Below are positions 1 to 64,000 of a stretch of DNA of 64,000 bases, one piece after another. The DNA is from an uncultured delta proteobacterium (GTDB lineage: Bacteria > Myxococcota_A > Polyangia > Haliangiales > Haliangiaceae), in the NCBI GenBank assembly GCA_963848295.1, contig CAWKDB010000010.1, positions 2,816,001 through 2,880,000 of the forward strand, read 5' to 3'. Positions within the stretch are counted from its first letter, which is position 1. Every line of letters begins with the position of its first letter. The notes beneath the pieces are model-generated. The model had not been told where the DNA came from and made no database searches. It saw nothing but the letters and a program-made list of their open reading frames with translations. Position numbers and translations under genes: made by a program.

Positions 1-2624
1 TAGGTCTTGACCGCGTTGTCGTAGTCGAATGCAGCTTGGTAGCTCGCCGCGGTCAGGCGCATCGCGTCGAGGTAGTACGGGCTCTCGCGAAAGTTCTTCG
101 CCGGGTTGCTCGTGAACTCCTTGAACAGCTGGATCGCGGTCTTCGGCCGATCGCCGAGCTTGTAGCTGACCGCGGCGTTGTACAGCGCGACCGGCAGATC
201 CGCGTCCTTCTCTGGGGCGGTCTTGTAGAAGCGATAGAACCCCTCGGCCGCCGGGATGTACTGCTGCTTCGCGTAGAAGCCGCTCGCGCGCTCGAAGTTG
301 ATCGACCGGTTCTGGCCGACCGCGAGGTCGATCGCGGCCTTGTCACCGCACTGGTTCTGGATGAACGCGTTGTTCGTCGCTTGGATGCCGTCGAAGTTGC
401 CCTGCGCTTCGTAGATCGTGAGGATGCCGTCCTTCGCGCGCGACGCCGGCGCGATCGAGCTCTTGTCGCGAGGATCGGGCGGCGGTGCGTGACAGAACTG
501 GTCTTCGACCTTCTTGAACCGCGCGATCGCGTCGTCGATGTGGAAGTACGCGAGGCTGATCAGCGCGGCGTTGATGCCCTGAGCCGGCGCGGCCTGCGGG
601 TCCTGCACGATGTTCTGGTAGTTGTCGTACTCGGTCTGGAGCTGGACGTACGTCTCCGGAATCGGCTGCGGCGCCCACGGCTGCGGCGTCGCCTTGAGCT
701 CGGCGATCGTCGGGATCTTGAGCGGCAACAGCTTGCCCTCCGCGACCTCGCGATCCGCCTCGGCGACGTACGCCTGGAGGATCGAACGCGCGGCGTCGAG
801 GTAGTGCGAGTTGCCCATGTCGCGGTGATCGCGAACCCACTTGTACTGGGCGATCGCCTCGGGATAGCGCTCGCTGTAGAACAGCGCCTCGCCCTCGAGG
901 AAGTTGAACTCGTAGATGTAGTCGGAGTCGCGGTAGTTATCGATGAACTGGCGATAGAGATCGACGGCCTTGCCGTACATCGCGATGTAGTCGGCCTTGG
1001 CCTGCGGATCTTTCTTGCTCGACGCCTCGTAGTCCTTGCGCAAGACGCTCGCGGCGGAGTGCGTGTTGCGAGCGGCGGCGTACAGCGCGCGCTCCGAGAT
1101 CCGGCGCTGGCTCTCCATCGCTTCGCGATTCTTCTCGTTCGCGGTGTACCAGGCGGTGCCCGGCGCGTAGCGCGTCGCGAGCTGGCCGGCGGCTTCGTCG
1201 GCGGCGTACTTGTCGCCCTTGAGCTCGAACGCGTTGACGATCTCCTGGTGGACCGTCGGGTTGTGCGGATCGAGCTCCCACGGCGGACCGATCGCGATCT
1301 TGAAGCAATCGACCGCCTGGTCGTACGCCTGGAGATCTTCGAACGCTTTGCCCAGCGCGACCCAGACGTCGCGGACGTGCGGCTCGTTCTCGCGACCGGC
1401 GTAGAACTTCTTCGCGCGATCGAACGCCTTGGCCGGATCGGTGTCGGTCTCGCCTTCCCACGGATCGGTGAACGCGACCGCGATGTATTGGATCGACTCT
1501 TCGCGCAGCTCGAGCGGCGGCGGGTTACCGGCCGCGACGATCTGATCGTAGAGCTTGACGCTGTCGTCAAAGCGCTTGATCGAGTCGAGCAGGAAGTCGC
1601 GCTTGTAGTAGCTCCACGCGAGCTTGTACAGCGACTCGGCGTAGAGCCGCGACTCCTCGCCGCCGTTCGCGACCTTGAGGTAGGCCGCGATCGCTTCGTC
1701 GAGCTCGCCCTGGATCGTGAAGTGATAGTCGGCGATGCCGCGGACCCAGGCATGGCGCACGAGCTCGGGGTCGGCGCCGGGATAGGCCTGGCAGTCGGCG
1801 TAGGGATCGCGCAGCTGCTTGGACTCGACGCGCTTGATCGCCTCTTGGTGGGTCGGCACCGCCGGCGGCGTGTCGGTCCACTTGTACTTGTTCGCGCAGG
1901 TCAACGCGAGGAACACCTCGAGCGAGCGCCGCTCGTCCTTGGTCTTGCCGTAGTACGCGAGCAGGTACAGGGTCTGCGGCGTCTGCCGGTACTTCGGGAA
2001 CTTCGTCAGGATGTCGAACCACAGCGACAGCGACTTCGAGTAGTCGGCGACGATGTCGGCCTGGTCGGGTCCGCCCGGGCCTTGCTTCTCGCGCTCGGCG
2101 AACCGCGCATCGACCTCGTCGTTCGCCTGATCGAGATAGAGATCGGCGAGCTGGTACATCTTGTCCGGCGTGTACTCCTCGTTATCGGGATGATCCTTGA
2201 GGAACTTCTCGATCAACGCGATCGTGTCGGTGTGCCGCTTCGTGCGCTCGACCTCGGTCTTCGCGATCCGATCGGAGTAGCGCTTCTCGAGCTCGCCGGT
2301 GCGGCTGTCGAAGTCGACCTTCGCGATCGCTCGCATCCGCTTGTCGTGCTCTTCGGCAGAGCGCGCGAAGTCGGTCCAGTCGCGCTCGACGCCCTTCAAC
2401 GCCTCCAGCTCTTTCGGCGAGAGCTGGAGCGGCGTGACGTCGGTCGGCCGCGCCGGAGCCGGCGTGCCGGTAGCCGGCGTCGCGGGCCGCGTGCCGAGGC
2501 CGGGACCTGTCGCGGGCCCGTCGGCGACCGGCACCGGGTTCGGCGTGGGTGCGGGAGCCGGCTGCGCATGCGCGACGCTCGCGATCGCGACCGCGAGCAC
2601 CGACCAGCGAACAGCGCGGGTCAT
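1..2624 (-). CDS. Large secreted tetratricopeptide-repeat protein (3' end runs off the window)
   Basis: Missing from the ORF track, apparently because no stop is reached. I translated the 5' part from ATG 2624 (TGATG overlap with the upstream stop): MTRAVRWSVLAVAIASVAHAQPAP... signal peptide, Pro-rich linker, then TPR-like helices (DKMYQLADLYLD, QTLYLLAYY). The overlapping + strand 1092-aa ORF is its antisense shadow. Confidence 0.8.
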   Translation of the reverse strand, partial: MTRAVRWSVLAVAIASVAHAQPAPAPTPNPVPVADGPATGPGLGTRPATPATGTPAPARPTDVTPLQLSPKELEALKGVERDWTDFARSAEEHDKRMRAIAKVDFDSRTGELEKRYSDRIAKTEVERTKRHTDTIALIEKFLKDHPDNEEYTPDKMYQLADLYLDQANDEVDARFAEREKQGPGGPDQADIVADYSKSLSLWFDILTKFPKYRQTPQTLYLLAYYGKTKDERRSLEVFLALTCANKYKWTDTPPAVPTHQEAIKRVESKQLRDPYADCQAYPGADPELVRHAWVRGIADYHFTIQGELDEAIAAYLKVANGGEESRLYAESLYKLAWSYYKRDFLLDSIKRFDDSVKLYDQIVAAGNPPPLELREESIQYIAVAFTDPWEGETDTDPAKAFDRAKKFYAGRENEPHVRDVWVALGKAFEDLQAYDQAVDCFKIAIGPPWELDPHNPTVHQEIVNAFELKGDKYAADEAAGQLATRYAPGTAWYTANEKNREAMESQRRISERALYAAARNTHSAASVLRKDYEASSKKDPQAKADYIAMYGKAVDLYRQFIDNYRDSDYIYEFNFLEGEALFYSERYPEAIAQYKWVRDHRDMGNSHYLDAARSILQAYVAEADREVAEGKLLPLKIPTIAELKATPQPWAPQPIPETYVQLQTEYDNYQNIVQDPQAAPAQGINAALISLAYFHIDDAIARFKKVEDQFCHAPPPDPRDKSSIAPASRAKDGILTIYEAQGNFDGIQATNNAFIQNQCGDKAAIDLAVGQNRSINFERASGFYAKQQYIPAAEGFYRFYKTAPEKDADLPVALYNAAVSYKLGDRPKTAIQLFKEFTSNPAKNFRESPYYLDAMRLTAASYQAAFDYDNAVKT

Positions 2625-5119
2625 CACTTGGACCCTCCCGCCTTCTTCTTCGGATCGTCGGGCTTGACCGTCGGGCTCGTCCCGGTCTTGTCACCGCCAT
2701 CGACTGGCTTGATCCGGTCGCCGCCGCCTTTGCTGCCCGCTTGGTCGGGGTTGCCGGTCGTCGTGTCGGTCGGCGGCGGGATCGACGTCGTCTTCTTGGC
2801 CGCGACCGGCTTCGCGGTGGCGTCGAGGATGTCCTTGAACTCGTCTCGCAGCTGCTTGATCTCGCGCGCGCGTGCGAGGTTCAGGCGCTTGAGGTCGTCG
2901 TCGGTATCTTCTTTTTGCGACCACGCGACGTCGACGCTGCCGACGTCGGTCCGGATGTTGACGTCCGCGAGCTTGGCTTCGACGTCCTTGAGGCTCGCGG
3001 CGAGCACGGTCGTGCCGACCGCCTTCGCGTCGGCTTCTTGGGTCGCGAGATCCTGCTGGAGCTGCGAGAGCACCGTGCGCTCCGCGGCGAGCTCGGTCGT
3101 CGCCGACGCGATCCCGGCTTGCGCGAGCTGCTCGAGCTGCCCGTCGGATTGCTCGAGGCCCTCGGCGAGCACGGTCGCGCGGCTGCCGAGCGCGGCGAGC
3201 GCTTGCGACTTGCTCGGGTCGTGGCTCGCGCTCGCGAACCCGGCGAGCACGCGATGCTCGGCACCGAGCGCCGCGATCAACTGCGTACGCACGGCGCGCG
3301 CCTGCACGAGCTGATCGTCCGAGATCGTCGCCAGGTCTTTGCCGAGCTCGATCTCGTGGCGAAGCTCGACGATCTCGTCCTCGATCGCCTGGGCTTCGCT
3401 GCCGGTGGCATCGAGCTGCTGGGTCGTCGCCGCCTTCGCATCGGCGGCGATCGCATCGGGCTTGTCCATCATGTACTTGCGCATCGCGACCGACATTGCC
3501 TGCGTGGAGTCGAGCGCACTCTCGACCTCGGTGAGCGCGGTGTCCAAGCCGTCGTAGCCCTGCTGGATCTGCACCACCCGGTCGGCGAACGCCTTGTCCG
3601 GATCGCCGAGCGCGGCGTACTGCTTCTCCAGCGCCTGGCGGGCCGCGGCGACCTGGCCGACCTGGCCGGATTGGTCGACCAGCTTCAGCTCGTCGTCTGC
3701 GAGCTGCGAGCGCATGCCGATCAGATCGTTCTGGATCCGCGAGATCTCGGCGCGCCGGGACGCGAGCGCGGGGAACACCGACACCTTGTCGGGCGCGACG
3801 ACCATCGCCTCGAGCAGCGAGATCGTCTGCTTGGTCTGTCCGATCGTGTCCTGGAGATCGCCCAGCTCGGTCTCCATCGTGACGAAGCGCTGAACCGCGG
3901 GCTCGTCGCGCATCCACTGCACGGCCGCTTCCGGAATCGGCGTCGTCGCCTGGAAGGCGTGGCCGCTGCGGCCCGAGATCTGGACGAGGAAGCTCGTCGG
4001 ATCGGCGTGGCCTTCGACGATGTCCTTGAGCGCGAGATACGACGGCAGGTACTCGGCGTGCGTCTGCGCGAAGATCTCGGAGGCCTTCGCGTACTCGACC
4101 TCCGGGTCGCTCGGTGCGCTCGGGCCCGCGGTGCCGTTGACCTGACCGGCGCGGATCATCTGAGCCTTGCGAATGCGCAGGTTGCCCTCGAGGATCCGCA
4201 CGGTCGGGGTCTTCGTCGTATCCGGGTCCGATTGCTCGAGCAGCTCGAGCGCGCGCAGCGCGTGGTCGTATTGCTTGTTCTTGACGTAGACCCAGCCGAC
4301 CTCGTACAGCGCGTCGGGGAACAGGTCGCTGTGGCGATCGATGAGCAGGTAGCTGTCGATCGACTTCGACGGCTGATCGCGCTCGTAGTACAGCCGGCCG
4401 AGCGCGAGCTGACCGAGCTCGATCATCCGGCGATCGTTCGACGTGCGCGGCTGGCGGCCGATCAAGTCGGTGAAGATGTCGGTCGCCTTCGCGAGGTCTT
4501 TCTTCGCGACCGAGGTCACGGCGGTGTAGTAGAGCGCCTCGAGCTCGAAGTCGGAGCCCTTGGGCACCTGGTTGAAGTACGCGAGCGCCTCGTCGTACTT
4601 GCCTTGCGAGAACGAGTACTTGCCGTGGACGTAAGGCACTTGCGGCAGGCGCAGTCCGCCGCTCACCCGATCGAGATCGCCGAGCCATTCGTCGACGTGC
4701 GTGTTGTCTTCCTGCGCGATCGCGATCTCGACGAGCCGGATCAACGCCGGCTGGTACCACTTGCTCGAGACGTTGTTCGCGCTCGCGAGCTGGGTGAAGT
4801 ACATCCGCGCCGCGCCGCGATCGCCCTTCTGGTACTTCGACTCGGCGAGGTAGTAGATCGCCGAGTCGCGCTCGGGACCTTGGAGCGAGCGCACGAGATC
4901 GAACAGCTCGCGCGATGCGGTGTCGTAGTCGCCGAGGCTGAACGCGAGCTCGGCCTCGGTGAGCGTGTGCGATCCGTGGGGACCGCCGAGCTCGCCGAGC
5001 TTCGGCATGTCGGTCGCCAGTCGGCGCGCATCGACTTCATAGCGCCCGAGCTTCGTACCGACGTCGTCGGCGGACGCCACGGCCGGAGCCAACAGCAGTA
5101 CGGCGACTAGTGCTCGCAT
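2624..5119 (-). CDS. Secreted TPR / coiled-coil protein
   Basis: 831-aa ORF with signal peptide, TPR motifs (AIYYLAESKYQKGD, ALYEVGWVYVK), long coiled-coil C-terminus; translationally coupled to both neighbours. Confidence 0.85.
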   Translation of the reverse strand: MRALVAVLLLAPAVASADDVGTKLGRYEVDARRLATDMPKLGELGGPHGSHTLTEAELAFSLGDYDTASRELFDLVRSLQGPERDSAIYYLAESKYQKGDRGAARMYFTQLASANNVSSKWYQPALIRLVEIAIAQEDNTHVDEWLGDLDRVSGGLRLPQVPYVHGKYSFSQGKYDEALAYFNQVPKGSDFELEALYYTAVTSVAKKDLAKATDIFTDLIGRQPRTSNDRRMIELGQLALGRLYYERDQPSKSIDSYLLIDRHSDLFPDALYEVGWVYVKNKQYDHALRALELLEQSDPDTTKTPTVRILEGNLRIRKAQMIRAGQVNGTAGPSAPSDPEVEYAKASEIFAQTHAEYLPSYLALKDIVEGHADPTSFLVQISGRSGHAFQATTPIPEAAVQWMRDEPAVQRFVTMETELGDLQDTIGQTKQTISLLEAMVVAPDKVSVFPALASRRAEISRIQNDLIGMRSQLADDELKLVDQSGQVGQVAAARQALEKQYAALGDPDKAFADRVVQIQQGYDGLDTALTEVESALDSTQAMSVAMRKYMMDKPDAIAADAKAATTQQLDATGSEAQAIEDEIVELRHEIELGKDLATISDDQLVQARAVRTQLIAALGAEHRVLAGFASASHDPSKSQALAALGSRATVLAEGLEQSDGQLEQLAQAGIASATTELAAERTVLSQLQQDLATQEADAKAVGTTVLAASLKDVEAKLADVNIRTDVGSVDVAWSQKEDTDDDLKRLNLARAREIKQLRDEFKDILDATAKPVAAKKTTSIPPPTDTTTGNPDQAGSKGGGDRIKPVDGGDKTGTSPTVKPDDPKKKAGGSK

Positions 5120-5892
5120 TATTGCCCCGCGCTGGCCGCCGGCAGCGGCGTGGAGCCCGGCGTGGTCTGCGTCGGGGTCTCGGTCGGTTTCTCAGGCATC
5201 ACCTGCGTGACCTTGCAATCGATCGCCGTACGATTCTCCATCCGCGTCGTCATGCCACCTTTTTCGAACCCGCGGCACTCGACCCGTGCCGTCTTGCCCT
5301 CGCCGGCGACGAACTGGTTCGAGCCCTTCGCGGTGAACGTGTACTTCGACATGTACTCGAACACGCCGTAGCCATGACCCCGGTACGTCGCGACGGCCGA
5401 CACGCTGTGGCTGCCCGGCGCGATCGGTCCACCGAAGATGTCGAACGACTTGGTCTTGTACAAGCTCTCGGCGGTGTCGTCGGTGCGGCCGAACACTTCG
5501 GTGCCGTCGAGCGAGTACGTCAGCTTGATCAACCGATACGCCGAGCCCATCTCGCTCTTGTGCGTGATCAACGCCTGCGCGCCGACGCCGCCGCCGAGCA
5601 TGTTCTCCTTGAGAATCTCGGTGCGCGCCTTGAGCTGCCACGCGCGTTCCTTGAGCTCTTGGGTCTTCTGCTCGATCCGGCGCATCCGCACCGCGGTCGG
5701 CATGTCCTCGGGCTTGACGTCTTCGGGCGCAGGAGCTGCGGCGCTGCCACTGCCGCTGCCAGCGTCGGGCGCGGGCGCCGGTGCCGGAGCAGGTGCCGGC
5801 GGCGGCGCCTTCTTCTGATTGTTCGGACCCGCGACCACGGTGGCGGCGAGCAGAGAACTCAAGACAACGACAACGATCGACGTGCTTTGCAT
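5119..5892 (-). CDS. Secreted hypothetical protein, first gene of the TPR operon
   Basis: 257-aa ORF; signal peptide, Pro/Ala linker, coiled coil, beta-rich domain; stop overlaps the next ATG. Confidence 0.8.
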   Translation of the reverse strand: MQSTSIVVVVLSSLLAATVVAGPNNQKKAPPPAPAPAPAPAPDAGSGSGSAAAPAPEDVKPEDMPTAVRMRRIEQKTQELKERAWQLKARTEILKENMLGGGVGAQALITHKSEMGSAYRLIKLTYSLDGTEVFGRTDDTAESLYKTKSFDIFGGPIAPGSHSVSAVATYRGHGYGVFEYMSKYTFTAKGSNQFVAGEGKTARVECRGFEKGGMTTRMENRTAIDCKVTQVMPEKPTETPTQTTPGSTPLPAASAGQ

Positions 5893-6073
5893 GGAAGGGC
5901 CCCTTGCCGAACAACGCGTATCTGACGTCCCTCGAACATCAGCATGCGCCGGTGCGGCCGGCGCATTTTCCTTTGGAATGATGCGGTTGTAACACCGGTA
6001 ACGGGGTGCTTCAAGCCGACGGGCCCGCGAGCTCTCCGGGAGCCCGAATTTCAGTCGAATCGGTCACATCGCT

Positions 6074-7075
6074 TCAACGCCCCAGGTGCTTCCACAGCGC
6101 TTCGAGCACCGGCGCCACCCCCTGCCCGGTCGCGGCCGACATGGCGAACATCGTGATGCCCTGCGCGGCGAGCTGGACGCGAAAGTCCTCGACCTCGGAT
6201 GGCTCGATCGCGTCGATCTTGTTGAGCGCGACGACCTGCGGCTTGGTCGCCAACTCCGGTGCATAGCGCTGGAGCTCGGCGTTGATCGTCCGGAAGTCGG
6301 CGAGCGGCGAGCGGCCCGGCCCGGTCAGGTACGTCGCCTCGACGATGTGGAGCAGCACGCGGCAGCGCTCGACGTGGCGCAAGAACTGGTGGCCGAGGCC
6401 GGCGCCTTCCGATGCACCCTCGATCAGGCCCGGGATGTCGGCGATCACGAAGTTGCGCTCGTCCGACATCTGGACGACGCCGAGGTTCGGCACCAGCGTC
6501 GTGAACGGGTAGTCCGCGATCTTCGGCCGAGCCCGCGACACGCTCGCGATGAACGTCGACTTGCCGACGTTCGGATAGCCGAGCAAGCCGACATCGGCGA
6601 GGAGCTTGAGCTCGAGCCGGACGGTGCGATCGTCGCCGAGCGTGCCGGGCTCGAACTTCGTCGGCGCTTGGTTCCACGGCGTCGCGAAGTGGATGTTGCC
6701 GCGACCGCCGATGCCGCCCTTCGCGAGCACGAACGTCGCGGTCGGCTGATCGAGATCGGCGATGAGCTCGCCAGTCGGCTCGTCGTAGATCACGGTGCCG
6801 ACCGGGACGCGCACGGTCATGTCCTCGCCGGCGGCGCCGTACTGATCCTTGTTGCGACCATCCTCGCCGCGCTCGGCTTTGTAGTGGCGGCGATACTTGA
6901 AATCGAGCAGCGACGACATCCGCGGATCGGCGACGAACAAGATGCTGCCGCCGTCGCCGCCGTCGCCGCCGGACGGCCCCCCGTGTGGTACACCGTCCTC
7001 GCGCCGGAACGCGGCGGACCCGTTGCCGCCGTCTCCCGCCTTCACGTGGATGATGGCCTCGTCGATGAACTGCAT
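6074..7075 (-). CDS. obgE: GTPase ObgE/CgtA
   Basis: MQFIDEAIIHVKAGDGGNG, GGDGG Obg fold, GYPNVGKST, YPFTT, DIPG, NKID motifs. Confidence 0.98.
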   Translation of the reverse strand: MQFIDEAIIHVKAGDGGNGSAAFRREDGVPHGGPSGGDGGDGGSILFVADPRMSSLLDFKYRRHYKAERGEDGRNKDQYGAAGEDMTVRVPVGTVIYDEPTGELIADLDQPTATFVLAKGGIGGRGNIHFATPWNQAPTKFEPGTLGDDRTVRLELKLLADVGLLGYPNVGKSTFIASVSRARPKIADYPFTTLVPNLGVVQMSDERNFVIADIPGLIEGASEGAGLGHQFLRHVERCRVLLHIVEATYLTGPGRSPLADFRTINAELQRYAPELATKPQVVALNKIDAIEPSEVEDFRVQLAAQGITMFAMSAATGQGVAPVLEALWKHLGR

Positions 7076-7092
7076 GATGCGCGAGCCGATCT

Positions 7093-8166
7093 ATGGCTGA
7101 CCGCACCCGCGGGTCAAGCGCGTTGACGGTCGTGTGGGCCCGCGCGGTGTTCGAGCCGGCGTCGCGGCGAGCGCTCGGCGTCTGGCTCGGCGCCAGCATC
7201 GTCGCCGCGGTGGTGTTCGGCGGTACCGGCATGCAGCCGGAGGACCTGACCGAGCTCGCGCTCCACAACCTCGGGGCCGGCGCGGTGCTGCTTGCCACCT
7301 GGGTGCTGGTGTTCGTGCCGGTCGCGCGCGTGCTCGTGCGCCAGGACGAGGCGCGCTACCTGCGCTCGCTGCCGAGCTCGCCGATGATCGCGCTCGCGCT
7401 CGGCGGCATCGGGCTCGTGTGGTGGCAGCTGCCGTGGGTCGCGCTGTGGGTCGCCGGCGAAGGCGCGCGCGGTCTGCTCGTCGTGTTCTCGACGACGATC
7501 CTCGTGTCCGCGATCGCCTCGTGGCAGCCGCCGGTCGTCCGCGCGACGATCCCGCGATGGAGCGGTGCCGCGAGCGCGCTGTTCGGGGTCTATCTGCGCG
7601 CGTTGCGTCGCCAAGGCGGCGATGCGCTCGTGCGCGGGGTCGGGCTCGCGGTGCTCGCGGGTCTCGCCAGCGGGCTATTCGTCGCGAACAACGGCTTATT
7701 CGGCGCCCACGCCGCCGTCGTCGGCGCGTCCGTGATCGCGGTCGCGCTCGTACCGGCGGTCGGCGGTGCGCTCGTCGCGCTCGGGGCCGCGCATCGCCAG
7801 GCCGAGGTACTCGCGATGTCTCTCGGGATCGCGCCGAGCGTGCGAGTCCGCGTGCTCGCGCAGACGAGCATCGCGATTTATCTCGCAGCGAGCGCGATCG
7901 CCTCGGTCGCGGCGATCGCGTTCGTCGGCGGCGATGGGCTCGCGATCGCGGCGGCTGCGCCCGCGGTCGGGGTCTGCTGCGGGATCGCGGCGACGCGCGT
8001 GCTGCTGTATGCCGAGGCGTCACCGCAAGCGGCGACGGGTCGCACGATCATCGGCGCGATCGTCGTCGCGGCCGGGGCGCTGATCTACCTCGGCGTGCTC
8101 GGCGTACTCGGCATCCCCGCGCTCGCGGCGACCGCGACGGTCTCGGTCCTGACGAGGAAGTCATGA
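7093..8166 (+). CDS. Multi-pass membrane protein, probable ABC transporter permease
   Basis: Many hydrophobic segments; ATGA overlap with the ABC ATPase; real start may be TTG 7123. Confidence 0.7.
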   Translation: MADRTRGSSALTVVWARAVFEPASRRALGVWLGASIVAAVVFGGTGMQPEDLTELALHNLGAGAVLLATWVLVFVPVARVLVRQDEARYLRSLPSSPMIALALGGIGLVWWQLPWVALWVAGEGARGLLVVFSTTILVSAIASWQPPVVRATIPRWSGAASALFGVYLRALRRQGGDALVRGVGLAVLAGLASGLFVANNGLFGAHAAVVGASVIAVALVPAVGGALVALGAAHRQAEVLAMSLGIAPSVRVRVLAQTSIAIYLAASAIASVAAIAFVGGDGLAIAAAAPAVGVCCGIAATRVLLYAEASPQAATGRTIIGAIVVAAGALIYLGVLGVLGIPALAATATVSVLTRKS

Positions 8167-8777
8167 CCTTGCGAGTCGAACGGCTCGGCGTGCGGCGCGG
8201 CGGACGCACGATCTTGTCCGACATCGAGCTCGAGGTCGGCGGCGGTGAGATCCTCGGTGTCGTCGGCAAGAACGGGTGCGGTAAGTCGACGTTGCTGCTC
8301 GCGGTCGCCGGTGTGCTCGAGCCGTTCGACGGCCGCGTCGAGATCGCGGGCGCGTCGGTGTGGGGCAGCACGCGCGAGCGTGGCAAGGCGCGCAAGGTCC
8401 TCGGCTACGTGCCCGAGGCCGCCGATCCGCCCGGCTTTCTCCTCGGCGGCGAGCTTTGGGCGATGTGCGCCGCGGCGCGCGGTGTCGACGGGCCGAGTGC
8501 CGACCTGATCGCGCGCCTCGGGCTCGATGACGTGCGCGAGCTGCGGATCGAGCGGATGTCACTCGGGCAACGCCGCCGCACGTGCATCGCAGCCGCGCTG
8601 CTCGGGCCACCGAAGTTGCTCGTGCTCGACGAGCCGGACAACGGACTCGATGCCGCGCGCACGGTCGCGCTCGCCGAGCTCTTACTCGAGCACAAAGCGA
8701 GTGGCAACGCGACGGTGATCGCTACGCACGATCGCGCGCTGCTCGAGCGACTGGGCGCTCGCGTCTACGAGATGTGA
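8163..8777 (+). CDS. ABC transporter ATP-binding protein
   Basis: Walker A GKNGCGKST, signature MSLGQ, Walker B LLVLDEP, H-loop ATHD; start taken at ATG 8163 inside ORF 7134..8777. Confidence 0.92.
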   Translation: MTLRVERLGVRRGGRTILSDIELEVGGGEILGVVGKNGCGKSTLLLAVAGVLEPFDGRVEIAGASVWGSTRERGKARKVLGYVPEAADPPGFLLGGELWAMCAAARGVDGPSADLIARLGLDDVRELRIERMSLGQRRRTCIAAALLGPPKLLVLDEPDNGLDAARTVALAELLLEHKASGNATVIATHDRALLERLGARVYEM

Positions 8778-8803
8778 CAACCCGGCCGGGCGTGCACCGG
8801 ACG

Positions 8804-9571
8804 TCAGCGCCGCCGCCGACGCGCGAGCGCAACAGCGGCGAGCACGAGCCCGCCCGAGCCGAGTCCACCGCTGCCGCCGGCCGAGCAGCCACCGTGGTGG
8901 GTCGGCGTCGTGCCGGCATCGCCGGTCTCGCCGCCACCGCCGCCAGCCGCATCGGGCTGTGGGCCGGCATCGACCGCGGCGGACAGCGGCCTGATCTGGA
9001 TGCCGTTGAGCGCGGCCGATGGTTGGCCGGTCTCCAAGCCGGAGTGCGCCGGCAAGTTCCCGTCGGCAGCGACCGTGACGACATAGCGCGCGTAGGTCAC
9101 GCCTTCGGTGTGCGCGCCGGGCCAAGCACCGCCGACGTCGATCGTCGTGGGGGCTTCGTCCTGCCGCGTGCGCGATAACACGCTCGGCGCATTCGGCGTC
9201 CACGCGTAGACCAAGACCTCGTACGTGCCGGCGGTAAAGCCATTGAACGTGAGACACGTCTCGGCGCCGGTCGTATCGAGCCCGGTGTTCAGCAGCTTCG
9301 CGTCGTCGCCGCTAACCGACGCGTCGGCGGTCGTCAGCATCGTCGTCGTGGGCGACTGCGACATCGTGATCGAGGTCGGTGCGCCGGATAGGTCGACGAT
9401 CTGAAACGTCGTTCCTGCGATGCCGGAGATGCTGTTCCACGTGCCGGCCGCGCCCGCTGCGCCATAGGTCGATGCCGGCGCCCCATCGATCGGGCCGAAG
9501 TTGACGTTGATGGCCTGGGCTTGCGCCGTCGTAGCCAGACCAAGCACGCCTACGACGACGGCAACTCTCAT
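8804..9571 (-). CDS. Secreted protein with MYXO-CTERM-like C-terminal sorting signal
   Basis: Signal peptide MRVAVVVGVLGLATTAQA; C-terminus GGCSAGG...LVLAAVALARRRRR. Confidence 0.75.
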   Translation of the reverse strand: MRVAVVVGVLGLATTAQAQAINVNFGPIDGAPASTYGAAGAAGTWNSISGIAGTTFQIVDLSGAPTSITMSQSPTTTMLTTADASVSGDDAKLLNTGLDTTGAETCLTFNGFTAGTYEVLVYAWTPNAPSVLSRTRQDEAPTTIDVGGAWPGAHTEGVTYARYVVTVAADGNLPAHSGLETGQPSAALNGIQIRPLSAAVDAGPQPDAAGGGGGETGDAGTTPTHHGGCSAGGSGGLGSGGLVLAAVALARRRRR

Positions 9572-9608
9572 TCCTGCCATCATAAGCCCGATCCCGGGCG
9601 GATGGGAA

Positions 9609-9875
9609 TTACGCCGCTGCCGGTGCGGCGTAGACCGCAACGCGCGTCTTGGACTTGCCGTGGCGCTCGAACTTGACGATGCCCGTGACCTTCGCGAACA
9701 GCGTCCAGTCGCGGCCGATGCCGACGTTATCGCCGGCGTGAAACTTCGTGCCGACCTGGCGAACCAACACGCTACCGGCCTGCACGAGCTCGCCGCCGAA
9801 GCGCTTCACGCCGCGCATTTTGGGCAGCGAGTCGCGGCCGTTACGGGTCGAGCCTTGTCCTTTTTTGTGTGCCAT
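9609..9875 (-). CDS. rpmA: 50S ribosomal protein L27
   Basis: [16 protein letters not shown]. Confidence 0.99.
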
Positions 9876-9880
9876 GACGC

Positions 9881-10198
9881 TTACGCCTCGATCGCCGCGA
9901 TCTTCACCGCGGTGTAGTCCTGACGATGACCGTTGCGCCGAACGTAGTTCTTGCGCAGCCGGAACTTGAACACGACGAGCTTCTCGCCGCGGCCTTGCTC
10001 GACGATCTCGCCGGTGACTTTTGCACCCTTGACCGTCGGCTTACCGACGGTGACGCTACCGCCGTCGCCCGACGACAACAGGAGCACGTGGTCGAACACG
10101 ACCTTCGCGCCCGCGTCGCCATCTAGCTTCTCGACGACCACGGTCTTGCCGGGCTCGACTCGATATTGTTTTCCACCGGTTTGGATCACCGCGTACAT
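9881..10198 (-). CDS. rplU: 50S ribosomal protein L21
   Basis: [14 protein letters not shown] ... GHRQDYT. Confidence 0.99.
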
Positions 10199-10234
10199 GA
10201 GACTTCGCTCCGCAAAGGCCTTTACGAATCGCGC

Positions 10235-10262
10235 ACTTTACTGATCGCCGGGACGTCGTCAA
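10235..10262 (-). promoter_or_regulatory. Putative sigma70 promoter of rplU-rpmA
   Basis: Minus strand TTGACG-16 bp-TAAAGT about 36 bp upstream of the rplU ATG. Confidence 0.55.
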
Positions 10263-10316
10263 GCGGCTTGCGCCGCAGCAAATCCGATCACTAGCCAGAT
10301 CAACGGGTTGGCCGAT

Positions 10317-10380
10317 GGGGACGGAGTAACTTTTGACACCTTGCTCGCCGGCGGAAGGTGTCAAAGGTTACTCCGTCCCC
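10317..10380. repeat. 26-bp inverted repeat (REP-like family A, divergent variant)
   Basis: GGGGACGGAGTAACTTTTGACACCTT / AAGGTGTCAAAGGTTACTCCGTCCCC, one mismatch, 12-nt loop, just downstream of the gatB stop. Confidence 0.85.
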
Positions 10381-10391
10381 GGGTAAGTGGT

Positions 10392-11836
<1,445 letters not shown>

Positions 11837-11837
11837 C

Positions 11838-11948
11838 GCTCGCCTCGCTCGGCCTCGCGGGCGCTGCCCCGCAGGCTCGCTGCGCTCGCGACTGCTGCCC
11901 CGCTCGGCCGCCGCCTCGCTGCGCTCGACGGACCGCTCGGCTCGCGGG
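11838..11948. repeat. GC-rich REP-like insert between gatA and gatB
   Basis: Two units of CTGCCCCGC...CTCGCTGCGCTCG in a 110-bp spacer. Confidence 0.5.
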
Positions 11949-13407
11949 TCACGCCGCCGGCTCCGGTGGTCGACCGATGTCACCGACCGCGGCTTCGATC
12001 GCAGCGGCCGCGCGCAATAACGTGGGCTCGTCGAGCGGCTTGCCGAGCAGCTGCGCGCCGATCGGCAGGCGCTCGCTGGTGAGGCCGCACGGCACGCTGA
12101 TGCCCGGCAGCCCTGCGAGGTTGCACGACAGCGTGAACACGTCGCCGAGGTACATGTCGAGCGGGCTCGCCTTCGCGCCGAACGCGATACGCGGCGGTCG
12201 GCGTCGTCGGGGTGAGGATGACATCGCAATAGTGGAACGCCTTGTCGAAGTCGCGCTTGATCAGCGTGCGCACCTGCTGCGCCTTCTTGTAGTACGCGTC
12301 GTAGTAGCCGGAGCGCAGCGCGTACGTGCCGAGCATGATCCGGCGCTTGACCTCGGGGCCGAAGCCGGCGCCGCGCGACTTGCGATAGAGCTCGAGCAGA
12401 TCGCTCGCCGGCTCGCGATGGCCGTAGCGGACGCCGTCGTAGCGCGCGAGGTTCGACGACGCCTCGGCCGGCGCGACGATGTAGTACGCGGCGAGCGCGA
12501 GGTGGGTGTGCGGCAGCGAGATGTCGATGATCTCGGCGCCGCGATCGCGGAGTGCAGCGATCGCGCGATCGACGCCGGCGCGGACTTCGGGATCGAAATC
12601 TCCTGGTGCCCCGTCGAAGTACTCGTGCGGCAAGCCGACGCGCAGCGCCCTTGACGTCGCCCGAGCGGACACGGCGGCACCTTCTCGTCGAGCGAGGTCG
12701 CGTCGCGCGGATCGAAGCCGGCGATCGCTTCGAAGATCAACGCGGCGTCTTCGACCGTGCGCGCGAGCGGCCCGACCTGATCGAGCGACGACGCGAACGC
12801 GACGACGCCGTAGCGCGACACCCGCCCGTACGTCGGCTTCAGGCCGACGACGCCGCAGAACGCGGCCGGTTGCCGGATCGAGCCGCCGGTGTCGGTGCCG
12901 AGGCTCGCGGCGCCGAGCCGAGCCGCGACCGCCGCCGAGCTGCCGCCCGAGCTGCCGCCCGGCACGCGCGTCGGATCCCACGGATTCTTCGTCGGCGGAA
13001 CGCGCTGCGCTCGGTCGAAGAGCCCATCGCGAACTCGTCGCAGTTGACCTTGCCGAGCACGATCGCGCCGGCCGCGCGCAGCTTCTCGACGACGGTCGCG
13101 TCGTACGGCGGGATCCAGCCGGCGAGCATCTTCGAGCCGGCGGTGGTCGCGACGCCCTTGCGTGACGATCACGTCCTTCAACGAGATCGGCACGCCGGCG
13201 AGCTGCGGCAACGGCGCGCGTGCCTCGCGCATGCGATCGACGACGTCGGCCGCGGCGCGCGCACCGGCCTCGTCGATCGCGAGATACGCGCCGATCGCGC
13301 GATCGCACTTCGCGATCCGTGCGAGGTGCGCATCGACGACCGCCGCGGCGCTGTGCTCGTCCGGTCGCGATCGCACGCGCGGTCGCCGCGACCGTCAGCT
13401 CGATCAC
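11949..13407 (-). CDS. gatA: Glu-tRNA amidotransferase subunit A (several apparent frameshifts)
   Basis: Amidase signature [51 protein letters not shown], split across frames. Confidence 0.93.
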
Positions 13408-13698
13408 GAGTCGTGCCCCGGAATGATCGCGGGTACGACGAACTCATCGCCCGCGCGCGCCGGCGCTGCGCGCAGCGCATCGTCGACCGGCAGCGACGGC
13501 AGCGCGACGTCCGGGCGCAGCCGGAGATCGAGCGGCACCGCGTGGGTCATCGCCGGCACGTCCGTCGGTATCGACCGCCGCGAGCCGCGAGAAATGCTCG
13601 AGCACCGCCGTGAGCTCGCCCGCGATCTGATCGAGCTCGACCGGCTCGAGGTGCAGCCGGGCGAGGAGCGCTAGCTGTTCGAGCTCGGCTCGCGTCAT
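13404..13698 (-). CDS. gatC: Amidotransferase subunit C (apparent frameshifts)
   Basis: [15 protein letters not shown] ... [12 protein letters not shown] overlap with the gatA start. Confidence 0.85.
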
Positions 13699-13744
13699 GT
13701 CACGGCGGCGGAGGGATGATAGCTCGGGCTGACGAGCCGACCCG

Positions 13745-14425
13745 CTAGATCGGCGCCGATCGCGAGGTAGTCGTCGGCGGCGCGGCCGGCGGCGACCGGG
13801 TCGCCGCTTCTCGATCGCAGCGATGATCGTCGCGATGATGCTTGCGCACGGCCTCGCCCGAGAACGCGAGGTTCGCGAGCAGCGGCATGAACCCGCGCAC
13901 GCCGTCGCGCACGGTGTTGATCAGCAGCAGCATGACTTGGTTGCCGGTCAGCTGCGCGAGCGCGACGTAGAACTCGAAGTCGAGCTCGAACAGCTCGAGC
14001 GTCGTCGCGGCGGCATCGGCGCGATCGGCGACCGCGCGCATCTTGGCGACGCTGTCTTTGCCGCGAGCGCGCCGCGAGCTTGCGCCATCTCGCGCCCGAA
14101 GATGCGACGGAACTCGAGCAGGTCGCGGATCATGTCGGGCTTGCCGCCGCCGATCGGCAGCAGGTGTTGCACGAGCTCGATCCCGCCGGTCTCCATGAAG
14201 TTCGGTGACGCGGGTGCCGTCGCCCTGGCGGATCCGGACGAGCCCGAGGTGCTCGAGCTTCTTCAGCGCCTCGCGCAGCGACGCGCGGTTGACCTTGAGC
14301 CGCTTCGATAGCTCGCGCTCCGGCGGCAGCTTGCTGCCCGGTGGGTACTGGCCGGTCAAAATCAGCGAACGCAGCTGCTCCGTGATCTCTTCTGCGACCC
14401 GCTGTTTCTCCACCGGTTTGAGCAT
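13745..14425 (-). CDS. GntR/FadR family transcriptional regulator (apparent frameshifts)
   Basis: HTH KLPPERELSKRLKVNRASLREALKKL, FCD-like C-terminus DFEFYVALAQLTGNQVM. Confidence 0.88.
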   Translation of the reverse strand: MLKPVEKQRVAEEITEQLRSLILTGQYPPGSKLPPERELSKRLKVNRASLREALKKLEHLGLVRIRQGDGTRVTELHGDRRDRARATPAADRRRQARHDPRPARVPSHLRARDGASSRRARGKDSVAKMRAVADRADAAATTLELFELDFEFYVALAQLTGNQVMLLLINTVRDGVRGFMPLLANLAFSGEAVRKHHRDDHRCDREAATRSPPAAPPTTTSRSAPI

Positions 14426-14523
14426 CCGCGACCGCCGCGAGCCTAACCCGGACGAGGCACAAAGATGAAGACCATGCGACGTCGGCTTGAGGCGGCGCGC
14501 CCTAGCGTGGTACCTGCTCGATC

Positions 14524-14817
14524 ATGTCGGGTCAGCCTGCGGTGAGCACGCCGCCTGCGCCTCGCGTGCTCGTCGTCGATGACGGCAAGCGCCTCGACGT
14601 GTTCGATGTCATCGGGATCACCGACGGTGTGGTCCGGGTCCGGTCGCCGTTCCTGTTCGAAATCGGCGAGGAGCTCAAGGTCCGGATCGAGCGCGAAGGC
14701 AGCGCCAGCGAGGCGGTCGCCCGGGTCCGCGCCCATGTCGGGCGACGGCGACGACAAGGTCACCGAGCTCGAGCTGTCCGAAGCAGACCGCCGCCGACCC
14801 GGATCGTGTCGGGATGA
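14524..14817 (+). CDS. Small PilZ-like beta-barrel protein (apparent indels)
   Basis: GVVRVRSPFLFEIGEELKVRIE...AVARVRAHV; the alternative frame continues with DKVTELEL. Confidence 0.5.
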   Translation: MSGQPAVSTPPAPRVLVVDDGKRLDVFDVIGITDGVVRVRSPFLFEIGEELKVRIEREGSASEAVARVRAHVGRRRRQGHRARAVRSRPPPTRIVSG

Positions 14818-15094
14818 CCATCGGCGGACCTCGACGAGGTGACCTACGACCTCGAGGTCGACGGCGAAGCAGGTTCGCCGCGAGACCGCCCGCGCAGTGT
14901 GGGAGCGCGCCGGCTGGGCGACGGTCGCGATCGCGTTTGCCGAGCGCGCCAAAGACGGCGGCTGGAACAGCAAGCTCGCGCTGCTCCGATTCCGCCGCAT
15001 CCACGACGCCTGGTCTCGCCAGAGTCACGTCACGCTCGGCGACGGCGAGGCGCGCGAGCTCGCGCACTTCGTCGATCGCTCGTTTCCGGCGTAA
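14814..15094 (+). CDS. Small hypothetical protein (apparent indels)
   Basis: Fragments TYDLEVDGE and WERAGWATVAIAFAER...LLRFRR in adjacent frames; ATGA-coupled. Confidence 0.5.
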
Positions 15095-15163
15095 TCGAAG
15101 CTTCATCGCGGCTTCATCGCACCTTCACGCGCCGGCGAACCCGCGCCGGCGAGCATCGAGGTC

Positions 15164-15853
15164 ATGCGGTGCGCGCTATGGCTGAGCCTGGTCGCGTGCA
15201 CGCCGTACAGCGAGGTCACGACGCTCGCGCTGCGCGATCCGAGTCAGGTCGCGGTCGCGATCGCCACGCCGAGCGGGCCGATCGAGCTCCTGCCCGACGG
15301 AGCGAGCCACGCCGACCTCCCGGCGACGAGCCCACCTTACATTGGAGTAGCGAGCAGCGAAGCCTGGATCGAGCGCGACGCGAGCCGGCTCGATGTCTGG
15401 TGTCCGCACTGCGGCGACGATAAGCGGCGCACGCCGATCCTCGGCAACCAACTGACCCTCGACGGCACGCTCGCGCTGGTCACGCACTCGGGCAACGACG
15501 TGCGCGCACACTTCGTCTTTCGCTCGACGCCGCACGTCGGCGCGCGACCGTTGCCGAGGCTCGCGCTCGAGCTCGTGACGCCGGCAGACAACGTCAGCTC
15601 GATCCGCTACGACCGCATCTACGACATCGAAGCCGGCGAACGCAGGTCGGGGCTCGGCAGCTTCGTGGTCATCGGAGCGTTGCTCGCGGTGGTCGGCACG
15701 ACGTTGATCGCGGTCGGTCACCACGACCACGAGAATGGGCTCGAGCTCGCCGGAATCGGCCCGTCCGCGGTCGGCGCCGGGCTGTTGCTCGCGGCCTACG
15801 GCCTGCGCGATGCGCCGCCGAGCACGTGGCGCGGCCGTCGCCACCGTCGCTGA
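15164..15853 (+). CDS. Hypothetical membrane lipoprotein
   Basis: Lipobox LVAC, two C-terminal TM helices. Confidence 0.6.
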   Translation: MRCALWLSLVACTPYSEVTTLALRDPSQVAVAIATPSGPIELLPDGASHADLPATSPPYIGVASSEAWIERDASRLDVWCPHCGDDKRRTPILGNQLTLDGTLALVTHSGNDVRAHFVFRSTPHVGARPLPRLALELVTPADNVSSIRYDRIYDIEAGERRSGLGSFVVIGALLAVVGTTLIAVGHHDHENGLELAGIGPSAVGAGLLLAAYGLRDAPPSTWRGRRHRR

Positions 15854-15884
15854 CGCTAGGCCGCCAGGAGCGGCACGAGGCGCG

Positions 15885-15968
15885 TCCCCGCTCAAGGGGA
15901 CCTCGCCGTGAGGAGTGGCCGTCCTTTGCTCCGCACGAACGGCCGATCGATCGACCGGCTCGGGTCCC
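15885..15968 (-). repeat. Single intergenic copy of the 84-bp REP-like family B
   Basis: Reverse complement GACCCGAGCCG...CGTGCGGAGCAAAGGACGGCC...CGGCGAGGTCCCCTTGAGCGGGG matches the unit repeated in tandem at 20769-21000. Confidence 0.8.
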
Positions 15969-15991
15969 GAAGCGCTTCGCGCTTCACCGTG

Positions 15992-18118
15992 CTAGCGCTT
16001 CGACTTGAGGCGCGATTCGAGGATCCGGACCTCCGCCTTCGCGTCGGCGTGGTGCGGCTTGTCCGCGAGGACGCGCTGGAAGATCTCGAGCGCTTCGCGT
16101 TCGCGGCCGAGCATGCGCTCGACTCGGCCGAGGTAGAACCGCGCGGTCACCGACTTCTCTGATTGCGCGGCGGCCTTCGACAGTTGGCCGCGCGTCGCGG
16201 CGGCGACCGCCATCTTGTCCGGCGCGGCGGCGAACTTCGACCACGCGAGCAGGGCGGTGTACTCGGACTCGTTCGGCTGGAGCTCGACCGCGGTCGTGAA
16301 CTCGGCGATCGCGGTGGTGAGCTGATCGCGGCGCAACGCCATCTCGCCGAGCTTGAACGCCTCTTCCGCGCGCATCACGCGCATCGCGAGTTGGTCGGCC
16401 TTGGCGTCCTCGGCGCGCACCGCCGCCTCGCCACCTCGCCGCAGCACGGTGACGTAGTCCGAGCGGCGCTGCGGATCGCTCAGGGTCGCGAACGCCGTGT
16501 TGATCGCCGCGAACAAGCGCTGTGCATCGCGGCGAGCATCGGGAATGCCGAGCGCCGCCAGCCGATCCGGGTGGAGCTTGCGCGCGAGCGTGAAGTACGC
16601 GCCGCGCACCGCGTCGGGCGCGCTGTCGACCGGCACCCCGAGCAGCGTGAAATAATCGGCTCCGCTATCGAGCCGCGGCACGAGCTCGACGATCAGCGCT
16701 TCGGTCTCGCGCGTCGCCGCACTATCGCGGCGGACCCGCGTGATCGGCGGTTGGCTCGACGAGCGCTGCGGTCGCGGCTTCGCCATCTGAGTCGGCGGCG
16801 CGCCACTCGGTGGGCGCAACCGCACGACGTCGTCACCGGTCGGCGTCGTCGCGAACGGGGGCGGTGTCGTGGTCCGCGACGCGGGTGGTCCGGTCAGCGC
16901 CCGGCCCATCGGCGGCGGCGTCGTCGTGCGCGACACCGATGGCGGGGTTGACGTCCGGCTGATCGGCGGCGGCGTCATCGTCCGCGAGACGGGCGGCGCG
17001 GTTGGCGTCCGGCCGATCGGCGGCGGTGTGGTCGTGCGCGACGGGGTCGGCGGGTTGTCGCGGCTCGACGCGCGGCTCATCACCGGCCGATCACCGGTCG
17101 CGGTACGCGCTTGCGTCGCCGGCGCGGTCGACCCGCTGGGCGCGCGCGGGGCCGCCGTCGCACCGCTGGTCGGGCTCGAGCCGCGAGGCCGCGGTACCGC
17201 CGTCGCACCGCTCGTCGGGCTCGAGCCGCGAGGCTGCCGTACCGCCGTCGCACCGCTCGTCGGGCTCGAGCCGCGCATCGCCACGGGAGCTCCGGTCGAC
17301 GCGCGGTCGCGCTGTAGCGTCGCACCGTCGGTCGGCTGATCGATCGGCGGTCGCGACGGCGGCTTGCGCAGCCGCGGGATCGCGGTCGTCGTGCGATTGA
17401 CCGGCTCGGTCGCGTCCGCCGCGCCGCACGACACCAGCGAGTACGCGATCGCGCGAATCGTGCGCCCGTCGACTTCGGGGTGCGCGAGCAGGACCTCGGC
17501 CAGATTCGCACCGTCGCGCAGCGCGACGACGACCGCTCGGTCGGTCTCGGAGAACCCGAACAGCGCGAGGTCGGGCGTCGCCTCCGGTCGGAGCTTGAAG
17601 TAGCCGCCCATCTGGCCGAGCTCGAGCGATAGGCGTTCTTCGACCAGGTTGTTGACCGCGCCGAGGTAGACGATCGTGCGGATATCGAGCTCGCCGCCGG
17701 AGATGATCGGCAAGGCGACCTGATCGTCGACGACAAACTCGCCGCGCTCGACCGAGAACGTGCGAGCCGCGCGCTGCGCATTGACGCGGCGGCGCAGCCG
17801 CTGGGCTTGCTCGGGCGATAGCTTCGCGAGCTCGGCGATCACGTCGACCTCGTCGCGGTCGGGCGCCGTCGCGAGCCGGCGCGCGATCTCGCCGACCTGG
17901 CTGGACGACACGAGGTGGCTGGTCAACGCGACGCGCGCCGCGGAATCACTCGCGAGTGGCGACGATGCACCGACGACGATGCCGCGGGCAAACGCGACGC
18001 AGTACGCCTTGCCGTCGCTGGTCAGCGTCAGCTGGCCCGACAACCCGCGCAGCGCGAGCGCACCGAGCGTGCGGCCCCACGGCCGGTCCGAGACGTTGCC
18101 GCGCGCGAGCTCGGTCAT
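15992..18118 (-). CDS. DUF4388-like N-terminus / Pro-Thr-rich linker / DnaJ domain / TPR protein
   Basis: J-domain DYFTLLGV...AYFTLARKLHPD...INTAFATLSDPQRRSDY, C-terminal TPRs; start at ATG 18118. Confidence 0.88.
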   Translation of the reverse strand: MTELARGNVSDRPWGRTLGALALRGLSGQLTLTSDGKAYCVAFARGIVVGASSPLASDSAARVALTSHLVSSSQVGEIARRLATAPDRDEVDVIAELAKLSPEQAQRLRRRVNAQRAARTFSVERGEFVVDDQVALPIISGGELDIRTIVYLGAVNNLVEERLSLELGQMGGYFKLRPEATPDLALFGFSETDRAVVVALRDGANLAEVLLAHPEVDGRTIRAIAYSLVSCGAADATEPVNRTTTAIPRLRKPPSRPPIDQPTDGATLQRDRASTGAPVAMRGSSPTSGATAVRQPRGSSPTSGATAVPRPRGSSPTSGATAAPRAPSGSTAPATQARTATGDRPVMSRASSRDNPPTPSRTTTPPPIGRTPTAPPVSRTMTPPPISRTSTPPSVSRTTTPPPMGRALTGPPASRTTTPPPFATTPTGDDVVRLRPPSGAPPTQMAKPRPQRSSSQPPITRVRRDSAATRETEALIVELVPRLDSGADYFTLLGVPVDSAPDAVRGAYFTLARKLHPDRLAALGIPDARRDAQRLFAAINTAFATLSDPQRRSDYVTVLRRGGEAAVRAEDAKADQLAMRVMRAEEAFKLGEMALRRDQLTTAIAEFTTAVELQPNESEYTALLAWSKFAAAPDKMAVAAATRGQLSKAAAQSEKSVTARFYLGRVERMLGREREALEIFQRVLADKPHHADAKAEVRILESRLKSKR

Positions 18119-18258
18119 CGCCGCCGCTTCCCCCACAGCCGGCGCCCCAGGTACGCGACTGCGCCTACCGCCACGACGACCACGACCAAGCCCACCAGCT
18201 CCGCGTTGCCTTCAGCGTAACCCCACCACGCTGCGACTACCCCGGTAGACCCGTTCAT
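18115..18258 (-). CDS. Small single-TM protein (47 aa)
   Basis: MNGSTGVVAAWWGYAEGNAELVGLVVVVVAVGAVAYLGRRLWGKRRR; ATGA overlap with the DnaJ-domain gene. Confidence 0.55.
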   Translation of the reverse strand: MNGSTGVVAAWWGYAEGNAELVGLVVVVVAVGAVAYLGRRLWGKRRR

Positions 18259-18321
18259 CCGACCAAGGATGGTGGGACCGGCAAGTGGAGTCAATCGCGG
18301 GACCGCTGCTAGAATCACCAC

Positions 18322-19116
18322 GTGAGCACCTCGTTTCCGCTCGATGGCGCCCGCGTTCGGTTCGCCGGCGACACGAATATCGGCCGCAAGCGCGACCACA
18401 ACGAGGACTCGATCTCGCTCCCCGAGACCGGCGAACGCCTCGCGATCGTGTGCGACGGCATGGGCGGTCACGCGTCCGGCGAGGTCGCGAGTCGGCTCGC
18501 GGTCGAGCTGATCGTCGATCACTTCACCGAGACCGGGCGCCAGCAAGTGCTGACCTGGCCGTACAAGGTCGACCGCGACATGCGCAAAGACGTCAATCGC
18601 ATGGTCACCGGGATCATGCTCGCGAACCTCGAGATCTGGGAGCGGTCGCAACGCGAGCAGCGGTTCAAGGGCATGGGCACGACCTGCGTCGCGCTGTATT
18701 TCCTCGACGACCATCTCGTGATCGGTCATGTCGGCGACAGTCGCTGCTATCGCGCGCGCGGCACCGAGATCACGCAGCTGACCGAGGATCATTCGCTGAT
18801 CAACGACTACATCCGGATGAAGCGGGTCACGCCGGAAGAAGCCGAGAACTGGCCGCACAAGAACGTGATCGTGCGCGCGCTCGGCATGAAGGAGACCGTC
18901 CAGGTCGATATCATCACCGAGCAGCCGCGAGTCGGCGACATCTACCTGATGTGCTCGGACGGGCTGACCGGCATGCTCAAGGACGACACGATCCAGCACG
19001 TGCTGATGACCGAGAAGGATCTCGATCGCGCGGCCGAGCGGCTGATCACCGCCGCGAACGAGGAAGGCGGCGTCGACAACATCTCGGTCGTGCTCGCGCG
19101 AGTCGAGGCGGCGTGA
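18322..19116 (+). CDS. PP2C-family Ser/Thr phosphatase (Stp1/IreP type)
   Basis: NEDS, CDGMGGH, GTT, HVGDSR, DHS, CSDGL, DN motifs. Confidence 0.96.
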   Translation: MSTSFPLDGARVRFAGDTNIGRKRDHNEDSISLPETGERLAIVCDGMGGHASGEVASRLAVELIVDHFTETGRQQVLTWPYKVDRDMRKDVNRMVTGIMLANLEIWERSQREQRFKGMGTTCVALYFLDDHLVIGHVGDSRCYRARGTEITQLTEDHSLINDYIRMKRVTPEEAENWPHKNVIVRALGMKETVQVDIITEQPRVGDIYLMCSDGLTGMLKDDTIQHVLMTEKDLDRAAERLITAANEEGGVDNISVVLARVEAA

Positions 19117-19481
19117 CCCGGGCGCTCGCGATCGCCGCCTGGCTGGTCGCGGCGGCGTGCGGCAAGTCCGATTCGGCGGCCAGGCCCGCGGTGGCGCAAG
19201 ATCGACCGCCGCCGATGTCAGAAGCCGAGCTGACCCGCGCGAACGACGCCTGCACCGACTACCTCGCGCGCGTGTGCAAGTGCGGCGAGACCGTCGAGGC
19301 GGCGAAGAAGATCTGCGCCGACAGCCAGGCCCTGCCCGCCGCGCTCAAGATGAGCGTCGATCTCGCGACCGCGACCGAAGCCGAGAAGCTCGACGTGCTA
19401 CGCGCGCAGACCAGCATCCGCCGGATCTCGAAGACCTGCATCGACGGGACCGCGCACCTGCCGGCGCTCGGCTGCCCGTGA
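19113..19481 (+). CDS. Cys-rich hypothetical lipoprotein
   Basis: GTG start overlapping the phosphatase stop; lipobox AAAC. Confidence 0.7.
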   Translation: MTRALAIAAWLVAAACGKSDSAARPAVAQDRPPPMSEAELTRANDACTDYLARVCKCGETVEAAKKICADSQALPAALKMSVDLATATEAEKLDVLRAQTSIRRISKTCIDGTAHLPALGCP

Positions 19482-19674
19482 TGGTGACGCTGTCTCTTTT
19501 GTCAATTTACGACACGCCACGAGGCGCTCCCCACGGGCTTCCGACGCGTTTCTGACCTGCTGCCGGCGTCCCCAAGTTGACAAAAGAGACAGCGTCACCA
19601 ATTCATAAATTCATATTCAATGATCCTGCGAGGTTGGGCGCGCATCGCTGGGTGACAATAGAGACAGCGTCCCC
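19482..19674. repeat. Cluster of three family-A repeats (one inverted, two direct)
   Basis: 19482-19505 TGGTGACGCTGTCTCTTTTGTCAA is the exact reverse complement of 19577-19600; third copy GGTGACAATAGAGACAGCGTCCCC at 19651-19674. Confidence 0.9.
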
Positions 19675-20609
19675 ACGATCGAGTCGCCGAGGTTGGTGGC
19701 GTCGGCGGTGGCGCCGGCCCACACGACGGTGCGGGTGAGCGAGCGGCTGGCGCGCGCGCCATCGCCGAGGATGGCGAAGGGGCCGACGGTGACGCCGGCG
19801 TCGATGATCGCACCGGCACCGAGCTTTACCGGCTCGACGATCGTTGCGCTCGGATGGATCCGCGCGGTTGGATCGATGCCGGTCAGGCGGGTCGGCGGAT
19901 GACGCAACGGCGCGCCGGCGAGGAGCGCCCAGTTGCTGTCGAGGTAGCGCTCGGGCGTCGAGTGCTCGGCGAAGTAGCCGTGGTCGTGCTCGTACGCCGC
20001 GACGCGACCGCCCGCGCGGAGCCACGGCAAGTAGCCCTGGCGGATCGAATCGCTCTCGCCATCCGGCAAGCGCGCCATGACCGAAGGCTTCGTGACGTGC
20101 ACGCCGCAGAACATGAAGTCGCCATCGCCAAGGATGTCGGCGACGCGGCCGTCGCGAACATCGACCGCGCCCCAGGTCTTTGCGTCCGGCACGCGGCGCA
20201 CGACCATCATGCCGAGCGGGTCGCCGGCGCGGTGATACGCGGCGACGAGCGCGCTGACATTGAGGTCGAAGATCAACTTGCCGTTCGCCGAGATAAACGG
20301 CTCGTCGCGACCGTCGGGATCGAGTAGCGGTAACGCGTGCTTGATCCCGCCGCCGGTGCCGAGCAGCTTCGGCTCGTGGATGTACTGGATGTGCGCGCCG
20401 AGCGGGCGGCCGTCGCCGAGCTCGCGCTCGATCAGCTCACCGTGATGGTGCGTGTTGATCACGAGCTCGGTGATGCCGTGCGCGACGAGGTTTGCGATCC
20501 CGTACGCTAGGATCGGTGTGCCGCACACCGGCAACATCGGCTTGGGACGCTCGGTTCCGAGCTTGCCGAGCCGCGTCGACAGGCCCGCGCACAACAGCAT
20601 CGCGCGCAT
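19617..20609 (-). CDS. Sugar-phosphate nucleotidyltransferase (mannose-1-P guanylyltransferase-like) with LbH domain
   Basis: MRAMLLCAGLSTRL...PKPMLPV, EPKLLGTGG, hexapeptide repeats. Confidence 0.9.
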   Translation of the reverse strand: MRAMLLCAGLSTRLGKLGTERPKPMLPVCGTPILAYGIANLVAHGITELVINTHHHGELIERELGDGRPLGAHIQYIHEPKLLGTGGGIKHALPLLDPDGRDEPFISANGKLIFDLNVSALVAAYHRAGDPLGMMVVRRVPDAKTWGAVDVRDGRVADILGDGDFMFCGVHVTKPSVMARLPDGESDSIRQGYLPWLRAGGRVAAYEHDHGYFAEHSTPERYLDSNWALLAGAPLRHPPTRLTGIDPTARIHPSATIVEPVKLGAGAIIDAGVTVGPFAILGDGARASRSLTRTVVWAGATADATNLGDSIVGTLSLLSPSDARPTSQDH

Positions 20610-20654
20610 CCCTGAAACGTGGCATAGGCGGCGGGGCCACGCTACCGTCGTGGT

Positions 20655-21773
20655 GTGCGCATCGCGCGACTCGATCGCACGCAGCTCGACGCGGCCACCC
20701 GTGTGCTCGCCGCGGCGTGCGCGTTCGACCGCGCGGCCGAGGTCGCCGACGAGAAGCTCTTCGCGCCCGGCCCGAGCCGAACCGATCACTCGGAGGTCCG
20801 TGCGGAGCAAAGGACGGCCGACCCCTCGCGGCGAGGGTCCCCCTTTAGCGGGGGCCCGAGCCGAACCGATCGCTCGGATGTCCGTGCGGAGCAAAGGACG
20901 GCCGACCCCTCGCGGCGAGGGTCCCCCTTTAGCGGGGGCCCGAGCCGAACCGATCACTCGGAGGTCCGTGCGGAGCAAAGGCCGGCCGACCCCTCGCGGC
21001 CGGCCCCCGATGCCACCGCGATCGCGTTCGGCGCGCTGAACGGCAGCGAGCTCGTCGGTGTCGCCGCGGTGAGCGCGCGCTGGCTCCGACTGATCGCGGT
21101 CGTCCCCGAGGCGCGCGGCGCCGGCATCGGCTCGGCGCTGCTCGCGCAGTGTGAAGCCGCGGCTCGGAGCGCCGGTGAGCCGCGGCTGCGGGCGCTCGAT
21201 CAACCCGGCAACTACCTGGCCCCTGGCGTCGACGAGCGCAATCACGATGCGATCGGCTGGCTCGAGCGACGAGGCTTCGTGCGCGGCGAGCTACGCGACA
21301 ACGTCTTGATCGCGGTGCGCGATAACCCACGCGTCACCGCCGAGCGCGCCGCCGAGCTCGCGGCCCGGTGTCGCGCTGCGGGTTACGAGATTCGCCGCGC
21401 GCGCGGTGACGAGACCGCGCTGTGCGAAGCGGTCGCGGCCGAGTTCGGAGGCGCTTGGCCGTTCGAGCTCGCGCGCGCGCTCGGCCACGAGCCGGCCGGG
21501 GCTCACGTCGCGATCCACGCGGGCGCGTACTGCGGCTTTGCCGCCCACGACGGCAATAACCGTGGCCTCGGTTGGTTCGGTCCAACGGGTACGTGGCCGT
21601 CGCACCGAGGCAAGGGCCTCGGCGAGGCCTTGCTCGTCGCATGTCTCGTCGACGTCGCCGCTGCTCACGAACGCTGTGAAGTCGCGTGGATCGGCCCGCG
21701 ACCGTTCTACGAAAAAGTCGCCGGGATCGTCGGGGATCGGCGGTTCGTCTCGCTCGTGAAACCGTTGATCTAG
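20655..21773 (+). CDS. Tandem GNAT acetyltransferase with in-frame repeat insertion
   Basis: Two acetyl-CoA motifs (VVPEARGAGIGS, WPSHRGKGLGEAL); about 77-aa repeat insert near the N-terminus. Confidence 0.88.
   Translation: MRIARLDRTQLDAATRVLAAACAFDRAAEVADEKLFAPGPSRTDHSEVRAEQRTADPSRRGSPFSGGPSRTDRSDVRAEQRTADPSRRGSPFSGGPSRTDHSEVRAEQRPADPSRPAPDATAIAFGALNGSELVGVAAVSARWLRLIAVVPEARGAGIGSALLAQCEAAARSAGEPRLRALDQPGNYLAPGVDERNHDAIGWLERRGFVRGELRDNVLIAVRDNPRVTAERAAELAARCRAAGYEIRRARGDETALCEAVAAEFGGAWPFELARALGHEPAGAHVAIHAGAYCGFAAHDGNNRGLGWFGPTGTWPSHRGKGLGEALLVACLVDVAAAHERCEVAWIGPRPFYEKVAGIVGDRRFVSLVKPLI
20769..21000 (+). repeat. 84-bp tandem repeat x2.8 (family B)
   Basis: Units start at 20769, 20853, 20937; internal hairpin GACCCCTCGCGGCGAGGGTC. 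Confidence 0.95.
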
Positions 21774-21802
21774 CCACCGGCAAACCGACGTATGCTTGTC
21801 TA

Positions 21803-22975
21803 GTGTGGGCGATCTCGTGCATCGTCGTGGCGCTCGTCGGCTGCGGCCGCCTGCGGTTCGACCCCGGCGAGGGCGCGGGTGGCGACGCTAGTACGACGAG
21901 TGACGGCATCCTCGGTGGCGATGGCCCCGGAAGCGACGCCGGGCCAGCGGTCGGCGCGAGCTATCCGGTCGGAAGCTCGCCGCTCGGAATCGCGACCGGC
22001 GACTTCAACAACGACGGCTACAACGATCTCGTCGTCACGAACTTCGGGACCGACACGATCAGCATCTTGCTGAACGACAAGACCGGCAAGTTCGGCCCGG
22101 CACAGACAATCACAGTAGGGAACGGGCCGATGGCGGTGTACGTCACCGATTTTAATGGCGACAGCAACGTCGATCTCGCGGTCGCGGACGGCGGCTCGAA
22201 CACGATCGCCGTGTTGCTCGGCGACGGCGCCGGCAACTTCTCAGCCGCGGCCTTCACGAACTGCGATACCGAGCCCGCCGCGCTTGGCCTTGGCGACTTC
22301 GATCGCGACGGTCATACCGATCTCGCGATCGCCGCGTACGGCGCAAACGAGGTCCAGGTGTTATTCGGCGACGGCACCGGCGCGTTCCCACGTAAGCGAA
22401 ACGTCGGGACCTGCACCTCGCCGAGCGGCATCGTCATGGGGCACTTCAACGCCGATAGCCACGACGATCTCGCGGTCAGCTGCTACGGCGACAACGCGCT
22501 ACTCGTGTTGCTCGGCGACGGCAGCGGCAACTTCCCCGGCCCGACACTTCTCGACATGGGCAGCCAAACCGCGCCGATGGGCATCGTCGCCTACGACTTC
22601 ACCGGCGACGGCAACACCGACCTCGCGGGCGCAGACTTCGGCACCGGCGAGGCCGGCTTGGCGAAAGGCGACGGCACCGGCATGTTCGGCGCGCCCGCAG
22701 GATTTCCCGCTGGCACGTCACCCGCCGCGATCGCGAACGGCGACGTCAACAAGGACAGCAAAGCCGACCTCGTGCTCGCGAACTATGTCTCCGGCGATTC
22801 GATCGAGGTGCTCCACGGTGACGGCACGGGCGGCTTCGCGACCCAGATGTCGTACACCGTCGGCTCGCAACCGGACGGCGTGCTGATCACCGAGCTCAAT
22901 CATGACGGCGCCGGCGATATCGTCGTGGCGAACGCCGGCTCCGACACGATCACGGTGATCCTCGGCCCGCTCTAA
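21803..22975 (+). CDS. FG-GAP/VCBS repeat lipoprotein
   Basis: Lipobox LVGC; seven GDFNxDGxxDL repeats. Confidence 0.9.
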   Translation: MWAISCIVVALVGCGRLRFDPGEGAGGDASTTSDGILGGDGPGSDAGPAVGASYPVGSSPLGIATGDFNNDGYNDLVVTNFGTDTISILLNDKTGKFGPAQTITVGNGPMAVYVTDFNGDSNVDLAVADGGSNTIAVLLGDGAGNFSAAAFTNCDTEPAALGLGDFDRDGHTDLAIAAYGANEVQVLFGDGTGAFPRKRNVGTCTSPSGIVMGHFNADSHDDLAVSCYGDNALLVLLGDGSGNFPGPTLLDMGSQTAPMGIVAYDFTGDGNTDLAGADFGTGEAGLAKGDGTGMFGAPAGFPAGTSPAAIANGDVNKDSKADLVLANYVSGDSIEVLHGDGTGGFATQMSYTVGSQPDGVLITELNHDGAGDIVVANAGSDTITVILGPL

Positions 22976-23499
22976 CGCCGCGGCTTGACGAGCCCGCGAG
23001 CGAGCTTGATCAGGCCCGGATGAGCCTTCATGTTCGCGCGCAGCGCCTTGCTGAGGTTGTGAGGCATCTCGGCACCTAACGTCTTGCTCACCCACGTGGC
23101 GAATGCCTGATCTGGGGCGAGCACCTTCGCTTCGTCGGCGTCCGACGCTTCGTGGACGGCACGAGCCTCGTCGTCGGTGACGTTGATGAACACCATGAAG
23201 TCGTTCGTGCCGACCTTGGCGATCACCGCCAGTGCGCTCGCGACGTCGGCGCCGAGCACCGCGAGCTCGCCTTCGCCCCCGAGGACGACCACCGGGCAGC
23301 CGTCGAGCTCCGGCCCCGACTTCTTCCACACGGCGACGAGGCTTCCGTCACCCCGCGATGCAAACACGTGGAACTGGTCGTTTGCCGCCGCATTGTCGAA
23401 CCAGAACGCGCAATCGGGAGAGGCACTCCACGACAGGTCGCTCGGTTCGTGCTCGCTCAAGTAACGCTCGAGCTGTTCGAGCGCTTGGCCATTGGTCAT
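22972..23499 (-). CDS. Hypothetical protein, SMI1/KNR4(SUKH)-like immunity candidate
   Basis: FASRGDGSLVAVW...PVVVLGGEGELAVLGADV pattern resembles SUKH-type proteins (recognition only). Confidence 0.5.
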   Translation of the reverse strand: MTNGQALEQLERYLSEHEPSDLSWSASPDCAFWFDNAAANDQFHVFASRGDGSLVAVWKKSGPELDGCPVVVLGGEGELAVLGADVASALAVIAKVGTNDFMVFINVTDDEARAVHEASDADEAKVLAPDQAFATWVSKTLGAEMPHNLSKALRANMKAHPGLIKLARGLVKPRR

Positions 23500-23517
23500 G
23501 CCCGACCTACCTAAACG

Positions 23518-24273
23518 CTACGCGGTCCGCAGCTCGAGCAAGAACTCGACGTTGCCCGCGGGGCCGGTGATCGGCGATTCGACCTCGCGGCCGGCGACGA
23601 AGCCGTGATCGCTCGCCCACGCGCGCACCTTGTCGACCGCGCCGCGCCGCGCCCCTTCATCGCGGACCACCCCGCCCTTGCCGACGTGGGCGCGCCCGAC
23701 CTCGAACTGCGGCTTGACCAGCGCGACGATCGGCTTGCCGGCCGGCGGCCGCAGTAACTCGGCGACCCGCGGCAAGACGAGCGTCAGCGAAATGAATGAC
23801 ACGTCGATCACCGCGAGCCCACACGGCTCCGGCACCTTGTCGAGCTCGAGGTTGCGCGCGTTCTCGCGTTCGAGCACGACGACCCGCGGATCCTGGCGAA
23901 TCGACCACGCGAGCTGGCCGTATCCGACATCGATCGCATAGACCTTCGCGGCCCCGCGCTTCAACAACACGTCGGTGAAGCCGCCGGTCGACGCGCCGAT
24001 GTCGAGCGCGATCACGCCGCTCGGATCGATCCCGAATTCATCGAGCCCTTTGACCAGCTTCAGCGCGCCGCGCGAGACGTACGGATGATCGGCCTGGAGC
24101 AGCGAGAGCTCGGCGGTCGCCGCGACCAATGTCCCGGGCTTGGTCTGCTTCTGGCCATCGACCAGCACCGAGCCGCTCATCACGAGAGCCTGGGCGCGGT
24201 CACGGCTCGCGACGAACCCGCGGTCGACCAAGAGCTTGTCGAGGCGCTCGCGAGCCACCGACGGACTGTACAC
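23518..24273 (-). CDS. tlyA: TlyA family rRNA 2'-O-methyltransferase / hemolysin A
   Basis: S4 domain RERLDKLLV, YVSRGALKL, DIGASTGGFTD, LVKPQFE. Confidence 0.96.
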   Translation of the reverse strand: MYSPSVARERLDKLLVDRGFVASRDRAQALVMSGSVLVDGQKQTKPGTLVAATAELSLLQADHPYVSRGALKLVKGLDEFGIDPSGVIALDIGASTGGFTDVLLKRGAAKVYAIDVGYGQLAWSIRQDPRVVVLERENARNLELDKVPEPCGLAVIDVSFISLTLVLPRVAELLRPPAGKPIVALVKPQFEVGRAHVGKGGVVRDEGARRGAVDKVRAWASDHGFVAGREVESPITGPAGNVEFLLELRTA

Positions 24274-24276
24274 GCC

Positions 24277-24304
24277 TTGACAAATGGTACGGTCGTTCTA
24301 TTCT
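24277..24304 (+). promoter_or_regulatory. Sigma70 promoter with overlapping TetR operator
   Basis: TTGACA-16-TATTCT, 6 nt before ATG 24311; 24287-24302 matches 24961-24976 (AATAGCACGACCGTTC) at 14/16 in inverted orientation. Confidence 0.65.
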
Positions 24305-24310
24305 AGGAAG

Positions 24311-24910
24311 ATGACCAAAGGCGAAGAGACCCGGCAGGCCGTGCTCGCCCGAGCGTTCGAGCTCGCGAACGTTGTCGGCGTGACCGGCTTGTCGATCGGC
24401 CGACTCGCCGAGGCGACGGGCTTGTCGAAGAGCGGCCTGTTCGCGCACTTCGGCTCGAAGGACGCGCTCGAGGTCGCGGTCGTCGAGGAGGCGAGCCGGC
24501 AGTTCGTGCAAGAGGTCATGGTGCCGGCGCTGCGCGAGCCGCGCGGCGAGCCCCGAGTGCGTGCGTTGTTCGATCGCTGGTTGACCTGGGGCCAGCGTCC
24601 CGGTGGCTGTTTCTTCGTCGGAGCGAGCGCCGAGCTCGACGACCGCCCCGGCGCACCTCGGGACGCCCTGGTCCGCGCCTGCAAAGACTGGATCGACGAG
24701 CTCGCGAAGGCGGCTCGGATCGCGAAGACCGAAGGTCATTTTCGCGCCGACCTCGATCCCGATCAATTCGCGTTCGACCTCTACGGCATCACGCTCGGAT
24801 TCCACACGTTCTATCGCTTCCTCCGCGTGCCGGAAGCGCTCGCCCACACTCGCGCCGCTTTCGATCGCCTCGTCGCCGCCGCGCGCGCTCCCGCCCGCGG
24901 CTCCCGGTAA
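24311..24910 (+). CDS. TetR/AcrR family regulator
   Basis: HTH LSIGRLAEATGLSKSGLFAHFGSKD; GGCFF motif. Confidence 0.93.
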   Translation: MTKGEETRQAVLARAFELANVVGVTGLSIGRLAEATGLSKSGLFAHFGSKDALEVAVVEEASRQFVQEVMVPALREPRGEPRVRALFDRWLTWGQRPGGCFFVGASAELDDRPGAPRDALVRACKDWIDELAKAARIAKTEGHFRADLDPDQFAFDLYGITLGFHTFYRFLRVPEALAHTRAAFDRLVAAARAPARGSR

Positions 24911-24930
24911 CCCTCACGCAAGGATGCGCC

Positions 24931-25890
24931 ATGCCCATATCGAGCTCGTCCGCGCCCAGAAATAGCACGACCGTTCGCTCGAAGACCGCCGTCCGGGTCG
25001 CCCGCGCCGCGCTGCAGACCGCGTTCATCGTGTCCGACGATCTCGGGGCCGCGTTCGCCGAGCGTATGTTCGTCACGCCGCGCTACTTCGACCGCCCGGC
25101 GCGCGAGCGCGAGGTGCTTGCATCGGGTCGCAGGTTCGTCGTCGACGTCGCGCTGCGCTCGCCGCGCTGGAACGGCGCGCACACACCGGTCACCGCATGG
25201 CGTTGGGGCCTCGGTCCGACCGCGCTCCTCGTCCACGGTTGGGAAGGTCGCGGTTCGCAGCTCGGCGCGTTTGTCGAGCCGCTCGTCGCCGCCGGCATGT
25301 CCGTCGTCGCGTTCGACGCGCCGGGCCACGGTGACTCGCCCGGGCATCGCCTCTATCTCACCGACCTGGCCGATTGCATCACGTCGGTCGCGACCGCGGT
25401 CGGTCCGCTACACGCCGCGATCGCGCACTCGTTCGGCGCGCCCGCGCTGCTGCTCGCGCACCTCCGCGGCGGAGTCGACGCCGCGCGCAACGTCGCGGTC
25501 TCGCCGAACGCAATCATCGCCGACGCGATCGCGAAGTTCTCGCAAGTCGTCGCGCTCGACCCGAGCGATCGCCGCGTGTTCGAGCAGCAGCTCGCCGCGC
25601 ACACCGGCGTCGCGCTCGATGCGCTGACGCTCGACCGCCTCGTCGCCGGCCGCGACGCCGCCCTCCTGGTCATCCACGACCGCAACGACAACGAGGTTCC
25701 ATTCGCGCACGGCTCGCGGCTCGCGGCGGCGTGGCCAGGCGCGATCTTGCTCGAGACCGACGGCCTCGGCCATCGCCGCATCCTTCGCGATCGCGCGGTG
25801 ATCGAATCCGCGGTCGCGTTCGCGAGCCACGGCATCGCCGCTCCCGCGTCGGACCTCGTCCGCGAGGTCGACCGCTACCTGCGTCCTTGA
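24931..25890 (+). CDS. Alpha/beta hydrolase
   Basis: LVHGWEG, AHSFG nucleophile elbow, HDRND, GLGH. Confidence 0.92.
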   Translation: MPISSSSAPRNSTTVRSKTAVRVARAALQTAFIVSDDLGAAFAERMFVTPRYFDRPAREREVLASGRRFVVDVALRSPRWNGAHTPVTAWRWGLGPTALLVHGWEGRGSQLGAFVEPLVAAGMSVVAFDAPGHGDSPGHRLYLTDLADCITSVATAVGPLHAAIAHSFGAPALLLAHLRGGVDAARNVAVSPNAIIADAIAKFSQVVALDPSDRRVFEQQLAAHTGVALDALTLDRLVAGRDAALLVIHDRNDNEVPFAHGSRLAAAWPGAILLETDGLGHRRILRDRAVIESAVAFASHGIAAPASDLVREVDRYLRP

Positions 25891-25929
25891 CAGCCCCTGC
25901 CCCGATTGATACCCATACCGCCTGTTTCT

Positions 25930-26002
25930 GGGGTCATAGCTCAGCTGGGAGAGCGCTAGAATCGCACTCTAGAGGTCAGGGGTTCGATCCCCCTTGGCTC
26001 CA
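25930..26002 (+). tRNA. tRNA-Ala (anticodon CGC), CCA not encoded
   Basis: Cloverleaf: acceptor GGGGTCA/TGGCTCC with G3:U70, D-arm TAGCTCAGCTGGGAGAGC, anticodon stem CTAGA-ATCGCAC-TCTAG, T-loop GGTTCGATCC; TTGACA at 25887 upstream. Confidence 0.96.
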
Positions 26003-26012
26003 CGGAAAACCG

Positions 26013-26050
26013 AAGAGGTCTCGCAGCGATGCGAGGCCTTCTTTGTTTTC
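26013..26050 (+). terminator. Intrinsic terminator, repeated after every tRNA-3' copy
   Basis: GAAGAGGTCTCGCA-GCGA-TGCGAGGCCTTC-TTTGTTTT hairpin plus U tract; also at about 27140, 28371 and 29325. Confidence 0.85.
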
Positions 26051-26280
26051 GGCGTGCGGCAAGCGTTCTAGAGGCTGCTCTCGCACGCGTCGTCATTCCG
26101 TTCGCTTACGCAGTCCCGACCCTACGCAAACCGCTTCCAATCGTTCCGCAAAAACATTCTAGAGGTCCCGTCGTCACGTCGTCGCGTCCTGAACCCTTCT
26201 GGCTGCGTCGTTCCCGCGTGATAGCGTTCATTGTGGCAGCCGACGCTTCGAAAGTATCTCCAGCCGAGATCGCTGCACTC

Positions 26281-26445
26281 ATGGTGCACCTCGATCCAGA
26301 GGTCCGCGACGCCATCGCCGATGTCGATCGAACGCTCATCGCGCTTGCGCTCGCGCAATCCCCCTGGGACCGGCTGAGGTCGGCATCTCGAATGGCGCAA
26401 GCCCTCGTCAGGATCCGGGATGGTGCCGCACCCCAAGGTCACTGA
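26281..26445 (+). CDS. Small partner protein upstream of the nucleotidyltransferase
   Basis: MVHLDPEVRDAIADVDRTLIALALAQSPWDRLRSA; overlaps the MNT gene; start uncertain (GTG alternatives at about 26218-26233). Confidence 0.6.
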   Translation: MVHLDPEVRDAIADVDRTLIALALAQSPWDRLRSASRMAQALVRIRDGAAPQGH

Positions 26446-26920
26446 CCTTCCCGCGCTGCTCGCGAAGCTGTGCGACGCCGGGATCGAGTTCATCATCGTC
26501 GGTGGCGCCGCCTGCGTGATCCAAGGCGCGCCGATCACGACCAACGATCTCGATATCGTCCATCAGAGGACGCCGGAGAACATCGAGCGGCTTCTCGCAG
26601 TCTTGCTCGAGCTCGATGCAACGATGCGCTACGACTTTGCGAACAGACGACTCCGCCCAACGACAGAGCTGTTAGCAGGCAGAGGACACCTGAACCTTTC
26701 CACCTCGCTCGGTCCGCTCGATCCGCTTTGCGAGCTCGACGGCCTGGGGTTCGACGAGTTGTTGGCCCATAGCCAGTCGGTGATCGATGAGGGGCGATTG
26801 CTTCGCGTACTGGACCTGCCGACGCTTATCACTGTGAAGACAAAGGCCGGACGACCGAAGGATCGACTCGTGCTCCCGATCCTGATCGCGACCCTCGAGG
26901 AGCGCGATAAGGCGAAGTGA
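26420..26920 (+). CDS. Nucleotidyltransferase (MNT/AbiEii-like), putative TA component
   Basis: FIIVGGAA...TTNDLDI catalytic motif; LITVKTKAGRPKD C-terminal motif. Confidence 0.85.
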   Translation: MVPHPKVTDLPALLAKLCDAGIEFIIVGGAACVIQGAPITTNDLDIVHQRTPENIERLLAVLLELDATMRYDFANRRLRPTTELLAGRGHLNLSTSLGPLDPLCELDGLGFDELLAHSQSVIDEGRLLRVLDLPTLITVKTKAGRPKDRLVLPILIATLEERDKAK

Positions 26921-27084
26921 TTGACGGAACCCGGCGGTCGCGCGTGTTGCCCGGCGCGACGCCGACTCAACGCCAACGACCGCACGCAGTTGTTGGCCGT
27001 CACCGTTCCGCAAATTCGTCGACGGAGATCCGCGCACTGCGAAACGTTTCCCACTGGAACCTCGCGAGATTCCTCGGCGCGCCC

Positions 27085-27179
27085 AGAATCGCACTCTAGA
27101 GGTCAGGGGTTCGATCCCCCTTGGCTCCACGGAAAACCGAAGAGGTCTCGCAGCGATGCGAGGCCTTCTTTCGTTTCGG
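27085..27179 (+). repeat. tRNA-Ala 3' fragment + terminator, copy 2 (att-like junction)
   Basis: AGAATCGCACTCTAGAGGTCAGGGGTTCGATCCCCCTTGGCTCCA identical to 25958-26002. Confidence 0.97.
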
Positions 27180-27351
27180 ACGCACGCGAATCGTTCCGCA
27201 AGCCGTTCTAGAGGTCTGCTCTCGCACGCAGTGTCATTCCGTTCGCTTACGCAATTCCGGCCCACCCGAAGCGCTTCCAATCGTTCCGCAAAGCATTCTA
27301 GAGGTCCCGTCGATCGGTCGGTCACGTCGCGCGTCCGAATGCCACGCAGCG

Positions 27352-27568
27352 CTATCGAAAGCGCCAAGGCTCGGGACGAAGACGTGCCAGCGAACGCGCG
27401 ACGGCCGCCGGGTCGATCTCGACGCGCTCCTTCATCAATCGGAACAAGGCCTCGGCCACCACAGACGCGATCGCGTGGATGCCCGCAACACATCGAGCAG
27501 ATCGAGCCACCGAGCGCAGGGCAACTGCGCTTGCCTTTGCGTTGTTTGCAGAAGCTGCATACCGCCAC
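27352..27568 (-). pseudogene. Truncated Cys-rich zinc-binding protein
   Basis: MAVCSFCKQRKGKRSCPALGGSICSMCCG then loss of frame. Confidence 0.45.
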
Positions 27569-27660
27569 CGCGACCTTTCGTAGCCCGCTAGCATCTGCGA
27601 CGCAATGCCTGGCAGTCGTTCCGCAGGATCCTCGACCAAGACTCGGCGTTGGGGACCTTG

Positions 27661-27963
27661 CTACACGTCGGGGCTGCGGCCCGCGAGCGCATTCCAGACG
27701 AGCAACACCTCGATGTCACCAGCTACTTCGTCAACTCGGTAGTAGACGTGGTTGCGCGTCTTCGGCATGAGGATTCGCCAAACGATCCGGCCGCCACGCG
27801 CTGCGTACTGCTGACGCTCCGCGTCCGCACCACCGCGCAGCTTGGTCACGATCGCGGACAGCTCTTCGACGAATACGCCCGGAGCCTTTTCACGATGCTG
27901 CTCCCACCACGTTCGCTTCTCTCGGACCGAGAGCCGAGCCTCCGGCGTGAAGCGAACTCTCAC
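27661..27963 (-). CDS. RelE/ParE family toxin
   Basis: MRVRFTPEAR...WRILMPKTRNHVYYRVD...IEVLLVWNA; 100 aa; GTGA-coupled to the upstream antitoxin. Confidence 0.85.
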   Translation of the reverse strand: MRVRFTPEARLSVREKRTWWEQHREKAPGVFVEELSAIVTKLRGGADAERQQYAARGGRIVWRILMPKTRNHVYYRVDEVAGDIEVLLVWNALAGRSPDV

Positions 27964-28190
27964 TGATGACGAAGCTCGTCCAGAACGTCGTCAGCGTCCA
28001 CCAACTCGCCAGCATCTGCCTGTGCGGCGCTTCGTTCGAGCGCTTGTTCGAGCGCCGCGCGCTCATCGTTGCTCATGTTGTCAGCCGCCGCGTCGTAGAG
28101 GTACACGCGAACCTCAGCGCCGTCGGGTAGATCGACCGGCTCGTCAACGACGATCTTTCCGTTCACAACATGAGCTCGGAGCGCGGTCAC
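27960..28190 (-). CDS. Antitoxin (AF2212/DUF104-like N-terminus, acidic C-terminus)
   Basis: GTG start: TALRAHVVNGKIVVDEPVDLPDGAEVRV...DADDVLDELR. Confidence 0.8.
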   Translation of the reverse strand: MTALRAHVVNGKIVVDEPVDLPDGAEVRVYLYDAAADNMSNDERAALEQALERSAAQADAGELVDADDVLDELRHQ

Positions 28191-28315
28191 GAGATCAAGA
28201 TACACGAGCCGAGTCGGTTCGCGTCCGTTCCGCAACTTCTCCCAGAACATCCAAGACGTTGCACCGATTGCGGAATGTTCTGCTCCTCAATTCCGCGGGA
28301 TTCCTCGGCGCGCCG

Positions 28316-28410
28316 AGAATCGCACTCTAGAGGTCAGGGGTTCGATCCCCCTTGGCTCCACGGAAAACCGAAGAGGTCTCGCAGCGATGCGAGGCCTTCT
28401 TTGTTTTCGG
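28316..28410 (+). repeat. tRNA-Ala 3' fragment + terminator, copy 3
   Basis: Identical 45-nt core plus terminator. Confidence 0.97.
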
Positions 28411-28429
28411 ATCGTTCCCCAGCTTCGCA

Positions 28430-28810
28430 TCACGGCCGAACGAGCTCCACATCGAGGTCGGCCGCGCGAGCAAGCGGCGCTAGGTCCTCTGGATCAGACG
28501 TGATGATTCGATCGCCATCGCTCGCCAACAGGACCAGCGCAGCGTCAATGACATCATCTTGTTTTGCTCGGGCCAACAGCTCGCCAGCTGCGCGGCCGAG
28601 CACCGCATCCAGCCGCCGTATGTCGATCACGTCGAATGCCCGCGCAAGCAGCGCCTGACGGGGCCCCCGCCCGCGCCACGCCTGACCGACGATCCCGCCG
28701 TGAGACAACGGTGCCTCGCGGGACTGCAGAGCTTGCTTTAGACGCTGCCACATCGCGCGATCATTCCGTTCGAGCGCTATCAGCGCACCGGTATCAAAGA
28801 TCAGCCTCAT
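28430..28810 (-). CDS. PIN-domain (VapC-like) toxin
   Basis: LIFDTGALIA, DVIDAALV, IITSDPEDL acidic PIN motifs. Confidence 0.9.
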   Translation of the reverse strand: MRLIFDTGALIALERNDRAMWQRLKQALQSREAPLSHGGIVGQAWRGRGPRQALLARAFDVIDIRRLDAVLGRAAGELLARAKQDDVIDAALVLLASDGDRIITSDPEDLAPLARAADLDVELVRP

Positions 28811-29115
28811 GCCACCTTCGAACGCCGCTTGCTTGTGCGGTTCTTAAGTGGGCCCCGGATCACGTTTGCCTTGCGCCGATCCTCGCGTTCACGTGCCGCG
28901 AGCTCGGATGGTGTGATCTCTCCATACTCAGCCTCATAGCCGGCGAGCAGGTCGGACAGGGCGGCGAGGCGGCGCTCTTTGAGCACATGCTCTGCAACGG
29001 CGAGATTGATCCAAGCACTCAACGAATCCGCCCGACCCGCTGCAATGGCGGCGTTGGCGGCCTCGACCAGGGCGCGGTCAAGGGTGACGGTAACCCGCTC
29101 TTTCGTCTCACTCAT
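28807..29115 (-). CDS. Ribbon-helix-helix antitoxin
   Basis: MSETKERVTVTLDRALVE...SLSAWINLAV...YEAEYGEIT; ATGA-coupled to the PIN gene. Confidence 0.85.
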   Translation of the reverse strand: MSETKERVTVTLDRALVEAANAAIAAGRADSLSAWINLAVAEHVLKERRLAALSDLLAGYEAEYGEITPSELAAREREDRRKANVIRGPLKNRTSKRRSKVA

Positions 29116-29137
29116 ACTATTATCATACCATCGTATG
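29113..29137 (-). promoter_or_regulatory. Leaderless promoter and operator of the VapBC pair
   Basis: Minus strand TGGTATGATAATAGT-ATG; palindrome CATAC-CATC-GTATG and a repeated CATAC. Confidence 0.6.
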
Positions 29138-29269
29138 CGCAACGTCAGGACGCCGATCGAGCCCGGCAAATGCGTTGTCCCACCTAACCGTTCCGCAGAT
29201 TCCTCGTCGGAGACTCGGCGTTGCGGAACGCTCGTGGCCCTCAACCCCGCGGGATCCCTCGGTGCGCCC

Positions 29270-29364
29270 AGAATCGCACTCTAGAGGTCAGGGGTTCGAT
29301 CCCCCTTGGCTCCACCAGGAAACGAAGAGGTCTCGCAGCGATGCGAGGCCTTCTTTCGTTTCGG
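29270..29364 (+). repeat. tRNA-Ala 3' fragment + CCA + terminator, copy 4 (attR-like)
   Basis: Same core, and the only copy followed by CCA (29315-29317). Confidence 0.97.
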
Positions 29365-29437
29365 CCTGGGCGCAAAACCGGGTGCGGAACGATCGCGTCA
29401 GGCAATTAGTCGTTTCGATCTCGGTCCACGAGAAGCC

Positions 29438-30208
29438 CTACCTAGGCTTCTCGTGGGGAAGCTTCCGAGTCGTGAACAGCGCTGCGAACATCGGCGATGC
29501 CTGAAACGCTTTGGCAAGCGCGGCGATGAGAGCAAGAGAGTAGCCGCGGCCTTGAAGCTCGGCCGCGATTTCGGCCAGCGGTCTTTGCTCGATCACGCGC
29601 CGTAGCAGGCGTGCGGCGGGACGATCAAGCGACAGCTGCAGCGGCTCAGCTAAGGCGAGTAACCAGCGCTCGATTTGCGCCGTCGCTCCGCGCTTCGGAT
29701 GGATGCGCTCGATCGCTTCCAGAATCGTTTCTCGATCGCCCGCGTCAGCGAGTAGCGCGAGGAAGGTGCGGTGTTGGCGCTCGCGGACACGACGTCGCAG
29801 CGCGAACAGCTGTGCACGCACTCGAATGAGCGTGATTGCGCGAGCGAGCGCATCACCCGCGTGGCCATGATGACGTCGTACCATGCGGAGGTATGGGGCC
29901 AGTGCACGGTTGTCTTCGTGCTCCGCGGATGCTGCTTCGAGGATCGCCCAGCTCGCGGCCAGACCGGTTGCAATTATCGCCTCAGCGGCACGCAAGCCGC
30001 GACGACGCTCGAGTCGAGCGCACGCCTCGTGGATCCTGACTCGCGCCCGCAGGGTTGCGTCCGGCACTGGCGGCAACGGATCGACAGCGACACCGGGCGG
30101 GTGAAACACCCACTGCGGGGTGAGCGCGGGTAACGTTGGAGTGCGGACAACGAGCGTCACCGGGAGACACTCGCCGAACGTTTCGCGCGAGAGCCTCATC
30201 CGCTTCAC
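29438..30208 (-). CDS. Hypothetical protein, possibly a gene remnant
   Basis: 256-aa helical Arg/Ala/Leu-rich ORF, atypical codon usage, no clear motif. Confidence 0.45.
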   Translation of the reverse strand: MKRMRLSRETFGECLPVTLVVRTPTLPALTPQWVFHPPGVAVDPLPPVPDATLRARVRIHEACARLERRRGLRAAEAIIATGLAASWAILEAASAEHEDNRALAPYLRMVRRHHGHAGDALARAITLIRVRAQLFALRRRVRERQHRTFLALLADAGDRETILEAIERIHPKRGATAQIERWLLALAEPLQLSLDRPAARLLRRVIEQRPLAEIAAELQGRGYSLALIAALAKAFQASPMFAALFTTRKLPHEKPR

Positions 30209-30668
30209 TCGAGTCTGTTCCGTCCAACGGTCAAGACGTAGCCAGGCTCGCTAGCGCGCAAGCGTGTCGACGGTGCGAACTTTCTCGGCGGCGACGTGAG
30301 CGAGAATCGCGTCGCACAGCGCCCGCTTGTTCTCGATGTCGTACGGTGCCGGCGCGCCGTCGCCCGGGACGAGCAGGCTGGTTTCCGGCGTGCCACCATC
30401 GACGAAGCACGTGTTGGTCGTCGGCGATGACACGACCTTGACGCCGTTCACCACCTGCTGCGGATTAGCTCGCGCGTGAACATGATCGGCTGAACGCCGC
30501 GCTCGCGATCGGCTTTGCATTCGGGGCAGTCGTGCATCAGCGCCTCGAGATCCATGAACGGATGCTCGATGTCGTCGAGGGTGGCTAGTCTCTGGTCTCG
30601 CGCGGGCCCGCGTCAGCTTGCTCGACGACCTTCACCTCCGAACAGCGTACCCGGCGACCGAGCCCGCG

Positions 30669-32627
30669 TCAGCGATCGCTGCGAAATCCGATGCGCTGGT
30701 GCGTGCCGTCGCAGAACGGCTTCGTGCTGCTGCCGCCGCACCGGCACAGCTTTGCCTGCTGGACGCGCGCGACGACCCGGCCGGTGCCACTCGTGATCTC
30801 CAGGTTTCCGCGAACGCGGAGCGGGCCGTCGGTCAGCGGATCGATCGCGAGCTCGCCATCACGGACGGCGAGCATGTCGGTGTCCGTGGTCGTCGCCGGC
30901 TCTCCGGTCGCCGTGAACTCGATCTCGTGATGCGATCCGTCGCAGAACGGCTTCGCCTTCGACGCGCCGCACCGGCACAGCGTCGCGCGAAACCCCGCCG
31001 AGGCGGAATCGCCATCCAGCACGAGGTCGGCGCGTACCGAGTAGGGCCCGTTCTCGCGGATCGAGATCAGATTCACCGGCGGCGCGGTTTCATCGGGGGC
31101 GCCGTCCTTGCGACGGTAGCGGATCGCGCCCGAGGGACATGCATGCGCGATCTCGACGAGCTTCGCGACCTCGATCGCGTCCGGGTGAATCCACGGCCCG
31201 ACGACGTTCGCGAGAAAGACTTGCGGCGCGCCGGTCACGCAGAACCGCGAGTGAATGCATTTCTTGCCCTCGTAGATCAGCGTGAGGTGCTCGCCCTCGA
31301 TGCTGTCGATGCCGTCGCGGGTCGTCGGCACCGGCGGTGGTGCGAGCGGGAGCTTCACGACGCGCGCCGGCGCCACCGGCGTGACCGGCTTCGCTTCGCT
31401 AAGTCCTCGCTTCGCGCGGGCGCCGAGGTCGGCGAGGATGCGGTGCGTGCGGGCGGTGCGCTCGTCTCTGGACAGCGCGAGCGCGTGCTCGGCGAGCTCG
31501 TCAAGCCTCTCGACGACATAGCGCGCGACGCTCGGTCCCGGCGGAAACGGGGCGGCGTCGCGGAGCGCGATGAACGACACCCCGGCGTTGCACCCGGGAT
31601 GTGATGGTCCGGCGGGGAGCCGCGCCGCACGTTCGGCCAGCGGAGTCATCGCGTGCATCAAGCCGAGCGCGAGATCGATCGCATCGCGCTTGTGCGACGA
31701 CGGACGCGGGACCGCGTACGACAACGCGAGCAAGCGGATCATCAGGCCGTAGATCGCGTTCGCGACGTCGACCGTTCGCGCGGCTTCCTCGTCCTCGATC
31801 CAGACGCGGCCTTCACGGAGCGGCGGCGGACGCAGCACCGGATTGTGCGCGGCGGGATATGCCGGCTCGAACTGCGGATCGGACGCGCGCACGGCCGCGA
31901 GCTCGTCGCGGATCGCGGCGAACCGGTTGTAGTGCGAGCCCTCGACGTGCCCCGGAGATCCTTCGCCTTGCTCGACGATCGTCGCGAGGGCCGCGAGCGC
32001 GGTCTTCACGCACACGACCGGCCGCACGTCGACCAGCTCGGCCTCGTCGCCGGTCAGCTGGAGCGCGGGATCGCCGCAGAACGCCTCGGCATCGCCGTGA
32101 TGCTCCGCAAACGCGCGCAGATCCTCCTCGAGGCGCGCGTAGAACGCGCCGATCGTCTCGTAGTCCGATGACATCGGCGTGATGCGATCGCGGTGGCTTC
32201 CGCGCTTGAAGGTGCCACCGGGCTCGAAGCCGGTACCTTCAGGCTCGTTCGAGTCGGCCGGTCGCTCGAGGTGCGTGAAGTGTTGCAGCACGGCCGCGCT
32301 GAACGGTGCGAGCCGCACGACCACGGGCGCCGGCAGGTTTCCCGGCGTGAGCGGGAAGTTGTCTCGGCCGAAGTGCGGCGTGCCGCCGATCGCGGACGTC
32401 AGGTTCCACACCGCGACGAGGTGTGCCATCTCTTCCTTGGCGACCTGCACGATCGTGCCGCGCCAGCGCGCGACCGCATCGACGTGCGCGGCCGGCAGTC
32501 CCTCGCCGCCGGTCTTGAGGCTGAACGCGGCGTAGAGGTACGTGCACATCAACGTGTGCTCGAGCTCCGCGGCCTCGTAGAGCGCGTGGAGGATTTGCTC
32601 CCGACTCGGCGTTCGCATCGCGGGCAT
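30669..32627 (-). CDS. Ferritin-like (VioB-type) domain fused to a divergent 4Fe-4S domain and two CDGSH Fe-S domains
   Basis: AAELEHTLMCTYLYAAFSLK, EEMAHL, EQGEG, SHY; CIHSRFC...CPSGA; LCRCGASKAKPFCDGSH and LCRCGGSSTKPFCDGTH. Confidence 0.9.
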   Translation of the reverse strand: MPAMRTPSREQILHALYEAAELEHTLMCTYLYAAFSLKTGGEGLPAAHVDAVARWRGTIVQVAKEEMAHLVAVWNLTSAIGGTPHFGRDNFPLTPGNLPAPVVVRLAPFSAAVLQHFTHLERPADSNEPEGTGFEPGGTFKRGSHRDRITPMSSDYETIGAFYARLEEDLRAFAEHHGDAEAFCGDPALQLTGDEAELVDVRPVVCVKTALAALATIVEQGEGSPGHVEGSHYNRFAAIRDELAAVRASDPQFEPAYPAAHNPVLRPPPLREGRVWIEDEEAARTVDVANAIYGLMIRLLALSYAVPRPSSHKRDAIDLALGLMHAMTPLAERAARLPAGPSHPGCNAGVSFIALRDAAPFPPGPSVARYVVERLDELAEHALALSRDERTARTHRILADLGARAKRGLSEAKPVTPVAPARVVKLPLAPPPVPTTRDGIDSIEGEHLTLIYEGKKCIHSRFCVTGAPQVFLANVVGPWIHPDAIEVAKLVEIAHACPSGAIRYRRKDGAPDETAPPVNLISIRENGPYSVRADLVLDGDSASAGFRATLCRCGASKAKPFCDGSHHEIEFTATGEPATTTDTDMLAVRDGELAIDPLTDGPLRVRGNLEITSGTGRVVARVQQAKLCRCGGSSTKPFCDGTHQRIGFRSDR

Positions 32628-32628
32628 T

Positions 32629-33249
32629 CTACCGCAGTGGGCTCGAAGGGTTAGGCGTCGGCGCCGCGACCCGCGCGAGGATGTTGCGGTCGGTGTGATG
32701 AAACGGCTGGGCGGTACCGACGACCTGGATCACCGTGTCTTGTTTGTACGACCACGTGCCGTCGTGATGGATCGTGATGGTCATCGCGAACCGCTCGGTC
32801 CGAAACGCGTCCTCGAGGAACGGGTTCGAGATGATGCCGTTGACGAGCGAGCCGCGGACCGCCTCGACCGTGAACGTCGTGTCGTCTGCATGTGCCTTGC
32901 CGATCGCCATCGCGACCTGGCCGCGCGGAATCGCGAGCGTCATCAAGATCGATCCTGTCGCCGGTTCCCACAACCAGTAGCCGACCTGATCGTGAAACAT
33001 CGCGACCTCGCCCGGCTTGACGATGTGCGTGTGATAGCGCAACCCGTAGAACAGCTGCGGACCGTTCGTCTGCGCGTCGATCGGCTGGAGCTCGATGCGT
33101 TCGACGAATCGATTGGTCTCGCCGCCGGTCGCGACCGGATGAGTGTCGATGCCGATGTCTCCAGACCACACCCCGGCGAGCGCGCGCAACGGGCCGAGCT
33201 GATCGAGCGTGTTCGGATCGGGCACCGGTTCGGTGAAGACGTCGCGCAT
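32629..33249 (-). CDS. Nitrobindin / DUF1794 FABP-like heme beta-barrel
   Basis: LGPLRALAGVWSG, FHDQVGYWLW, FHHTDRN. Confidence 0.85.
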   Translation of the reverse strand: MRDVFTEPVPDPNTLDQLGPLRALAGVWSGDIGIDTHPVATGGETNRFVERIELQPIDAQTNGPQLFYGLRYHTHIVKPGEVAMFHDQVGYWLWEPATGSILMTLAIPRGQVAMAIGKAHADDTTFTVEAVRGSLVNGIISNPFLEDAFRTERFAMTITIHHDGTWSYKQDTVIQVVGTAQPFHHTDRNILARVAAPTPNPSSPLR

Positions 33250-33360
33250 GCGGCCCGCATTCTTCCCTCGGTCCGGGCCCCACATGCAAGGTCCCCGGCG
33301 TGTCGAGCTGTCGGTGCAGGCGCGGTGCGACTGCGCGGCTGTCGGCGCCGTCCGGATGGC

Positions 33361-33971
33361 ATGCGCTCGACCGTCGTATTGCTCGCTGTGATCGCTTGCG
33401 GGCACTCCGCAGCCTCGGTTCCCGATGGTCGCCCCGGAACGGACGCCGCGATCAGCGATGCCATCATCGGTGGCGACGCCGGAGGTTGCGGGGCCGAGAC
33501 CTGCCGAAGCCGACCGGAGCCTGCATCGGCTCCGAGCTCGACGCGAGCAGCGCGAGCTTGAGCATCACCGCGACCGGAGACACGATCACGCGTTGTGACA
33601 CCGGCCTGGGCGTGCGGGTCACGGCATTCGGCTCGGCGACCACGACGCTCGCGCTGTCGTCGTTCAACAACATCATCGCCGACCACACCACCACCGGGAT
33701 CGCGCTCGACATCGGCGATGCGCGCTCGGACTCGACCGTCGATACCGGCCACGATGCGCTGTGGGGCAACGGCGCGAACTTCAGCGGCGACGCGATCGAG
33801 GGTCCGGGAGACGTGAAGCAGGACTGCTTGCTCGACGCCGGGGCGCCGCCCGGGCTTCGTACCGGCTCGCCTTGTCTCGGCGCGGGCGATCCTGCGAACA
33901 GCTCGCCGCACGATTTTTGGGACCAACCGCGCGGCACGCCGCCGGACATCGGCGCAGTCGAGTCACCGTGA
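33361..33971 (+). CDS. Lipoprotein with choice-of-anchor-Q-like tail (frameshift near 33505)
   Basis: MRSTVVLLAVIAC in one frame; GSPCLGAG...PRGTPPDIGAVE in the next. Confidence 0.55.
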
Positions 33972-34092
33972 AGTCGGCGGGCTGACGCGATGAGCTCGGA
34001 CGAACCGCAACGCACTCGGTCACCTGCGAGCGTTGCGTTCCGTGCATCCGATCGGGCGCGGCCGGCGAAGTGAGGGGCCAGGAGGACCCTCG

Positions 34093-35652
34093 ATGCCCGA
34101 TCGCACCACGTTCCCTACGTCGTTCGCCCTTGGCCTTGCTGTCGCAGTCGCCGGCTGTGACCCCAGCACCACCGCGGAGGATGCGCACGTCCGCGTCGCG
34201 CACCTGTCGCCGGACGCGCCGAGCGTCGACTTCTGCGTCGCGCCTCACGGCGGCACGGCGTTCGTCGGCCCGATCCTCGCGACCAACGGGCTCGCGACCG
34301 GCCTGGCGTATGGCAATGCGACGAAGTACTTCGACCTCGCCGCCGACACCTACGACGTGCGGCTCGTCGCGCCGGGCTCCGCCGACTGCAACACCTCGCT
34401 CGGCGGGCTCGCCGACTTCACGAACCTGCCGAGCCTCGCGCCCGGCGACTCGGTGACGCTCGCGGCGGAAGGACTCGCGACGCTCGGCTCCGAGACGCCG
34501 CTGCGCATCGCGGCGTACGTCGACGACACCGAGGTCGACAGTGGCCAGGCCAAGCTCCGGTTCATCCACGCGTCGCCCGGCACGCCGGCGGTCGATGTCG
34601 GCGTCGGCGGTGGTGCGGTGTTCACCTCGGTGTTCACCGACGTCGCCTACGGCGACACCGCGGCGGCGGACAGCGGCTATGTCGAGACCGCGCCGATCTC
34701 CGGCGCCGAGATCAGCGCGCGCGCCCACGGCTCGTCGAGTGACGCGCTGTCGATCAAGCCCGCGGTGCTCCCCGCCGGTGCGATCGCGACCGCGTTCGCG
34801 ATCGGCGAGATCGGCTCGGCGACGACGCCGTTGCGCGTCCTGCTCTGCGTCGACAACGCGGCGGCCGTCGGCCTGATGTCGCAGTGCTCGGTCGTCGGCG
34901 GGACGCCGTCGCGCGCGCACGTCCGCGTCGCTCACCTGTCGCCCGATCTGCGCGCGGTCGACTTCTGTCTCGCGCCGGCCGGTACCACCGCGTTCAGCGC
35001 GCCGGTGCTCGCGTCGCTCGGCGTGCAAGACGGCCTGACGTATGCCGCGGTCACGACCTACGTCGACTTGCCGGTCGGCAAGTACGACATCCGCGTGATC
35101 ATCGCGAACGCGACCGGCTGCTCGATCCCCGCGATCCCTGACACGCTTGGCGTCAGCGTCGACAACGATCAGACCGCGACGATCGCGGCGCTCGGTGACT
35201 CCGATCCCACCGGCCTCGCGGCTCACGATCCGCCGTTGCACCTCGCGCTGTTCACGGACTCGACGACCGTGCCGAGTGGCTCCGCGCAGCTACGGTTCAT
35301 CCACGCGTCGCCCGGCACGCCGGCGGTCGACGTCGGCCTCGGCTCGGGCGCGTCGTTCACGAAGGTGTTCGCGGACGTGTCGTTCGGCGACATCGCGACG
35401 AACACCGGCATCGACGCGCTCGGCTATGTCCAGACCGCGGCGCCGCTGACCACGACCGTCGCGGCGCGGCTCGCGAACACGACCGGCGATGCGCTCGTGC
35501 TGCCGGGCGTGACGCTGCCCGGCGAAGGCATCATCACGGCGTTCGCGATCGGCAACAAGACCGGCGCGAGCTCGCCGCCGCTGCAGGTCCTGCTGTGCGA
35601 TGACAACGCCGCGCCGAACGGCCTGATGTCGAGCTGCATGCTCGCGCCGTGA
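34093..35652 (+). CDS. DUF4397-repeat lipoprotein
   Basis: GGAGG RBS, lipobox VAGC, four VRVAHLSPD / LRFIHASPGTPAVDV repeats (internal duplication). Confidence 0.9.
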   Translation: MPDRTTFPTSFALGLAVAVAGCDPSTTAEDAHVRVAHLSPDAPSVDFCVAPHGGTAFVGPILATNGLATGLAYGNATKYFDLAADTYDVRLVAPGSADCNTSLGGLADFTNLPSLAPGDSVTLAAEGLATLGSETPLRIAAYVDDTEVDSGQAKLRFIHASPGTPAVDVGVGGGAVFTSVFTDVAYGDTAAADSGYVETAPISGAEISARAHGSSSDALSIKPAVLPAGAIATAFAIGEIGSATTPLRVLLCVDNAAAVGLMSQCSVVGGTPSRAHVRVAHLSPDLRAVDFCLAPAGTTAFSAPVLASLGVQDGLTYAAVTTYVDLPVGKYDIRVIIANATGCSIPAIPDTLGVSVDNDQTATIAALGDSDPTGLAAHDPPLHLALFTDSTTVPSGSAQLRFIHASPGTPAVDVGLGSGASFTKVFADVSFGDIATNTGIDALGYVQTAAPLTTTVAARLANTTGDALVLPGVTLPGEGIITAFAIGNKTGASSPPLQVLLCDDNAAPNGLMSSCMLAP

Positions 35653-35657
35653 CGCGG

Positions 35658-36497
35658 CTACCCCGGCTGCCAGAACGGCTCGGCGCCACCCCAGAATGCG
35701 TGATACGTGCGCAGCGCGCGAGAGATCGCAGCGACGCCGCCGAACGCCTTGGTCTGCGACGGATAACGCGCGATCGCGTCGAGCTTGTGCTGTTCGTGCT
35801 CGGTGATCGCGACCGTGGACAGCCTCCAGCTCGCGGCCTGGAGCGCGGGCGGCCACAGCGCCTCGAGCGGCGGGCCACGGCGAGCCGCCGCGATCGCGCG
35901 CAGCACGACGGCGAGCCGCTTGGCCGATAACAACGGCGACCGACGCGCCGGCCAGGTCGAACGCGCAGCCACCGGGTGGGCGCGGCGCATCGTCCGCGAC
36001 AGCGCGTAGAAGTCTTCGTAGAACCACACGCGATCGAGCCAGTCACGAGCGATCGCCATGTCGATCGCCGCGAGCGAGGCCTCGACGTGATCGATGTGAT
36101 TGCCGATGCCGAACGGGATCAGGACGCGGGTCGGCCCGAGCTCCGCGAGCTGGTCGAGGCTGCCGCGCACGGCGGCGAGCGTGGCGAAGCCGTCGCGCTG
36201 CGCCGGGGTCGTGAAGAACGACCAGCCGGTGAGGTACGGGCGGCGAAACGCGCGTTCGACGTGATCGAGCCGGAGCACCTCGGCGCCGAGCACGGTGCAC
36301 GCCGCGAGGTCTTCGGCCCGCCGGGTGTCGTAGTCGGCGAACTTGCGCATGCTCGGCGCGATCTCGTCGAGCGGCGGACCCCGCGTGTAGATGGAAGCGA
36401 TCACGACGCGATCGCCCGCGGCAGTCCAGCGCGCGATCGTCCCACCCACCGACAGCGCGGCGTCGTCGAGGTGGGGCGAGATGACGAGGGTCGTCAC
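35658..36497 (-). CDS. PIG-L family deacetylase
   Basis: ISPHLDDA, RRAED, GNHIDH, YPSQ motifs. Confidence 0.9.
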   Translation of the reverse strand: MTTLVISPHLDDAALSVGGTIARWTAAGDRVVIASIYTRGPPLDEIAPSMRKFADYDTRRAEDLAACTVLGAEVLRLDHVERAFRRPYLTGWSFFTTPAQRDGFATLAAVRGSLDQLAELGPTRVLIPFGIGNHIDHVEASLAAIDMAIARDWLDRVWFYEDFYALSRTMRRAHPVAARSTWPARRSPLLSAKRLAVVLRAIAAARRGPPLEALWPPALQAASWRLSTVAITEHEQHKLDAIARYPSQTKAFGGVAAISRALRTYHAFWGGAEPFWQPG

Positions 36498-36558
36498 CTC
36501 CGAGAGTATGACCGGTCGGCCGCGCCGCAGCTTGACCGACTTGTCCGCTCGCGCGACC

Positions 36559-39408
36559 ATGGGTTTGATGGGGGATTCGCCGACGGAGCGTGAGCAGACT
36601 GCGCTGCCGACCGTCCTCGAACCGGGCCCGACCGGCGACGACTCGGCGACCGAGCTCACCACCGGCGCACGCCTCGGTCGCTACATCGTGCTCGATCGCG
36701 TCGGCCGTGGCGGCATGGGCGTGGTCTACGCCGCTTACGATCCGGATCTCGATCGCAAGGTCGCGGTCAAGCTGATGCGGGCGCGCGCCGGGCTCGGCAG
36801 CGCGGGCAGCGCGTGGTTGCTGCGCGAAGCCCAGGCGATGGCGGCGCTGACTCATCCGAACGTCGCGGCGGTCTACGACGTCGGCACGATCGACGATCAG
36901 CTATTCCTCGCGATGGAGCTGCTCGAAGGGTCGCTCGCGCGCTGGCTCGATCACGATCATCCGTGGCGCGACGTCGTGGCGCGCTTCCTCGAAGCGGGGC
37001 ACGGACTCGCCGCCGCGCACGGCGCCGGGATCGTCCACCGCGACTTCAAGCCCGACAACGTGCTGCTCACCAGCGACGGCCACGCAAAGGTCACCGATTT
37101 CGGGCTCGCGCGCGCCGATCCGTTGTCGAGCGGCTTGCTGTCGCCCGCGGGCTTGCTGCAATCGCCGATGACCGTCGCCGGCGAGATCGTGGGCACGCCG
37201 GTGTTCATGCCGCCCGAGCAGTTGCGAGGCGAGACCAGCGACGCGCGCGGCGATCAGTTCGCGTACTGCATGTCGTTCTTTCGCGCGCTGTACAAGACCG
37301 ATCCGTTCGGCGTCAAGGGCGACGGCCGACTCGATGCGATCAGCGCGAACAAGTTGATCGATCCGCCGACCGGCAGTCCCGCGCCCGCGTGGATGTATCG
37401 CGCGATCATCCGCGGGCTGCGCGCCGACCCTGCCGAGCGCTGGCCGGACATGGCTGCGTTGATCGCGACGCTCGAGCGCGATCCCGCGGTCACGCGCCGT
37501 CGAATCGCGATCGGCGCGGCGCTCGGCGTCGCGCTCGTCGGCATCGCCACCGCCTACGCGCTCGCTTCGCACTCGTCGGCGCCACCGTTGTGCTCCGGGG
37601 CCGACGGCAAGCTCGCCGGCGTGTGGGACGCGACCGCGCGCAGCGGCGTCGAGGCGGCGTTCGCCACGTCGCACGCACCGGGCGAGCCGGACGCGCTCCA
37701 CGACACCGAGCGCGAGCTCGATAGCTACGCGCACGACTGGGTCGCGATGCGCACCGAAGCGTGCGAGGCCACTCGGATCCGCGGCGACCAGACCGAGGAG
37801 GTGCTGACGTTGCGCACCGATTGCCTCGACTCGCGTCTCGTCGAGCTGCGCACGTTCGTTCGCGAGCTCGCGATCGCCGACGACAAGATGGTGTCGCACG
37901 CCGCCGCCGGCGCGAAGGCCCTGAGCGGCCTCGCCGGTTGTGCGGACGTGCCGGCGCTGCGTGCTCCCGATCGCCTGCCGAGTGAGCCCGACGCCCGCGC
38001 GCGCGTGGTCGCGCTACGCGACAAGCTCGCCGAAGGACGCGGCTTGTTGCAAGCGGTGCGGCTCAAGGAGGCGATCGCGATCGCGAAGCCGGCGGCGGCG
38101 GAAGCGACGAAGCTCGGCCATCGACCGACCGAAGCCGAGGCGTTGCTCCTCGCGGGCGAGATCGAGCTCCAGATGTCGTCGCCCGCCGCCGAAGGCGACT
38201 TGTTCGACGCCGGGCTCGCCGCGGAGGCCGGCAAGTCCGACGCGGTCAAGCTCGAGTCGTGGCTCTACCTGACGTCGGTCGCGCTCACCGGATCGAAGTT
38301 CGAGCTCGCGCTCCGGCGCTCGCAGGAAGCGAAGGCGACGCTCGAGCGCCTCGGCAAGCCGTGGCGCCAGGAAGCCCAGCTCCTGCGCTTGGAGGTCCAG
38401 ATCAACGGGCTCCAAGGCCACCTGCCCGAAGCGCTCGCCGCCGCCGAAGAACAACGCAAGCTGGTCGAGCGCGAGGAGGGCACGACGACACTCGAATACG
38501 CGAACGCGTTGAAAGCGAAAGCCGATGTGCTCGGCGAGCTCGGTCGCCAGGCCGAAGCGCTCGACGACTTTCGCACGGTGCTCGCGATCACCGAGCAGCA
38601 GCTCGGCCCGAAGCACGGCGACCTCGCGGTCGTGCTCACGAACATGGCGATCGTCGAGTACTACCTCGGCCGGCCCGAGGAGAGCGCGAAGCACGCGCGG
38701 CGAGCGCTCGCGATCACCGAAGCGGTCTACGGCGCCGACTCGCCCGAGACCGCCGCGGCGCTGACGATGGTCGGCACCGCGCTGCTCGCACAACGAGACT
38801 ACGCGGGCGCACTCGAGACGTTCCAGCGCAGCGAGAGAGCCGTCGAGCACGCGTTAGGCCCCGAGCACCCATCGCTCGCCGACCCGCTCGCGAACATCGG
38901 CAGCATGCTCGTCCAGCTCAAGCGGCCCGCCGAAGCCGTCCCGTACCTCGAGCGCGCGATCGCGATCGCGACCAAGAACGCGGCCGGCGACAGCCTCGAC
39001 ATCGTCCAGCTGCTCGCTTCGCAGTGCGATGTGTTACGTGCCGCCGGTCAGCTCGACGCTGCGGTCGCGGCGGGGCGACGGGCGCTCGCGATGGGCGAGA
39101 AGGCCTTCGGCAAGACGAGCTCGCGGCTGTTCGATCCGCTGAGCACGCTCGGGCGCGCGTTGCTCGCCGCCAAGCAACCGCGCGAAGCATCCGAGCTGCT
39201 CGATCGAGCGCTCGCCGCGCCGGCGGGCAATCCGAGCTCGCTGCCGGAGGTCGAGCTCGCTGCGGCGCAAGCCGCGTGGCGCACCGGCGGCGCTCGCGAC
39301 AAGGCGCTCGAGCTCGGTCGCAAGGCGCGCGATGACTACGGCAAGCTCGGTGCGCGTTGGGCCGCCGAGCTCGCCGAGGTCAACGTCTGGCTCGCCCACC
39401 CCGAGTAG
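36559..39408 (+). CDS. Membrane Ser/Thr protein kinase with TPR repeats
   Basis: GRGGMG, VAVK, HRDFKPDN, DFG, GTPVFMPPE; TM helix; TPR array. Confidence 0.95.
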   Translation: MGLMGDSPTEREQTALPTVLEPGPTGDDSATELTTGARLGRYIVLDRVGRGGMGVVYAAYDPDLDRKVAVKLMRARAGLGSAGSAWLLREAQAMAALTHPNVAAVYDVGTIDDQLFLAMELLEGSLARWLDHDHPWRDVVARFLEAGHGLAAAHGAGIVHRDFKPDNVLLTSDGHAKVTDFGLARADPLSSGLLSPAGLLQSPMTVAGEIVGTPVFMPPEQLRGETSDARGDQFAYCMSFFRALYKTDPFGVKGDGRLDAISANKLIDPPTGSPAPAWMYRAIIRGLRADPAERWPDMAALIATLERDPAVTRRRIAIGAALGVALVGIATAYALASHSSAPPLCSGADGKLAGVWDATARSGVEAAFATSHAPGEPDALHDTERELDSYAHDWVAMRTEACEATRIRGDQTEEVLTLRTDCLDSRLVELRTFVRELAIADDKMVSHAAAGAKALSGLAGCADVPALRAPDRLPSEPDARARVVALRDKLAEGRGLLQAVRLKEAIAIAKPAAAEATKLGHRPTEAEALLLAGEIELQMSSPAAEGDLFDAGLAAEAGKSDAVKLESWLYLTSVALTGSKFELALRRSQEAKATLERLGKPWRQEAQLLRLEVQINGLQGHLPEALAAAEEQRKLVEREEGTTTLEYANALKAKADVLGELGRQAEALDDFRTVLAITEQQLGPKHGDLAVVLTNMAIVEYYLGRPEESAKHARRALAITEAVYGADSPETAAALTMVGTALLAQRDYAGALETFQRSERAVEHALGPEHPSLADPLANIGSMLVQLKRPAEAVPYLERAIAIATKNAAGDSLDIVQLLASQCDVLRAAGQLDAAVAAGRRALAMGEKAFGKTSSRLFDPLSTLGRALLAAKQPREASELLDRALAAPAGNPSSLPEVELAAAQAAWRTGGARDKALELGRKARDDYGKLGARWAAELAEVNVWLAHPE

Positions 39409-39454
39409 CGCTACTTCGTCGCGGTGCCACGGTCGCGACGGCGTCGATCAGCGC

Positions 39455-40177
39455 TCAGTACGTGCCGGCCGGCGGCTTGATCAAGTTGACCGAGGGGTTG
39501 CCCGCGGCGTCGACCGTGCCCTGCAGCGTGAAGGTCGCCGGGGTGCTATCGCAGTCGGCGTCGCCGATCGCGTAGGCGGTGAATGATGTCGCGCTCGTGC
39601 CGACGAACGAATAGCCGTACGTGCTCTCCTCGTCGACCGAGAAGCCCATCGCGTTCCATTGTGGGTCGGCCTTGAACGCGGATGGCGTCGCCTTGCACTT
39701 GTTGTTGATCGCTGTCCCCGGCGTCGTCTCGGTGCCGCCCTTCATGCCGCAGCAACCGTTGGTCGCGCTGACGCCGGTCGGCAGGAACGCGGCGTTGCCG
39801 ACGGTGAACGACGAGGTTTCGCCGAAGGCGCGCTTCTGCATCTTGCCGATCGCGTTGAGCTCGAGCGCCGCTTCGGACGGACCGCCGGAGTGCTTGTGAC
39901 CTTTTCTCTCGCCGTCGTCCGATTTCGACATGCACGCGATCGCGTCCTTCTCGTCCTTGATGTTCGCGACGCACGAGCGCACCTCGTCGGACCACTTGTC
40001 ACCGATGCACGCGGCGACCGCATCTGCCATCACCTTCTTGTCGGCGAGCTTGGTCGCGACCTTCGCGGCCTTCGCGAGCGCTTCGTCACAGCTCGGGGCG
40101 GCGGCCTTTTTGCAACCCGCGAGCGAGACGGCCAGCGCGATCGAGAGGGCGAAGATGAGGTTGGGGGGCGTGGTCAT
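39455..40177 (-). CDS. Lipoprotein with type IV pilin-like C-terminal domain
   Basis: Lipobox LAGC; SEAALELNAIGKMQKRAFGE ... FTAYAIGDADCD. Confidence 0.7.
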   Translation of the reverse strand: MTTPPNLIFALSIALAVSLAGCKKAAAPSCDEALAKAAKVATKLADKKVMADAVAACIGDKWSDEVRSCVANIKDEKDAIACMSKSDDGERKGHKHSGGPSEAALELNAIGKMQKRAFGETSSFTVGNAAFLPTGVSATNGCCGMKGGTETTPGTAINNKCKATPSAFKADPQWNAMGFSVDEESTYGYSFVGTSATSFTAYAIGDADCDSTPATFTLQGTVDAAGNPSVNLIKPPAGTY

Positions 40178-40241
40178 GGGCCCGCAGCATAGGGTGCGGC
40201 TCGGTCGATCGCACCCGTGGCGGGTGTAATCTGTTCGATAC

Positions 40242-41222
40242 ATGGCGATGTCTCGATGGCAGTGCACGTTCCTGGCCGCGGTCGCGGCGAGCTGCGGTGG
40301 CGGGTCGTCGCATCATCTCAACGACGCGTCGTCGAGCACGAGCTCGCCCGGCATCTACGTCACGCAAGGTGGATCGGTGCTGGTGTTCGACATCACCGCG
40401 AACGGCGACGCCGCACCCGTGCGGACGATCGCGGGCGCCAACACCGGCCTCGGCTTGCCGATCGGGATCGCGGTCGATCATCGCAACGACATCTTCGTCG
40501 CCGATCGCACCCAATCGGTGGTCGCGATCTTCGCGACGAACGCGAACGGCGACGTCGCGCCGGTCAGCACGCTGACCGCGCCGAACATGCTGTCGCCCGA
40601 AGGGCTCGCGCTCGGCCCGAGTGAAGACGTCTACGCCTCGACCTGCCCGGACTGCGGGGAGTCGGCCGGCGGCGACACCGCGATCTTCCATTTCCCGGCC
40701 GGCTCGATGACGAGCGACTTCTCGATCGATGGCGCCGACACCGGGCTCAGCGATCCCGATGCGTTGACGGTGGACGCGAACCACGATCTGTTCGTGTCGA
40801 ACGCGTTCGGCGGCTTGGTCTCGATCTATGCGCAAGGCGCGAACGGCGATGCCGCACCGACGAGCTCGTTCACCCCGGCGGGCGGCCCGAACATTCAAGG
40901 AATGGCGCACGGCACGAGCACGATCGCGATCGCCGATCCCAGCGATGGCGTCGCGCTCTACGCCGCGTCGTCGGTCGGCGACGCGACCCCGGCCGCGACG
41001 ATCGCGAGCTCGGCGCAGTTTCCGCTGGCCTATCCCGGCGGGATCTTCTTCGACGAGACGGTGTCACCGCCGGATCTCTACGTCGTCGACTACTCCGGCA
41101 ACGCGATCTACATCGTCCACACCGCCGGCACCGAGCCCGCGCTCTCGCTCGCGAGCGTGACGACGATCAGCGGTCCGACGACCGGGCTCACCTCGCCACT
41201 GCAGATCGCCGTCGTTCACTGA
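40242..41222 (+). CDS. NHL-repeat beta-propeller lipoprotein
   Basis: Lipobox AASC; LxxPxGIAVD repeats. Confidence 0.8.
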   Translation: MAMSRWQCTFLAAVAASCGGGSSHHLNDASSSTSSPGIYVTQGGSVLVFDITANGDAAPVRTIAGANTGLGLPIGIAVDHRNDIFVADRTQSVVAIFATNANGDVAPVSTLTAPNMLSPEGLALGPSEDVYASTCPDCGESAGGDTAIFHFPAGSMTSDFSIDGADTGLSDPDALTVDANHDLFVSNAFGGLVSIYAQGANGDAAPTSSFTPAGGPNIQGMAHGTSTIAIADPSDGVALYAASSVGDATPAATIASSAQFPLAYPGGIFFDETVSPPDLYVVDYSGNAIYIVHTAGTEPALSLASVTTISGPTTGLTSPLQIAVVH

Positions 41223-41238
41223 GCCCGCAGCCGCTGAC

Positions 41239-42642
41239 TCAGCTCGGCGCGGTCACCGGGCCATCGTGTGCGGGGTTGCCGCCGAACATGTGCCAACCGT
41301 CGAGCGTGTGGTCGCCGACTTCGAGCGCGATGACGTAGCCGTCCTCGGTGGTCGCGTAGACCCAGCCGCGCGCGACGATCGGCTCGGCGATGACGTGATG
41401 GCCGATCGAGTACGACCACAGCGTGTAGCCGGTGTCGACGTCGAGGCCGAACAGCTGGCCATCGCGGGTCGACACGACGACCTGCGGGCCGGCGAGCGCG
41501 ACCGATCCGAGCGAGCGCGGATCGCCCTTCGCCTGATAGCGCCGGCGCCAGCGCTGCGCGCCGGTCGCCGCGTCGGTCGCCGCGAGCTCGCCGGCCATCG
41601 CGACGTAGCGCACGCCGTGATCGACGACTGGGCGCGAGCCTTCGAACGCCCACACTGCCTCGGGCTGCTCGATGTTCTGCGGCACATCGCTCGTCGTGTC
41701 GCCGTGACCGGCGTCGTGCTTCGCGATGACCTCGCCGCTGGCGGCGGAGACGACGATCTGTTGCTCGACGCCGGCGTGACGGCGCGTGACGTACAAGCGG
41801 TCGCCGTCGAGCCACGGAGCGGTCGTCGCAAAGAGCGGCTTGTGCCACAGCGGTTTGCCGTCGCGGCGGCGGAACCGAAACGTCCAACCGGCGACGGTCG
41901 AGACGTAGACCGAGTCACCCGCGATCACCGGCGCGGCGAGCAGCTCGCTGCCGACCCAGCTCGACCACATCGGCTCCCCGGTCTTGACCGCATACGCCGA
42001 CAGGTCTTGCGAGGCGCCGTCCGGGTGCGCGGCGAACACGAGGCCGTCGGCGACCGCGGTCTGCGATAACGTCTGCGTGCCGATGTAGCGCCGCCACAGC
42101 GTCTTGCCGGTCTTGGCCTCGAGCGCGAACAACGAGCAGCTCTCGGTGTTGAACACCACGCGACCGTCGTCGTAGACGGGGGCGGTCGGCCCGGGATCGG
42201 ACAGCCCTGCGTTGGTCCAGTCGATCTGACCGGTCGTCGCGTCGAGCGCGTAGAACGCGTTCGAGTTGAACCCGCCGGAGACGTAGACCTTGTCGTCGCC
42301 GAACGCGACCGCCGGCAGCTGCTCGGCCTCCGGAATGCGCGCGACCCACGCCCGGCGATCGTCGGCGAACCGAAACGCGACGGCGCCGCCGCGCGGAGGC
42401 GTCGGGACCGCAACCGGGACGACCGCACGATCCGCGCCGAAGTCGAGCACCGCGGTCGACCGAACCGCGGCTGGCTCCACCACGGGCGGTGCGATCGGTC
42501 CGGCGAGATCGATCCCGGGCGCGGGGCGCAACGCCGGTGGCGGGGTTGGCGCGGTCGGTCGCGACGACGTCGCCGCCGGTGGGCTTGTCGGCGAGCTACA
42601 GGCCGCGATCGCGAGCAGTGCACATGAACGCGTGATCATCAT
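41239..42642 (-). CDS. PQQ-binding-like beta-propeller lipoprotein
   Basis: Repeated ALDATTG..W / ALEAKTGKTLW motifs; lipobox IAAC. Confidence 0.85.
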   Translation of the reverse strand: MMITRSCALLAIAACSSPTSPPAATSSRPTAPTPPPALRPAPGIDLAGPIAPPVVEPAAVRSTAVLDFGADRAVVPVAVPTPPRGGAVAFRFADDRRAWVARIPEAEQLPAVAFGDDKVYVSGGFNSNAFYALDATTGQIDWTNAGLSDPGPTAPVYDDGRVVFNTESCSLFALEAKTGKTLWRRYIGTQTLSQTAVADGLVFAAHPDGASQDLSAYAVKTGEPMWSSWVGSELLAAPVIAGDSVYVSTVAGWTFRFRRRDGKPLWHKPLFATTAPWLDGDRLYVTRRHAGVEQQIVVSAASGEVIAKHDAGHGDTTSDVPQNIEQPEAVWAFEGSRPVVDHGVRYVAMAGELAATDAATGAQRWRRRYQAKGDPRSLGSVALAGPQVVVSTRDGQLFGLDVDTGYTLWSYSIGHHVIAEPIVARGWVYATTEDGYVIALEVGDHTLDGWHMFGGNPAHDGPVTAPS

Positions 42643-45011
42643 TTTCCCTCGATGAGAAACCGCGCGGCGGCCGGATCGTCATCCGACATCGGCGGGTCGG
42701 GCGGCGGTGGCGGCGGTGGCGGCTGGAGCGTGAACGGGTAATTCACTTGCACGGTGCCGCCATCGGGCACGGCCGGGAACTCGATCTCCGCGACGACGCC
42801 GGAGATGCAGCCGGTGAGCGCGCTATCGTCGATGCCATCGGCGGTCGAGCTGAGGACGTGGCCGTCGGCGCCGACCGAGAAGTGCACGGTCACGACACCG
42901 GCGAGCGTGCGGTGCTCGATCAGCGCACGCTGGTAACACTCGTGGATCGCCGCGATCCGCCGGCGCACGTAGCGGTGGATCACATTCTTGTCGAGATCGC
43001 CGATCGAGACCGCCTGGCCCACGACGATCGTCGGCATCGCCGCGATGCGGCCGAACCCGCCACCACCGACGCCGGAGCCGCTCATGCCAAAGCCGCGGCC
43101 GATCGTGCCGTAGCTGACGACATCGGCCATGCCGATGTCGCCGTAGCCGATGCCGCCACCGCTGGCCTCGGCGATGTGGTCCGGCACCTCGACCGGCACC
43201 GCGATCGTCGTCGCCGGCCCACCGCTGGTGACGCGCGACGCATCGACCGCGACGAACGCGGTGTACGGCGTCATCAAGTGCTGCGCGAGCGCGAGCTCGG
43301 TGATCTGCTTGACCACGGCCGGATCGGCTTTTCGGATCAGAGCGCGCGACAGCTCGGTGATGCGCTGGCGCGCCCAGACGGTCGCGATCGCGGGGCGCGT
43401 TGCGTCGTGATCGGGCAACGTCACCGGAACCTCGAACGCGACTGCTCGGCCGCCGAGCATGCCGCGCACCGTGACGGTGGCGCTGCCGCCGCGATCGTAG
43501 TGACCCGACACGACGAGCGGCTGACCGGCGAACAGATCGGGCAACGCGTTCGGGGTTGCATCGCGCACCGCGAGCCCGCCCCAGTCGACGCGAAGATCGG
43601 TCAGCACCGGCGCGTCGATCCGGCGCACGAACGCGGCGACCGCACGCGCCGTATCCTCGTCGGGACGCACGTACTGGACGTCGCCGCGCCCGACCACCGC
43701 GAGCTCGTCGAGCAAGTAGCGATTGACCGCCGAGCCGACCCCGAAGCTGAACAGCCGGGCGGCGCCGAGCTTCGCGCTCACGGTCGCGAGCACGTCGTCT
43801 TCGTTCCCGACGTAGCCATCGGTGAGAAACGCGACGATCCGCAACCGCGCCGGATCGTGCGGCACCGCGAGCGCCGCGGCGATGCCGGTCGTCATCTCGG
43901 TACCGCCGTTCGCGTCGAGCTTCGCGAGCCAATCGAGCGTGAGCGCGACGTTCTGCGGCTTGTTCGCGATCGGTGCCGCGCCGAGCGCGCTCGCGCGATC
44001 CGCGAAGCGCACGATCTGAAACGTATCGTCGGGTCGCAGCTTGCGCAGCGCCTCGCCGATGACTTGCTTGGCTTTTGCGAGCGGCGCGCCGCGCATCGAC
44101 GACGACGTGTCGAGCACGAACACGAGCTCGCGCGGCGTGATCGTCTCGGGGGCGGGCGCGGCCGGCGGTTGAGCGACGAGCAGGAAGCTGCCGTCGCCGC
44201 CATCGCGATAGCCGAGCACGCCGAACCGCGGCGTGTCGCCGGCGACGCGATAGCGCAGCACGAAGTCTTTGTTCGGGATGGTGTCGCCGGGCGCGAGCTC
44301 GATCGACGCACGCGACGGGCCCGGCCGCGCGAGCACGAGTCGATGCGAAGGCGAGGTCACATCTTCGATCGGCACGCCGGCATCGAGCTCGACGCTCAAG
44401 CTGATGTCGTGCGAGCTGCGAACCCCGGGAGGCAGTACGGGCGCTTGCACGGTCGGGTCCTTACCAGCGCTGGGCAAGTAGCGCGGGCCGACGACCATCG
44501 GGAACGCGAGCTCGTAGCCGCCGTCGGCGTAAGGCAACCGCTCGACGTAGCGCAGCGTGACGTCGATCTCGGCCGCGGGCTCGAGGTTCGCGATCGACTG
44601 CGTGAACAGATTCGGCCGCTCCTCGGTGAGCAGCGCGGCGACGAGCCCTTTGCGGCGCGCGGCTCGATAGATCTGCTTCGCGGCCTCGCGCGGCTGGATC
44701 GTGCCGTGGATGACGTGCGTGCCGTTCGTGATCGTCAGCTCGGTGACCGCGGCGTCGTCGGGCAGTGGGAACAGGTAGACCGCCTCGATCTTCGTCGGGT
44801 ACGGATTGCGAAAGTGCTGGGTCACGGTTGCATCGGCGAGGAAGCCGTCGACGCGGATGTGAACGTCGGTGTGGGCGAGCGGAACGTCGATCGTCTTGCC
44901 GTGCTCGCGAGTCACGAGCCGGCCTTCGGTCGTCGCATCGCCACTCGTCGCGCGCGCAACGGCGGACGCGGACAATAGGATCCCGATCACCAGCGCGCTG
45001 GTGTTGCGCAT
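42639..45011 (-). CDS. VIT-vWA protein with AgmX/PglI (TonB-C-like) C-terminal domain
   Basis: VIT (EAVYLFPLP, FTQSIAN), MIDAS DTSSSM, LTDG; C-terminus IHECYQRAL...VNYPFTL. Confidence 0.9.
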   Translation of the reverse strand: MRNTSALVIGILLSASAVARATSGDATTEGRLVTREHGKTIDVPLAHTDVHIRVDGFLADATVTQHFRNPYPTKIEAVYLFPLPDDAAVTELTITNGTHVIHGTIQPREAAKQIYRAARRKGLVAALLTEERPNLFTQSIANLEPAAEIDVTLRYVERLPYADGGYELAFPMVVGPRYLPSAGKDPTVQAPVLPPGVRSSHDISLSVELDAGVPIEDVTSPSHRLVLARPGPSRASIELAPGDTIPNKDFVLRYRVAGDTPRFGVLGYRDGGDGSFLLVAQPPAAPAPETITPRELVFVLDTSSSMRGAPLAKAKQVIGEALRKLRPDDTFQIVRFADRASALGAAPIANKPQNVALTLDWLAKLDANGGTEMTTGIAAALAVPHDPARLRIVAFLTDGYVGNEDDVLATVSAKLGAARLFSFGVGSAVNRYLLDELAVVGRGDVQYVRPDEDTARAVAAFVRRIDAPVLTDLRVDWGGLAVRDATPNALPDLFAGQPLVVSGHYDRGGSATVTVRGMLGGRAVAFEVPVTLPDHDATRPAIATVWARQRITELSRALIRKADPAVVKQITELALAQHLMTPYTAFVAVDASRVTSGGPATTIAVPVEVPDHIAEASGGGIGYGDIGMADVVSYGTIGRGFGMSGSGVGGGGFGRIAAMPTIVVGQAVSIGDLDKNVIHRYVRRRIAAIHECYQRALIEHRTLAGVVTVHFSVGADGHVLSSTADGIDDSALTGCISGVVAEIEFPAVPDGGTVQVNYPFTLQPPPPPPPPDPPMSDDDPAAARFLIEGK

Positions 45012-45099
45012 GACTGCTCCTCGCGACGCGGAGCGGCCCGCGTTCACCACTTCGACAGTGGCGCGCGCGATCGGTTCCCCGAGATTCGGCTAGGACCCG

Positions 45100-46005
45100 C
45101 TACGGCAGGCAGGTGCCGCCGAGTGCGCTGGTCGAATCGCCGCACGTCGAGCCGACCCGACACGTCAGGCCGGGGCAACATGGATCGGTCAACACGCCGG
45201 CGTTCTGGCCACTCTCGGTCTCGCAGCCGGCCGTCCCGCTCGGAGCACACGTCGCCGGCAGAGGTAGCCCGTGGGTCGCCTGCGAGTACTCGGCGGAGGT
45301 CAAGCAATACGAGCTTTCGCCGCCGGAACCGAGTGGATCGCACTCGAGCGTCGACACGAGGATCCCGCCGGGACACGTGTCGCTGCCGCCACCGTCGCCA
45401 CCACTGCTCGACTGCGGCGGCGCGATCGTCACCTGAACCGTGAGCGGGTTGTTCGCCACCGCGGTCGCAAGCGTGATCAACGTCGCCGGGTCATCGATCG
45501 ACGCGCAATCCGTGCTCGCCACGACTGACACTTCGAGCCCGAAGGTCGCGCCGGTCGGCTCGCTCGCGGCGAACCCGACGCTGCCGTTGATCGTTCCCGC
45601 GGTCTTGTGGTCGTGCAGGCCGGGGAAACATCCGGTGTGCGAGCTATGCCCGCCGGTGCCGGATAGCCTGAACGCGAGCATCGGCTGGCAGCCGTTCGGA
45701 TCGGCGAAGCTCACGTCGAGGATGTCAGTGAACGGAACGTCGTCGAAGATCAGCGAGCCGAGCGAGAACGAGAGCGACACCGGCACGGAGGTGATCGACG
45801 GCACCATCGGCGACGTGCTCGTCGCGGTGATCAGCGTGGTGACGGCCGTCGAGTCGACGTACGTCACGGGTACGGTGTTGCCGCTGCCGTCTTCGAGTAC
45901 GAAATGCGCCATCAAGCAGTCGAGATCATCCGAGCCGCAGGTCGGCGGTGGGCTCGTGCACGCAGCAAGGCAGACACCCGACGCGAGTAGGATCCGTGAC
46001 ATCAA
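45100..46005 (-). CDS. Cys-rich hypothetical lipoprotein
   Basis: Lipobox LAAC; Cys-rich C-terminus. Confidence 0.7.
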   Translation of the reverse strand: MMSRILLASGVCLAACTSPPPTCGSDDLDCLMAHFVLEDGSGNTVPVTYVDSTAVTTLITATSTSPMVPSITSVPVSLSFSLGSLIFDDVPFTDILDVSFADPNGCQPMLAFRLSGTGGHSSHTGCFPGLHDHKTAGTINGSVGFAASEPTGATFGLEVSVVASTDCASIDDPATLITLATAVANNPLTVQVTIAPPQSSSGGDGGGSDTCPGGILVSTLECDPLGSGGESSYCLTSAEYSQATHGLPLPATCAPSGTAGCETESGQNAGVLTDPCCPGLTCRVGSTCGDSTSALGGTCLP

Positions 46006-46135
46006 GACATCTATCGTAGTCGAACCGACGATCCGGCGTCGGGTAAGTATCGGGTCCGCTGCGTGACGGACCAGCGTCTTCGACCCACATGCCTGCGCGA
46101 CGGGCGTCGGGCGAGCGGCGTGCCATCATCGAGCC

Positions 46136-46727
46136 GTGCAGCGCACCGGCCTCGCGTTCGTCTGCCTCGCGGCGTGCGCTGGACCACTCGTCCCGATCGA
46201 GCCGATGCCGATCGCTTGAGTCATGCCGGGCAACCGCGGTTCGTACGAAAAGGCGGCGTCGCGCTCTCCGGCCGGAACTGCGGCGAGGCATACCAGCGCG
46301 CGGTCACCGGCGTGCCCGAGGCTGCGGCGCTGATGCGCGAACGTTCGAGCTACATGACGGCGTACGGTGCGCTGATCTCCAGCGTCCCCGTGCTGCCGAT
46401 CGGTTCACTCGCCGCCGGTGATGCGTTCGCCGATCACGGCACGCGCGATGCGGTGATCGGGGCGGCTTCGGGCTCGCGCTGACTTCGTTCGTGGTCGGGA
46501 TCGCGATGGGACACGTCGCGATGACCAAGCGCAGCGAGGCCGTACACCTCTACAATGCGCGGTACGCGCGGCTCGTCCCAGCACCGCCGCCGGCGCCGAC
46601 CGATTGCCGCGCTGCCTGCGCGCTCGACGGCGCGCGGTGCGGCAGCTTCGAGCAAGACGAATGTCCTCGCCGGCCCGACGCGATGTGCAGCAGGTGGTAC
46701 CCGTGCGACGCCGCGTACTGCGAGTGA
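46136..46727 (+). pseudogene. Frameshifted hypothetical membrane protein
   Basis: Coherent fragments in successive frames (46063..46482, 46491..46727); boundaries uncertain. Confidence 0.35.
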
Positions 46728-46741
46728 CGAACCCCGCGGCT

Positions 46742-46840
46742 AAGTTGACAATAGAGACAGCGTCACCAAATTCTTCCAGTCGATGCCACTAGATAGACAG
46801 GGGGCCTCTGGGCACAAGTTGACAATAGAGACAGCGTCCC
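46742..46840 (+). repeat. Direct pair of family-A repeats, 74-bp period
   Basis: AAGTTGACAATAGAGACAGCGTC at 46742 and 46816. Confidence 0.9.
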
Positions 46841-47560
46841 TCAGTCGCACTCGGTCGGCGCGCAGAAGACTTCGACGGAGTCGAGGCCGGCGCCGGTATC
46901 GGGCACGAGGGTCAGGATCTGATCGTTCGGCGGGCAGCTGACCATCGACGGGTTCATGGTGTCGGAGCCGGTATTTGCGATCGGGACCGCGACGGTCGTC
47001 GTGGATCTGCCGGTGATGTCGATGCCGGTGCAGTAGATGGTCGCGCTCAGGAACAAGGTGCGGTAGTGGCTGCCGTAGACCTGCATGCCGGTGACCGCCG
47101 TGCCGTCTGCACATTCGGCGAGCCCGGTCAGCGCGGCCGGTGTGAACCCCGCGCCGCCGACGCCGACCACGTCTATCGTGTAGACCGCGCCGGTGTGGGC
47201 GCCGGTGTGATCGATCGTGATCGGCGCACACGCGATCCGGATCCCTTGGGCCGAGTCGGTGTCGCCGCCGTTCACCGGCTGTTCGCTCATGTAGAGCGCC
47301 ACGCCGATGATCCGATCGGTCGCGAGACACGCCAGCGCCATCTTCGTGCCGCCGCCGGTACTGAGACCGACCTGGCCTTCGTCGGTGCCGATCAGGCCCG
47401 CGCCGACCTTGCACGTCAGGTTCGACGCATCCAGCGCGTCCGAGCCCTCTGGGGCATCGACCGCACGGGCGTCGATGCCCGCCCCGGCGATCGGGGTCGT
47501 GAACTGGCACGCTGGCGCGAGCAGGAGAGCGGTACTGCGAAGTGCGGCCGTGAGGTTCAA
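46841..47560 (-). CDS. Hypothetical Cys-containing lipoprotein
   Basis: TTG start overlapping the response regulator stop; lipobox APAC. Confidence 0.65.
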   Translation of the reverse strand: MNLTAALRSTALLLAPACQFTTPIAGAGIDARAVDAPEGSDALDASNLTCKVGAGLIGTDEGQVGLSTGGGTKMALACLATDRIIGVALYMSEQPVNGGDTDSAQGIRIACAPITIDHTGAHTGAVYTIDVVGVGGAGFTPAALTGLAECADGTAVTGMQVYGSHYRTLFLSATIYCTGIDITGRSTTTVAVPIANTGSDTMNPSMVSCPPNDQILTLVPDTGAGLDSVEVFCAPTECD

Positions 47561-47996
47561 GACTGGAGTGGAGCCGGTTGGTTGAGCAAGAGCCAGTATA
47601 GTCCGACCTGCCGGATCGCCTCGACGAACTGCGTGAAGTCGACCGGCTTGCGAATGTAGCTGTTCGCTCCGAGGTCGTAACTGCGCAGCAGATCTTGGTC
47701 TTCGACCGACGCTGTCAAGATGACGACCGGCAACAGCTTCGTGCGCTCGTCCGCCCGCATGCCACGGAGCACCTCGAGCCCACCGAGCTTCGGCAGCTTG
47801 AGATCGAGCAACACGAGCTGCGGCACTTCGGTGACCGGGCGATTCGCGTGCTTGCCGCGGCGGAACAAGTAGTCGAGTGCCTCGGCGCCGTCGTGCGCGA
47901 CGACGACGCGATTGATGACGTTGCTCTTCGCGAGCGCGCGCAGCGTGAGCTCTTCGTCGTCGGGGTTGTCTTCGACGAGCAGGATGACGCGATCGA

Positions 47997-48000
<4 letters not shown>
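47557..48000 (-). CDS. Single-domain response regulator (Rcp1-like)
   Basis: LLVEDNPDD, LLDLKLPK, GANSYIRKPVDF. Confidence 0.93.
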
Positions 48001-49703
<1,703 letters not shown>

Positions 49704-49737
49704 GCGATCAATGTAGCGCGGTCTCGTCGCGGGAAGG

Positions 49738-50376
49738 TCAGCGATAGCCATCCTCGAACGCGAGGATCTCGCTCGGCCGGGCCCGCCGGGCCGCGCCGAC
49801 GATCGCCAGCGTGTGCAGGTCGCCACCGAGCGCCTCGTTCGCGCCGGCGTCGGCGGCGACCCACGCCGTGCCGTCCGCGATCCGCATCGGGTCGATGAGG
49901 TCGTCGCTGTGGATCGGCCGAAACCGCCAGGCCGCATCGAAGTTGCAAGGGCCTCGGCCGCACCCGTGCTTCGCTTGGACGAGTGAGCCGCGAACGTCGA
50001 CGTAGTAGACGCGCCCGGCGTCGAGGTTCGCTTCGAGTGCCTCGACACTGCCTGCGCCATCGCGAGCCCAACCCACGAACCAATGTTGCCCCGGTGCGAA
50101 CGCGACCGCGAAGCTCGTCCCCGCGGCGCTATCGCCGAGAAACTGTGCGTTCTCGTCGACGATGCGCACGGTCGGGGTGCCGGCGAAGCGATAGCCTCGT
50201 GATGCGCGGGCACAGATCTCGTCCGGGGCGCAATCGCCGTCGCGCGGCTCGGAGTGATGGACGAACACGACGGTCGCGTGCGCTGGATCGGCCTTACCGG
50301 CGATCGTCGTCGCGTGCATGTACGACGGCATCGCGCCACACCCGGTCGCGACGAGGCACGCGGCGGCGAGCTTCAT
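49738..50376 (-). CDS. Hypothetical lipoprotein (DUF2846-like)
   Basis: MKLAAACLVATGC; ATVVF, APGQH, LDAGRVYYV. Confidence 0.6.
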   Translation of the reverse strand: MKLAAACLVATGCGAMPSYMHATTIAGKADPAHATVVFVHHSEPRDGDCAPDEICARASRGYRFAGTPTVRIVDENAQFLGDSAAGTSFAVAFAPGQHWFVGWARDGAGSVEALEANLDAGRVYYVDVRGSLVQAKHGCGRGPCNFDAAWRFRPIHSDDLIDPMRIADGTAWVAADAGANEALGGDLHTLAIVGAARRARPSEILAFEDGYR

Positions 50377-50492
50377 GCGGTCAACGGTAGGGGAGCGCGG
50401 ACGCAGTCGCCGTGAAGTTCTCGTGAATCCGAAACGACAATGACTCGACGTCTGTCGAGGACGCCGAGTCATCGCCGGGAGGATCGCGTGAG

Positions 50493-50711
50493 CTAGCGGG
50501 TCGCGGCCGCGGGCGGGCGAACGCACATCGCGGTGCGGACGCCGCTCGGACGGCATGCGATCGCCGCGGCGTTGACGCTCTTGTGATGCAGCACCGTCGT
50601 GGTCGGCGACGCGCCGCCGCCGGCGCCGCCGACGGCCTCGAGTTGCTCGCCGTCGAGGACGCGAACGGTCGAGGCGACGAGCGAGAGCTTCTTGTTGCTG
50701 ATCTTCTTCAT
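50493..50711 (-). CDS. Lanthipeptide precursor-like peptide
   Basis: Leader MKKISNKKLSLVASTVRVL...EQLEAVGG; core rich in Ser/Thr with 2 Cys; GGAG RBS. Confidence 0.75.
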   Translation of the reverse strand: MKKISNKKLSLVASTVRVLDGEQLEAVGGAGGGASPTTTVLHHKSVNAAAIACRPSGVRTAMCVRPPAAATR

Positions 50712-50830
50712 GGGAGGCTCCGAATAAAGGGTGAGGTTCCAGTCCGGGGAGCGACGCCAGCCGGCGCGTCGCGAGTCCTACCCAAGAGCCCCCGCCCCGA
50801 CGTTTCGGCTCATCTCTCTACAATTTTTTA

Positions 50831-52054
50831 TCAGCGAGCGATCGACAGCATCAAAGCTCGATCCCACGCGGGGTTGGAGCCGTCGACCGCCGACTGCAAC
50901 GCCAGCGCGACGCCGGCGGCGCCGGTCACGATGCCGACCGAGGCGACGCCGAGCGCGAGTCCGGGATCCACGACCTGTGGCGCGAACCCACCGACCGGGT
51001 CGACCTTGCGCAGGTCGAGCGCCGCTTCGAACCACGTGCGAGCGGCGGCCTCGAGCACCGGATCACCATCGTCGCGAGCCGCGCGCGCGAACATCGCGCC
51101 GAGCCCGGCGGCGCCATGACACAAGCACGCATCGACCACCCCGGTCGTCGCGCGCGGGCGCGCCGCCGCCGCGTGCGCGAGCACCCGCGCACGAGCGACC
51201 CAATCGGCGCGGCCCATCGCAAGGCCGGCTTCGCGCAACGCGGTCGCCACCGACAGCTCGCCGTAACACCAGCCGAGGCGCGAGGGCACGCCGTTGTCGC
51301 CGCGGTGGACGAAGTCGGCGAACCGATGCTCCGGCAGCTCGCGCGCGAGCAACCAAGCCACCGCGCCTTCGGCCAGCTCGCGAGCGATCTCGGGCGAGAC
51401 CCCGCGCGCGACGCACGCCGCCAGTAACGCGATCACCGCCGGTGAACCGTGGGCGAGCCCGAGGTTGTATGCGCCGTCGGGATACTGCGCACGCAGATCG
51501 GCGTCGAACATCTCGTCGGGCAGCGGCCACGCGATGCCGTCGGGCATGCGCTCGGCGAGCCGATCGAGCCGCGCGACGATCTGCTCGAGCATCGCGTGTG
51601 CGATATCCCGCGGGGCGCGTTCGAGCGCGTAGACCCCGATGCCGACGACGCCACCGGTCAGATCGTAGTCGGTCGGCGACGCCGGCGCGGCGAGCTCGGC
51701 GAGCACCGCCTCGTCGATCGCGGCATTCGGGTCCTCACCATCCGCGTCGATCACGCGACCGATCAGGTGCTCGGTGGCCCACGCCACGCCGACGTATCCG
51801 TGATGCAACATCGCGGGCATCGGCTCGGCGGCGAGCGCATCGATCGCACGCTCGAGGTAGCGCGCCGCGACCGCGTCGTAATCGCGATCGGGAGTCGCGG
51901 CGTGCAGGTAGCTGTAGAACACGGCGAGCCCGGCGTCGCCGTCGGCGAGCGTCGCGCTGACCCGCCAGTCCGGCGGCGGATCACGCAGCGCGGCTGCGAC
52001 CGCATCGATCGCTTCGCGAGCGCGGCGCGCGGAATCGCCAACCAGCTGAGCCAC
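50831..52054 (-). CDS. lanC: Lanthionine synthetase LanC family cyclase
   Basis: YDLTGG, LGLAHG, GWCYG, CLCHG Zn/catalytic motifs. Confidence 0.92.
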   Translation of the reverse strand: MAQLVGDSARRAREAIDAVAAALRDPPPDWRVSATLADGDAGLAVFYSYLHAATPDRDYDAVAARYLERAIDALAAEPMPAMLHHGYVGVAWATEHLIGRVIDADGEDPNAAIDEAVLAELAAPASPTDYDLTGGVVGIGVYALERAPRDIAHAMLEQIVARLDRLAERMPDGIAWPLPDEMFDADLRAQYPDGAYNLGLAHGSPAVIALLAACVARGVSPEIARELAEGAVAWLLARELPEHRFADFVHRGDNGVPSRLGWCYGELSVATALREAGLAMGRADWVARARVLAHAAAARPRATTGVVDACLCHGAAGLGAMFARAARDDGDPVLEAAARTWFEAALDLRKVDPVGGFAPQVVDPGLALGVASVGIVTGAAGVALALQSAVDGSNPAWDRALMLSIAR

Positions 52055-52123
52055 GTAACCGTTCTTAACGCAATCCGAGCAACCCGTGGGCGGTCCGCCG
52101 CGCCCTTCGAGTAATGTCCGCGC

Positions 52124-52858
52124 ATGGCGCATACGAAGATCGAGATCAAGACCGAAGACGGCACCTGCCCGGCTTACGTGTTCAAGCCCGACGGCAAGGG
52201 CCCGTGGCCGGGCGTCCTGATGTTCATGGATGGGATCGGGATTCGCCCGTCGCAGCTCGAGATCGCGGCGCGCATCGCCGCGGCCGGGTACTACACGCTG
52301 CTGCCCGACGTGTTCTATCGCATGGGCGCGTACGAGCCGATCGTGCCCGCGAAGGTGTTCGGCGATGCCGAGTGGCGCACCACGTGGTTCGGCAAGGTCA
52401 TGCAGATCGCGAGCGTCGACAACATCATGCGCGACACCAAGGCGTTCCTCGCGCACTTCGCGGCGCAGCCCGATGTCAAAGGCAACGCGATCGGTGTGAC
52501 CGGATACTGCATGGGCGGCCGGCTCTCCGTGTGCGCGGCCGGTTACTTCGGCGCGAAGATCGCCGCGTGCGGCTCGTACCATCCCGGCGGCCTCGTCACC
52601 GACACGCCGGATAGCCCGCACAAGCTCGCGCCGCAGATCAAGGCGAAGCTGTTCATCGGGCCGTCGACCGACGACTTGCAAGGCGATGATCGAAAGCAGC
52701 TCGCGCAGGCGCTCACCGACGCGAAGGTCGATTTCACGATCGAGCAGTTCCACGCCAAGCACGGTTGGGTGCCGACCGACATGCCGGTTCACGATGCCGC
52801 CGAGGCCGAGCGCCACTACAAGACGCTGTTCGAGCTGTTCGCGCGGACCCTGACCTGA
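52124..52858 (+). CDS. Dienelactone hydrolase family protein
   Basis: GYCMGG nucleophile, AKHGW. Confidence 0.93.
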   Translation: MAHTKIEIKTEDGTCPAYVFKPDGKGPWPGVLMFMDGIGIRPSQLEIAARIAAAGYYTLLPDVFYRMGAYEPIVPAKVFGDAEWRTTWFGKVMQIASVDNIMRDTKAFLAHFAAQPDVKGNAIGVTGYCMGGRLSVCAAGYFGAKIAACGSYHPGGLVTDTPDSPHKLAPQIKAKLFIGPSTDDLQGDDRKQLAQALTDAKVDFTIEQFHAKHGWVPTDMPVHDAAEAERHYKTLFELFARTLT

Positions 52859-52866
52859 CGGTTCGC

Positions 52867-53445
52867 GTGACGCTGTCGCATCATCTGTTCACGATGGCGC
52901 ACCACAACGCGTGGGCGAACCATCGCTTGCTCGCGGCGTGCGGCCGGCTCTCCCAAGCGGAGCTCGTCGCCACTCGCACGAGCTTCTTTCCGTCGATCAA
53001 GGCGACGCTGAACCACATCGTCACGGTCGATCGGTACTACGTCGCCGCTCTCGAGCATTGGCGGCGCAACGCTGCGCCGGAGCCGGATCCACGGCGCTAC
53101 TTCGACCCCGAACAGCCGTTCGAGCGCTGCGCCGAGTTGTCGGCGGCGCAACACGAGGTCGATCGTCGGCTGATCGCGCTGTGCCGATCGCTGGACGACG
53201 GCGAGCTCGATCAGCCGGTCGCGATCGCGCGCCGCGTCGGGATCCAGTACGAGACGGTGACGCGCACGCTCGCGCATCTGTTCGAGCATCAGATCCATCA
53301 TCGCGGCCAGGTTCACGCGATGCTCGCGGGGACGACGGTCGCGCCACCGCAACTCGACGAGTTCTTCTGCGCGAACGAGGTGGACCTACGGGCAACCGAG
53401 CTCGCCGAGCTCGGAACGTCCGAAGCCGAGATCTGGAATACCTAG
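52867..53445 (+). CDS. DinB family protein
   Basis: HNAWANHRL, TLNHI, HQIHHRGQ. Confidence 0.92.
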   Translation: MTLSHHLFTMAHHNAWANHRLLAACGRLSQAELVATRTSFFPSIKATLNHIVTVDRYYVAALEHWRRNAAPEPDPRRYFDPEQPFERCAELSAAQHEVDRRLIALCRSLDDGELDQPVAIARRVGIQYETVTRTLAHLFEHQIHHRGQVHAMLAGTTVAPPQLDEFFCANEVDLRATELAELGTSEAEIWNT

Positions 53446-53900
53446 AGCGAGCCGCCGACCTTGAGCCCGGTCATCGTCGACGACGTATCGATCAGCGGGT
53501 CGTCGCAATGGCGCGAGTCGGTGCAGTGTTCGATCATCGGATCAACCGCGAGCGCGCCTTCGATCGTGACCGCGCTCGCGCCGACGTCGACCCAACCGAA
53601 GTCGCGGCTGTCGTTCGCGTAGTACACCGTGACGCGCCGGCGGCCCGGCGACATCCCGTAGATCCGGAACGCGCCGTGCTCGTCGGTGATCCCGGCTTCG
53701 GTCACGCGTGCGTCTTGCGCTTCGGCGATGATCGTTGCTCCGATCAACGGTGCACCGCTCGTATCGCTCAGCCGGCCGACGACCGAGCCCGGCATGCCAT
53801 GCGGCGCGTAGCCGACGAAGATCTTATCTGTGGGCTCGGACGCGAGCGACGAGAAGTGCGCGCAGCCAGCAACCACCGCGAGCGCGAGAGTCCTCATCAT
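53442..53900 (-). CDS. Lipoprotein with carboxypeptidase-regulatory-like domain
   Basis: Lipobox VAGC; GRLSDTSGAPLIGATI, TDEHGAFRI. Confidence 0.7.
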   Translation of the reverse strand: MMRTLALAVVAGCAHFSSLASEPTDKIFVGYAPHGMPGSVVGRLSDTSGAPLIGATIIAEAQDARVTEAGITDEHGAFRIYGMSPGRRRVTVYYANDSRDFGWVDVGASAVTIEGALAVDPMIEHCTDSRHCDDPLIDTSSTMTGLKVGGSL

Positions 53901-54013
53901 CCGAGGATAGCTCGCGGCGCGCGACGAGTCATCGACAAACCTAGGGCCTGTCCCTCCGATCCATCCGGCGATACATCGGGGCGCGGATAGGCGAAGATCG
54001 CGCGGTGCCGGTG

Positions 54014-55618
54014 ATGCGCTCGCAAGGTTCGACCCGCGCGACCGGCGTCGTATACACGCCGCGCGAGGTCGCCGAGCCGATGGTGCAGCGCGCGCTCGCG
54101 CCGCTGCTCGCGCATCGCGCGCCCGCGTCGCTGCGCGTGTGCGACCCCGCGATCGGCGAAGGCGCGTTCCTGGTCGAGGTGATGCGCCTGCTCTGCGCAG
54201 CCGGTGGCGAGCCTCGCGACATCGCGGCGCGCTGCTTGTTCGGCGTCGATATCGATGCGCGTGCGGTCGCCGCGGCCCGGACCGCGATCGAGGCGTTCGT
54301 CGGCGCGCCGGTGCCCGAGCTGCGCCAACATCTCCGCGTCGCCGATGCGCTGGCCGACCCGTGGCCGGATCGCGGATTCGATGCGGTCGTCGGCAACCCG
54401 CCGTACGTGCGGCAGGAGCTGTTCGCCGGTCGCAAGCGCGAGCTCGGGCAATTCGCGGTGTTCGACGGCGCGGCGGATCTCTACGTCTACTTCGTCGAGC
54501 TCGCGCATTGCTTGCTCGCGCCCGGCGGCCGGTATTGCCTCGTGATGCCGAACAAGTGGCTGACCGCCGCATACGGCCGGTCGCTGCGCGAGTTCCTCGC
54601 GCGCGCCGCGAGCCTCGAAGGGCTCGTCGATTTCGGGCGAGCGCTGCCGCTGTTCGGCGATGCCGATGCGTTCCCGTGCATCGCGTGGGGCGAGGTCGGC
54701 CGCGAGCGATCAGGTCCGGTTCGCGCGGCGCGCGCGGCGACGAGCGACGTCGCGGTTGAGCTGGCGACGACCCATGACCTCGCGCGCGACCGCTGGAGCT
54801 CGGAGCCGTGGCACGTCGATGCGCCGGCAGATGCGGCGTTGATCGATCGACTCGCGGCTCGTTGGCCCCGGTTCGGCGACGTGATCGGCAAGCCGTCGCG
54901 CGGCGTCGTCACCGGGTGCAATCGCGCGTTCGTGATCGATGCCGCGACGCGCGCCCGCCTCGTCACCGCCGAGCCCGCCGCCGCAGTGCTGATCCGACCG
55001 CTCGTCAAGGGCCGCGACGTGCGGCGCTGGCGGACCGTCCGAGGCGATCGATACATCGTGCTCGTCGACCGCGGCACCTCGCTCGCGCGGCTCCCAGGCG
55101 TGCTCGCCCACCTCGCGCAGTTTCGCGCCGAGCTCGAGCCGCGCACACCGGGCGCTCGCGGTCCCGGTCGCAAGCCCGGGACCTATCGCTGGTACGAGCT
55201 GCAAGATCCGGTCGGTGCCCTCGCGAAGTCGCGCGCGCCGCGCCTGCTCTATCAGGACATCCAGACGCATCCCGTGTGCAGCCTCGATCGCACCGGCGCG
55301 CTCGTCCCCGACACGACGGTGTGGAGCCTACCGACCGATGATCGCGTCGCGCTCGCGGTGTTGAACTCGACGCTCTACGGCTGGTACGCGCGGCGGCGCT
55401 TCCCACCCGCGCTCAATGGCGCCGTGCGACCGAAGGCTGCATACCTCGCGGCGTTCCCGCTCGCGCGTCCGAGCGCCGCGGCGCGCAGGACGATCGAGCT
55501 CCTGGTGGCGACCCGATTGCGCGAGGCCAGCGCCGAGCTCGATCGCGAGCTCGATCGCGCGGTCTGCGATCTCTACGAGCTCGACCGCGCCGAGCGCGAG
55601 CTGTTAGCCGCCACGTAG
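54014..55618 (+). CDS. N6-adenine DNA methyltransferase, TaqI/Eco57I-like (gamma order), orphan
   Basis: YTP, DPAIGEGAFL, GNPPY, DLYVYF, TaqI-C-like target recognition region. Confidence 0.9.
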   Translation: MRSQGSTRATGVVYTPREVAEPMVQRALAPLLAHRAPASLRVCDPAIGEGAFLVEVMRLLCAAGGEPRDIAARCLFGVDIDARAVAAARTAIEAFVGAPVPELRQHLRVADALADPWPDRGFDAVVGNPPYVRQELFAGRKRELGQFAVFDGAADLYVYFVELAHCLLAPGGRYCLVMPNKWLTAAYGRSLREFLARAASLEGLVDFGRALPLFGDADAFPCIAWGEVGRERSGPVRAARAATSDVAVELATTHDLARDRWSSEPWHVDAPADAALIDRLAARWPRFGDVIGKPSRGVVTGCNRAFVIDAATRARLVTAEPAAAVLIRPLVKGRDVRRWRTVRGDRYIVLVDRGTSLARLPGVLAHLAQFRAELEPRTPGARGPGRKPGTYRWYELQDPVGALAKSRAPRLLYQDIQTHPVCSLDRTGALVPDTTVWSLPTDDRVALAVLNSTLYGWYARRRFPPALNGAVRPKAAYLAAFPLARPSAAARRTIELLVATRLREASAELDRELDRAVCDLYELDRAERELLAAT

Positions 55619-56254
55619 CCGCAGCGTGAACTTTTCGCCGCCGTTGACGCAGCGGAGCTCGCCGCCGTCGCGCCCGATCAGGAACGATGCGATCGCGAGC
55701 ACCTCGCCGACATTCGGCGGCGACTTCGCCGCGGCGCCCGCGGGCCCGGTCAACGTGATCGCGAGATTTCCGTCGGCGGCGACGCACGTGACATCGACCG
55801 TGCGCCCGAGCTGCGAGGTCCCGGCCGCGATATCGAGCACGACCGCGAGCGCATGAGTCATCGCCGGCAGCGCGACCTCGACCTCGGCGTTCGTGAGCTC
55901 GCCGCGCAGCTTCACGCCGGCGCGCTCGGCCGAGCGCTTGAACACGACACCGAGAGGCGATGGCGCGCGTTGCGGCGGCTTGCCGAGCGCGCGATTCGCG
56001 GTGAACAGCCCGTGCAGCTCGTTGACCGCCGCGCGCGCGGTGTCGGCCGCGACCGTAAAATTCGGGTCCCCGAGATTTTCGGCGAGCTCGGTCATCTCGT
56101 CGAGTGCCATCATCAAGCTCTGTAGCTTCGAGGCCGCATCGTGGTGGAACGACGGCATCCGCGACCCGAGCGCGGCGAGCGCGAGCACCGTGTCGAGCGA
56201 CGCCTGCGCGTGCGCACGACACGGGTTGCCGTGTTCATCGAGGTGATCGGGCAT
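55604..56254 (-). CDS. Sensor-less histidine-kinase-like protein with degenerate ATPase domain
   Basis: H-box-like SFHHDAASKLQSL; HATPase-like C-terminus without N/G boxes. Confidence 0.55.
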   Translation of the reverse strand: MPDHLDEHGNPCRAHAQASLDTVLALAALGSRMPSFHHDAASKLQSLMMALDEMTELAENLGDPNFTVAADTARAAVNELHGLFTANRALGKPPQRAPSPLGVVFKRSAERAGVKLRGELTNAEVEVALPAMTHALAVVLDIAAGTSQLGRTVDVTCVAADGNLAITLTGPAGAAAKSPPNVGEVLAIASFLIGRDGGELRCVNGGEKFTLRLRGG

Positions 56255-56375
56255 CGTCGAGAGCTTCCACAACTCTACGCGAAGCCGAGGCCTCGATCGA
56301 GAATCGGCCGGAACTGAAACCCGTATAGGGCCTTGTTCGACGAAGAGAGACGGTGGTTTGGTGTAAACTAGGTCG

Positions 56376-56756
56376 GTGACGGTGCCTGTCCTGATCTGTG
56401 ACGACGACCCGGATATCCGGGCCGCCATGCGGCGCACGCTCAAGAGCTACGACGTGACCGAGGCGTCTTCGCCACGCGAGGCGCTCGACTTGCTCAAGGC
56501 CAACACGTTCGCCGCGATCGTGAGCGACTTCTCGCTCGAGGCCGACAGCGACGGGCTCGATCTGCTGCAACACATCAAGGTGATGTACCCGGACACCGTG
56601 CGGTTCCTCGTCACTGGCAATCGCGATATGGAAGTCGCCGTGCGCGCGGTCAACGAAGGTGCGGTTCACCGATTCTTCCTCAAGCCGTGGGACGACACGA
56701 AGCTGCGTGCAGCTCTCGAGATCGTCCTCAGGTCACGGCATAACCCTAGCGAATAA
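56376..56756 (+). CDS. Single-domain response regulator
   Basis: ICDDD, IVSD, FFLKPW. Confidence 0.92.
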   Translation: MTVPVLICDDDPDIRAAMRRTLKSYDVTEASSPREALDLLKANTFAAIVSDFSLEADSDGLDLLQHIKVMYPDTVRFLVTGNRDMEVAVRAVNEGAVHRFFLKPWDDTKLRAALEIVLRSRHNPSE

Positions 56757-56764
56757 GGCAACCC

Positions 56765-57922
56765 ATGGGCGGTGGCGTGAAGTTAGGTCGAGTCCTGGTC
56801 GTCGATGACGATGCGGCGATCTTGCGCACGTGCAAGCGCATCCTCGAGCCCGAAGGTTGGCACGTCGTGCTCGCCGACAGCGGCAGCGCCGGACTCGCCG
56901 AGATTTCGAGCGCGACCGAGGCGTTCGATTGCATCGTGTCCGATGTCAACATGCCCGATCTCGACGGCTTCGAGCTGCTCGGCAAGATCCACGACGTCGA
57001 TGACGACATCCCGGTGTTGTTGATGACCGGCGACCCATCGCTCGACGGCGCGGTCAAGGCGATCGATCGCGGCGCGATCTCGTATATCGCCAAGCCGTTC
57101 GATCAAGAAGCGCTCGCGAGCGCGGTCGCGCGAGCTGCGCGACGACACGGTGTGGCGCGCATGCGCCGGCGCGCCGAGGCGTACTCGAACGCGATCTTCG
57201 CCGGCGGTGACATGCGCGAGCTCGCGGCGCGGTTCACCGAGGCGCTCGACCGCTCGTACATGGTCTATCAGCCGATCTTCGACGTCGCGACCGGCCGGAT
57301 CGTCGCGCACGAAGCGTTGATCCGGACCGACGAGGCGACGCTGCGACGGCCGGATATCTTGATCGCCACCGCGGAGCGCCTCGACAAGATCCCCGCACTC
57401 GGCCGCACCGTGCGCGCCGCGGTGGCGACCATGATCGCGAGCTCGCCACTCGAGATGGACTTCTACGTCAATGTCCACGGGCTCGAGCTCGCCGACGAGG
57501 ATCTCTATTCGCCGACCGGCCCGCTCGCCGAGCATGCCGCCCGCGTCGTGCTCGAGCTGACCGAGCGCACCGGGCTCGATGAAGTCGACGCACCGGCTCG
57601 CGTCGCGATGTTGCGCAAGCTCGGCTATCGCATCGCGATCGACGACCTCGGTGCGGGCTACGCCGCGCTCGGCGCGATCGCGACGATCGAGCCGGACATC
57701 GTCAAGCTCGACATGTCGCTCGTGCGCGATGTCGATCGCCATCCGAAGAAGCGCCGGATGATCGGAGCGCTAGCCACGCTGTGCCGCGAGCTCGGCAGCC
57801 GCGTCGTCGCCGAAGGCATCGAGACCGTCGCCGAGCAGACCGCGTGCAGCGACGGCGGCGTCGATCTCTTGCAGGGCTTCCTGCTCGGCAAGCCGAGCCG
57901 CGAGCTCGCGCGCCACTCGTAG
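56765..57922 (+). CDS. REC-EAL c-di-GMP phosphodiesterase
   Basis: REC domain + YQPI, EALIR, ELTE, DDLGAGY, KLD, AEGIE, QGF. Confidence 0.93.
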   Translation: MGGGVKLGRVLVVDDDAAILRTCKRILEPEGWHVVLADSGSAGLAEISSATEAFDCIVSDVNMPDLDGFELLGKIHDVDDDIPVLLMTGDPSLDGAVKAIDRGAISYIAKPFDQEALASAVARAARRHGVARMRRRAEAYSNAIFAGGDMRELAARFTEALDRSYMVYQPIFDVATGRIVAHEALIRTDEATLRRPDILIATAERLDKIPALGRTVRAAVATMIASSPLEMDFYVNVHGLELADEDLYSPTGPLAEHAARVVLELTERTGLDEVDAPARVAMLRKLGYRIAIDDLGAGYAALGAIATIEPDIVKLDMSLVRDVDRHPKKRRMIGALATLCRELGSRVVAEGIETVAEQTACSDGGVDLLQGFLLGKPSRELARHS

Positions 57923-57930
57923 TCGTTCCG

Positions 57931-58479
57931 TCACTTGGCGGCGGCGATCAGGTCGCTCAAGATCCGCCACGTCAGGCCCCAGATCACGTAGCCGTCGTAG
58001 CGCCAGCTCGGAAAGCTCGTGCCGAGGCGCGGGTATTCGTACGGAGCATCGAGCTCGCCCGACGCCACGAGCCCGAGTGGCAGCCAGAACGTCGCGACCG
58101 CTTCGGCATTGAGCCGCGGCTCGACCGGTCCATCGAGCGCGAACACGAACGGCGTGACCTCGAGGCCAGCCGGGCCCGACGTGAATGGCTTGAGCGGCGC
58201 GAGCGCACCGAGCGCGCGGGCGCGCCGCAGCTCGAGGCCGAGCTCCTCCTCGGATTCGCGTATCGCGGTCACGAGCAACTCGCGGTCGGCGGGTTGAAAG
58301 CGACCGCCCGGCAGCGAGACATGCCCGGACCAGGGGTCTCCTTGCCGCTCGGCGCGCTTCATCAGCAGCACGCGATCGCCGTCGAGCACCGCCGCGACCG
58401 CCGCGCGCGGCAGGCCGTCGTCGGGCGGCACGATCGGCGCGATCGTCAACCGCCGCGCGAGGCGATGCCCGAGATCCAC
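57931..58479 (-). CDS. Nudix hydrolase, CoA pyrophosphatase family
   Basis: WSGHVSLPGG...AIRESEEELGL; IWGLT. Confidence 0.9.
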   Translation of the reverse strand: MDLGHRLARRLTIAPIVPPDDGLPRAAVAAVLDGDRVLLMKRAERQGDPWSGHVSLPGGRFQPADRELLVTAIRESEEELGLELRRARALGALAPLKPFTSGPAGLEVTPFVFALDGPVEPRLNAEAVATFWLPLGLVASGELDAPYEYPRLGTSFPSWRYDGYVIWGLTWRILSDLIAAAK

Positions 58480-58540
58480 GACCTACCTTAGCAAGCGCGG
58501 GAATCACACGCTCGTCTCGGGAGCGAGCTACATTGCGGCG

Positions 58541-59356
58541 ATGCGAACGCGGCAATTCGGCCCGCTCGGGGCGATTCCGGTGCTCGGTCTCGGCACGTGG
58601 AACATGGAGCGCGACGACCGCGCCTCCGCGATCGCCGCGATCCGCCGGGCGATCGAGCTCGGCATGACCCATATCGACACCGCCGAGCTCTACGGTCGCG
58701 GCAAGGTCGAGCAGCTCGTCGGCGAGGCGATCGCCGGCGCGCGCGATCGCGTATTCCTCGCATCGAAGGTGATGCCGAGCAACGCGAGCTACGACGGCAC
58801 GCTGCGCGCGTGCGAGGCGAGCCTTCAGCGGCTCGGGACCGATCACCTCGATCTCTATCTCCTGCACTGGCGGGCCGGCGCACCGCTCGCGGACACGTTC
58901 CGCGCGTTCGAGCAGCTCAAGGTGCAGGGCAAGATCCGCGCGTGGGGCGTGTCGAACTTCGACGACGCCGATCTCGAGGAGGCGCTGGGCGTGTCCGGCC
59001 CCGGCGCGATCGCGTGCAATCAAGTGCTCTATCACCTCGGCGAGCGCACGATCGAGCACCGCGTGATCCCGTGGTGCACCGAGCACGGCGTCGCGGTCGT
59101 CGCGTACAGCCCGCTCGGCGCCGCCGGCGGTTTCCCGCGGTCGCGACCACTCGAGGCGATCGCGAAGCGACTCGGCGCGACGCCGCGGCAAGTCGCGCTC
59201 GCATTCCTCGCCCAGCGCGCGTTCGTGATCCCGAAGTCCGCGAGCGTGCGCCACGTCGAGGAGCTCGCGCGTGAGGTGGAGCTCGATGCGCAGGCGATCG
59301 CCGAGCTCGACGCGACGTTCCCGCTCGCGCCGTGGCGCGGCCTGCCCAGCCTATGA
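58541..59356 (+). CDS. Aldo/keto reductase
   Basis: GLGTW, DTAELY, LYLLHW, GVSNF, IPKS. Confidence 0.95.
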   Translation: MRTRQFGPLGAIPVLGLGTWNMERDDRASAIAAIRRAIELGMTHIDTAELYGRGKVEQLVGEAIAGARDRVFLASKVMPSNASYDGTLRACEASLQRLGTDHLDLYLLHWRAGAPLADTFRAFEQLKVQGKIRAWGVSNFDDADLEEALGVSGPGAIACNQVLYHLGERTIEHRVIPWCTEHGVAVVAYSPLGAAGGFPRSRPLEAIAKRLGATPRQVALAFLAQRAFVIPKSASVRHVEELAREVELDAQAIAELDATFPLAPWRGLPSL

Positions 59357-60528
59357 GTGAACGTGAATTCGATCTCGTCATGCTCGGCGCCACCGGCTTC
59401 ACCGGCCGGCTCGTCGCCGAGTACCTCGCGGGCCGTAAGCCCGCGCGCTGGGCGATCGCCGGGCGCAACCGCGACAAGCTCGACCAGCTCGGCATCGCCG
59501 CGCCGATCGTCGTCGCGGACACGCTCGACCCTGCCGCGTGCGCCGCGCTCGCCCGCCGGACGCGCGTCATGTGTACGACGGTCGGCCCGTACGCGAAGTA
59601 CGGCAGCGCGCTCGTCGCCGCGTGCGCCGAGGCCGGCACGCACTACTGCGATCTCACCGGCGAGGTGAGCTGGATGCGCGAAACGATCGACGCGAACCAC
59701 GAGCGCGCGATCGCGAGCGGCGCGCGCATCGTCCCGGCGTGCGGGTTCGATTCGATCCCGAGCGACCTCGGCACCTGGGCGACACAGCAGGCGTTCATCG
59801 CGAAGTTCGGACGACCCGCGGCGCGAGTCACCGCGCTGTTCGGTCCACTCTCGGGCTCGATGTCGGGCGGCACCGCGGCGAGCGCGTTCGGGCTCGCCGA
59901 AGCGATGAAAGACCCGGCGGTGCGTCGCGTGCTGCGCAACCCGTACTCGCTCGATCCCGATCCCGACGCCCCGCACCCGAAGATCAACGCACCCCTCGTC
60001 GGTTGGAACGCGGCGGTCGGCATGTTCTTCGTGCCGTTCTTCATGGCGGCGACGAACGCGCCGGTCGTGCGCCGTGGCCATGCGCTCGCGGGCTATCCGT
60101 GGGGCAAGGAGTTCGTCTATCACGAGGTGATGTCGACGCCGGGCAACCTCAAGGGCGCGGTGCTCGCGGCGCAGATCACCGGTGGGCTCGCCGCGCTGTC
60201 GGCGGCGATGAAGCGACCGAAGCTCCGCGAGTTTCTGCGCAAGCGCGCGCCGCAACCGGGCGAAGGTCCGTCGGCCGAGAAGCGCGAGCGCGGCCATTGG
60301 AAGGTTCGCTACGTCGCCGAGCGCGAGGACCAGGCGTTGATCTACGTCGCCTCGGATCGCGGCGATCCGGGCTACGCATCGACGTGCCGGATGCTCGGCG
60401 AATCGGCGCTGTGCCTCGCGTACGATCCGCTGACCTCGTCCGCGGGCGTCACGACGCCTTCGGTCGCGATGGGCCAGGCGCTGCTCGACCGCCTGCGCGC
60501 GGCGGGTCTCACGTTCGACGTCGCGTAG
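59353..60528 (+). CDS. Saccharopine dehydrogenase-like oxidoreductase
   Basis: GATGFTG, TVGPY, YCDLTGE, GFDSIPSD, DPGY. Confidence 0.92.
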   Translation: MSEREFDLVMLGATGFTGRLVAEYLAGRKPARWAIAGRNRDKLDQLGIAAPIVVADTLDPAACAALARRTRVMCTTVGPYAKYGSALVAACAEAGTHYCDLTGEVSWMRETIDANHERAIASGARIVPACGFDSIPSDLGTWATQQAFIAKFGRPAARVTALFGPLSGSMSGGTAASAFGLAEAMKDPAVRRVLRNPYSLDPDPDAPHPKINAPLVGWNAAVGMFFVPFFMAATNAPVVRRGHALAGYPWGKEFVYHEVMSTPGNLKGAVLAAQITGGLAALSAAMKRPKLREFLRKRAPQPGEGPSAEKRERGHWKVRYVAEREDQALIYVASDRGDPGYASTCRMLGESALCLAYDPLTSSAGVTTPSVAMGQALLDRLRAAGLTFDVA

Positions 60529-60609
60529 TCGTCGCGGCCCCTCGGGGCCGTTGCCTCGGGCGTGCTCGCTAGATCGCCGCGCCCCATGTATCTCGCTCGC
60601 GATCACCGC

Positions 60610-60710
60610 AAGGTGACAAAAGAGACAGCGTCCCCAGCGCAAGCTCAGCAATCACTGCTACCTGCGAGGCTTGCGGATTCGAGCAAGGTGACAAAAGAGA
60701 CAGCGTCCCC
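60610..60710 (+). repeat. Direct pair of family-A repeats, 75-bp period
   Basis: AAGGTGACAAAAGAGACAGCGTCCCC at 60610 and 60685. Confidence 0.92.
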
Positions 60711-60721
60711 GACAATAGCGC

Positions 60722-62215
60722 GTGGCGTATCGGTTCCTCGCGTGGGTTCTGCGAGTCATCACGCGCGTGTTCTTTCGCCAGGTCGAGGTCGCCGGGCTCG
60801 AGCACGTGCCGAGCGACGGCCCGGTGCTGTTCGCCGGCAATCATCCGAACTCGCTGATCGATCCGATCCTGATCATCACGACGTGCGGTCGCAAGGTTCA
60901 CTTTGCGGCGAAGGACACGCTGTTCAAGGGCCGGCTGATGCGCGCGGTGCTGCGCGGCCTGGGCGCGGTCCCGGTGGCGCGCAGGGACGACCATGGCGGC
61001 GCGGTCGACAACGACGCGGCGTTCACCGCGATGTTCGACGTGCTCGGCCAAGGCGGCGCGATCGGCATCTTCCCCGAGGGGCTGTCGCACGACGAGTCGC
61101 AGCTCGCGCGACTCAAGACCGGCGCCGCGCGACTCGCGATCGGCGGCGCGCAACGCACCGGCCGGCCGATCTCGATCGTCCCGTGCGGCCTGACGTTCAT
61201 CCATCCGAAGCGGTTTCGCAGCCGGGTGCTCGTGCAATACGGACCGCCGGTGATCGTCGATCGAACCGCACCGCCTTTCGGCGCTGCTGACGACCGGGTG
61301 CGCGCCCCGGTCGTCGAGCCCGGCGACGTGCGCCAGGTGACGGCGGAGCTCGACGGGGCGCTGCGCCGGCTCACGATCAACGCGCCCGATTGGGATACGG
61401 TGCGCGCGCTCGACGTCGTGCGCCGGCTCTATCAGCCGCAAGAGATCTCGATCGAGGATCGGGTCGAGCTCGCGCGCAGGTTCAACACGTATTACTCCGC
61501 GGTCGCCGGCGATCCGCGCGTGCAATTGCTGATGACCCGCGTGCGCGCCTACCAAGACGCGCTCGAGGACCTCGGCGTCACCGATCGCGAGCTCGCGCGC
61601 GACCTGTCGAAGGCCGAGGTGACGGCGCGCGTGATCCGCCACCTCGCGCTCGTCGCGTTCTGGCTGCCGCTGACCGCGCCCGGGGTGCCGTTTCATTTGC
61701 CTTCGCTCGCGTTCGCGCGACTCGCCGGATCGCGCCTGACTCCGCGCAAGGACGTGATCGCGACGACGAAGCTGATGATCGGTATGCTGATCGTGATCGT
61801 CGCGTACGGCGCCGCGATCGCGGTGCTCGGCTGGAAGCTCGGCTTGCCGTGGGCGTTGCTCGCGTCCCTCGTGCTGCCGCTGTCGGGCTGGGCGACGCTG
61901 CGCGTGCTCGACCGCCTCCGCCTCGCGCGCCGCGGCCTCGGCGTGCTGTTTCGGCGGTTGCGATTTCGCCGCGAGGTCCACGCGTTGCGCGCCGAGCGCG
62001 AGCGGCTCGTCGCCGACGTGATCGCGACGGTCAGCGCGGTCAGGCCCGCCGAGCTGCCGGCGATGTTCCCGGCCGATCATCCGGGTCGGGCCGATGGCCG
62101 GGGCTTGCCCGCGGCGGGCAGTGCCGCCGAAGCGCGGCGTGGGTCCATCGAGGAGTCGCGCGCGGCTCGCCGCAACGCCGATCTCGACAGCGAATACGAC
62201 AAGCACGAGTCATGA
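60722..62215 (+). CDS. PlsC-family (lyso)phospholipid acyltransferase
   Basis: NHPNSLID (HX4D), FPEG, C-terminal TM helices. Confidence 0.9.
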   Translation: MAYRFLAWVLRVITRVFFRQVEVAGLEHVPSDGPVLFAGNHPNSLIDPILIITTCGRKVHFAAKDTLFKGRLMRAVLRGLGAVPVARRDDHGGAVDNDAAFTAMFDVLGQGGAIGIFPEGLSHDESQLARLKTGAARLAIGGAQRTGRPISIVPCGLTFIHPKRFRSRVLVQYGPPVIVDRTAPPFGAADDRVRAPVVEPGDVRQVTAELDGALRRLTINAPDWDTVRALDVVRRLYQPQEISIEDRVELARRFNTYYSAVAGDPRVQLLMTRVRAYQDALEDLGVTDRELARDLSKAEVTARVIRHLALVAFWLPLTAPGVPFHLPSLAFARLAGSRLTPRKDVIATTKLMIGMLIVIVAYGAAIAVLGWKLGLPWALLASLVLPLSGWATLRVLDRLRLARRGLGVLFRRLRFRREVHALRAERERLVADVIATVSAVRPAELPAMFPADHPGRADGRGLPAAGSAAEARRGSIEESRAARRNADLDSEYDKHES

Positions 62216-62865
62216 CCCGACCACTTGTCATCTTGCTCCACGGGCTCGCGCGCGGCCACGGCTCGATGGCAGGGCTCGGCGGCCACCTGCGCGCGCATGG
62301 CTTCGAGACGTGGAGCCGGACGTATCCGTCGCGCAAGCACTCGCTGTCGTATCTGTCGAGCGCCGTCGGTGATTGGATCGCCGAGGCCGCGGCCGGACGC
62401 CCGCTCTACGCGATCACGCATTCGATGGGCGGCCTGATCGTGCGGCACTTGCACGACCCGCGGCTGCACTGGCAACGCATCGTGATGCTCGCGCCGCCGA
62501 ATCGCGGCAGTCAGCTCGCCGCAGGCCTGTCGCGCAATCCGGTGTTCCGCTGGTACTTCGGTCCCGCTGGACTCGAGCTCGCCGAAGGCGCCGCGACGTG
62601 GCCGATGCCGCCCGCGCCGTTCGCCGTGATCGCAGGCACCCGCAGCCGGGCGTGGAACAACCCGACGAGCTGGACGGTCGGACGGCGGTTCCCCGTCGGG
62701 ATGCGCAACGACGGCACGGTCGCGGTCGACGAGACCAAGCTCGACGGCATGACCGACTTCGCCGAGGTCGACGCGACCCACACGTGGATCATGGACTCGC
62801 CGATCGTCCGCCAGCTCGCGGTCGAGTACCTGCGCGATGCGCGTTTCGCCGCGCTCCCGGCGTGA
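62212..62865 (+). CDS. Alpha/beta hydrolase (lipase/esterase)
   Basis: LLHGL, THSMGG, PNRGS, NDGTV. Confidence 0.88.
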   Translation: MTRPLVILLHGLARGHGSMAGLGGHLRAHGFETWSRTYPSRKHSLSYLSSAVGDWIAEAAAGRPLYAITHSMGGLIVRHLHDPRLHWQRIVMLAPPNRGSQLAAGLSRNPVFRWYFGPAGLELAEGAATWPMPPAPFAVIAGTRSRAWNNPTSWTVGRRFPVGMRNDGTVAVDETKLDGMTDFAEVDATHTWIMDSPIVRQLAVEYLRDARFAALPA

Positions 62866-62897
62866 CGATCTGATCGCGCTCGTGTTACGAGCTTGAA

Positions 62898-63524
62898 GTG
62901 TTCGGCCGGTTCCTGCCCCGAGAGACCAGCTTCTTCGATTTCTTCGAGCAGCATGCCGAGCTGACGATCGAAGGCGTTAAAGAGTTCCTGTCGATGGTGA
63001 CGACCGCGGCGAACATCCCGGCGAAGTGCCGCCGGATCTCGGACATCGAGCACGAGACCGACACGATCACCCACCGCTGCGTCGAAGCACTGCACAAGAC
63101 GTTCATCACCCCGATCGATCGCGACTCGATCCACCGCCTGATCACGAAGATGGACGACGTCATGGACTACGTCGAAGCCGCCGCCGAACGCATCGAGCTG
63201 TACGAGCTGACAACCATGACGAGCGACGTGCGCGACCTCGCCGACGTGCTCTATCGATCCACCCTGCAAGTCGAGCAGTGTGTGCGCGGGCTACGCACGC
63301 TCGGCGATCCGCACGCGACCTTGAAGTTGTGCATCGACATCAATCGGCTCGAGAATGAAGCCGATGCAATCCTTCGCCGCTCGGTCGCGCGGTTGTTCAA
63401 AGAGGACAACAACGTGATCCACATCATCAAGTGGAAAGAGATCTACGAGAATCTCGAGGCCGCGAGTGATCGCTGCGAAGACGTCGCGAACATCATCGAG
63501 GGCGTGATCCTCGAGCACGCATAA
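62898..63524 (+). CDS. DUF47 / PhoU-like phosphate transport regulator
   Basis: EHETD, TFITPIDR, ENEAD, DRCEDVA. Confidence 0.92.
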   Translation: MFGRFLPRETSFFDFFEQHAELTIEGVKEFLSMVTTAANIPAKCRRISDIEHETDTITHRCVEALHKTFITPIDRDSIHRLITKMDDVMDYVEAAAERIELYELTTMTSDVRDLADVLYRSTLQVEQCVRGLRTLGDPHATLKLCIDINRLENEADAILRRSVARLFKEDNNVIHIIKWKEIYENLEAASDRCEDVANIIEGVILEHA

Positions 63525-63527
63525 TCG

Positions 63528-64000
63528 ATGGACGTCGGCACCGTCGTCATCGCCACTATCGCCCTGGCGTTGGTGTTCGACATCATCAACGGCTTTCACG
63601 ACGCCGCGAACTCGATCGCCACGATCGTCTCGACCCGCGTGTTGTCGCCGCGCGCCGCGGTCGTGTGGGCAGCGGCGTTCAACTTCCTCGCGCTGTGGAT
63701 CTTCAAGCTGTCGGTCGCGAAGACGATCGCGAACATCGTGTTCGTCGATCCGAACGAACCGGGCTTCGTGTTCGTCGTCAGCTGCGGGTTGCTCGGCGCG
63801 ATCGCGTGGAATCTGCTGACGTGGTGGCTCGGCCTGCCGTCGTCGAGCTCGCACGCGCTGATCGGGGGGCTGTCCGGCGCTGGCATCGCGTTCCACGGCA
63901 TCGGCGTGCTCAACACCGACAAGCTTTATCCGACGCTAGGGTTCATCGTGCTCGCACCGATCATCGGCCTCGTGATCGGCATGGTGATGATGATCGCCGT
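63528..64000 (+). CDS. pit: Inorganic phosphate transporter, PiT family (truncated by the window edge)
   Basis: Hand translation from ATG 63528: NGFHDAANSIAT, GLPSSSSHALIGG. Confidence 0.93.
   Translation, partial: MDVGTVVIATIALALVFDIINGFHDAANSIATIVSTRVLSPRAAVVWAAAFNFLALWIFKLSVAKTIANIVFVDPNEPGFVFVVSCGLLGAIAWNLLTWWLGLPSSSSHALIGGLSGAGIAFHGIGVLNTDKLYPTLGFIVLAPIIGLVIGMVMMIA

Follow-up and report, generated by a model that had tools for sequence, protein, structure and literature searches.

Downstream of tRNA-Ala(CGC), the 64,000-nt window analysed here from an uncultured delta proteobacterium carries three units of ~1 kb (0.95-1.23 kb), each with a toxin-antitoxin (TA)-like pair. The reading favoured here, with modest confidence, is that these are non-autonomous cassettes that were inserted by the integrase of a transient helper and were then trimmed and fused. 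The array is laid out as the earlier note had described: a 45-mer from the 3' part of the tRNA occurs in four exact copies at 25958, 27085, 28316 and 29270, with spacings of 1127, 1231 and 954 bp. Outside the array, a genome-wide blastn search found only the paralogue tRNA-Ala(GGC) and, on contig C4, a degenerate copy and a terminator remnant. The tRNA and its displaced 3' fragments all have the same orientation, as in tRNA-targeted islands. Compared with the tRNA and its terminator, copy 3 is 100% identical over 95 nt, copy 2 is 97.9% identical and copy 4 is 93% identical, and an 11-bp hairpin with a T run is the same in all four. An Rfam scan found the tRNA and no other RNA family. The earlier note gave the 45-nt repeat as the core; fragments in relatives become identical to the tRNA from the anticodon loop onward, which places the crossover at that loop, 3 nt inside this core. 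The elements of the array outside the units are:

25930..26003, plus strand: tRNA-Ala(CGC), the restored attachment target (ARAGORN; Rfam tRNA, 61.6 bits)
25961..25967, plus strand: anticodon loop, 7 nt, the probable crossover (overlap) region; further copies at 27088-27094, 28319-28325 and 29273-29279
26004..26052, plus strand: terminator hairpin that accompanies the tRNA 3' half (stems at 26015, 27142, 28373 and 29327)
27088..27179, plus strand: copy 2, tRNA 3' half and terminator (blastn, sequence identity)
28319..28410, plus strand: copy 3, tRNA 3' half and terminator (sequence identity)
29273..29365, plus strand: copy 4, tRNA 3' half and terminator, diverged, with CCA encoded, the oldest (sequence identity; comparison with relatives)
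29386..30208, minus strand: arm-type site (29386) and orphan 256-aa ORF (29438-30208), probably the remnant of a further unit (motif map)

An assembly artefact is very improbable. No contig examined spans the whole array; however, the copies differ, each has its own arm, many relatives carry such arrays, and sequencing run X1, which may come from the source sample, is identical to the window over 26765-27094, 27101-27869 and 28990-29281. The assembled contigs contained no circular unit or empty site. Two joints in X3 (29276 to 27181; 27294 to 26834) were considered as circles and rejected, as each is a lone contig of low depth from another strain.

The first unit contains a nucleotidyltransferase (NTase) pair:

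26067..26214: left end, doubled type-B-like, role assigned from the motif map and end classes; core-type sites TCTAGAGG at 26067 and 26158, arm-type sites CGTTCC at 26142 and 26209
26233..26445, plus strand: putative antitoxin, 70 aa, start uncertain (conserved in an alignment of 8; predicted NTase binding)
26420..26920, plus strand: NTase, 166 aa, MenT1/AbiEii-like putative toxin (weak profile matches; invariant residues)
27004..27087: right arm, two arm sites in inverted orientation (27004, 27041) followed by the core-proximal motif (profile from relatives only, E 3.4e-11)

Pfam matches of the NTase are all weak and below cut-off (DUF6036, E 9e-4), as they are for 9 of 10 homologues, and its profile match to 8AN4 is also weak (E 0.0018). 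The residues T41, D43, D45, K140 and D148 are invariant. The 70-aa putative antitoxin is predicted to bind the NTase, with an ipSAE of 0.87 for the modelled complex and 0.01 for the best control. In MenAT1 of Mycobacterium tuberculosis, the toxin has an NTase fold and is directly bound by its antitoxin (PMC10435456). Unit 1 would resemble that system in the NTase toxin fold, on a weak profile match, and in an antitoxin of 68-70 aa with direct binding, here predicted.

The second unit resembles the first over the initial 213-225 nt (87% identity) and contains more than the two-gene module ascribed to each interval:

27192..27304: left end, doubled type-B-like (motif map)
27473..27568, minus strand: remnant (~30 initial codons) of a Cys-rich gene (tblastn, E 2e-12)
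27605..27655: internal half right arm, a deletion junction fusing two units (nhmmer, E 8e-4; repeat family D2)
27661..27963, minus strand: RelE/ParE-fold putative toxin, 100 aa (pLDDT 90.5; Foldseek)
27960..28190, minus strand: putative antitoxin, 76 aa (upstream co-occurrence in homologous modules)
28217..28318: right arm, a variant with a spacer 10 bp longer (28226 to 28272) (nhmmer, E 2e-4)

The full-length form of the Cys-rich gene (>400 aa, ~450 aa) is found in the G070 and G069 arrays. Judged from its sequence, unit 2 is a deletion fusion of two units. The gene remnant and the partial arm in interval 2 mean that the array was built from at least four units. The two-gene description thus stands for the three TA-like pairs but not for the whole of interval 2. 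Every match listed by Foldseek for the modelled 100-aa protein is in the RelE/ParE family (best E 1e-3), so it is taken as a putative toxin of that fold; family searches (Pfam, other profiles) found no match for the 76-aa protein.

The third unit contains a PIN-like pair:

28413..28418: truncated left end, single arm-type site (motif map)
28430..28810, minus strand: PIN-like putative toxin, 126 aa (Atlas look-alike, 0.98)
28807..29115, minus strand: RHH/ParD-like putative antitoxin, 102 aa (Foldseek ParD, E 0.6-0.8, weak)
29181..29272: right arm, arm sites at 29189 and 29225 (nhmmer, E 1.7e-12)

The PIN assignment is a lead, as PIN is found on 11% of the members of the Atlas cluster and Pfam gave nothing at cut-off. 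In each pair the genes form a two-gene operon with overlapping frames and the antitoxin gene leading, and the putative toxins appear to have known folds (RelE/ParE by fold, PIN as a lead, the MenT1-like NTase weakly), which supports the TA-rich cargo proposed earlier. The six cargo proteins gave no family at cut-off in Pfam, NCBIfam, PADLOC and PDB sequence searches and no defence-system match. The TA genes are 87-92% identical in amino acids while their four-fold sites have diverged by 31-52%. Their synonymous divergence is similar to that seen in the core genes on either side, which gives no support to a recent transfer of cassettes between species.

Small units, TA-rich cargo and repeats that are more alike within a genome would also fit a true integron or a CALIN-like cassette array. 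This was the comparison drawn in the earlier note, and it is now given almost no weight, because the array has neither IntI nor attC hairpins and a terminator stands at the head of each unit. No protein matches TIGR02249 over cut-off (best 73.8 of 265 bits, in G000; IntA, the integrase described below, E 0.015). Paired attC core motifs (RYYYAAC/GTTRRRY) are absent, and attC-like folding was rejected as the folding of the arms does not exceed that of shuffled sequences (median z -0.28; 6 of 44 below -2). The cargo genes lie in both orientations, with one promoter-like site within unit 3 (29148-29119, upstream of the RHH/ParD-like gene).

Serial site-specific insertion of small integrase-less units is supported by conserved arm sites. 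A lambda-type right arm is conserved in each unit of the window, and a profile built from the right arms kept in 40 units of relatives detects all three. The relatives are Kofleriaceae, and the tRNA-Ala(CGC) site is a genus-wide hot spot at which cassette number and content vary; a 3.5-kb unit is common to G111 and G067, and in G067 an additional 910-bp unit precedes it. Clustering of the ORFs in such units identified IntA, a lambda-type tyrosine integrase of ~380 aa. It is intact beside tRNA-Ala(CGC) or a fragment of it in about ten relatives (G026, G089, G016, G018, G094, G070, G077, G092, G114, G001), and in G114 it belongs to a phage-like 10.8-kb element with head, baseplate and replication genes. 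The absence of a recombinase near the array was borne out: the source genome has 15 PF00589 matches and 1 PF00239 match, none in the window. The source genome (85% complete) yielded no intact IntA. The only family member found is a decayed copy; on contig C4, a type-B RelE cassette (87% to the unit 2 module) precedes the decayed IntA element. None of the 13 tyrosine recombinases sampled from this genome retrieved a cognate from the relatives' arrays. That an intact recombinase of this genome served as helper is therefore unsupported, and the cognate integrase found in relatives would have to act in trans.

The units could instead be passive relics (classical CIMEs), full integrase-bearing islands that have lost their middle; any movement would be in cis alone, together with an adjacent full element. 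In that reading the ends are spared since deletions fall inside the unit and TA pairs are hard to lose, and a three-step decay route of such elements has been described (PMC5704250). This is the less probable account, though a serious one. The unit 2 fusion speaks for it, as do the broken IntA copies in 4 of 44 complete units surveyed, so decay of larger islands, which the earlier note had named as contrary evidence, was found in part; however, the other 40 have no trace of IntA. The tRNA-His unit of the source genome, with a truncated integrase and an NTase/HEPN-like pair, also fits decay, and TA genes are frequently near the right arm, with a PIN-like ORF near the integrase of the full G030 element (read by eye). 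The left ends argue against it. Type-B left ends combine an arm site with an additional core-type site and often include a mirrored copy of the right arm. In end classes defined after these sequences were seen, and at loci chosen for having several cores, 15 of 16 type-A ends have an integrase behind them and 25 of 26 type-B ends are on integrase-less units, whereas deletion products of IntA elements should have type-A ends. The type-B core-type site is almost invariant amid diverged spacers, and in 8 genomes the newest position is occupied by a type-B unit without integrase. An inverted right arm is matched at p<=0.01 by 16 of the 26; the window's own first left-end motifs give no such match (p 0.6-0.7), nor do 8 other type-B ends. 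The type-B pattern is informative only through its position, ~105 nt behind the tRNA cores, as the bare pattern matched 37 times in 147 genomes, with a reversed control of similar size and no excess. The single integrase-bearing element with a type-B motif (G020) was the one case for regarding these ends as normal for a divergent integrase subfamily, a reading that was set aside.

Homologous recombination on the 95-140-nt direct repeats could add, drop or swap units without an integrase after an initial event. This is improbable as the main process. The tRNA fragments match the host acceptor allele in 52 of 53 cases, arm similarity is 0.62 within and 0.45-0.49 between genomes, and two units of G109 share 885 nt at 93% while their TA pairs differ. 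Selection at integration for an acceptor stem that pairs would produce the allele matching equally well, and recombination of this kind leaves unexplained both the distinct left-end class and the conservation of paired arm sites whose spacing has 10-bp variants.

Under the favoured reading of helper-dependent cassettes, IntA would be carried by prophage- or satellite-like elements that target the anticodon loop of tRNA-Ala(CGC) in the genus, and small units with both arms and no integrase gene would use it while the helper is present. Each new unit would enter at the restored tRNA, adding a tRNA 3' half with its terminator and pushing older units outward; later deletions would trim and fuse units, with TA pairs preferentially retained. 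From the sequences compared, we infer that the units have been mobile, and likewise excision and integration in trans, a role of the helper in transfer, toxicity and retention by addiction. A more tentative proposal is that the ~1-kb cassettes are attachment-site-only parasites of phage integrases. The left end, remodelled to include an additional core-type site and a mirrored right arm, may let them capture a visiting integrase unaided and build integron-like TA/immunity arrays at the tRNA, unseen by island finders. If units move in trans, a tRNA together with a transient phage integrase would capture genes into an array with no integron involved, and such arrays would escape standard island finders, which need an integrase and 2 kb; if they are only relics, they show cleanly how TA pairs can outlast the decay of an island. 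With IntA as a defined enzyme, natural ends of two designs and numerous natural substrates, the system allows a direct test of whether integrase-less tRNA islands are dead relics or active hitchhikers.

Searches of literature mostly outside the subscription journals turned up no description of this locus, nor of a trans-mobilised class whose ends are of this kind. Sedentary chromosomal integrons and Acinetobacter pdif modules are small, TA-rich modules whose mobilising recombinase is not self-encoded. The array here differs in having no IntI or attC and a lambda-type two-arm site at a tRNA, and its proposed helper would not be a standing enzyme of the host. The anticodon-centred tandem tRNA/tmRNA islands found by Islander have a tyrosine integrase and, as in this array, a restored tRNA, a displaced 3' fragment and a crossover at the anticodon loop; Islander rejects candidates without an integrase or <2 kb (PMC4383910), so the units of the window (0.95-1.23 kb) would escape cataloguing. 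The Dehalococcoides ssrA islands, 15 of them without integration modules, are similar in forming a genus-wide stack at one RNA gene and differ in their serine recombinase, T-loop site and reductive-dehalogenase cargo (PMC3146451). The closest known systems are CIMEs and tandem accretion. Like CIMEs, the units have no integration or transfer genes, appear by sequence to retain an attL and attR shared with IntA elements, and are stacked at one target beside related integrase-bearing elements. By definition, however, CIMEs arise by decay and are moved in cis. The unit 2 fusion and the integrase fragments fit an origin by decay and the type-B end class opposes it; many of the units here are ~1 kb, with their own left-end design, the newest position and no full element beside them.

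The window covers C10:2816001-2880000 of the source genome, G000 (85% complete), and the array lies at one tRNA gene in it:

25930–26003, tRNA-Ala(CGC)

The 45-mer repeats of the earlier note were recovered as four exact copies at 25958, 27085, 28316, and 29270, each followed by the same terminator, and the reported lack of a recombinase was confirmed, with no tyrosine or serine recombinase match within the 64-kb window. The tRNA and terminator are alike over 95 nt in copies 1–3 (100% and 97.9%), copy 4 is 93% identical and encodes CCA, and the GC content drops from about 0.69 to 0.62 at 26–30 kb. Past copy 4 lies an orphan 256-aa ORF (29438–30208) that matches neither Pfam nor NCBIfam and for which the fetched loci offer no homologue. 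Contigs from sequencing run X1, which may be that of the source sample, match three stretches without differences, arm-core junctions among them, and none covers the whole array; an assembly artefact is highly improbable.

The two-gene modules described earlier hold for units 1 and 3, and unit 2 proved to be a fusion that includes a gene remnant and half an arm. The two products of unit 1 are a 70-aa protein and a 166-aa nucleotidyltransferase (NTase), the latter with a profile match to the MenT1 entry 8AN4 (E 0.0018); DUF6036 is matched weakly in 9 of 10 NTase homologues. A complex model supports binding of the 70-aa protein to the NTase, with a score of 0.87 against no more than 0.01 for any of 3 controls; the runs had 97% or more of their contacts in common, and the partner pLDDT was 81. 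The mark for this score was attained by 116 of 157 solved pairs vs 2 of 215 mismatched ones; a passing score could stem from likeness to MenAT1 (PMC10435456). The NTase module also occurs, at other positions, in the arrays of five relatives (G008, G012, G031, G064, and G098). Purifying selection on the NTase is indicated because its homologues retain 87–92% amino acid identity (81% in G098) despite 31–52% divergence at four-fold sites. Unit 2 features a 100-aa protein with a RelE/ParE fold and unit 3 a PIN look-alike with a weakly ParD-like protein. PADLOC returned nothing relevant to the units' cargo.

Across the genus the site is a hot spot: of 91 genomes, 84 contain a 29-nt core pattern and 37 contain it at least twice, although in two of the 37 the second match is tRNA-Ala(GGC). 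These tallies include the unpublished G010 and G075, neither of which underlies any individual claim made here. In the fetched loci the match to the tRNA sets in at the 7-nt anticodon loop, which corresponds to the anticodon-centred class of islands in Islander (PMC4383910). The survey set, from loci picked for several cores, comprises 44 units that are complete from core to core, the window's 3 included; they measure 514–12,401 bp, with a median of about 2.6 kb. Toxin-antitoxin (TA) queries match 24 of the 44 units and 15 of the 21 under 2.5 kb, vs 12 bins across all of G000, an enrichment that is overstated because the queries were derived from the same units. Immunity-like, helicase, and metabolic genes are among the remaining cargo. 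In several relatives, the 17 kb or so next to the tRNA contain no fragment of it. A tRNA fragment in each of seven relatives shows the same T-arm-region replacement, which breaks the T-stem:

L051:14655, L070:10219, L076:10543, L079:13371, L086:5777, L097:3420, L106:15218, T-arm replacement sites

The cognate integrase, IntA (382–390 aa, PF00589), was uncovered by clustering unit ORFs. It is matched in 36 of 91 genomes, and an intact copy adjoins tRNA-Ala(CGC) or its fragment in about ten. Outside the 44-unit set there are two complete integrase-bearing elements, one of 10.8 kb in G114 with head, baseplate, and replication genes, and one of 46.7 kb in G026, where a scan of five proteins found none of these. 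At the level of the family, tRNA-Ala(CGC) is likewise occupied by related integrases, and close IntA relatives occur in Kofleriaceae or Myxococcota records. The sole IntA-family member detected in G000 is a multiply broken copy (C4:316511–317493). IntA fragments are present in 4 of the 44 units and absent from the other 40, the window's three among them. Between G026 and G089 (L055, L100), neither the IntA protein nor the left end differs. IntA relatives are also found at tRNA-Ala(GGC), tRNA-Gln(CTG), and tRNA-Leu (L056, L117, L116, L122–L124), and the tRNA-Ala(GGC) elements carry the right-arm motif described below. An unrelated tyrosine integrase adjoins tRNA-Ala(CGC) in G013 (L105:2637-4060); the site may thus serve two integrase families.

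The right-end consensus is an inverted pair, CGTTCC...GGAAC, spaced by 36 or about 46 bp, followed toward the loop by CAA, then GAT, then a core-type site of degenerate sequence. With a profile made from 40 right ends of relatives, the arms of all three window units are recovered (E 2e-12 to 2e-4), as is half an arm inside unit 2, at 27605–27655. Left ends at 109 sites were sorted into 16 type-A, 26 type-B, and 67 not fully in either class, with definitions drawn from the same sequences that were later counted. Type-A ends carry tandem GGAACG(G/A)TT, which we take to be comparable to lambda P' arms, and an integrase lies behind 15 of 16. Type-B ends carry an inverted arm site, 5–8 nt, TCTAGAGGT, and 25 of 26 have no integrase behind them. 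On the opposite strand, type-B ends are an in-register mirror of the right arm; against shuffles, 16 of 26 reach p<=0.01, and the 10 that fall short include the end of the G020 element and, in the window, the first motif of unit 1 and that of unit 2. Units 1 and 2 have a doubled type-B version, and one arm site is left in unit 3. The extra core-type site of type-B ends is, at a guess, an accessory integrase-loading site.

In the most likely mechanism, which is moderately probable, a transient helper element would supply IntA, which would excise or integrate units bearing both arms. Entry at the anticodon loop would provide a fresh 3' half of the tRNA along with its terminator, and units would be trimmed afterwards, with TA pairs kept. 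That the units are instead passive relics is possible but doubtful. Decay is seen in unit 2, where a left part (87% like the unit 1 end, with half an arm and a 30-codon stretch from a Cys-rich gene whose product exceeds 400 aa in G070 and G069) is fused to a RelE cassette, and core-less internal arms like this one are present in relatives. Small size and TA content may therefore come partly from trimming. A tRNA-His unit (read by eye) is an example of this decay route; it contains a truncated ORF resembling an integrase, together with an NTase/HEPN-like pair:

G000:C10:3870635-3872434, tRNA-His unit (L164), 1.7 kb between two tRNA-His fragments

A further unit carries a MazF/PemK-like ORF (read by eye) and a 74-aa partner:

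G000:C10:112742-113592, tRNA-SeC unit (L163), 790 bp, integrase-less, 64-nt 3' duplication

G090 carries this module too, at a distance of about 0.5 kb from tRNA-SeC. Tandem repeats containing the 3' end of the tRNA follow tRNA-Leu(CAA) (five of 188 bp, G000:C10:1111630-1112711) and tRNA-Leu(TAG) (four of 140 bp, G000:C10:2152523-2153225).

With integration into a restored tRNA, the newest unit comes to stand first. A type-B integrase-less unit holds first position in G000, G064, G067, G080, G098, G100, G104, and G111. G067 and G111 have in common a 3.5-kb integrase-less unit (92% identity; flanks 87%), and precise gain or loss is indicated because G067 has an extra 910-bp unit ahead of it. 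Homologous recombination between the repeats is an unlikely alternative mechanism. G000 also features a detached piece of array:

C4:293718-321002, detached tRNA-Ala(CGC) array piece (L001, L002), with an IS21-like element, a type-B RelE cassette, a decayed IntA element (about 24 kb), and a degenerate core

Its RelE cassette is 87% identical to that of unit 2, has a full type-B end, and stands ahead of the decayed IntA element; the IS21-like copy separates it from any tRNA. The host's acceptor-stem allele is carried by 52 of 53 tRNA fragments, and arms are more alike within than between genomes. Recent cross-species transfer is not supported, because cassette genes are no closer than flanking genes at synonymous sites.

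The integron-like character proposed earlier stands in that the array functions like a cassette array, and membership in integrons was rejected; an integron is hardly credible here. In the literature searched, no description of this system came up. Like CIMEs (PMC5704250), the units have no integration or transfer genes and keep the putative attL and attR ends of a related integrative element, and the Dehalococcoides ssrA islands (PMC3146451) are a parallel to this array. New here are the identification of the cognate integrase, the TA load, and a class of left ends that occurs almost exclusively in units without an integrase.

Follow-up and report, generated by a model that had tools for sequence, protein, structure and literature searches.

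The 64-kb stretch of DNA analysed here (the window) carries on its plus strand an intact tRNA-Ala(CGC) gene, the putative target gene (25930–26003; delimited by ARAGORN and by the boundary of fragment identity), and three displaced copies of its 3' half, each identical to it at 46 of 46 bases. The 46-bp 3' halves begin at 25958, 27085, 28316 and 29270. A terminator-like hairpin (26015–26050, plus strand) belongs to core 1, and the same hairpin lies 3' of every core, all on the plus strand: copy 2 (27085–27177) consists of the tRNA 3' half at 27085–27130 and the terminator at 27142–27177, copy 3 with its terminator occupies 28316–28408, and copy 4, which ends in CCA, occupies 29270–29362 with its terminator. 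The array comprises three units without an integrase gene (1127, 1231 and 954 bp), each bounded by two arm-bearing cores, some of them damaged, and damage is evident in all three units. An earlier note on this DNA had placed the start of tRNA identity 3 nt before the 7-nt anticodon loop; this is true of the window, and among all junctions compared identity starts at the loop or 1–3 nt 5' of it, with relatives frequently showing no identity before the loop itself. The loop (25961–25967) is the candidate strand-exchange overlap.

Each unit carries a toxin–antitoxin-like gene pair, named from ESM Atlas leads and gene-pair context and presumed to function as such; searches of the cargo ORFs against Pfam, NCBIfam and PHROGs gave nothing above cut-off. 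In unit 1, a small ORF without a family match (26218–26445, plus strand) is the putative antitoxin partner, in a conserved gene pair, of a 166-aa nucleotidyltransferase-like protein (26420–26920, plus strand), assigned from homologue pairs and a DUF6036 match with an E-value of 9e-4, below the curated cut-off. Unit 2 carries, on the minus strand, a RelE/ParE-like putative toxin of 100 aa (27661–27963; ESM Atlas 0.95, with 49% of the top cluster carrying ParE_toxin; unmatched in Pfam and NCBIfam) and a putative antitoxin of 76 aa (27960–28190), named from its position and without a convincing family match. In unit 3, also on the minus strand, a PIN/VapC-like putative toxin of 126 aa (28430–28810; ESM Atlas 0.98, with 11% of the top cluster carrying PIN; unmatched in Pfam) is paired with a putative antitoxin of 102 aa (28807–29115), again named from position and without a family match. 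All three pairs also occur at loci without att features (e.g. L008, L009, L011–L015 and L020), in a comparison that disregarded left-flank sequence at L212, L010 and L016.

A repeated motif around the cores

A repeated motif, whose consensus across the genus is AAYCGTTCCSCA, accompanies the cores. The copies described in the earlier note, namely CCGTTCCGCA at 27003, 28225 and 29188 (82, 91 and 82 bp before the core), its inverse site at 27038, 28269 and 29222 (47, 47 and 48 bp before the core) and TCGTTCCGCA 3' of cores at 26141, 27191 and 27281 and inverted at 29383, all proved correct to the base. A further copy at 27616, within a left-arm remnant, had been overlooked. The window holds nine copies of CGTTCCGCA, all inside 3.3 kb, as compared with a mean of 1.25 and a maximum of 5 in 100 shuffles of the window, and 9 of the 109 motif copies genome-wide lie within 3.6 kb where 0.05 would be expected; as the copies in the window are not mutually independent, the comparison of positions across genomes is the stronger test. 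An unbiased distribution at background frequency, which the note had held would speak against its reading, was not what we found. At the other tRNAs of this assembly the motif gave only scattered single matches within 1.5 kb.

Upstream of each displaced copy the motif forms part of a left arm on the plus strand. In the left arm of copy 2 (27003–27087), site P1 (27003–27012), a palindrome (about 27014–27027), an inverted site P2 with one mismatch (27038–27046) and a box (27057–27071) are followed by the left core half-site. The left arm of copy 3 (28225–28318; P1 28225–28234, P2 28269–28277, box 28288–28302) belongs to a long-spacing class (+9 bp), which is co-inherited with the RelE pair in contig C4 of this assembly and in metagenome locus L269, and that of copy 4 (29188–29272) shows P1 at 29188–29197, the palindrome at about 29199–29213, P2 at 29222–29230 and the box at 29242–29256. 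The conserved palindrome between P1 and P2 had gone unrecorded. The CGCG(A/G)GAT.. block formerly described as abutting the cores is present (27063, 28294 and 29248) but is not a single element: its left part is the box, conserved genus-wide, and the remainder, common mainly to this lineage, combines spacer sequence with a left core half-site that is degenerate.

Among 74 non-tRNA junctions, P2 was found at −48/−49 from the loop in 44, the palindrome centre at −68 to −70 in 39, and a strict P1 at −83 to −85 in 28 and at −92/−93 in 8; P1 or P2 stood at those positions upstream of none of 91 intact tRNAs. The conserved box, a candidate site for a host bending protein such as IHF, lies at a constant distance of about −36, between arm and core, and its AT-rich variants resemble the IHF consensus; this assembly contains two IHF/HU-family genes. 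At the overlap, the right core half is the tRNA stem, and the left half, whose consensus is weak, shows no more than partial symmetry. Downstream, 22 junctions lead into a match to the integrase family described below, and 15 of these have at least two reverse arms at about +101, +112 and +123. In many relatives the stretch separating tRNA-Ala(CGC) from the 3' end of the integrase gene contains motif copies in tandem, repeated every 11 bp. From this comparison and the association with an integrase clade, the AAYCGTTCCSCA repeats are very probably arm-type sites, in line with the arm-binding site predicted in the earlier note.

Two other origins of the repeats were weighed. An operator bound by a repressor, antitoxin or excisionase would suit a palindrome flanked by inverted pairs, and in G016 a ribbon-helix-helix-like ORF (weak matches) overlaps the integrase start; however, the motif does not vary with the kind of cargo, keeps its distance from the core, is arranged in the 11-bp tandem next to the integrase 3' end and alters when the integrase clade changes, and we judge an operator very improbable. 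The P1–P2 palindrome remains a candidate site for a repressor-, antitoxin- or excisionase-like protein. Tandem duplication of the tRNA end or an assembly artefact, with the upstream block as a decayed tRNA 5' half, would account for three fragments identical over 46 bp and for a block loosely alignable to the 5' half, but is hardly credible given that each unit has different cargo, that this architecture recurs across many genomes and that short-read contigs of run X1 match pieces of the array exactly. These contigs, from what is possibly the source sample and none of which spans the array, show no differences over 26354–27094, 27101–27869 and 28990–29281. The derivation of the block from a tRNA 5' half was rejected, as its likeness to that half is not kept across genomes.

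The associated integrase family

Adjoining tRNA-Ala(CGC) in Kofleriaceae is a family of lambda-like tyrosine integrases of about 370–390 aa with the catalytic set R-K-H-R-H-Y. The N-terminal domain, putatively arm-binding, consists of three strands plus a helix, an arrangement compatible with the topology of lambda integrase; a fold search with this domain alone gave generic matches only (top Z 6.8, PH-like folds), and the best full-length Foldseek match was lambda integrase itself (1z1b, E 6e-8). The motif tracks the integrase clade and not the tRNA. Close family members at tRNA-Gln (L052) and tRNA-Ala(GGC) (L055) keep it, and in G013 a different integrase at tRNA-Ala(CGC) goes with a different repeat.

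The family is intact in relatives, L047 and L042 being two such integrases; in this assembly, which is 85% complete, no intact member was found. A broken member lies on contig C4 of the assembly, where it is accompanied by two tandem copies of TGCGGAACGATT and by another RelE cassette (87%). An own-genome search with PF00589 and the family HMM found no integrase near the array, and the 64-kb window gave no tyrosine recombinase match. The earlier proposal that all cassettes share one integrase thus stands at the level of the family, but not as an intact copy in the assembly. Viral contigs held only distant integrase relatives (10 loci at 33–52%), and Pfam and PHROGs searches of 19 and 13 ORFs, respectively, of an integrase-bearing element in G026 (part of the ORFs called) revealed no conjugation or phage structural families that would point to a vehicle.

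As an explanation of the whole, integrase att sites together with integrase-less cassettes accreted at the tRNA appear probable. The repeats would be where a Kofleriaceae tyrosine integrase of the lambda type attaches, with a left arm ordered as P1, palindrome, inverted P2, conserved box and core and with crossover in the anticodon loop (7 bp) of tRNA-Ala(CGC). Three cassettes of about 1 kb would have been added successively at the tRNA through an integrase whose gene lies outside them, acting in trans or supplied by a neighbouring autonomous element, and would by now be partly decayed.

Integrase-less units and their right ends

No family-HMM match was obtained in 28 of 32 core-to-core units, the other four holding integrase remnants, some of them truncated. 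Most units measure 0.8–5.5 kb (the shortest of the 32 being 834 bp), and intact cassettes include units of 910–915 bp (L148 and L200). A cassette-type right end, overlooked at first reading, consists of an arm, a second core half-site, a box and an arm, and mirrors the left arm; in many cassettes of the genus it replaces the 2–3 tandem arms found in integrase-bearing elements. Junctions with the second core half-site lacked an integrase match in 24 of 25 cases, a count that, many loci being short, can rest on as little as 300 nt after the junction; the exception is the integrase-bearing locus L062, which has an arm and the second core half-site. In 14 of these 24 ends an arm lies 41–46 nt beyond the half-site, as in a mirrored left arm; the 10 without it include both ends in the window. 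The seven bases before the second half-site differ from the loop, and it is therefore not an obvious crossover site.

In the window, the right end of unit 1 (26050–26170, plus strand) is of the cassette type but damaged, and is 87% identical to that of unit 2: the first arm is absent, and a degenerate half-site (26067), an arm (26141–26150) and a half-site (26158–26166) follow. The right end of unit 2 (27189–27305, plus strand) has an arm at 27189–27200, a half-site at 27207–27215, a second arm at 27279–27290 and a second half-site at 27297–27305, with a 90-bp period, and G094 shows the same layout. These extra core half-sites, TCTAGAGG at 26067, 26158, 27207 and 27297, had likewise been missed. 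Further into unit 2, a left-arm remnant (27616–27655, plus strand) with P1, the palindrome and a damaged P2 ends before box and core, and according to this remnant unit 2 is two sub-units fused. Unit 3 has a truncated right end with a lone arm-site variant of the CCCCA form (28411–28421, plus strand; the variant at 28412 was another omission of the first reading). Beyond copy 4, one arm site (29383–29392, minus strand) at +110 from the loop has the orientation seen in integrase-bearing elements, and no integrase remnant was found 3' of it.

A tRNA-free pattern of the cassette-type end matched 29 metagenome stretches, none of which contained an integrase match, and of the 23 whose upstream DNA was long enough, 17 have a tRNA core 110–119 nt upstream; viral contigs yielded no such end. 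A loose arm-plus-half-site pattern run on 91 genomes gave substantial control counts and was excluded from the evidence. Whole-element inversion was rejected as the source of this end, the downstream cores retaining normal left arms. We read the cassette-type right end as putative alternative integrase-binding sites kept by selection; the role of the second core half-site, protein binding, the crossover point and action in trans are what we infer.

Since packets without an enzyme gene have a distinctive end common to relatives in other soil myxobacteria, they may borrow an enzyme in order to move, and we lean towards the view that the units moved without an integrase of their own. A further, tentative proposal is that they are 'integrase satellites' of 1–5 kb, never integrase-bearing, whose own right end recruits a borrowed tRNA-Ala integrase and which spread between species into an integron-like array; their cargo may comprise toxin–antitoxin, defence and immunity genes. 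A rather less likely account is decay of the CIME type, as defined in PMC5704250, in which full islands lost their middle, toxin–antitoxin pairs resisted loss, the arms are fossils and movement occurs only in cis with an active neighbour. Integrase pieces in 4 of 32 units, the decayed integrase on contig C4, the damaged and fused units of the window and the partial sharing of units between genomes all agree with decay. Yet deletion would leave the tandem reverse arms, whereas the end seen at 24 integrase-less junctions is of another kind, with divergent spacers and with a core half-site, itself perfect, at two helically related distances (114–119 and 122–126), and 13 complete cassette-type units contain no integrase remnant. 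Decay and borrowed integration explain the arm motif identically.

The second core half-site could instead be the true crossover, forming together with its mirrored box and arm an inverted copy of the left end at which cargo is cut, swapped or captured without a tRNA fragment, more in the manner of a Tn916-type element with unmatched overlaps or an integron attI. The half-site-to-arm spacing of 42–44 nt equals that from P2 to core, arm-plus-half-site units recur in tandem (54–56 or 90 bp), the nucleotidyltransferase pair of the window, found also in G098 and G012, lies 3' of the half-site in all three although the arms upstream differ, and tRNA 3' halves match the host allele in each array while cargo is common across species. 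Against this, the overlap is unmatched and has no partner half-site to its left, none of the 32 units represents the 'empty' product, in which about 110 bp would separate the tRNA 3' halves, and homology continues across the half-site in G067/G111 and G099/G098. We consider crossover at the second half-site unlikely and retain the anticodon loop as the predicted site.

Integrase-less DNA is shared between species at 97% (706 bp), 91.5% (2625 bp) and 91.6% (3519 bp) identity, the recA regions of the same three pairs being 83%, 80% and 87% identical, respectively; the genomes are metagenome bins, in which mis-binning could mimic transfer. Sharing is often not core to core, G077 and G098 having only cargo and left arm in common and G067 and G111 only right end and cargo. 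The material searched, which was contigs, contained neither excised circles nor empty junctions; X1 contained no excision joint, and those detected in X2 and X3 belong to other organisms.

Relation to known systems

No description of the element or of a cassette-specific att end was found in the literature searched, mostly non-subscription papers. Integrase-less tRNA stacks are usually dismissed as decayed islands and removed by island finders. With the enzyme, the likely arm motif and minimal substrates of about 0.9 kb identified, whether such a stack is a fossil or a working cassette system becomes testable, and an end conserved in integrase-less units alone would point to selection acting on a non-autonomous att design. 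The closest known system is that of CIMEs with tandem accretion, reportedly treated by Pavlovic in 2004 and Bellanger in 2011. CIMEs, described as decayed ICEs or IMEs, resemble the present units in lacking an integrase, keeping attL and attR and standing in tandem at one target gene (PMC5704250). In contrast, most units here are without a remnant (28 of 32) and many share an end absent from integrase-bearing elements; an ICE or IME that had simply decayed would not be expected to leave this conserved cassette-type end.

Islander islands likewise combine an intact tRNA with displaced 3' fragments and include an anticodon-loop subsite, but Islander requires a length of 2 kb or more and the presence of an integrase gene (PMC4383910); the window units, at 954–1231 bp and without an integrase, have neither and would be filtered out. 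Tycheposons of Prochlorococcus show successive integration at one tRNA with partial tRNA copies and remnants, but carry an integrase and often replication modules, and the window units carry neither (10.1101/2020.12.28.424599). The systems of lambda Int and KplE1 IntS (PMC2951348) share with the present one a tyrosine integrase, here probably of the hetero-bivalent type, a tRNA target, an arm motif that recurs to the left and right of the core and a box fixed between arm and core. They differ in that the motif here is another one, the integrase belongs to an uncharacterised myxobacterial clade, P1 and P2 enclose a palindrome, and a second right-end design occurs almost only in integrase-less units.

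If borne out, the satellites would be a model for integrase-less tRNA arrays of other lineages that can be tested directly, because the matching integrase has been identified and is intact in relatives, and a tRNA-Ala integrase with mapped sites could become a genetic tool for myxobacteria. Integron arrays and CALINs are likewise one-way arrays of small modules rich in toxin–antitoxin and conflict genes, the latter without the enzyme gene. The boundaries recognised here, however, are tRNA fragments with the putative arms of a lambda-like integrase, where integrons have attC sites, the units have their own tRNA 3' half and terminator, and no match to an integron integrase or other tyrosine recombinase was obtained in the 64-kb window.

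The array behind tRNA-Ala(CGC)

The 3' half of the intact tRNA-Ala(CGC) called by ARAGORN at 25930–26003 recurs three times, each time exactly over 46 bp, in copies starting at 27085, 28316 and 29270, and an identical terminator-like hairpin follows each tRNA 3' half in the array. The three units bounded by these copies measure 1127, 1231 and 954 bp and have a GC content of ~62%, compared with 67–71% in the flanks. All nine copies of the motif CGTTCCGCA in the window lie within the array (shuffle mean 1.25, with none of 100 shuffles reaching nine); genome-wide, 9 of 109 copies fall in its 3.6 kb, and the sole other three-copy cluster is on contig C4. Parts of the array were matched without differences by contigs of a short-read run, possibly that of the source sample, none of which spanned the array. 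Every coordinate of the earlier note was correct on recheck, and the repeated arm/core architecture is a real feature of this DNA. ARAGORN also called a doubtful-looking tRNA-Arg(GCG) at 17329–17405.

No tyrosine recombinase was found in the 64-kb window. In unit 1, a small ORF accompanies a gene for a nucleotidyltransferase-like protein (DUF6036, below cut-off); in units 2 and 3, a small ORF lies upstream of a RelE/ParE-like and a PIN-like gene, respectively. The family leads and the gene-pair layout suggest toxin–antitoxin pairs. Among 56 selected cargo ORFs of other arrays were ParE, addiction antitoxins, AbiEii-like proteins, TOTE primase-helicase, DUF790-helicase and metabolic genes. The gene at 54128–55564 lies ~25 kb past the last core here, yet shortly downstream of tRNA-Ala(CGC) in a relative (G005), so that the variable region may extend well beyond the array. 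Judged by ORF starts, the same gene apparently also stands shortly behind tRNA-Ala(CGC) in G003 and G021.

Elsewhere in the genome, tRNA 3' ends are repeated directly behind two tRNA-Leu genes: that of tRNA-Leu(CAA) in five 17-bp copies with a 188-bp period (C10:1111688–1112456), and that of tRNA-Leu(TAG) in four 19-bp copies with a 140-bp period (C10:2152583–2153021). Three tmRNA 3'-end fragments occur at C4:288404–289490, with a small ORF pair between two of them, one ORF being similar to the aspartyl-protease cargo of a unit in G008.

The left arm and its matching integrase

The core, i.e. the tRNA 3' half, is present, often in multiple copies, in 84 of 91 genomes of the genus, the relatives being mostly labelled Kofleriaceae. 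Two unpublished genomes (G010 and G075) are rows in several genome and junction tallies, and no claim is made on those two alone. Left arms were tallied in the 74 distinct junctions that did not score as an intact tRNA; near-duplicates and variant tRNAs, a few of each, are among them. Counted from the loop, the inverted motif copy P2 stood at −48/−49 in 44 of these (under a stricter filter, at −48 to −50 in 44/63), strict P1 at −83 to −85 in 28 and at −92/−93 in eight, and the centre of a palindrome between them at −68 to −70 in 39, while neither P1 nor P2 occupied these positions in any of 91 regions upstream of intact tRNAs. The 82/91/82 spacing described earlier thus resolves into two classes that differ by about one helical turn; the longer one has 9 bp more and is devoid of the palindrome. 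The palindrome, exemplified at 27014–27027 and 29199–29213, may be bound by an excisionase or by the ribbon-helix-helix-like protein whose gene precedes that of the integrase. The genus consensus of the arm motif is AAYCGTTCCSCA, of which CGTTCCGCA is the variant in this genome. The core-abutting block described earlier has three parts: a conserved box, in which CAA is followed after some free bases by CGCG-GAT or an AT-rich variant; a spacer; and a left core half-site of weak consensus. We take the box to resemble an IHF site; the genome has two IHF/HU-family genes. At tRNA-Ala(GGC), a unit of 1.3 kb (L031, G034:C146) whose family integrase is truncated shares an almost unchanged left arm with window copy 4.

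In G016, G018, G026, G072 and other genomes, a tyrosine recombinase of 370–390 aa ends close behind tRNA-Ala(CGC), and two or three tandem TGSGGAACG-type repeats with an 11-bp period lie in between. Family matches at E 1e-20 occurred in 34 of 91 genomes, and at least two such repeats were found in 15 of the 22 junctions preceding a match. The family keeps its catalytic residues and has a three-strand-plus-helix N-terminal domain; the best fold match of the full-length protein was full-length lambda integrase, and the small N-terminal domain alone gave no specific match. Close members at tRNA-Gln (L052) and tRNA-Ala(GGC) (L055) retain the arm motif, whereas other repeats accompany a different integrase at tRNA-Ala(CGC) in G013 and the distant members L117 and L142. 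The motif therefore tracks the enzyme and belongs to the integrase clade, not to the target tRNA. Lambda-type integrases are known to use their N-terminal domains for arm-type sites and their C-terminal domains for core-type sites (PMC2951348). The earlier arm-site reading gains support from the fixed positions across the genus and from this tracking, and the motif is very probably the arm-type site of the family integrase.

The only family member in the window's genome (assembly 85% complete) is broken, with pieces over three frames at C4:~316500–317570 and 40–52 gap openings against its six best intact homologues, compared with 13–29 among the intact ones; the breaks may be an assembly error. 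Two tandem TGCGGAACGATT directly adjoin it.

The right end of integrase-less units

Among 32 distinct core-to-core units of 834 to 12401 bp, anything longer being beyond detection, 28 had no match to the family HMM, which in controls picked up fragments and even the G013 enzyme. In many integrase-less units the tandem reverse arms are missing. Instead, a forward arm lies at about +104, and an additional core half-site, a perfect TCTAGAGGT, occupies +114 to +119 or +122 to +126; 42–44 nt past this half-site there is often a further forward arm, mirroring the P2-to-core distance. Among the 157 junctions for which 300 nt or more of downstream sequence was available, 25 had the extra half-site, 24 of them without an integrase match; of these 24, 18 had the forward arm just before it and 14 the mirrored arm. 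Arms and half-site persist in such cassette-type ends while the spacers diverge. In a less likely alternative, the second half-site would itself be a place of crossover. The exception, L062 (G020:C129), is the only integrase-bearing locus with arm and second half-site, the latter falling within the final codons of the integrase gene, where the C-terminal tail would normally be encoded.

In a blind test, a pattern devoid of tRNA sequence matched 29 metagenome stretches (three unrelated, some near-duplicates), none with an integrase match; of the 23 that had 130 nt or more of upstream sequence, 17 showed a tRNA-Ala core 110–119 nt upstream. An unrelated tandem repeat without tRNA sequence was caught at L254 and L261.

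In window units 1 and 2, as in G094, this end takes a double, 90-bp form, and unit 3 has a single arm left. The arm-plus-half-site pattern occurs four times in the genome, three times in the array and once on C4. At the start of a low-GC island of ~25 kb there (C4:293718–318473; L001, L002) lie a terminator, a right end of the cassette type, another RelE cassette (87%), a deleted core and the broken integrase; the island ends in a damaged tRNA-Ala core. Its head has no tRNA, and it is abutted by an insertion sequence, presumably IS21-like.

Probable movement of the units and relation to known systems

Integrase-less DNA was 97.2% identical over 706 bp between G077 and G098 (recA regions 83%), 91.5% over 2625 bp between G099 and G098 (80%) and 91.6% over 3519 bp between G067 and G111 (87% over 688 bp). 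The DNA shared between these species is thus more alike than their core genes. The RelE pair is accompanied by the long-spacing left arm not only in the window but also on C4 and at L269. Against clean cassette traffic, for which the use of bins as the compared genomes is a further caveat, shared stretches often include one end only, junctions are often deleted or fused (27616–27655; G098), and the same gene pairs are present also away from att sites. The main rival is plain decay with cis-mobilisation. No excised circle was seen in the short-read contigs examined. On balance we lean towards units that move without an integrase of their own.

In the most likely mechanism, arm-bound integrase would be bridged to the core across the host-bent box and strands exchanged within the anticodon loop of tRNA-Ala(CGC); each incoming circle would rebuild the tRNA 3' half and shift older units downstream, the window units contributing sites and no enzyme. 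The array would gain in significance should the cassette-type end turn out to be functionally adapted to an integrase borrowed from elsewhere.

Neither this element nor an end peculiar to units lacking integrase came up in the literature searched. The array is not a complete integron, and its units fall outside the Islander definition as worded in part of PMC4383910. At the level of the array there is a likeness to CIME accretion and to tycheposon islands, as far as the relevant parts of PMC5704250 and 10.1101/2020.12.28.424599, respectively, describe them, and in their working the att sites resemble those of lambda-type systems.
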